Notes under the pieces: model-generated
Told to the model about the DNA's origin: nothing
The model's database searches: none
Seen by the model: the letters and a program-made list of their open reading frames with translations, nothing else
Translations under genes and position numbers: made by a program
Part shown: positions 1 through 25,726 of the stretch, piece after piece
Position numbering within the stretch: the stretch's first letter is position 1
Layout of the letters: every line of letters starts with the position of its first letter
Assembly: GCA_030597775.1 (NCBI GenBank)
Contig: JAUVRF010000001.1
Coordinates: 1-25,726 of the forward strand
Source: Methanobacteriota archaeon
GTDB lineage: Archaea > Thermoplasmatota > DTKX01 > GCA-020343715
Direction of reading: 5' to 3'
Length of the DNA stretch: 25,726 nt

Positions 1-2
1 GC

Positions 3-404
3 GGTGCCTCCGCCATCGAGATCGCATTGGAGCTCCGCGACTACGCCGCGACCATCGGCGGTCGCGAGCAGCTGGCCATCGACGCCTTCGCCAACGCCAT
101 CGAGATCATCCCCAAGACCCTGGCCGAGAACGCTGGCCTTGACTCGATCAACGCGATCCTGGACCTGCGCCAGGCCCACAAGAAGGGCCAGAAGTACGCC
201 GGGCTCAACGTGTTCTCCGGCAAGGTCGTCAACATGATGGACGCCGAGGTCATCGAACCCCTGAGGGTCGGCACCCAGGCAATCCAGTCCGCGACCGAGG
301 CGGCGATCATGATCCTGCGCATCGATGATGTGATCGCGGCCAAGGCGGGCGGCGGTCCCGGTGGTCCTGGCGGCATGCCTGGCATGGGCGACATGGACTA
401 CTAG
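3..404 (+). CDS. ths: Thermosome (group II chaperonin) subunit, 3' part; 5'-truncated by the window
   Basis: Frame open from base 3: [15 protein letters not shown]...[21 protein letters not shown]...[26 protein letters not shown], ending in a [14 protein letters not shown] tail typical of archaeal thermosomes. Alpha versus beta subunit cannot be decided. Confidence 0.97.
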
Positions 405-410
405 ATGGGA

Positions 411-453
411 CGGGGGTTCGACCCCCGCCCCTCTCCCCTTTTTTTTTTATTTT
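411..453 (+). terminator. GC hairpin plus T-tract terminator after the thermosome gene
   Basis: CGGGGGT-TCG-ACCCCCG stem-loop at 411-427, then a pyrimidine run with T10 at 439-448, starting 7 nt after the stop codon. Confidence 0.7.
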
Positions 454-515
454 CCACTTGCCGAGCCCAGGCTCTCATGATCCGCGATCTTGCAGCCTGG
501 GGACGCCAGCTATCC

Positions 516-1133
516 TCATTGGCCGCACTTGCCCACGAGGGGTACGAAGATGCAACCACCCAAGCGCTCCACCGTCGTGCGGTTCCCTTTCCTTGTCACC
601 CGCGTCAGTTCCTGCATGTAGGGACTCCCCACGGGAATGAGCAGCATGCCGTCCTCGGAGAGGTTGTCCACCATTGTCTCGGACAGGCGAGGAGCTGCGC
701 ATGCCACCGAGATCCGGTCGTACGGGGCGTGCTCGGGCCAACCGCACGAGCCGTCCCCGACCACAACGGTCACCCTGTCGGAGAGGCCAGCTGCCTCCAG
801 GTTGTCCCGGGCCCGTCGGGCAAGGGCCTCGATGCGTTCCACAGTGAAGACATGGCCAGTGGGTCCGACCACGTGGGCGATCACCGCGGCATGGTAACCC
901 AAGCCTCCACCCACCTCCAGCACCCGCTGGCCCTCACTGCAACGCATGGCCTCCACCATTATGGCAACCATGTGAGGTGCGGAGATCGTCTGGTGGTGGC
1001 CTATCTCCAGGGGATGGTCGGCGTAGGCCGCCCGCTGGACGCTCGTTGGAACGAACAACTCACGTCTCACGGAGCCCATCGCGTGACGGACCGGGTCGGA
1101 GCGGACGTATCCCGAGCGCTCCAGGTGTTCCAC
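516..1133 (-). CDS. pcm: Protein-L-isoaspartate O-methyltransferase
   Basis: RELFVP, AY.D.PL.IG..QTISAPHMVA.M, VLEVGGGLGYHAA (SAM motif), GDGS.G.PE.APYDRI.V..AAP, FVPL.G. Start codon uncertain (see findings). Confidence 0.95.
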   Translation of the reverse strand: MEHLERSGYVRSDPVRHAMGSVRRELFVPTSVQRAAYADHPLEIGHHQTISAPHMVAIMVEAMRCSEGQRVLEVGGGLGYHAAVIAHVVGPTGHVFTVERIEALARRARDNLEAAGLSDRVTVVVGDGSCGWPEHAPYDRISVACAAPRLSETMVDNLSEDGMLLIPVGSPYMQELTRVTRKGNRTTVERLGGCIFVPLVGKCGQ

Positions 1134-1243
1134 TAGGAGCCCCCTCTGGTCATCGAAACTACCTTTTGGGACGATTTTCCCCTCCGAGCACGTTTAATGA
1201 CTGGCCCTCCTTTAACGTTTGTGGGTGAGGGCCTCAACCAATC

Positions 1244-1257
1244 CGAAAGATTAATAA
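1244..1257 (+). promoter_or_regulatory. Archaeal BRE plus TATA promoter for the PKD protein gene
   Basis: CGAAAG followed by ATTAATAA in an otherwise GC-rich context. It implies a transcription start near 1280, which favours ATG 1324 over 1264. Confidence 0.55.
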
Positions 1258-1323
1258 CCAAAGATGTGGGTTCAAACTGCTGGTCCTGAGCCAGCACTCA
1301 ACCAATTCGGGGGACACTATAAG

Positions 1324-3165
1324 ATGATACGCAAGAACTACCTACTGATACTACTCCTCATCCTGGGGGTTACCCTCGTGGTCGCGAGCGCTGTCTCGGC
1401 TGCTGACGAGCTGGAGATATTCGCCGGTCAGGACAAGACCGTCCGCGCGAACACCCCCCTGGAGTTCAATGATGCACTTATCAACAAGCCCAATCCTCTG
1501 GACCCTGAGCGAACCTACACATTCTCGTGGGATTTCGACAACAAGAAGAACACCGACCTGGACACTCCACCCATCTTCGACAACGATGCCGAGAGCAACG
1601 AGAGGTTCACCGAGTGGACCTATCACATCCCCGGTGTGTATATCGTGACCCTCACGGTGGAGGATGGCTTCAACACCGTCAAGGACACCCTTCAGGTGAC
1701 CGTCAAGGCGAACGAGCCACCTGACATCCACGTCAACTCCACCGAGTCGGCGTTCAAGGACGTCGAGCACATCTTCTACGGCGACGCCACCGACGACAAC
1801 GCCCCGCCCCACCTTCTGAGATGGCACTGGGAGTTCGGTGATGGTGAGTCCAGCGACGATGCCCCACCGGTGCGCCACGTCTACGGGTCGGTGCGTGGTT
1901 ACCAGGTGAAGGTGCGCGTCACCGACCCCGACAACGATTACTCGGTGTTCACCATCTTCCTCAACGTTGTCGAGAAGCCAGGAGAGATGGGAAGGCTCTA
2001 TCCCATCAAGGACGGCAAGATATCCCACAAGGCAAAGGAGATCCGGGAGGAGGGTTACATCGCCTACAAGCTCCCCGTCAAGAAAAATCACGACATCATA
2101 ATAGAGGTCATCGTATCCACCAGCCCGCCCTCTCCACCGGTCTCTGTGCTGATCTTCACCTCGGAGAACGCATTCTTGGACTACGAGCTGGGCGTGGGCG
2201 GCACCTGGAGGGGCAGCCTGTCCCACGAGGAGCTGGATTACCTGCACTTGATGGCGTTCACCGCCGATGAGGACGCGGACTACTATATCGTCATCGACAA
2301 TGGCTACCAGACGGGAGGCGGCTTCGCGTCCCTCTCCGGAATGGCCACAGTTGACATCAAGGTCGAGGACATTGACCACGGAAATTGGTGGGTCGACATC
2401 CCCTTCTTCGTCTACTTCCTGATCGTGGTCGTCGTCGCGGTCTTGGTGCTGTTCATCGTTGGCAACAAGTTCCTCGAGGTGCAGCAGAGCCAGAAGCAGC
2501 AGAAACAGGCCATCGTCCAGACCAAGGTCCAGAAGGACCAGGCCGTCAGTTCCCTCAGGAGCTTCTTGGACAACCCCGAGGACGCCACGGTCCGCGCTTC
2601 ACAGCGGGCCCAGATGGCACCCCAGTACCCGCAGCCAGCCCCGGGCGGACCGCCCGGAGGTCCCGGACCCGGACCCGTTCCGGGCCCTGGCCCGACCCCG
2701 ATCCCAGGCGGAGCGCCCGTCCAGACCCGTCCCGTGGGAGCACCTGTGGCCTCGCAACCCCAGCGACCCCCGGGAGCACCCGGAGGCCCGCCGCCCCCGC
2801 GCCCCGCTGGAGCGCCTGGAGGCCCACCTCAGCAAGCGCCCCCGAAGACCCCACCCGCGGAGGCACCCGCGGAGGCACCCCCCGAGACCGAGGTCCCAAC
2901 GACCTTCGAAGTGCCTCCCATCGTCGAGGCGCCTTCGATCGTGCAAGGTGACGCTCCCGAGATGATCTCGTCCACGGGGCCCGTCTATCTGAAGACGGAG
3001 CAACCCAAGCGGGAGAAGACCGACTTCGATCTGAGGTCGGACAAGGATGTGGCCGCGGATTTCGAGCTGAGATCGGAGAAGGACGTCATCGAGGAAGATG
3101 AGAGATCCAAGGCCCGCAAGGGTTCAGAGACCAAAGAGGAATCCGAGAGCTCCGAGGAGGAGTGA
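1324..3165 (+). CDS. Single-pass membrane protein: signal peptide, 2 PKD domains, a further beta-rich domain, TM helix, Pro/Gly-rich and acidic cytoplasmic tail
   Basis: MIRKNYLLILLLILGVTLVVASAVSA signal peptide. PKD signatures YTFSWDFD...TY..PG.Y.VTLTV.D and W.W.FGDG...H.Y...Y.V.V.VTD. TM segment FFVYFLIVVVVAVLVLFIV. The ORF track starts at 1264. Confidence 0.85.
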   Translation: MIRKNYLLILLLILGVTLVVASAVSAADELEIFAGQDKTVRANTPLEFNDALINKPNPLDPERTYTFSWDFDNKKNTDLDTPPIFDNDAESNERFTEWTYHIPGVYIVTLTVEDGFNTVKDTLQVTVKANEPPDIHVNSTESAFKDVEHIFYGDATDDNAPPHLLRWHWEFGDGESSDDAPPVRHVYGSVRGYQVKVRVTDPDNDYSVFTIFLNVVEKPGEMGRLYPIKDGKISHKAKEIREEGYIAYKLPVKKNHDIIIEVIVSTSPPSPPVSVLIFTSENAFLDYELGVGGTWRGSLSHEELDYLHLMAFTADEDADYYIVIDNGYQTGGGFASLSGMATVDIKVEDIDHGNWWVDIPFFVYFLIVVVVAVLVLFIVGNKFLEVQQSQKQQKQAIVQTKVQKDQAVSSLRSFLDNPEDATVRASQRAQMAPQYPQPAPGGPPGGPGPGPVPGPGPTPIPGGAPVQTRPVGAPVASQPQRPPGAPGGPPPPRPAGAPGGPPQQAPPKTPPAEAPAEAPPETEVPTTFEVPPIVEAPSIVQGDAPEMISSTGPVYLKTEQPKREKTDFDLRSDKDVAADFELRSEKDVIEEDERSKARKGSETKEESESSEEE

Positions 3166-3181
3166 GCCAGGGGGCGAGCCT

Positions 3182-4573
3182 TTGCCCCTCCCAAGATCCC
3201 GAACAGGACCCCCCGGGTCGTCAGATACCACACATCTATCGGTAGTGGGAACGGGGTACGTTGGCCTGGTCACCGCCCTGGCCTTCTGCCACCACGGACA
3301 TCGTGTCACCTGCGTGGACATCATCCCCGAGAGGGTCGACTCCGTCTCCAGGGGGAAGGCGCCCTTCTACGAGCCGGATGTGGCCGAGGCCCTCGCCCGA
3401 CACCTGGGCTCGGGCCTCCTCGACGCCACCACGGACACCGCAAAGGCTGTGGCGAGCACCGAGATCACATTCCTCTGCGTGGGCACGCCGTCCTCTGCGG
3501 ACGGTTCATACGACCTTGGCCATCTTGGAGCCGCCGCCCGTTCGATGGGTGAGGCCATCGCCGGCCTGGACAGGCATCACCTCGTCGTGACCAAGAGCAC
3601 CGTCACCCCCACCGCCAATCGGTCCGTGGTCCTCCCGGCCATCACCAACGCCTCGGGCAAGGAGGCCCCGGCAGGGTTCTCCCTGGCCTCGAATCCGGAG
3701 TTCCTGCGGGAGGGGTCCGCCCTGGCCGACGCGCTGGCACCCGACCGCATAGTTCTCGGGATAATGGAGGGGGACCAGGCTGCCAGGGACCTCCTGGAGG
3801 GCCTTTACGCGCCCTTCGACCGGCCACTCCTTGTCACCTCCCTCGAGGGCGCCGAGCTGATCAAGCTGGCCTCCAACTCGCTTCTGGCCATCAAGGTGGC
3901 CTTCGCCAACGAGGTGGCGAACCTGGCCTCATCGGTCGATGCCGACGGTTACCAGGTCCTGGAGGGCGTGGGCCTCGATCATCGGCTTGGACCACACTTC
4001 CTGAGGGCGGGGGCTGGGTTCGGCGGGAGCTGCTTCCCGAGGGGCCTGCGAGCGCTGGTGGCCTTCTCCAGGTCCCAGGGCGCCCCCGCGCTGTTGCCGA
4101 CCGCTGCGCTGGACCAGAACGAGGTGCAACCAGCCGTCATGGTCGACCTGGTCCGCAAGGCCCTCGACGGGAACCTCCAGGGAAAACGGGTGGCACTCCT
4201 GGGCCTGGCATTCAAGCCGGATACCGACGACGTGAGGGAGACCCGGGCGCTTCCCATCTACAAGCTCCTCCTGGAAGAGGGTGCCACCGTCGTGTGCCAC
4301 GACCCGCGCGCCGGGAGCAACTTCGTCGAGCTGGTCCGCGAGGAGGGGCTGGCACATCCCGATGTCCGTGAGGGGTTGGATGAGGTCCTGAGAGAAGCCA
4401 ACGCCGCCGTCATCCAGACCGAGTGGGAGGAGTACCGGTTGTTGGGACCGGCGGAGCTCGTTTCCGAAATGGCACCGCCTCGAGCAATAGTCGACGCTCG
4501 CAGGACCTTCGACCCTTACATGATGCGGGCGGCTGGTGTGACGTACTGGGGCGTCGGGCTCCCACCACCCTGA
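3182..4573 (+). CDS. ugd: UDP-glucose/GDP-mannose dehydrogenase family protein
   Basis: SVVGTGYVGL (NAD site), PFYEP, CVGTP, KSTV.P, SNPEFLREG.A, AELIK.A.N..LA.K..FANE, GFGGSCF, LGLAFKP.TDD.RE. Start uncertain: TTG 3182 chosen, and conserved sequence begins near 3230. Confidence 0.92.
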   Translation: MPLPRSRTGPPGSSDTTHLSVVGTGYVGLVTALAFCHHGHRVTCVDIIPERVDSVSRGKAPFYEPDVAEALARHLGSGLLDATTDTAKAVASTEITFLCVGTPSSADGSYDLGHLGAAARSMGEAIAGLDRHHLVVTKSTVTPTANRSVVLPAITNASGKEAPAGFSLASNPEFLREGSALADALAPDRIVLGIMEGDQAARDLLEGLYAPFDRPLLVTSLEGAELIKLASNSLLAIKVAFANEVANLASSVDADGYQVLEGVGLDHRLGPHFLRAGAGFGGSCFPRGLRALVAFSRSQGAPALLPTAALDQNEVQPAVMVDLVRKALDGNLQGKRVALLGLAFKPDTDDVRETRALPIYKLLLEEGATVVCHDPRAGSNFVELVREEGLAHPDVREGLDEVLREANAAVIQTEWEEYRLLGPAELVSEMAPPRAIVDARRTFDPYMMRAAGVTYWGVGLPPP

Positions 4574-4951
4574 TCAGGACCCGTCCTCAAGGACCCTGCG
4601 TATGGTTCCCGCGGTCTCGGCCACGTCAAACAGCATACCGCCCACCTCGACGGACCTGTCGAGGACCACAACGAGTATGTTCCGCTCGTCGATGGGAGTG
4701 GTGAGGATGTAGTGTTGCGTGGCCACGATGATGACCGTTTCGGCCTCCTCGCCCTCCACGGACTCCATCACCAGCTCGCCGAGGCCCTGCATGAACGCGG
4801 TCCTCAGGGCCAGGACCTCCAGGTTGACACTGTCCGGTAGATCGGAGGCCACTGGAATACCATCCCGGCTGATGACGGTGGATGCCACGACGCCGTTGGT
4901 CCCCCTGAGGCCCTCAAGGATCCCCTCAAGAGAGGCTCTTGTTGCGGTCAC
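4574..4951 (-). CDS. Roadblock/LC7 (MglB-like) domain protein
   Basis: 125 aa: L..L....GV.AS.VISRDG..VAS.LP......LA...A.M.G.GE........GE.E.VII......I...PI....ILVV, the classic Roadblock pattern. Its stop abuts the ugd stop (TGATCA, 4571-4576). Confidence 0.9.
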   Translation of the reverse strand: MTATRASLEGILEGLRGTNGVVASTVISRDGIPVASDLPDSVNLEVLALRTAFMQGLGELVMESVEGEEAETVIIVATQHYILTTPIDERNILVVVLDRSVEVGGMLFDVAETAGTIRRVLEDGS

Positions 4952-4982
4952 GATGGTTCCCTCGAGACACCTCGCCGAACGG

Positions 4983-5459
4983 TCAGCCTTCCCTCACCGT
5001 CAGCTCGAAGTTGCAGATGGTGTTCCCGGCGGAGACGCAGTCGGTCTCCTGGCAATAGTACCTCTTCCGTGTCAGGGCCGAGGTCGTGCCAGCCAGATAG
5101 CCTCTGGTGAGGTCGCATGAGATCGTTCCCGTCTGGCCCAGGGCGAGGGCCTCGGTGGAACCGTCGCATTCCACGTGCAGACTCCCCTCTGGCAACTCGG
5201 TCACGATGATGCGGCCCAGGCCCATCTCGATCCACAGGGACGTCAGGGTCTCGGGCAGGGTCAGGTCGCCGTTCACCTGGATGTTGATCTTCCTCGTCAC
5301 AGCCTCACCGCTGGAGAACCCTATCCTGAAGAGGATGGCGCGGGCCGCGTCGAGACCTGCAAGCTCCAGGAACTCGTCGTGAAGGCTCTTGAGGATCTGG
5401 GTCGGCATTATGAAGAAGGCCGCCTGGATGGACTCATCCGGTTCAGCTCCAACGCCCAT
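4983..5459 (-). CDS. Stand-alone V4R domain protein
   Basis: A.AILFRIG.S.GE; W..MGLGRI; S.EA...G.....SC.LTRGYLAG......Y.C.E..C...G...C.F.L, with the three V4R cysteines present. Confidence 0.9.
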   Translation of the reverse strand: MGVGAEPDESIQAAFFIMPTQILKSLHDEFLELAGLDAARAILFRIGFSSGEAVTRKINIQVNGDLTLPETLTSLWIEMGLGRIIVTELPEGSLHVECDGSTEALALGQTGTISCDLTRGYLAGTTSALTRKRYYCQETDCVSAGNTICNFELTVREG

Positions 5460-5462
5460 CGT

Positions 5463-6488
5463 TCAGCCTCCATTCAGTGTCAGCGGCTCCATCTCACGTT
5501 CGATGAGTTTCAGGTCCTTCTCGCTGAGGGTCGACGGGCTGATCGTGGCGATCAGCACGCTGTCGTGGATCGCCACCTGGTCCCTCACAAGCTGGAGGAA
5601 CTTCAAAGCCGAATGGTAGTTGTTCTGAACGATGAGGTACTCCAGACCCGATATCATCACGGTGGCACGCTCCGCCTTCTTCAAGAAGTCCTCGATCTTG
5701 TGGTACAGCTTGCCCAATTGCACGGGCTCCACCGCGAACTCCTGCTCGGCGTTGCTCAGCCACAGCACCGGGGTGTTGGTTAGACCGTACAGCCTGCGTA
5801 TCTTGGTGGGGAAGTCGCGGGTGATGCAAAGACCCTGGTTGCCCGATGCAAGCTCGTTCACGAACAGCTTGTAGGCTCCGTCAGGGTCCTCGGCTTCCAC
5901 AAGGTAGGCAACGCCCCTCTCAAGTTCCGACTCAGGCTTCGCCTTGGCTGCCACATCAGGGGCCTTGGCGGTCTCCTCCTGCACGGGGGTGAAGTACTCG
6001 GTCCCCAAGGTGATGATGAAACAGGTCTCGGACCAGTCCTGTGAGCATTGGACCTCGTCAACGTTGGTCTCTTTCTGGCTAAGTCCAACGGTCATGCCGT
6101 TTAGGTAACCGCGTGTGAAATGACACTTGGGTTCCTTGGGTTTGCCCAGGGCCAGGCTCTCGACCGACTCGTGGAACCTGACCTTGATGTGCTCGTCGCT
6201 GACCTCCTCCACGGTTATCCGACCGAGACCTATCCCAGCCCACAGGGGAGGTATGGTCTCGGCGATCTCCTCCATGGTCTCGCACCTCATGCCCATCCGG
6301 GTGACCATACCCTCACCGCAGCGGATGCCATAACGGTACAGCATGTCGTTGGCAAGGGCATCACCGCCTTGGATCTCGATCTCGTCCCTGAGGCTCTTCA
6401 GGGCGTTCCCGGGCATTATGAAGAAAGCCATCTGGAGCGGGTCCTCCTCCCCCTCCTCCTCCTCGAGCAGAACCAGATCCTCTTCCAT
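5463..6488 (-). CDS. V4R domain fused to a C-terminal DUF835 (inactive KaiC/RecA-like) domain
   Basis: N-terminal half: LYRYG.RCGE, W...GLGRI, ES.E, C.FTRGYL.G, EV.C......C. C-terminal half: G.AYLV....P..AY..F......GLCITR..P......L...PVLWLS...P..L......I..F.......V...GLEYLI..N.....LKFL..VRD......LI....P..L.EK....IEREM. Confidence 0.88.
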   Translation of the reverse strand: MEEDLVLLEEEEGEEDPLQMAFFIMPGNALKSLRDEIEIQGGDALANDMLYRYGIRCGEGMVTRMGMRCETMEEIAETIPPLWAGIGLGRITVEEVSDEHIKVRFHESVESLALGKPKEPKCHFTRGYLNGMTVGLSQKETNVDEVQCSQDWSETCFIITLGTEYFTPVQEETAKAPDVAAKAKPESELERGVAYLVEAEDPDGAYKLFVNELASGNQGLCITRDFPTKIRRLYGLTNTPVLWLSNAEQEFAVEPVQLGKLYHKIEDFLKKAERATVMISGLEYLIVQNNYHSALKFLQLVRDQVAIHDSVLIATISPSTLSEKDLKLIEREMEPLTLNGG

Positions 6489-6500
6489 GCCTATGACCTC

Positions 6501-7058
6501 CTATATCGCATTGATCTTCTTGAAGAAGCTGTAGCATAAGGTGTTCCCCAGCTCCAGGAACGACGCCTCCACGTTCTCGCCAGTCTTTGCGGAGGTGAAG
6601 TGCAGACGCGCGTTGAACTTCTTAGCGATTCGCTCCGCCTCGGAGAGGTCGAAGGTGCTCTTGTCGATGAGGTCCGCCTTGTGTATCAGGAGGACCAGAG
6701 GGACGCTACCCACCGTCTTTTGGAACCCGGTGGCCCATTCCTCCAGGCTCTTGATGGTCGCCGGCCTGGTGGCATCGGCGACGACAAGGCCGCCTTCGGC
6801 GCCCTGGTAGTAGACCGGATGCAGTCTCGAGTACTCCTTCTGACCCAGGATGTCCCAGATGAGAAGCGAGATCCTCACCTTCATGTCCTGGGAAGGATGT
6901 TTGAAGACCAACGACTTCTTGGTCACTTTGGTTCCGATGGTGGTGATGTACTTGTCGTCGAAGCTGCTGTAGACGTATCGGCGTATCAGAGAGGTCTTTC
7001 CAACAGCAGCATCCCCCAACAGGCAAATCTTCTTGATAAGTTCCTTTGTCTCTGTCAT
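6501..7058 (-). CDS. Rab-like small GTPase (Ras superfamily)
   Basis: KKICLLGDAAVGKTSL (G1), F...Y..TIG (G2), IWDILGQ (G3), HKAD (G4 variant), TSAKTGENV (G5). 185 aa, no C-terminal prenylation motif. Confidence 0.93.
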   Translation of the reverse strand: MTETKELIKKICLLGDAAVGKTSLIRRYVYSSFDDKYITTIGTKVTKKSLVFKHPSQDMKVRISLLIWDILGQKEYSRLHPVYYQGAEGGLVVADATRPATIKSLEEWATGFQKTVGSVPLVLLIHKADLIDKSTFDLSEAERIAKKFNARLHFTSAKTGENVEASFLELGNTLCYSFFKKINAI

Positions 7059-7087
7059 GCCTACCGAGGCATGTATTGACCAATGGA

Positions 7088-7102
7088 TAAATTAAGTTTC
7101 CC
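7088..7102 (-). promoter_or_regulatory. BRE plus TATA promoter of the GTPase-V4R-Roadblock operon
   Basis: The minus strand reads GGGAAAC-TTAATTTA, ending 30 nt upstream of the GTPase ATG. Confidence 0.55.
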
Positions 7103-7276
7103 AGCTGCTTCAGTGAATTTTCCAACCACGAGCATGAATGTCAGGGCTCCCAATCGACACGAATGCACAATTCCGCCCACATCTATGATGTTTTGTGAAC
7201 CCTCTGGTTGGCATATCTTTGTTTTCATGGGATTTGGATGTCGATGTGAGGAATCCGAAAAGGCAAACCCTGTTCG

Positions 7277-7290
7277 GCAAAAATTAAATA
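7277..7290 (+). promoter_or_regulatory. Candidate BRE plus TATA promoter
   Basis: GCAAAAA-TTAAATA, a near-consensus archaeal TATA box about 240 nt upstream of the next gene. Confidence 0.4.
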
Positions 7291-7530
7291 TGATTTAGTG
7301 CAAAGAATAGTACGTAAGAAGCAGCGGGATGGCATCAACCGTTAGTAAGTCATTTCTGACTCCCTAACATCCAAACCGCCTCCCCCCCCCACCTCATCGT
7401 GCCACCCGCTGCTTCTACCCCCTTTTCCCCGTTTCTCTGGCAGGCCTAGCCATACCAAACCTTTTTCTGGCGCAATGGCCATTTGTAGAAGGTGCAGCCA
7501 GAGGGCCGAACGAACGACCCCAAGGATGGG

Positions 7531-9285
7531 ATGCCAAGCGGACAGCCCCACGTCGTCCGCACCTTCACCTTGGTCCTCGTCGTGGTAGCCCTCGCCCTGG
7601 CCCCGACCCTGGTCGCGGCATCCCCCCTGGCCGATGCGGGTCCCGAGATCGAGGATTACACTGGCAGGCCAGTGGTGTTCGAGGGCTTCGGGACCCCGGA
7701 CGAATCCCAGAGGATCATACTGTTCGAGTGGGATTTCGACGGTGACGGTGAATACGACTGGAATTCCACCAAGACCGGCATGGCCACGTACAAGTTCTGG
7801 GACGTGGGAAAGTACAACGCCACCTTCAGGGTGACCCAGTACAACGTGGACGACCAGGAACTGGTGACCGACAACGACACCACCAGCGTCAACATAATCT
7901 CTGGCAAGCCCGTGGGCAGGATCACCTCCACCTCGACCGCCCTGGTGAACTCGGACCATCGACTGGAGGCCGATTACTACGACCCGGACGGGGGCCAGCT
8001 GGAGTACGAATGGAGGATAGACGGGGACCTGGCCTCGAACGAGGCGTCGTTCAAGTACGAGTTCAAAGAGCTCGGGACCTACAACGTGACACTCTTCGTC
8101 ACCGATGACGAGGATGAATGGGTCACCCGACAGATCGACGTCAGGGCCGTCGAGGAGCTGGACGAGGAGTTCGACAACTCCATCTACGTCTACGCCATCG
8201 TCATCGTCCTGGCGATCCTCGTGGTGGCGGTCTTGGCCTACTGGAGCATCCTCAAGGGTCACAAGGAGGGCAAGGGGAAGAAGGACCCGTTGACCTACGC
8301 GGAGATGGCGGGAGGGTCCTCCGAGATCGTCACGGAAGCAAGCCTGGCGGACCGGGAGGCAGAGGCCGCGCCACGGTCCAAACCGAAGGTGGTCAGACCG
8401 GAACGCGTGGTGGCGGGTCCCGGGAAGGCCAAGGGCGGGGGGCCGAGGGTGGCCGCTGCCCCGGACCGCATGCCGTGCCCCGAATGCGGCACGATCATGT
8501 CCGAGGATGGCTCCTGCGCCTTCTGCGGTTCGAACGAGGCCATCGATAGCGTGGAGAAGCAGATCCGGGACCACCAGGGCGAGGGATACATCCTGGCCAA
8601 GGCCGAGGAGGAGCTTGAACGTGCCAAGACGGAGCTCCACGTCAAGAACTTCGACGAGGTCGATGAGTACCTCGCCAATGCCAAGGAGCTGATGGAGGTT
8701 GCCGTTCGAGAGCACGAGAAGTGCCTCTCCCTCATGGCCTTGAACGACGAACTGATAATCATGGCCAAGGACCTGGACCTGGACGTTACCAAGGCGTCGA
8801 ACCTGCTCAAGCTGTCCAAGTCCTTCCTGAAGTCGGGGAAGTACGAGAAGGCGGTATTCTACGCCGAGCGTAGCCGCGATTACCTCCTGGACACCCTCGA
8901 GCCGTTCGACCTTGACCTCTACTTCTGCGAGCACTGCAAGGGGGAGGTCGGCGAGGCCGACGACGAGTGCCCCCACTGCGAGGAGGCCATCGAGAGCGGT
9001 ATTCTCAAGAGGGCCAAGCGGGAGCTCGCGGAACTGAAACGGCGCTTCGGGGGACTCTCGAAGGGCCACGAGAAGCACCAGCCCATCGCTGCACAGCTGG
9101 AGAAGGCCACCGAGCATGTGGATAGCCGTTCAACCTCCGCCGCCAACGAGCACATCGGCAAGGCCCGTGGGATGCTGGACGAGGCCGGGGTGGGGGACGG
9201 AACGGACGGGGAGGCCGAGACCTCGGACGAGGAAGACGTGGAAGACAAGGAAGACGACGAGGCCGAGGGGGGGCACACCTCGTAG
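7531..9285 (+). CDS. Single-pass membrane protein: signal peptide, 2 PKD domains, TM helix, cytoplasmic Zn ribbons and helical repeats, acidic tail
   Basis: Hydrophobic N-terminus TFTLVLVVVALALAPTLVAA. PKD motifs P.ADAG...FEWDFDGDG.YD.......G.Y..T.RVT and DPDG..L.Y.W..DG....F.Y.F...G.Y.VTL.VTD. TM segment IYVYAIVIVLAILVVAVLAYW. CPECG...CAFC and CEHC...CPHC knuckles. Start 7531 (ATG) preferred over 7492 (GTG). Confidence 0.85.
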   Translation: MPSGQPHVVRTFTLVLVVVALALAPTLVAASPLADAGPEIEDYTGRPVVFEGFGTPDESQRIILFEWDFDGDGEYDWNSTKTGMATYKFWDVGKYNATFRVTQYNVDDQELVTDNDTTSVNIISGKPVGRITSTSTALVNSDHRLEADYYDPDGGQLEYEWRIDGDLASNEASFKYEFKELGTYNVTLFVTDDEDEWVTRQIDVRAVEELDEEFDNSIYVYAIVIVLAILVVAVLAYWSILKGHKEGKGKKDPLTYAEMAGGSSEIVTEASLADREAEAAPRSKPKVVRPERVVAGPGKAKGGGPRVAAAPDRMPCPECGTIMSEDGSCAFCGSNEAIDSVEKQIRDHQGEGYILAKAEEELERAKTELHVKNFDEVDEYLANAKELMEVAVREHEKCLSLMALNDELIIMAKDLDLDVTKASNLLKLSKSFLKSGKYEKAVFYAERSRDYLLDTLEPFDLDLYFCEHCKGEVGEADDECPHCEEAIESGILKRAKRELAELKRRFGGLSKGHEKHQPIAAQLEKATEHVDSRSTSAANEHIGKARGMLDEAGVGDGTDGEAETSDEEDVEDKEDDEAEGGHTS

Positions 9286-9321
9286 CCATTTTCCCCGCAA
9301 ATGTTTTGAGACAGCGCGTCA

Positions 9322-9498
9322 ATGGGGCTGGCCGTGGTAGACCTGGTAGGACTGGCCCTGATCCTCGGCCTGGTCGGTTCGGGAGCGTTCCTCTTGCATT
9401 CGATGGAGGTCACACGTTCCCTGCCGAGAGTGCGTCTGGCCGCCGTGCTCAGCATCTTGTTCATGATCACCTTCATCTTCTACGTCTCCCTGGGGTGA
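9322..9498 (+). CDS. 58-aa small membrane protein with two hydrophobic helices (absent from the ORF track)
   Basis: MGLAVVDLVGLALILGLVGSGAFLLHSMEVTRSLPRVRLAAVLSILFMITFIFYVSLG*. It fills the gap, has GC3-rich codons, and its end (GGGGTGA) supplies the RBS for the next gene 4 nt downstream. Confidence 0.7.
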   Translation: MGLAVVDLVGLALILGLVGSGAFLLHSMEVTRSLPRVRLAAVLSILFMITFIFYVSLG

Positions 9499-9502
9499 TG
9501 AT

Positions 9503-9973
9503 ATGAGCAAGATGGTCAAACGGATGCCGTGGGTTGATGCGCCGCCTGAGGACGTCGACACGCTCCCGCGTCCACCGACCCCGATGTCCGTGAACGACCT
9601 ACCCGACGACGTGCGCCACGTGGTCACCATGCGACCCAGGAGGCACCCCAGGGTGGAGTGGGAACTTGACGAGGAGACCGGACTGGTCACCCTCGTCTAC
9701 CCGAAAACGTTCTCGAAGTTCGAGCAGGCCCTGGGGATCCTGGTAAAGCCCGTGACCGAGCTACGGAGGCCCCTTGACGGCCCAGGCTCGTTCATCTGGC
9801 AGATGTGTGATGGCAAGAACGACATTGCCATCATCTGCACCGCCGTGGACGAAGCGTACAAGGAGGAGATGGAGCCCGTCCTCAAGCGGGTCGTGGGTTT
9901 CATCCAGTTGCTGGCCCAGAGAGGGTTGATAGACCTGACGAGGGAAACCCATGAAGATCAAGCAGAAGATTGA
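9503..9973 (+). CDS. PqqD-family (RiPP recognition element-like) protein with an N-terminal extension
   Basis: P.VEW......G.V.L..PK, then LD..GSFIW.MCDG...I..I.......Y.EE.EP...RV..FI..L..RGLI, the PqqD winged-helix pattern. Confidence 0.8.
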   Translation: MSKMVKRMPWVDAPPEDVDTLPRPPTPMSVNDLPDDVRHVVTMRPRRHPRVEWELDEETGLVTLVYPKTFSKFEQALGILVKPVTELRRPLDGPGSFIWQMCDGKNDIAIICTAVDEAYKEEMEPVLKRVVGFIQLLAQRGLIDLTRETHEDQAED

Positions 9974-10160
9974 GAGAGGCAAGAAGAAGGAAGTGGTGAC
10001 CACCCTGTTCTGTCCAGATTGCGGTGGGACGAACCTCAGCTACGAGGCGGGCATGATAACGGGCCAGAAGTACCACTGCGCGGACTGCCACTACAGGGGC
10101 ACTTTCGTACTGGAGCGGAAGGTCGTCATGAAGGACGACGAGGTGGTGGAGGAGCTCTAG
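9951..10160 (+). CDS. Small Zn-ribbon protein
   Basis: 69 aa with CPDCG.TNL.YE.G.ITG..YHC.DC.Y.G.FV. Overlaps the PqqD-like gene by 23 nt. Confidence 0.8.
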   Translation: MKIKQKIERGKKKEVVTTLFCPDCGGTNLSYEAGMITGQKYHCADCHYRGTFVLERKVVMKDDEVVEEL

Positions 10161-10247
10161 CGACGCCCCTCCCCGAGGACTGAACCCCGGTCCTGACCCA
10201 ATCCTTTTCTATCCAATCGCCCATCTCCGGGAAGGCGGTGGACCCAG

Positions 10248-12860
10248 ATGCTGCTCAATCTCTTCCAGGTAAGGCTCCGGGCCAAGGATGTCCCGGATGG
10301 CCATGTGGCAGAGGGCACCGTCTGGGCCGAGCCAGAGGAGATCCACCCCGGGGATGAGTTCCAGGTGTCGGTGGAGCTCAAGTTCCCCGAGGGCGGTGCC
10401 CCGGGTTCCATAGAGGCCAAGGTCTCCCCACCCGAGGACATCACGGTCGACACACCCCAGGTCGACATAGGACCTTATGGGGCCACCGTGACCATACCCG
10501 CGGTGGCGGCGGAGGAGGTGGAGCTGGGCATGTACTATCTCCAGGTGGTCTACTCCGACGAGGAGCGGGAGCACTTCGAGGCGGAGGCGGCCTTGGAGGT
10601 GAAGCGCCACTGGGTCCGGATAGGCCAGGTTGTGGCCCGGCCAGAACGTGCCTCTCCTGGCGACCCGGTGGACGTGGCCGTCCCCCTTGCCTTCGAGGGG
10701 CAGGCCCGCGTCCGAGGTCACGTGCGTGGCCGCCTCGTGCCCGAGGAATGGGACGGCTCGGACGAGCACGCCATCAAGCTACCAAGGGAACGCAGCTCTG
10801 TGGCAGGGGAGAGGGAGCAGATCTGGCACATCCGGCTTCCCAGGGGCGTGCCCGAGGGGAGGTACAACGCCGACATCGAGTTCTCGTCCCAGGAGGGCAC
10901 CGCGAGGAAGCGCACGCGAAGGGTGCTCCTCCTTGTGCCCCAGAGGGGCATCGACGCCATCAGGCCCACGGTGGAGCCTGCCCTCCTGGCCCCGGGAGAC
11001 GATCTTGTCATCACCACGACGGCCGAGAACATCGGCAGGGAGGACCTGCTGGTCCGCGTGGGTGGTGAGCTGGTCCCCGAATCGGGAGGCAACCTCGTCC
11101 CCCTCGAGGAGCGGGACATCCCCCTCGCGCCCGGAGAGACCCAGCAGGTGGAGTGGTCGATCCAGGCCCCGGAACGCCACGGTCGATGGATGGTCCGTAC
11201 AAGGGCCAGGGCCGAACGGACCGACGGCGCGGACCCGCCCGTGGTGGTCCTCGACGTCAGGCCCCACCACAAGGTGCAGGTCGTGGGCGCTGTCCCGGCC
11301 CGGCCATGGGCCGCCGTCGGCGAGATGGTGGACGTGTCCATGCAACTGACGGACTCTGGCTCGAGGCCAGGTTCCGATACCACCGTCTCGGTGTCCCTGG
11401 AAGGCGAGGAGGGCGAGGCCAGCGAGGCCCGCTGGTCGGGGAGCATCGATAGCGAGATCAGGGAGGCGAGCGTCACCGTGGAAGTGCCACGCCCCCCGTC
11501 GGGGCCCGGGAGGGACGGTGAGGGGGATGACGAGACCCAGACCTCGACCCGGTTCGCCCTGGTCGTCCGGGACCTGGATGGAGATGAGCTCCTGCGCATC
11601 CCAGGGGCGGTGGCCATCCGCAAGAGGGTGCAGATAGACCCCAGGGTCGTGAAGGCCCCGCCGGACCCGACCAAACTGGGCGACTGCATGTTCCCCGGCG
11701 AGAGGGTGCTCAAGACCGTCGACGCGGGCGACCTGACGATCGTCGAGCTGTCCAGTGGTTCCCGCCTGTACGCCCGTGGTGACCAGGTGGTGGGAGTTGA
11801 CCATGGGGTCCCGATGGACGAGGCCTTCTGGGACGAGGCCCTCGGGGCCGACGCGGGGATGTACACCGACCTGAGGAAGGGGATACAGCTGGGCGCCCAG
11901 GCCGCCAGGGCCGAGGCCATCGCCATGAGGGCCCTGGGGGACTCCCTGTCCCGTGGCGAGGGGTCGGCCTCCGGTCTCATCAAGGACACTCGGGAGCTTG
12001 CCAAGACCCTTGACCCGGACAGGAGGGCGAGGGGTGTCAGCCCGAGGAGCGGGCCACTGGCACCCTTGGCAGCGTGGCTCTACGACCAGGACGCCCCACC
12101 GGACGATGGCAGGGAGATCGTCCTCGAGCTCAGGAAGGAGATGGTGTCCGCCCAGAAGGCGAAGGGAGGAAAGGACGCAACGAAGGAGGCCTCGGCCGCG
12201 GCCAGGGCGGCCTCCGACCACCTGGAGCGCCTGGCGGACCTGTTCGCACGGGCGTGGGAGCAGGACCGCCTTCACGTTCGTGACCTGGGAGCCATGGCGG
12301 CCCTGGTGGCCGCTGCGGGAGTGGCGGAGGTCGAGCTCCATTCTCGGAGGCAGGAGGGTGATCCGTGGGCATCGCCGGTCCAGTCGATCGAGGAGGGCAG
12401 GGTCGCCCGCCATTCCATGTCGGTCCAGCTGGCCGCCTTGGTGGAAGTGATCGCCAGGCATCGTATCCGTCGCAACGCATGCACGTTGAACACCCGGCAG
12501 CGGGCAAGCCATGCCGCCGTGGTCAGGGACCTCGAGGTCGCCTTCGGCCCCTCCGTTGGCCACTCGGGTGACGCGACGGAACTGGAGATCGAACTTCAAA
12601 ATCACTCCCCCATCGATCTGGAGCTCCGTCTCAACGTGGCCCTCCCCTCGGGGGCCTGGGCCGTCCTGGAGCCCCAGGCACGTGGCGCCGAGGGCATCGT
12701 CTTCGTCGGTCCGTTCCACGTTCCCGCACGCACACGGGAGACGGTCAACCTGGTCCTCTACGTGCCTTCGACGGTCCGCCTTGACTCGTACGTCCTGCCC
12801 ATCGAGGTCGTCCCCGACCCCAAGGAGATAGTCATCGAGCAGCGGGGTGGTGCCAAGTGA
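10248..12860 (+). CDS. 870-aa hypothetical protein: four tandem Ig/CARDB-like beta-sandwich repeats, a helical region and a C-terminal Ig-like domain; no signal peptide or TM helix seen
   Basis: Repeats of about 100-110 aa begin P....PGD.(F/V/L).V and end G.Y/W.....; LAPGETQQVEW is CARDB-like. RBS GGTGG lies 8 nt upstream. Coding-like codon bias. Confidence 0.75.
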   Translation: MLLNLFQVRLRAKDVPDGHVAEGTVWAEPEEIHPGDEFQVSVELKFPEGGAPGSIEAKVSPPEDITVDTPQVDIGPYGATVTIPAVAAEEVELGMYYLQVVYSDEEREHFEAEAALEVKRHWVRIGQVVARPERASPGDPVDVAVPLAFEGQARVRGHVRGRLVPEEWDGSDEHAIKLPRERSSVAGEREQIWHIRLPRGVPEGRYNADIEFSSQEGTARKRTRRVLLLVPQRGIDAIRPTVEPALLAPGDDLVITTTAENIGREDLLVRVGGELVPESGGNLVPLEERDIPLAPGETQQVEWSIQAPERHGRWMVRTRARAERTDGADPPVVVLDVRPHHKVQVVGAVPARPWAAVGEMVDVSMQLTDSGSRPGSDTTVSVSLEGEEGEASEARWSGSIDSEIREASVTVEVPRPPSGPGRDGEGDDETQTSTRFALVVRDLDGDELLRIPGAVAIRKRVQIDPRVVKAPPDPTKLGDCMFPGERVLKTVDAGDLTIVELSSGSRLYARGDQVVGVDHGVPMDEAFWDEALGADAGMYTDLRKGIQLGAQAARAEAIAMRALGDSLSRGEGSASGLIKDTRELAKTLDPDRRARGVSPRSGPLAPLAAWLYDQDAPPDDGREIVLELRKEMVSAQKAKGGKDATKEASAAARAASDHLERLADLFARAWEQDRLHVRDLGAMAALVAAAGVAEVELHSRRQEGDPWASPVQSIEEGRVARHSMSVQLAALVEVIARHRIRRNACTLNTRQRASHAAVVRDLEVAFGPSVGHSGDATELEIELQNHSPIDLELRLNVALPSGAWAVLEPQARGAEGIVFVGPFHVPARTRETVNLVLYVPSTVRLDSYVLPIEVVPDPKEIVIEQRGGAK

Positions 12861-14038
12861 CCCGCACTGGGGACCGTGGATTGGATGCCGGGCTGGCACG
12901 ATTGCTCCAGGCCGTGGACATGTCCAATGCTGGCATGACCCTACCGAAGGAGGCCCCTCCCGCCAAACAGCTGGGTAAGATGCATCACCAGGGCTGGTTG
13001 ATCCTGTCCCGCGCCGCCAAGGGCCTGGGTACCGACGTGACCTCCCTCCAGAGGTCCGCGGAGGCCTCCCCCGTCCTCGAGTCGGCCAAGGCAGAGCCAC
13101 CGCGGCTGTTCGGCCTGTTCAAGCGCAAGCCCGAACCCGCGGTCCGGTGGAAGGCGCGCGAGGCGATCGAGGGGCCGTTCCGCGACGACCCGGTCGCGAT
13201 GGCGAAGAAGGTCTCGGGCCACCGGATCCTCACCGACAGGATCGTACCCATCGCCTCACAGGTGAGGAGCCGGTCCGTACCGGGCAAGTTGCGACGGCCT
13301 CCAGCGGGCCAACGCTACATTCCTCCAACGCCGTCCAGGGAAGCGCTTCTCATGAAGGTGGACCGATCCCTGCTTGAGAGGTACGCGTTAGAGGCGGCCG
13401 GTCCGGAGCACCGACGAAGACCACCCAGGTCACCCCTCAAGTTCTCGGACGGCTATCCCGCCAAGGACCTGTCATCCGCCATCCGCCTCCTGGTGAGGGC
13501 GAAGGCCCGGGAGGTGGCGGACCGCATGCGCAACGGGACCCTTGCCGCCTGGTTCAGGGACGAGGCCGGCGAGGTGGATCTGGCCGCCGTCGTGGACGCG
13601 GCCGCCCATGCCGCGACCGAGCGGGGGGCCAGCGACGAGGAGACCCGGGCGTTGCTCCTGAGGTACATCCGGAGGACCCCCGTGGGAGCAGACCTGGAGC
13701 GGGGTCTCATAGAGCCCATGGCCGAGGCCCTGCGGTCCAGGGACGGTGCCCTGGTGGCCTCCAACGCCGAGGCGCTCCTCCTGCTGGACGCAGACCTGGC
13801 GGCCGCGGAGCTGTCATCGGCCCTGTTCGAGACGGAGGTCACCGGACGGGCTGCCGTCATATCGGCCATGGGCGAGACGGGCTCGCCGAGGGCGGTCGCC
13901 GCCCTGGAGCAGCTTGCCCACGCCGCCACCCGCGACGAGGACCGCGAGGGAGCCCTGGCAGCCCTGCGCAAGCTGGCCAGCGAGGGCGCTGCCCAGGATG
14001 TTGCGGGGGCAGCCCTGGAGCGTCTCGGGCAGGCCTGA
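12857..14038 (+). CDS. Hypothetical helical protein with C-terminal HEAT-like repeats
   Basis: GTGA overlap with the upstream stop. The C-terminus RAAVISAMGETGSPRAVAALEQL...DREGALAALRKL resembles PBS-lyase HEAT repeats. Confidence 0.7.
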   Translation: MTRTGDRGLDAGLARLLQAVDMSNAGMTLPKEAPPAKQLGKMHHQGWLILSRAAKGLGTDVTSLQRSAEASPVLESAKAEPPRLFGLFKRKPEPAVRWKAREAIEGPFRDDPVAMAKKVSGHRILTDRIVPIASQVRSRSVPGKLRRPPAGQRYIPPTPSREALLMKVDRSLLERYALEAAGPEHRRRPPRSPLKFSDGYPAKDLSSAIRLLVRAKAREVADRMRNGTLAAWFRDEAGEVDLAAVVDAAAHAATERGASDEETRALLLRYIRRTPVGADLERGLIEPMAEALRSRDGALVASNAEALLLLDADLAAAELSSALFETEVTGRAAVISAMGETGSPRAVAALEQLAHAATRDEDREGALAALRKLASEGAAQDVAGAALERLGQA

Positions 14039-14051
14039 GCCCCGTGGATCT

Positions 14052-14079
14052 CAGGTCACTGGTCCCAGGTCACTGGTCC
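14052..14079. repeat. Perfect 14-bp tandem duplication (CAGGTCACTGGTCC x2)
   Basis: Copies at 14052-14065 and 14066-14079, in the 45-nt gap between convergent genes. Confidence 0.9.
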
Positions 14080-14083
14080 TCGC

Positions 14084-14557
14084 TCACTTTCCGTCGATCT
14101 TGAGCGACCGACACCTTCGTTCCAGCAGGTCCTCGGGCGAGAAGCGACCATCTGATGGTGGGGCAGTGGCGAGCCTGTACAACCTGGAAGGTGCCTGTCC
14201 CAGCTCCATCTCCTCCGGCGGGCTCCCGTCCATCACAAGACCCTCCCTGGTGTATGTGGCCAGCTCCTGAGGACCCGAGAGGGATACGGCGTCCTCCCCG
14301 CAGACGACAACGCACATGCCACACCTCGCGCAGGGACCTGCATCCACGGTGGGGACCCCTCCGCCCTCTGGCACGTGAAGGCATGCCGATGGACATGGAC
14401 CGATGCAATCACCGCAGGAGGTGCAGGCGGCCCTGTCGATCACGGGCACGCCACATACCGGTCCCTCCACTGCGAGGCGCTCAAGGGGCCAGTCCACCGT
14501 TGAGACCTCACGGCCCATCGCGAGGGCGAGGAGACGGAACGCTGGAGGCCCCCTCAT
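14084..14557 (-). CDS. nuoI: NuoI-like 2x[4Fe-4S] ferredoxin subunit
   Basis: ATG overlaps the nuoH stop (ATGA) with RBS GGAGGTGA. MRGPPAFRLLALAMGREVSTVDWPLE corresponds to the NuoI T..YP.E motif. CTSCGDCIGPCP and CARCGMCVVVCG. Only the last 157 codons of track ORF 14084..15850 are real. Confidence 0.8.
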   Translation of the reverse strand: MRGPPAFRLLALAMGREVSTVDWPLERLAVEGPVCGVPVIDRAACTSCGDCIGPCPSACLHVPEGGGVPTVDAGPCARCGMCVVVCGEDAVSLSGPQELATYTREGLVMDGSPPEEMELGQAPSRLYRLATAPPSDGRFSPEDLLERRCRSLKIDGK

Positions 14558-15582
14558 GCCATCACCTCCATGATGACCGCCACAACGACCAGGTTGAGGG
14601 AAGCGAGGGGTAGCCAGTGATTGCGAACGGCCCGGGCGGTCCCCTCGGGGGTTGCCAGTGGTACCGCCGCCGCGAACATCGATGCGACGATCACCAGGAT
14701 GTAGGCCTTGGTCAACGTCCACCAGGCCCCGTCGGCAACGGGTCCGGACCAACCTCCCAAGAAGACCAGGGCACCCAGGATGCCCAGGGCGAGGTAACGA
14801 GCGGCCACGGCCGAACGCCCGATCGCCATATGGGGACCGGGCCATCCCTCCTGGACGCGTGAGGTCGATCGGACCCGGGACAGTCGCATGGACTCCCAGA
14901 ACATAACGAGCATGAACAGCAAGAACCCCAGGGGGACGAGGACGATGCCCCAACCCCAGTCGGCCTGGGACTCCACGATATCCACCCCCGACGAGGTGCC
15001 CCCGACCAGCAGCATCGAGCCGATGGTGAGGAGCAGGACGGCACCCGAGGCCGTCGCCTCCGCGACCTGGGCATGACGTCGACCCGCGGGTGCCATCGCC
15101 GCCATGGGCACTGGGGCGAGGGCCAGCAATCCCGCGGCGACGACCAGGCCCCACACGGGGTCCGCCAGCTTCAACCAGGGGCTGAGCGGGAGCAGGGCGA
15201 GGGCGCCCAGCACCATGGCCCATGACAGGGCGGCCCCGGCAGCCGACGGGACGCCGGGACGCTTCCTGAGCAACAGCTTGAACCAGTCCGCAATGCCCTG
15301 CAGGGTACCCCAGGCACCCACATGGCGGGGACCACGCCTGCCCTCCACCCGGGCACGTACGCGACGATCGATCCACATGGTCAGCTCGGCAGCCAACAGT
15401 GTCCATATGATGAGGAAGACAGCGGCCACACCGGCGGCGAGCCATAGCGCCGCGTCCCCGTTGAGCCACTTGACGAAACCGTGGAGATAGCCCTCCTCGA
15501 TGCCCAGGCTCTCGAGCACCACGAGGACCACGTCCAGGAACCACCGGACGAGGTCGAGGTAGAGCTGGTAGAGGTCGCTCAC
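14554..15582 (-). CDS. nuoH: NuoH (ND1)-like membrane subunit, divergent
   Basis: DRRV.AR...R.GP..VG..G.LQ.IAD..KL, multiple TM helices, FLGGW.GP, W...KA. Start 15582 (GTGA overlap) or 15591. Confidence 0.88.
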   Translation of the reverse strand: MSDLYQLYLDLVRWFLDVVLVVLESLGIEEGYLHGFVKWLNGDAALWLAAGVAAVFLIIWTLLAAELTMWIDRRVRARVEGRRGPRHVGAWGTLQGIADWFKLLLRKRPGVPSAAGAALSWAMVLGALALLPLSPWLKLADPVWGLVVAAGLLALAPVPMAAMAPAGRRHAQVAEATASGAVLLLTIGSMLLVGGTSSGVDIVESQADWGWGIVLVPLGFLLFMLVMFWESMRLSRVRSTSRVQEGWPGPHMAIGRSAVAARYLALGILGALVFLGGWSGPVADGAWWTLTKAYILVIVASMFAAAVPLATPEGTARAVRNHWLPLASLNLVVVAVIMEVMA

Positions 15583-17234
15583 CGGTCGCACCCCCCGACG
15601 CAGATGTCCACGGAGGCCACCGCCAAGGCCACGTCCTTCTCAGGGCACCCCAGGAGCAGGTCCTCGAGGGCAGCCACGTGGGCGAAGTCGGGTCCCCGCA
15701 GGCGCATCCTCCGGGGAATGTCCGTGCCATCCGAGACCACGTAGCAGAGCACCTCTCCCCGGGGACCCTCGACCACACCCAGGCCTCGACCCTTGGGAAC
15801 GGCCTCGGGCATGGAGGACCGCACACGGCCGCCCGACATCGACCTGGCAACCTGGGAGAGCGTCAGTGCCGAGGATGCCATCTCCAGCAACCGCAACTCC
15901 GTGCGCGCCATCGCGTCCCCAGACTCCCTGACCTGGACGGGCACCGTGTAGTCCAGGTACGAACGGCACCTCCCGTCCGCCCTGGCGTCCCGGGCAACCC
16001 CGGTCGCCCTCAACAAGGGGCCGGTCATCCCCCAGCCCCTCATGTCCTGCAGATGCACCGGTGCCAGTCCCTCCAATCGGCGGAACGGCGCCAGGGACTC
16101 GGCCTCCTGCACGTACTCCTTCACGGCGGCCTGCACGGTGCGTGAGAGGCGGATGATGCGTTCCGACCAGGGATCGGGAGCGTCCCGCACCACACCCCCC
16201 ACAACGATGGCATCCTGCACGAGCCGCTGTCCCGTGACGACCTGGGAAACGTCCATCACCAGTTCCCGGTCCGCCCACACCCGTGCCGCAGAGGCGACGC
16301 ATCCGAGGAGGTCCAGGGTCGTGGCATATGCCAACATGTGGTCCGCGATCCGCTCCATCTCCATCAGGGCCACCCGGATGGCGCGTCCCCGGGGTGGTAC
16401 CTCCTGGTGGCACAGACGCTCGACCGCCTCCGCGTAGGCCACCTGCCAGTGGACGGAGGACCGGACCGCCGCCCTGGCGACCAGGGGCATGACCTCCCTG
16501 TACGGTCGTTCCTGTGCCAGGCCCTCGACCCCGCGGTGCAGGTGACCGATGGACACCCGGGCCTTGGTCACCCTACCCTCGTTGGCCCGGACCTGGAGGT
16601 CCATCCGGCCGCCCATGGATGGATATGGCAGGTCCACGTGGACCAAGGACTCTCCCCCGGGTGCATCATCGCCAGGCGTCACCGTACCATCATCCGGGGC
16701 CACGGTGCGCTGTCGGGCCTCGTCCCGTCGAAGAGGATGGCCCACACCCCACCTGGGGAGAAGCAAGCGCCTCATGTCGTCGTGGCCCTCGAAGGGCACA
16801 CCGGACAGCTCCCAGGCCTCCCGCTCCAGCCAGTTGGCCGCCCTCCAATGCCTCGAGGCCGACGGCGCTCGGACCGACCCCCCGTCCTCCCTATCCGGGG
16901 GATACGAGGTGCAGAGCTCCAGGGTCGCCCCTCCGTCGAGACGGGTCACGTGATGGACCACCTCGAGTCCCTCCCCAAGGTCGGTCCGGTCCACCACGGT
17001 GATCGCCATCATCTCGTCCAGGCCCACCACGTCGTGCAGGGCGTCAAGGGCCTCCTCGTGAAGGTCGGGGATGCCCTCGGCCCTGACCAGATGGTCATCC
17101 ACCACCTCAACGGACCTCACCAGGTCGACTGCCAGGTCCCGGAGCCTCGTGGCCAGGTCGTCAACGTTCAGGGCCGACGATCCCGCAGCGGGCATTCCGA
17201 CGTCATCGGCCGCCTGCCCCTCCTCGCCGGTCAA
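15579..17234 (-). CDS. nuoCD: Fused NuoC-NuoD-like subunit, divergent
   Basis: NuoC part: A.W.EREAWEL.G..F.GH.D.RRLLLP......HPLR.D. NuoD part: IG.LHRG.E, AVE.L....VP.R...IR....E.ERIA.H, TG.R, GP.LRA.GV..D.R, EGPRGE, R.R.RGP.F, S.D....DR. TTG 17234 overlaps the nuoB stop and follows a GGAGG RBS. Confidence 0.9.
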   Translation of the reverse strand: MTGEEGQAADDVGMPAAGSSALNVDDLATRLRDLAVDLVRSVEVVDDHLVRAEGIPDLHEEALDALHDVVGLDEMMAITVVDRTDLGEGLEVVHHVTRLDGGATLELCTSYPPDREDGGSVRAPSASRHWRAANWLEREAWELSGVPFEGHDDMRRLLLPRWGVGHPLRRDEARQRTVAPDDGTVTPGDDAPGGESLVHVDLPYPSMGGRMDLQVRANEGRVTKARVSIGHLHRGVEGLAQERPYREVMPLVARAAVRSSVHWQVAYAEAVERLCHQEVPPRGRAIRVALMEMERIADHMLAYATTLDLLGCVASAARVWADRELVMDVSQVVTGQRLVQDAIVVGGVVRDAPDPWSERIIRLSRTVQAAVKEYVQEAESLAPFRRLEGLAPVHLQDMRGWGMTGPLLRATGVARDARADGRCRSYLDYTVPVQVRESGDAMARTELRLLEMASSALTLSQVARSMSGGRVRSSMPEAVPKGRGLGVVEGPRGEVLCYVVSDGTDIPRRMRLRGPDFAHVAALEDLLLGCPEKDVALAVASVDICVGGCDR

Positions 17235-17806
17235 AGCAACCCCCCCTCCTCCGGTGGCACGTGGAAGTACGGACCCCCGGTGTCCCGGACCCTCTCGGAG
17301 AGCTTGACCAGGCCAAGGAGCACGGCCTCGGCTGTGGGGGGGCATCCGGGCACGTAAACGTCCACGGGCACGACCTGGTCGACGCCCCCCAGAACGGCGT
17401 AACCACCGTTCCACACCCCGCCGCCAACGGCGCCGCTTCCCATGGCGCTGACCCATCGGGGCTCGCCCATGCGGGCCAACAGGTCCGGAAGCTCCATGCG
17501 TGCGATCCGGGTCATCGGACCGTCAACCAGGAGAACGTCGCACCCCTCGGGATCGTCCTGGAAGACCGCACCCAGGCCCTCTGGGTCCCAACGGGGCCCC
17601 CGGACGGAGAGCGACTGCAGCGAGCAGCATCCGATCCCCGCCGTCGCGGGCCAGAGGGATCTTGCCTGGGACCAGGAGAACGTCCCGCCCTTGACCCGCT
17701 CCATGGGTCTGTCCAGGCGAAGGGTACGGATCATGCGCCTACCCACAGAACCGCTCCACTCCACCAGGGCCCGGCTCCTTCCGAACCGGGGTCCGGGGTC
17801 GGTCAC
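17231..17806 (-). CDS. nuoB: NuoB-like Fe-S subunit, divergent
   Basis: W....SLWP.T.G..CC, D.L.V.G, M.EP.WV.AMGS.A..GG, Y.V..GVD.VVPVDVYVPGCPP. Start 17806 (GTGA overlap) or 17824. Confidence 0.9.
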   Translation of the reverse strand: MTDPGPRFGRSRALVEWSGSVGRRMIRTLRLDRPMERVKGGTFSWSQARSLWPATAGIGCCSLQSLSVRGPRWDPEGLGAVFQDDPEGCDVLLVDGPMTRIARMELPDLLARMGEPRWVSAMGSGAVGGGVWNGGYAVLGGVDQVVPVDVYVPGCPPTAEAVLLGLVKLSERVRDTGGPYFHVPPEEGGLL

Positions 17807-18165
17807 CTGCGCACCCCCACCCACGTGGGCATTGCATATCCGACGGATACCAGCAGGGCCGCGAAGGCCAGGACGAAGGTGCTCACGGGCAGGTCGTCCA
17901 GCAGGGGTACCCCATCAACGATATCGGGCAACATCAATGCGATGAGCAGGGACGCGCCGATGACCGCCAGGAAGGAACCGGCTATCACGCGCCCCGTGTG
18001 GGCCTCCGGCCGTCTGCCCGGCGGGGGGCCGCGACCGGCCTCCCTGGCCACGGACCGTTCCGGATGGCCAGTGGACGTCAGCAATGAGGTCCATGGAACT
18101 AGTAGACCTATCAGCAGACCCACTAAGAGGGTCATCACAAGCACCGCCAGCTCCGCCTCTCCCAT
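17803..18165 (-). CDS. Probable highly degenerate NuoA (ND3)-like 3-TM subunit
   Basis: 120 aa, TM1, a 30-aa loop, TM2, TM3. By-eye alignment: REAG for YE[CS]G, IALMLP for VAFLWP, LVSVGYAMPTW for LFVGFLYEW. It occupies the canonical nuoA position directly before nuoB with an overlapping stop. Confidence 0.6.
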   Translation of the reverse strand: MGEAELAVLVMTLLVGLLIGLLVPWTSLLTSTGHPERSVAREAGRGPPPGRRPEAHTGRVIAGSFLAVIGASLLIALMLPDIVDGVPLLDDLPVSTFVLAFAALLVSVGYAMPTWVGVRR

Positions 18166-18220
18166 CGTGTCGCAGGATGGCCCTCAGCGGTATTGAACGT
18201 TTCCCGGGGGAGGCGTGGAT

Positions 18221-18230
18221 TTGATATAAT
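18221..18230 (+). promoter_or_regulatory. TATA-like element for the rhomboid gene
   Basis: TTGATATAAT about 20 nt upstream of GTG 18251, suggesting a near-leaderless transcript. Confidence 0.45.
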
Positions 18231-18250
18231 GTCGCACCCCTCTCGGGACC

Positions 18251-19216
18251 GTGGTTCTGCTCAACCCAGCCTCCGCTTACGTCATCGCCGCCATACTGTG
18301 CGTCATCGTAGGCACGTACATCATCGCGATATGGCGGAAGATGTCCTTCACGGCGGCCACCGTGATCGCCAACATCGTCATCTTCATCATCTACATGGCC
18401 CCAATGAACGACGACATCTTCAGGGACGTCGTGACGACCCTGGGGTTCAACAACTCGTCGCTTCAGACGGGAGAGCAGCTCTGGGGAATGTTCACCCACA
18501 TGTACATCCATGCCAGCTTCCTCCACGTGTTCTTCAATATGTTCATCCTCTTCATCATGGGCATTCACTTCGAGGATCGGGTGGGCTTCAAGTGGATGGC
18601 CATCGTGTACTGGGGAACGGGCGTCCTTGGTGGAGGTCTGGTGGCCGGGTTCCTCACCCTGCCAGATATTGTCATCGGGATCGGCGCCTCGGGCGCCATT
18701 TCCGGGGTACTGGGCGCCTTCGCCATCATGTACCCCAGGGATCGTGTCCCGATGGTCATCATCTTCATCATCCTGCCCCGGGTCCAGGTTGCCCTGGGAG
18801 CCCTGGTGTTCATCCTCTTCCAGACCTTCCTGTTGCTCTTCGCCGTGCAGTTGCCTGGCATGGGGAACGTCAATTACCTCGCCCACTTGACCGGGGCCAG
18901 GGTGGGGGTGGCGTTCGGTTACATCATGATGAAGAAGGGGGTGGAGGCGCCAAAGCCAGGGGCCAAGCTGGGACGGAAGCTGGACAACCTGGACTACTCC
19001 CCCCTGGGCGAGCTCGCCTACCACCCCGCCAACAAGGAGAGGTACGAGGCCCTCCTCAAGGAGGACATACCCGAGGTGAAGGAGGTCCTCCTGGAGGACC
19101 TGGTCTCCCGCCTCCGATGCCCCGATTGCTCCTCGATACTGACATTGAAGGGTACAACGGTCCGTTGCGAGGGATGCGCCTGGAAGGCCGACCTGCGGAA
19201 GGGCAGGGCCGGCTAG
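18251..19216 (+). CDS. Rhomboid intramembrane serine protease with a C-terminal Zn-ribbon extension
   Basis: FTHM..HA..LH.FFNM..L..MG..FE..G, IGASGAISG.LG (catalytic Ser), AHL.G (catalytic His), then CPDC-x12-CEGC. Confidence 0.93.
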   Translation: MVLLNPASAYVIAAILCVIVGTYIIAIWRKMSFTAATVIANIVIFIIYMAPMNDDIFRDVVTTLGFNNSSLQTGEQLWGMFTHMYIHASFLHVFFNMFILFIMGIHFEDRVGFKWMAIVYWGTGVLGGGLVAGFLTLPDIVIGIGASGAISGVLGAFAIMYPRDRVPMVIIFIILPRVQVALGALVFILFQTFLLLFAVQLPGMGNVNYLAHLTGARVGVAFGYIMMKKGVEAPKPGAKLGRKLDNLDYSPLGELAYHPANKERYEALLKEDIPEVKEVLLEDLVSRLRCPDCSSILTLKGTTVRCEGCAWKADLRKGRAG

Positions 19217-19230
19217 TCAAGGACCCGACC

Positions 19231-19243
19231 TTAAGGTATATTA
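19231..19243 (+). promoter_or_regulatory. TATA-like element for the DUF368 gene
   Basis: TTAAGGTATATTA, an AT-rich island 13-25 nt upstream of ATG 19256. Confidence 0.4.
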
Positions 19244-19255
19244 CCGGAGAGATGG

Positions 19256-20176
19256 ATGGACCGGTCAGGCGAGGTGTTCCTCATCGCATCGCGAGAATCC
19301 ATCGTCATCTTTCTAAAAGGATTCCTGATGGGCAGTGCAGACGTTGTGCCCGGTGTCTCGGGCGGCACGATGGCCCTCATCACGGGGATATACGAGAGGT
19401 TCATCTCCGCACTCCGCAGCGTCAACTTCAACTTTATCGTCCGGCTCTTCAAGAAGGACCGTGAGGGCGCCAAGGAGAGCTGGGCGGCAATAGATCGGCC
19501 CGTCCTCATCCCGCGGGTGCTGGGCATCGTCAGCGCTATACTGGTCGGCGCGAGGGTCGTTGTCCACGTCCTGGATAACTATCCTGGGCCCACCTACGCC
19601 TTCTTCTTCGGCCTCATACTGGCCTCGGCGGGGTTCGTATCAAAGTACGTCGAGCGACTGGACGCCAGGCACATCCTGTTGGGAGTGCTCGGTTTCGTCA
19701 TAGTCTTCTACATCACGGGCATGGACGAGATCATCAGCAACCACTCCCTCCCGATCATCTTCCTCGCAGGCGCCATCGCCGTGAGCGCCATGATCCTCCC
19801 CGGCATATCCGGTTCCCTGATGCTCCTGATCATGGGACAGTACGATTACATCCTCAACGCCCTGAACACCTGGGACATGAAGGTCCTCATCACCTTCGGG
19901 GCCGGAGCGATGACGGGCATCCTACTCTTCGCACGCCTGCTCAGCTACCTGCTCGAGCACTGGAAGTCCCTGACAATGGCCGTCCTCTTCGGGAGCATGC
20001 TGGGAGCGCTGCGGCTTCCAGCGGAGATGATCCACGAGACCCTCGACTATACCTCCATCAGCAGCGTCTTGGCCATCGTCGTCGTCGCTGCCATAGGCTT
20101 CTTCTTGGTGCTGTTACTGGAGAGGAAATCGGCCGAGATAGAGAGGAAGCTCGGTCTCGAAGAGGGCGACGCCTGA
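19256..20176 (+). CDS. DUF368 family membrane protein (polyprenyl-phosphate translocase family)
   Basis: GFLMG.AD.VPGVSGGT.ALI.GIYE..I.AL and the internal repeat A..AMILPGISGS..LLI.G.Y. Confidence 0.93.
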   Translation: MDRSGEVFLIASRESIVIFLKGFLMGSADVVPGVSGGTMALITGIYERFISALRSVNFNFIVRLFKKDREGAKESWAAIDRPVLIPRVLGIVSAILVGARVVVHVLDNYPGPTYAFFFGLILASAGFVSKYVERLDARHILLGVLGFVIVFYITGMDEIISNHSLPIIFLAGAIAVSAMILPGISGSLMLLIMGQYDYILNALNTWDMKVLITFGAGAMTGILLFARLLSYLLEHWKSLTMAVLFGSMLGALRLPAEMIHETLDYTSISSVLAIVVVAAIGFFLVLLLERKSAEIERKLGLEEGDA

Positions 20177-20206
20177 GCCTGAGCCGTATCCACACGGGAA
20201 CGACGT

Positions 20207-21184
20207 TCAGTCAACGAGGTTCCCATCGATGATGATGTCGCGGGTCTGTCCGTCCTGGAACTCGATGGAGAGGGTCGGCTTGAGGACGTGGAAGTCCCGA
20301 TGGGTTCTGGAACCGTTCTTCCCGCCCATCTCGATGTTGTTGCCGAAGGCCACGTGGACCGTCCCCACGGCCTTCTCGTCCTCCAGTATGTTCCCGATGA
20401 TCCGGGCCTCCGGGTTGATGCCTATACCCAGCTCCCCGATGATGGAGGCCTCGTCATCGATCGACGTCAGCTCCTCGATGCGGTCTATCAGCTTCCGGTC
20501 GTCTCCCCGGATCGACGTGAGCTTGCCCGCGACCACCTCGATGGTCACGGGGGAAGGTACCGTTCCCAGGTCGCCGATGGTCGAATCGCACACCAGGGTG
20601 CCCTGGACCTCGGCCTCCAAGGGTGCCACCCGGACCTCACCGTTCGGGAGGTTGCCGAAGGCTCCCTGCCCGATCCTGACGTCGGTCTCGAACACCCGGC
20701 CCCGGGTCGTGAACCAGATGTCGGCACCCGCAGGGCTGGTGAGGTGGGCCCTCACCGCTCCGGCGAGTCGTTCCACCAAGCCATCACCCATGGCGGCGAG
20801 CTTCTGGAAGTCGACGCGCATCGCGCCCTCAATCATCATATCATCCGAGATGCCAGGACCGTGACCCGTTCGCAGTCCCGCCTTGGCCGCGGTCTGCAGC
20901 AGCTCGACCCTGAAGGGGGTCTCCTCCGGGTATCCTACGAAGACGGAGACCATCACGTCCGCGCCCTCGAGGGCCCTGCGGAGTTCCTTGGGGAGTCCGT
21001 CCAGGGGCCTCTCGCTGTCCTCCAGCACGAAGAGGCGGCCCTCAAGGTTCAATCTGTCACCCGCCTCGTAGAAGGCATTGCCGATCTCGATGCGCTGCTC
21101 GTCGGTCACGATCAGCAGGTGCTCGCCTTCCTTGGCACCGAGAACGTGGGTCAGGGCGTTGCGTGCGACCTCCCTCATGACCAT
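20207..21184 (-). CDS. M29-like (thermophilic metallo-) aminopeptidase
   Basis: GE..LIVTD, NLP.GEV..AP, G..V.D, IGELGIG.NP.A...G.ILEDEK..GTVH.AFG.N..MGG...S..H.D. Confidence 0.85.
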   Translation of the reverse strand: MVMREVARNALTHVLGAKEGEHLLIVTDEQRIEIGNAFYEAGDRLNLEGRLFVLEDSERPLDGLPKELRRALEGADVMVSVFVGYPEETPFRVELLQTAAKAGLRTGHGPGISDDMMIEGAMRVDFQKLAAMGDGLVERLAGAVRAHLTSPAGADIWFTTRGRVFETDVRIGQGAFGNLPNGEVRVAPLEAEVQGTLVCDSTIGDLGTVPSPVTIEVVAGKLTSIRGDDRKLIDRIEELTSIDDEASIIGELGIGINPEARIIGNILEDEKAVGTVHVAFGNNIEMGGKNGSRTHRDFHVLKPTLSIEFQDGQTRDIIIDGNLVD

Positions 21185-21217
21185 GTGACCACCGGGCGAT
21201 TAAGTGCCGAGGGGTCG

Positions 21218-21223
21218 TATAAA
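21218..21223 (+). promoter_or_regulatory. TATA box candidate for the hypothetical-tyrS-tgtA operon
   Basis: TATAAA in the divergent intergenic region, 54 nt upstream of ATG 21277. Confidence 0.4.
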
Positions 21224-21276
21224 CCTTCCGCAGGTTGCTCACAAACCTCATTACCCCTCCCCGCCATACACTGGCC

Positions 21277-21684
21277 ATGGCGCGACCGGCGGACATTGCC
21301 AAGAAGGCGACGGCTGCGTACTACGGCCTCTCAGCGGACCCCAAGCGCGTACCGAAGGGCTGGGAGATCGAGTACCTGCGACAGCATTCCCTGATACCGA
21401 AGGAGAACGAGTTCCTGGTGAGGCTGGACACCCTCATCAATGCCAAGTGGTCGGACAACATCGGCAACATTTCCCGCACCGCCCGCATGTCCGACCTGGA
21501 CTTCATCGTCTACGCCAACGAGCTGCTGGAGGAGGGGGGTCTGCCCCTGGTCAAGCCGGGGGACGAACGGATAAGCCAGTGGAGGGCGTACGTCGCATCC
21601 AAGGACGACGCACTGGTGCTGGTACGCGTGTCCAAGGGAACGGAGCAGAAATTGCTCCTCGTGAACACCACCATCACGCAGTGA
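21277..21684 (+). CDS. Hypothetical protein (135 aa), family not recognised
   Basis: Strong GC3 coding bias from MARPADIAKK onward; ends 18 nt before tyrS. Confidence 0.75.
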   Translation: MARPADIAKKATAAYYGLSADPKRVPKGWEIEYLRQHSLIPKENEFLVRLDTLINAKWSDNIGNISRTARMSDLDFIVYANELLEEGGLPLVKPGDERISQWRAYVASKDDALVLVRVSKGTEQKLLLVNTTITQ

Positions 21685-21702
21685 CCACCGCACCCCTCTT
21701 TT

Positions 21703-22779
21703 ATGGCCTCGGCCCTTTCGCAGCCGGTGAGCCCGGTGACCGAGACTCCCGCCGAGGAGCTGATGGAGAGCCTGCAGGAGGTCGTCCTGCCCGAAGAGCT
21801 AGAGAGGGTGCTGTCCCGAGAGGGCCCCACCGGCTACATCGGTATCGAGCCCTCCGGCCTCCTGACCACGGCCCAGGCGTTCCAGATTGTCCGCACCGTC
21901 ACCCTCCTCCAGAGGTCGGGTGTGCACATGACCATCCTCTTGGCGGACTGGCACGCCTACATCAACGACAAGCTGGAGACCGACCTTCCTCGCATCAAGC
22001 GATGCGGCGTGTACCTCCAGGCGGTCTTCGAGACCATGGGCGTGGACCCCGAGATGGCCAGGTACGTGTGGGCATCCGACTTCGCGAAGGACGATGAGTA
22101 CTGGGAACTCGTTGTCCGTACCCTCAAGGCCTCCACCCTGAACCGCATCAAGCGCACCCTCACGATCATGGGACGCGAGGAGGACGAGTCGGAGCTGGAC
22201 GCTTCCAAGATCATCTATCCCGCCATGCAGGTCGCCGACATCTACTACCTGGACGTGGACATCGCCCTGGGAGGCATGGACCAGCGGAAGGCCCACATGC
22301 TCTGCCGCGACGTTGCGAGCAAGGTGGGCAAGCCCGTCAAGTCACCGGTGGCCATCCACTTCGCACTCCTGCCCGCCCTGACGGGCGGTTCGGTCAAGGA
22401 CGACCCGGTGGCCGCCAAGATGTCCAAGTCCAAGCCGGACTCCGCCCTGCTCATCCACGACACTCCCGAGGACATCGAGCGGAAGATGAAGAAGGCCTAC
22501 TGCCCGGCCGGTGAGCTGGACGACAATCCCGTCACCGAGCTGTGCAGGCTCATCATCATGCCACACATGGGAGAGCTGACCATCGATCGTCCCGAGAAGT
22601 GGGGCGGTGACATGCACTTCACCTCCTACGACATGCTGGCCGAGAGCTTCGAGTCGGGCCAGCTCCACCCAGCCGACCTGAAGACGGCGGTGGCCGAGGC
22701 CCTGGCCAAGCTCCAGAGACCGGTGCGCGAGCGCTTCGAGAAGGACCCGATCCACGAGGAGTTCGTGGTCGTGCAGTAG
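21703..22779 (+). CDS. tyrS: Tyrosine--tRNA ligase, archaeal type
   Basis: YIG.EPSG, ILLADWHAYINDK, SK.IYP.MQVADI..L.VD.A.GGMDQRKAHML.RD, KMSKS. The HIGH motif is atypical (TTAQ). Confidence 0.96.
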   Translation: MASALSQPVSPVTETPAEELMESLQEVVLPEELERVLSREGPTGYIGIEPSGLLTTAQAFQIVRTVTLLQRSGVHMTILLADWHAYINDKLETDLPRIKRCGVYLQAVFETMGVDPEMARYVWASDFAKDDEYWELVVRTLKASTLNRIKRTLTIMGREEDESELDASKIIYPAMQVADIYYLDVDIALGGMDQRKAHMLCRDVASKVGKPVKSPVAIHFALLPALTGGSVKDDPVAAKMSKSKPDSALLIHDTPEDIERKMKKAYCPAGELDDNPVTELCRLIIMPHMGELTIDRPEKWGGDMHFTSYDMLAESFESGQLHPADLKTAVAEALAKLQRPVRERFEKDPIHEEFVVVQ

Positions 22780-22795
22780 GTCGACGGGTGGTGCT

Positions 22796-24760
22796 ATGTT
22801 CGAGCTGGTGGACCGGGACTGCACCGGCCGCATTGGCATTCTCCACACCCCCCACGGCAAGGTCCGCACCCCCGCCCTCCTGCCCGTCGTCAATCCCCAC
22901 AAGGTGACCATATCTCCCGAGGACCTCCACGGGAAGTTCGGCTTCCAGGCCCTCATCACGAACTCGTACATAATCCGCAAGGACGATCACCTGCGGGAGC
23001 GAGCCCTCGCGGGGGGCATCCACGACCTGCTCGGCTTCCATGGCATGGTGATGACCGATTCGGGCACCTTCCAGGCCCACGTCTACGGCAAGGAAGGGGT
23101 GACCAACGAGGAGATCGTCTCCTTCCAGCGGGACATGGGTGTCGACGTGGGCACGGCCCTGGACGTCTTCACCGAACCATGGGGCGGGCTCGAAAAGGCC
23201 CGGGAGGGGATGGAGGAGACCCTGAGAAGGGTCGAGGAGGCCTCCACCTTGCGAGGCGAGATGGCCCTCGCGGGCACCGTCCAGGGAGGTGTATTCCCCA
23301 GCCTGCGGGAGGAGATGGCCGCCCGTCTGGGAGAGATGGACGTTCAGGTCCACCCCATAGGCGGCGTCGTGCCCATCATGGAGAGCTACGCCTACCGGGA
23401 CCTGGTCAGGGTCATCCTCGCTGCCAAGCGGGGATTGCCCCCGGGAAGGCCGGTGCACCTGTTCGGCGCTGGCCACCCCATGGTCTTCGCCCTCGCCACC
23501 CTGATGGGATGCGACCTCTTCGACAGCTCCTCGTACGCCAAGTACGCCCATGCGGGACGGATGATGTATCCCGACGGAACGCGGCACCTCAAGGACCTGG
23601 GAGAGAGCCCCTGCGGTTGCCCGGTGTGTCGCGAGCACGACGGGGCCAGCCTCCGGGCGCTGCCCGAAGGTGAGAGGGAGGTCAAGCTCGCCGAGCACAA
23701 CCTCTGGGCCTGCCAGGACGAGCTCCGGATCGTGCGTGAGTCCATCCGCGAGGGGGCGTTGTGGGACCTGGTGGACCGGCGCTCCCGCGCCCACCCCCGC
23801 CTGTTCGAGGGCTACAAGGAGCTGTGCCTGCAGGCCGGCCAGCTCGAGCCCTACGAGTCCACCTCCAAGCCCTCACCCCTGTTCTACACGGACCACCTCT
23901 CCATGAGGCGGCCCCTGGTCATGCGCTACGCACGCCGTGTGTTCTCCCGTTACCGACCCCCGGAGAAGCGGGTGCTGGTGGGCTTCGAGGAGGGATCCCG
24001 GCCCTACGGACGCCACTACGCCGACGCGATGGCCAAGGTGCTAAAGGTCGCGGACTCCCACTTCAACGTCCAGACGGTCCTCGGCCCGGTCCCCATCGAG
24101 CTGGACGAGTTCTATCCCGTGGCCCAGACGGTGGAGGCCGCTCCATGGGACGACCAGACCGTCAAGCGGGTCAATCACATGATGGAGCATCTTTCCCACA
24201 ACCTCCGGAACTCCCTGGCCGTCATGTGGGACGGGGACGAGACCCTGGACATGCTCCGCATGATGGAGGGCCGTGGAGGGAGCTTCGACATCATGACCGC
24301 CCGGGCCCGGGCGACGGCGGACATGCAGTTCGGCGGTGGCGCGGCGGACGTGCTGATGGACGGGGACATGGAGCTTGTCACCTCCAAGAAGACGGGCAAG
24401 CTCCGCAATGTCATCGTGAATGGCGAGCACATCCTCTCGATGCGCGCCCACGACGGTATGTACACATTGAAGCTGGCGGGGGCACAGAAGCTCCATGCCG
24501 CATGGGCCTCGCCCCGGCTCCGGGTGATAGTGGACGAGGACGCCGCGCCCTACGCCAGGGAGGGCAAGTCGGTCTTCGCCCAGTTCGTGGTGGACGCCGA
24601 CGAGGAGATCCGGCCCGGCGACGAGGTGCTGGTGGTGGACCAGGCCGACCAGTTGCTCGCCGTGGGAAGAACGCTGCTGAACCGCCGTGAGATGCTCTCG
24701 TTCCAGAAGGGGATGGCAGCCAAGGTGAGGAAGGGAACGGCATCGGAGGATGACCGATAG
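22796..24760 (+). CDS. tgtA: Archaeosine tRNA-guanine(15) transglycosylase with a C-terminal PUA domain
   Basis: TP.LLPV.NP, ITNSYII, MTDSG.FQ, PIGGVVP.MESY, HLFGAGHP, GCDLFDS, Zn site CGCPVC...HNL, and PUA G.SVFA.FV...D..IRPGDEVLVV. Confidence 0.97.
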   Translation: MFELVDRDCTGRIGILHTPHGKVRTPALLPVVNPHKVTISPEDLHGKFGFQALITNSYIIRKDDHLRERALAGGIHDLLGFHGMVMTDSGTFQAHVYGKEGVTNEEIVSFQRDMGVDVGTALDVFTEPWGGLEKAREGMEETLRRVEEASTLRGEMALAGTVQGGVFPSLREEMAARLGEMDVQVHPIGGVVPIMESYAYRDLVRVILAAKRGLPPGRPVHLFGAGHPMVFALATLMGCDLFDSSSYAKYAHAGRMMYPDGTRHLKDLGESPCGCPVCREHDGASLRALPEGEREVKLAEHNLWACQDELRIVRESIREGALWDLVDRRSRAHPRLFEGYKELCLQAGQLEPYESTSKPSPLFYTDHLSMRRPLVMRYARRVFSRYRPPEKRVLVGFEEGSRPYGRHYADAMAKVLKVADSHFNVQTVLGPVPIELDEFYPVAQTVEAAPWDDQTVKRVNHMMEHLSHNLRNSLAVMWDGDETLDMLRMMEGRGGSFDIMTARARATADMQFGGGAADVLMDGDMELVTSKKTGKLRNVIVNGEHILSMRAHDGMYTLKLAGAQKLHAAWASPRLRVIVDEDAAPYAREGKSVFAQFVVDADEEIRPGDEVLVVDQADQLLAVGRTLLNRREMLSFQKGMAAKVRKGTASEDDR

Positions 24761-24834
24761 GACCGGTATTCGGAGGTCGCGCCGGGGCCCTAGACCCCGC
24801 AACATTGTGTCGTAGCACGTTCACCGACCTCATG

Positions 24835-24863
24835 GAAAAGTATTCATTATGGGCGGACATTAT
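24835..24863 (+). promoter_or_regulatory. Candidate promoter or operator of the TA pair
   Basis: GAAAAG-TATTCATTAT, with CATTAT repeated at 24845 and 24858. Confidence 0.25.
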
Positions 24864-24915
24864 TGAACTGGGCACCTGACCAGGAGCCGACACCACGACC
24901 TGCCGGGGGATTCTG

Positions 24916-25266
24916 ATGGAGAAGACACGGGAAGCAGCTGATCAGGGTTCGAACATCCCTCCGCGGTTGCAGAGGTTGTTCTGGGACCACGACCCGGATT
25001 CCATCGATCTTGACCGCCATCGACGTCAGGTCATCCGTCGCATCCTGACCAGGGGCGACTGGGAGGCCATCCAGTGGTTGCGAGGCGAGGTAGGTGACGA
25101 TGGATGGAGGGATTGGTTCGAGGAGACCAGGGGAAGAGGTCTTGACCCCCGTAGGCTCCGGTTCTGGGAGGTCGTACTCGGTCTTACGAAGGACGATGTC
25201 GACCTTTGGATCGAGGCCACCAAGAACGACCCATGGTACGGGAGGGCATACAATGGACCTGCATGA
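24916..25266 (+). CDS. DUF6922-type putative antitoxin
   Basis: LFWD.D...D...H...VI.RIL..G.W.AI.WL....G.....W......L..R.L.FW...L, directly upstream of an AbiEii-type gene. Confidence 0.8.
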   Translation: MEKTREAADQGSNIPPRLQRLFWDHDPDSIDLDRHRRQVIRRILTRGDWEAIQWLRGEVGDDGWRDWFEETRGRGLDPRRLRFWEVVLGLTKDDVDLWIEATKNDPWYGRAYNGPA

Positions 25267-25726
25267 GACCGTGCTCGACGCCTCGACCCGCGAGGCGTTG
25301 ATGGAGCTGGGGCCTGTTATGACCGAGAGAGGTCTCTATCTCGGGGGTGGAACCGCGGTGGCCCTTCATCTGGGTCACAGGAGGTCCCAGGATCTGGACT
25401 GGTTCTCGGAGCGCAGGCTTCCCGACATCATGGTCCTCGTATCGGACCTCGAGGCCGCGGGCATCGATGTCAGCGTGGCCAGCGTGGAGAGGGGAACCCT
25501 ACACTGCACGGTCATGGATGTGCCGGTCAGCGTGTTCGAGTATCCGTATCCCCTTCTCAAGAACACCACGACCTCGGTCGAACTCGGATACCGACTAGCA
25601 TCCCTCGAGGACCTGGCCGCGATGAAGATCTCTGCCATCACCCAGCGCGGTTCGGGAAAGGACTTTCTGGACGTATTGGCCATGATCCGTTCCGGTCGGG
25701 ACCTGCCGTCGATGCTCGACCTCTAC
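25253..25726 (+). CDS. AbiEii/AbiGii-family nucleotidyltransferase toxin, 3'-truncated (absent from the ORF track)
   Basis: MDLHETVLD...LYLGGGTAVALHLGHRRSQDLDWFS...ASLEDLAAMKISAITQRG..KDF.D. RBS GGAGG upstream, 14-nt overlap with the antitoxin, and the frame is open to the window end. Confidence 0.92.
   Translation, partial: MDLHETVLDASTREALMELGPVMTERGLYLGGGTAVALHLGHRRSQDLDWFSERRLPDIMVLVSDLEAAGIDVSVASVERGTLHCTVMDVPVSVFEYPYPLLKNTTTSVELGYRLASLEDLAAMKISAITQRGSGKDFLDVLAMIRSGRDLPSMLDLY

Follow-up and report, generated by a model that had tools for sequence, protein, structure and literature searches.

The stretch of DNA analysed here (the window, 25,726 nucleotides of archaeal sequence) carries on its minus strand, from 18165 to 14084, an operon of five genes encoding a NuoA-like protein, NuoB, NuoCD, NuoH and NuoI, all as intact open reading frames (ORFs). 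The operon and its surroundings comprise the following features:

18165..17803, minus strand: nuoA-like gene, 120 aa, three predicted transmembrane (TM) helices, very divergent
17806..17231, minus strand: nuoB-like gene, 191 aa, encoding the carrier of Fe-S cluster N2
17234..15579, minus strand: fused nuoCD gene, 551 aa
15582..14554, minus strand: nuoH-like gene, 342 aa
14557..14084, minus strand: nuoI-like gene, 157 aa, with two [4Fe-4S] motifs and a Cys-free C-terminal extension of ~60 aa
18251..19216, plus strand: rhomboid protease gene (PF01694 match), divergent from the nuoA-like gene and serving as synteny anchor
12857..14038, plus strand: HEAT-like gene, convergent with nuoI
18166..18250, minus strand: intergenic region between the nuoA-like and rhomboid genes, common to both divergent genes
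18230-18223, minus strand: TATA-box candidate of archaeal type, ATTATATC, lying ~60 nt ahead of the ATG of the nuoA-like gene, read from sequence alone

All four junctions within the operon, whose genes are translationally coupled, are 4-nt overlaps (GTGA, TTGA, GTGA and ATGA) with a G-rich, GGAGG-like stretch ahead of each, and the five window ORFs contain no internal stops or frameshifts. These coordinates and junctions agree with a first-pass annotation of the window, which had described five intact genes in canonical order, linked by 4-nt overlaps and without frameshifts. It had also placed a convergent gene right after nuoI, and this is where the HEAT-like gene was found, its end lying 45 nt from the nuoI stop. 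The end of the operon after nuoI is seen in the window but is not unique in the class, as illustrated by the canonical A-B-C-D-H-I locus of another genome (G009). The rhomboid gene on the other side is a synteny anchor and not a functional part of the five-gene module. Contigs from RNA libraries (95-99% identity) overlap portions of each of the five genes, a weak hint of their expression, with DNA carry-over being possible.

The B, C+D, H and I proteins of the window are recognised by Pfam and NCBIfam profiles, albeit far below the equivalog cut-offs, and with matches to PF01058, PF00329 plus PF00346, PF00146 and the Fer4 families they belong to the complex I/group 4 [NiFe] hydrogenase superfamily. 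NuoB scored 63 bits with PF01058 and 133 bits with the NuoB model NF005012, and it aligned with PSST/Nqo6 at 1e-37; NuoCD scored 84 bits with PF00329 and 161 bits with PF00346; NuoH scored 94 bits with PF00146, versus 332 bits for NuoH of the sister family; and NuoI matched Fer4 families, with weak matches to NuoI and HycF. Complex I chains in the PDB were matched down to 1e-37, 1e-43 and 1e-16.

The A-like gene lies directly before nuoB in all loci that reach this gene (10/10), and the AF2 model of its product consists of three helices (pLDDT 65). No Pfam match was obtained for this protein, PF00507 included, and a PDB profile search was likewise without a match. When its profile was compared by hhalign to the canonical NuoA of relatives, an E value of 0.022 was obtained over TM1 and the following loop only, in which HP..R...E.G lies in register with the canonical HP.K...ECG, while no acidic residue was present in TM2 of the A-like proteins in the alignment, the NuoA TM2 acids being gone. 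The register of this loop hints, if weakly, at homology to NuoA.

Gene content, descent and selection

Pump genes were not found in the four metagenome-assembled genomes (MAGs) of the family, which are 73-92% complete. The window operon is the sole nuo set of its MAG, and no second nuo operon was found when the genome and the family were searched. PF00361, the profile of the antiporter-like subunits NuoL, M and N, was not found in the three MAGs of the genus (0/3; 73-90% complete), PF00420 and PF00499 (NuoK and NuoJ) were not found in the four MAGs of the family (0/4), and tblastn searches with the J, K, L, M and N proteins of relatives gave no matches in the window's own genome. The fourth family genome, G003, has an Ech-type hydrogenase only; its single PF00361 gene lies within this NiFe hydrogenase cluster, which is separate and includes B, D and H genes of its own. 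In the sister family, a full and contiguous A-to-N operon including J and K is present in five of five genomes. The first-pass observation that the operon lacks J, K, L, M and N thus extends by profile searches and tblastn to the genus, in which none was found elsewhere.

A complex that still pumps ions, because its membrane subunits lie elsewhere in the genome and escaped detection in the MAGs or because unrelated membrane proteins have taken their place, could be reconciled with the incompleteness of the MAGs and has a parallel in G009, a member of the same class whose canonical A-B-C-D-H-I genes lie on one contig and J-K-L-M-N on another. We nevertheless consider it very unlikely: NuoJ, NuoK and PF00361 were not found in any of the genus MAGs, the PF00361 gene of G003 belongs to a hydrogenase cluster, chance misses would, if independent, have a probability of ~0.005 or less by our own estimate, and the pump-coupling channel acids of NuoH and NuoA have themselves been lost (see below).

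A rhomboid homologue (31-35% identity) also lies divergently upstream of the canonical nuoA in the sister-family genomes G007, G008 and G004. Since the same divergent rhomboid gene is present in both families, the five-gene operon is an in-place truncated orthologue of the sister family's full operon and not a paralogue. Its position, along with its being the only nuo set, leaves the first-pass proposal of a paralogue or decoy maintained beside a canonical enzyme unsupported. Phylogenetic analysis of NuoD was compatible with this descent: constraining the tree such that the clade of the window's operon groups with the lineage's own NuoD gave a log-likelihood that was 36 units higher (p-AU 0.88), so that this grouping was not rejected by the AU test, and a Cys of the C-terminal motif D-x-C-[IV]-G is shared by the clade and the lineage NuoD. 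The stem branch of the clade has a length of at least 0.9 substitutions per site, which is very long. Without the constraint, the clade grouped with the degenerate NuoD proteins P0190, P0057 and P0176, a placement that we rejected as long-branch attraction because the operons of these proteins differ, the constrained tree scores better and the synteny agrees.

Ten further loci, one of them in a closed 2.28 Mb genome (CP070808.1), have this set of five genes, again intact, of conserved length and among the same neighbours, and the proteins of the 11 loci range down to 36-70% identity to those of the window. The dN/dS values of the five genes were 0.20-0.28 relative to G001 (dS ~0.15) and 0.13-0.22 relative to G002, similar to those of neighbouring housekeeping genes in the same pair (0.15-0.26). 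The module is therefore maintained, as had been surmised from the window alone, and recurs in relatives. A relic decaying on its way to loss might have been suspected from the fast divergence from canonical subunits and from the loss of one N2 Cys that is private to the window, but five frames that stay intact across such divergence and dN/dS values well below 1 and equal to those of neighbours led us to reject decay, and 14 near-identical relatives have retained the Cys that the window lacks; we regard this possibility as having next to no credibility.

Iron-sulfur ligands and the former quinone site

Both CxxCxxCxxxC motifs of NuoI (eight Cys; clusters N6a and N6b) are invariant in the 11 loci, in keeping with the first-pass remark on the window that the NuoI cysteines are kept. 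The N2 ligands of NuoB (CC, C and C) are likewise retained in every clade member matched, the window excepted. Together, the 12 Fe-S Cys ligands (eight in NuoI and four in NuoB) are invariant in more than 40 clade sequences with the window NuoB as sole exception, due to the following changes:

17432..17449, minus strand: private changes in the window nuoB, Ile to Ser (17447-17449) and a Gly in place of the third N2 Cys (17432-17434)

Both changes are T-to-G on the coding strand, and the window reads WVSAMGSGAVGGG at this site, where fourteen relatives of 92-98% identity read WVIAMGSCAVGGG; the third N2 Cys is also present in more than 30 further clade members. A missing N2 Cys as a trait of the lineage was ruled out, as it is private to the window assembly, and judging from these comparisons the private changes probably reflect either an error of assembly or consensus calling or a mutation of very recent origin. 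If the loss of the Cys were real, the electron wire of that strain would be impaired.

Whereas the Fe-S ligands have been preserved, the known quinone-site residues have not. His38 and Tyr87 (T. thermophilus numbering) are the quinone head-group ligands of NuoD, binding and protonating quinone in all complex I enzymes studied, and canonical members of the class retain both. Alignments with solved structures and within the clade revealed that the NuoD motif GPxHPxxHG is LPxxxMGG throughout the clade and that RxxY is AR[AT][AS][VA], with the H38 position occupied by a Gly inside MGG and the Y87 position by Val or Ala, and that the D139 equivalent is variable. The replacement motifs are themselves conserved: MGG is found in 11/11 loci and in 29 of 36 database clade proteins, and S[VI]HWQ in all 36. 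In NuoH, the TM1-2 loop motif R.GP...G..G.LQ..AD..KL and FLGGW are retained, whereas the acidic TM5-6 loop PFDLPEAEEEL...TEYSG is replaced by S-RVRSTSRVQEGWPGPH, which is basic or neutral. The E-channel acids, in the NuoH TM5-6 loop and in NuoA TM2, are replaced across the whole clade. Thus, the substitution of quinone-site and E-channel residues that had been noted in the window, with the fold motifs kept, applies to the entire clade, and quinone reduction by the module is not supported by any conserved known ligand. The first-pass annotation had itself outlined a trivial explanation, namely that this is the only nuo set, that J to N lie elsewhere and that the substitutions are normal for the lineage. 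It holds insofar as the set is the only one and the substitutions are normal within the clade's family, but the genus was not found to encode J to N elsewhere, and neither the sister family nor the rest of the class has the substitutions.

A hydrogenase reading, prompted by a C-terminal CVGGCDR, was ruled out. Group 4 membrane-bound [NiFe] hydrogenases (Ech, Mbh, Hyc) have CxxC motifs at the N- and C-terminus of the large subunit, whereas NuoCD has no NiFe Cys motifs: there is no N-terminal CxxC, no RxCGxC, and the C-terminus is D[IL][CSN]VGG[CV]DR, with cysteines that vary (C/S/N and C/V) and a register differing from that of the NiFe motif.

The replaced residues could mean that the five proteins are redox-inactive and serve, with no turnover, as a scaffold, an assembly factor, a membrane tether or a redox/Fe-S sensor, a reading along the lines of the first-pass annotation. 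Loss of H38, Y87 and the channel acids, along with a variable D139, would be in line with such a pseudo-enzyme, as would the scores of all five genes far below equivalog cut-offs and the long stem branch. However, an inactive protein set is difficult to reconcile with invariant Fe-S ligands, with selection as strong as on housekeeping neighbours, with a genome that has no canonical enzyme to regulate or mimic, and with new invariant residues exactly at the old site, as expected of a changed rather than an abandoned active site. On balance, we deem inactivity unlikely. Because the 12 Fe-S ligands are invariant and new invariant motifs occupy the former quinone pocket, a changed catalyst would fit better than a dead one, and the label 'pseudo-enzyme' is unproven.

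Proposed function and relation to known systems

The reading that we favour, with a probability of roughly 0.55, is that the operon encodes a pump-less, membrane-anchored electron-transfer module that would probably oxidise ferredoxin, has a rebuilt acceptor site and descends by truncation in place from an 11-subunit operon. The ancestor would have been the complex I operon of this archaeal order, which has 11 subunits and no NuoEFG, and from which one family of uncultured marine-sediment Thermoplasmatota appears to have lost the 3' half (nuoJ, K, L, M and N), with fusion of nuoC to nuoD; the five remaining genes would then have diverged quickly before coming under ordinary purifying selection. 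We infer that the proteins assemble into a complex in which NuoH and the NuoA-like protein provide the membrane anchor and the cytoplasmic arm consists of NuoB, NuoCD and NuoI. Reduced ferredoxin is the most likely donor; it would feed electrons into NuoI, whose two [4Fe-4S] clusters would relay them to cluster N2 of NuoB and on to a final acceptor in the remodelled pocket at the NuoB/NuoD/NuoH interface. Since antiporter-like subunits, NuoJ/NuoK and the NuoH/NuoA channel acids are all lacking, the module should not pump ions by any known complex I mechanism and would be a non-electrogenic oxidoreductase.

As regards donor and acceptor, the genomes of the family each encode six to nine 2-oxoacid:ferredoxin oxidoreductase genes; cytochrome b is present in 4/4 and COX1 in 2/4, Rnf was not found in the family genomes, and a search for menaquinone (futalosine) genes found none. 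The lineage inhabits marine sediment and cold seeps. Cytochrome b in all four genomes implies that a quinone pool exists, and the leading acceptor candidate is a membrane quinone in a new binding mode, because the family has a quinol-oxidising cytochrome b but otherwise no pathway that could be recognised as linking ferredoxin to the membrane. That no energy would be conserved on the large drop from ferredoxin to quinone is hard to rationalise in an energy-poor sediment.

Electrons might alternatively be delivered to an acceptor other than quinone, for example to a sulfur compound in solution or at the membrane, to oxygen or peroxide, or to a partner protein. This alternative overlaps with the favoured reading and differs from it solely in the acceptor. 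The quinone ligands are gone while N2 is retained, the pocket holds new invariant His, Trp and Gln residues, the futalosine genes went undetected and the habitat would be suitable, and the membrane-bound sulfane reductase MBS provides a precedent for repurposing of the same fold. Yet no particular acceptor is indicated, the operon is bounded by divergent and convergent genes with no co-transcribed partner gene, and the cytochrome b genes speak for a quinone pool; a non-quinone acceptor therefore strikes us as distinctly unlikely.

With the quinone-linked or otherwise rebuilt module as the favoured reading, the five-gene set is probably a new, non-pumping form of complex I. We suggest more tentatively, at somewhat less than even odds, that the complex I superfamily has no smaller natural member than this stand-alone module, which would have shed the whole ion pump, comprise equivalents of the Q-module, ND1 and ND3, and conduct electrons from ferredoxin via N6a, N6b and N2 to quinone or a new acceptor, with a rebuilt active site in which the MGG and S-[VI]-HWQ motifs take the place of His38 and Tyr87. 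The first-pass annotation knew of no description of such a module, and our search of the literature for an ABCDHI-only module retrieved only 11-subunit operons and a general category of 'incomplete complex I'; no description was found in the searchable literature.

Canonical 11-subunit complex I, exemplified by the sister-family operon behind the same rhomboid gene, shares with the module the homologous A, B, C, D, H, I order, the Cys ligands of N2, N6a and N6b, the NuoH TM1-2 loop and FLGGW. It differs in having NuoJ, NuoK and three antiporter-like subunits, all missing from the module, in its separate C and D, which the module has fused, and in H38, Y87 and the NuoH/NuoA channel acids, which are replaced in a module whose subunits all fall below the family cut-offs. 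The smallest characterised member of the superfamily is the Ech-type energy-converting [NiFe] hydrogenase, with six subunits (EchA-F), of which the cluster on contig C136 of G003 is an example, with the NiFe motifs RVCGICSHQHS and DPCICCTDR. Ech is likewise a small membrane-bound module of NuoB-, C-, D-, H- and I-like subunits, but it possesses the antiporter-like EchA and NiFe CxxC motifs, whereas the five-gene module lacks both, instead includes a NuoA-like protein, and is closest in sequence to complex I and NDH-1 and not to hydrogenases.

Ehr complexes, reportedly described by Marreiros et al. in 2013, combine NuoB-, D- and H-like subunits with at least one antiporter-like subunit and have no NiFe ligands. 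The module falls outside this group, as an antiporter-like subunit was not found in the operon or the genus, although Ehr and P0057-type relatives resemble it in being degenerate and in having lost the canonical catalytic ligands. These relatives, with the P0057 operon (A-B-D-H-J-K-L-M-N without C and I) as an example, have kept the pump arm and lost redox parts, which is the opposite of the module. A nearly identical subunit composition is found in the assembly intermediate of mitochondrial complex I in which the Q-module (NDUFS2, S3, S7 and S8) is joined to ND1. By analogy, this suggests that such a subset can form a stable membrane-bound subcomplex, although the intermediate is transient and has no known enzymatic role alone, whereas the module would be a final product with a remodelled pocket.

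How quinone chemistry in NuoB, NuoD and NuoH drives distant proton pumps, and how the modules of complex I were assembled in evolution, are matters of debate. Here, the whole pump has apparently been removed by nature while the electron wire and an ND1/ND3-type anchor were kept under selection. If so, the module would be an experiment of nature in which the redox chemistry of complex I is set apart from its coupling machinery, and a mirror image of the 'redox-dead' pump-only relatives. An active module would reveal what the redox half does alone and which residues are needed solely for coupling, and it would imply that complex I can be replaced, in sediment archaea with abundant ferredoxin-reducing enzymes, by a non-pumping entry into the membrane electron chain that ferredoxin feeds. 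There is also a caution for annotation: pipelines would score these genes as a partial complex I. Public records label such genes 'NADH-quinone oxidoreductase subunit B, C, D'.

The five-gene operon in the window and its conservation

Because the window is GC-rich (~64%), spurious ORFs are plentiful in it, and its single genuine minus-strand chain comprises five ORFs:

18165..17803, minus strand, A-like gene (120 aa)
17806..17231, minus strand, NuoB gene (191 aa)
17234..15579, minus strand, fused NuoCD gene (551 aa)
15582..14554, minus strand, NuoH gene (342 aa)
14557..14084, minus strand, NuoI gene (157 aa)

All four junctions are 4-nt overlaps (GTGA, TTGA, GTGA and ATGA) with a G-rich, GGAGG-like stretch upstream of each, and nuoI is followed at 45 nt by the end of a convergent HEAT-like gene, so the first-pass annotation had described gene order, overlaps, RBS-like stretches and the convergent gene correctly. 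At the other end, a rhomboid gene diverges from the A-like gene, 85 nt upstream. Pfam and NCBIfam models recognised NuoB (63 and 133 bits, respectively), the C, D and H parts (84, 161 and 94 bits) and the ferredoxin domain of NuoI, with B, C, D, H and I all scoring far under the equivalog cut-offs, and gave no family match for the A-like protein.

The same five genes occur in the same order at ten further loci (three GTDB genomes, six metagenome contigs and the closed 2,277,065-bp genome CP070808.1 of a 'Thermoplasmata archaeon'), with steady subunit lengths (A 120-126, B 190-191, H 340-342 aa) and common flanks, the rhomboid gene on one side and the HEAT gene plus a gene for a ~865-aa protein on the other. 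This last pair (window 10248-14038, plus strand) encodes the ~865-aa protein, which lacks a clear Pfam domain, and a ~390-aa HEAT-repeat protein; the two genes overlap by 4 nt and hold the same position at every locus examined (L022, L023, L028, L029 and L034-L038). Searching 5.8 billion proteins by word index gave 36 clusters whose NuoCD was 52-95% identical, with the next level at <=30%, and HMMER, run exhaustively on 1.84 billion representatives, returned three representatives of this clade before scores dropped from 536 to 242 bits.

Nei-Gojobori dN/dS values for the window against its relative G001 (dS ~0.15) were 0.20 for CD, 0.28 for H and 0.21 for I, with no value for A or B; against G002 (dS ~0.9-1.1) they were 0.22 for A, 0.13 for B, 0.22 for CD and 0.22 for H, with no value for I. 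Neighbouring genes in the window-G002 pair, including those for TyrRS, TGT, an M29 peptidase and the rhomboid protein, gave 0.15-0.26. The operon is thus under ordinary purifying selection like its neighbours and is maintained across relatives, as had been proposed, which makes a decaying relic very improbable.

In-place truncation of a canonical complex I operon

The window (contig C540) belongs to a 2.7-Mb MAG (628 contigs, 73% complete) from a GTDB class with only 12 species genomes and an order with nine, in two families. The first-pass annotation had also taken the operon for a paralogue of the complex I core, which predicts a second, canonical nuo operon; the MAG contains one NuoD and one NuoH only. 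Its proposed absence of J-N, by contrast, was borne out: neither a PF00361 search nor tblastn queries from relatives (NuoJ, K, L, M and N) found anything in the MAG, PF00420 and PF00499 were found in none of the four genomes of the family, and PF00361 in none of the three of the genus (73, 81 and 90% complete). By our own estimate, which assumes independent gaps, the chance that a block of five genes escaped all three genus MAGs is ~0.27 x 0.19 x 0.10 = ~0.005. In G003, from the family's other genus, the sole PF00361 match (contig C136) has its own NuoB-, NuoD- and NuoH-like genes next to it, and the large subunit there has NiFe motifs, hence an Ech-type hydrogenase; no such cluster was found in the window's genus. 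This group 4 [NiFe] cluster (~8004-13079) has one antiporter-like gene and intact NiFe motifs.

Pump subunits might also be hidden elsewhere in the genome. G009, a relative in the same class, splits its canonical set over two contigs (A-B-C-D-H-I at C4, 7331-12684; J-K-L-M-N at C54, 8239-14602), so that ending at nuoI alone is no proof of J-N loss; set against the searches above, we regard this explanation as unlikely. In G009, an FG-GAP protein gene follows the A-B-C-D-H-I genes, and NuoI (~300 aa) has additional ferredoxin domains.

In the sister family, the canonical operon is present and contiguous in all five genomes (A-B-C-D-H-I with K-L-M-N). The most telling evidence is positional: in three of these genomes (G004, G007 and G008), the gene upstream of nuoA and divergent from it encodes a rhomboid protein (31-35% identity, confirmed by Pfam), just as in the window. 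The five-gene operon is therefore a truncated orthologue, in place, of the order's complex I operon, contradicting the paralogue claim. In G007, nuoH and nuoI form one 704-aa open frame (C17, 7708-9822, minus strand), with NADHdh at residues 81-391 (332 bits) and Fer4 domains at residues 485-580.

In an unconstrained tree of 82 NuoD domains, the clade had a very long stem (0.9 + 0.6 substitutions per site) and sat next to other aberrant sequences; one of these belongs to an A-B-D-H-J-K-L-M-N operon that lacks C and I, and a second is an orphan gene. As their architectures are unrelated, we read this grouping as long-branch attraction. A tree constrained to unite the clade with Thermoplasmatota-type NuoD was 36 log-likelihood units better (p-AU 0.88), and both share a Cys in the NuoD C-terminal motif (ID[VM]C[IL]GE.D[RK] in the canonical group, D[IL]CVGG.DR in the clade).

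Retained cluster ligands and an altered quinone site

NuoI retains both CxxCxxCxxxC motifs at 11 of 11 loci, confirming the reported cysteines, and the N2 ligands of NuoB (CC, C, C) are present in every clade member but the window. Here nuoB has WVSAMGSGAVGGG in place of the WVIAMGSCAVGGG shared by 14 relatives (92-98% identity), owing to two coding-strand T-to-G changes 13 nt apart (17432-17449, minus strand) that turn Ile into Ser and the ligand Cys into Gly. We considered a missing N2 Cys as a lineage trait and rejected it on these relatives, which lack both changes; an assembly or consensus error in the MAG is the probable cause.

NuoD keeps its fold motifs (HRG.E, ER.ADH, PRR..R.PD.AH) and NuoH its TM1-2 loop (R.GP...G..G.LQ..AD..KL) and FLGGW. 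The substitutions reported for the quinone site and E-channel proved to be clade-wide: the NuoD beta1-beta2 loop GPxHPxxHG has become LPxxxMGG and RxxY(87) has become AR[AT][AS][VA], replacing H38 and Y87 (T. thermophilus numbering); the position equivalent to D139 is D, E or G, and a new motif, S[VI]HWQ, occurs in 36 of 36 clade proteins. H34, H38 and Y87 are intact in canonical relatives of the same class. The acidic NuoH loop PFDLPEAEEEL...TEYSG, aligned with S-RVRSTSRVQEGWPGPH, is gone. The A-like protein, predicted by AF2 at low confidence to have three helices, preserves no NuoA signature but the loop HP..R...E.G, which aligns in register (hhalign E 0.022), and has no acidic residue in TM2.

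A candidate non-pumping, ferredoxin-oxidising module

The four family genomes each encode 6-9 2-oxoacid:ferredoxin oxidoreductase alpha genes and a bc-type cytochrome b, three have a NiFe hydrogenase large subunit (~500 aa), and Rnf, cytochrome bd and MqnA/D were found in none. Haem-copper oxidase subunit I was found in two (G000, the window's own MAG, C353:2772-4100, a contig of typical GC; G003, C35:9032-10351) and not in G001 or G002, reflecting either patchy aerobic capacity or assembly gaps. By metagenomes, the lineage inhabits marine sediment and cold seeps. Metatranscriptome-labelled libraries X15, X19 and X20, from marine sediment and cold seeps, yielded 200-450-nt contigs at 95-99% identity over parts of all five genes and of the HEAT gene (window 13600-18600), in which DNA carry-over is possible, and left the rhomboid gene uncovered; identical contigs occur in both X15 and X19, which may be the same data set.

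The findings are explained most simply by a membrane-bound module that oxidises ferredoxin without pumping, with donor and acceptor suggested by context. In a family with presumably plentiful reduced ferredoxin and a quinol-oxidising cytochrome b, where canonical complex I appears to be lost and the window's genus also appears to have lost the Ech, Mbh and Rnf alternatives, the five subunits would provide a membrane anchor and a complete wire of three clusters; ferredoxin would be oxidised at the membrane and electrons passed through the rebuilt site to a lipophilic acceptor. From established complex I mechanism we infer that pumping was lost, because antiporter-like subunits, NuoJ/NuoK and channel acids are all missing. 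Support is good for the structural and evolutionary claims. Ranked by odds, the foremost rival is a catalytically silent scaffold or sensor, to which the loss of H38 and Y87 could be fitted, and which we consider rather unlikely; somewhat less probable still is a non-quinone acceptor at the rebuilt site, a variant of the ferredoxin-oxidising reading, followed by hidden pump subunits and, far behind, decay.

The module belongs to the complex I/group 4 hydrogenase superfamily. Compared with 11-subunit complex I it wants J, K, L, M, N, the quinone ligands and the E-channel; unlike group 4 hydrogenases its sequences have no NiFe motifs, and unlike Ehr it has no defining antiporter-like subunit. 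Even Ech, to our knowledge the smallest characterised member, is larger. The mitochondrial Q-module/ND1 assembly intermediate is similar in composition. In agreement with the first-pass annotation, which knew of no description, the searchable literature yielded nothing beyond 11-subunit operons and a category 'incomplete complex I' that makes no finer distinction. 'Redox-dead' relatives have retained the pump but not the wire, whereas the module, their mirror image, keeps the wire and has lost the pump. One such relative, L046 (GCA_964435115.1, CAYSYM010000010.1, 8274-17346), is a bacterial nuoA-B-D-H-J-K-L-M-N locus without nuoC and nuoI, whose NuoD lacks H38 and Y87 and whose NuoJ bears an HMBD domain.
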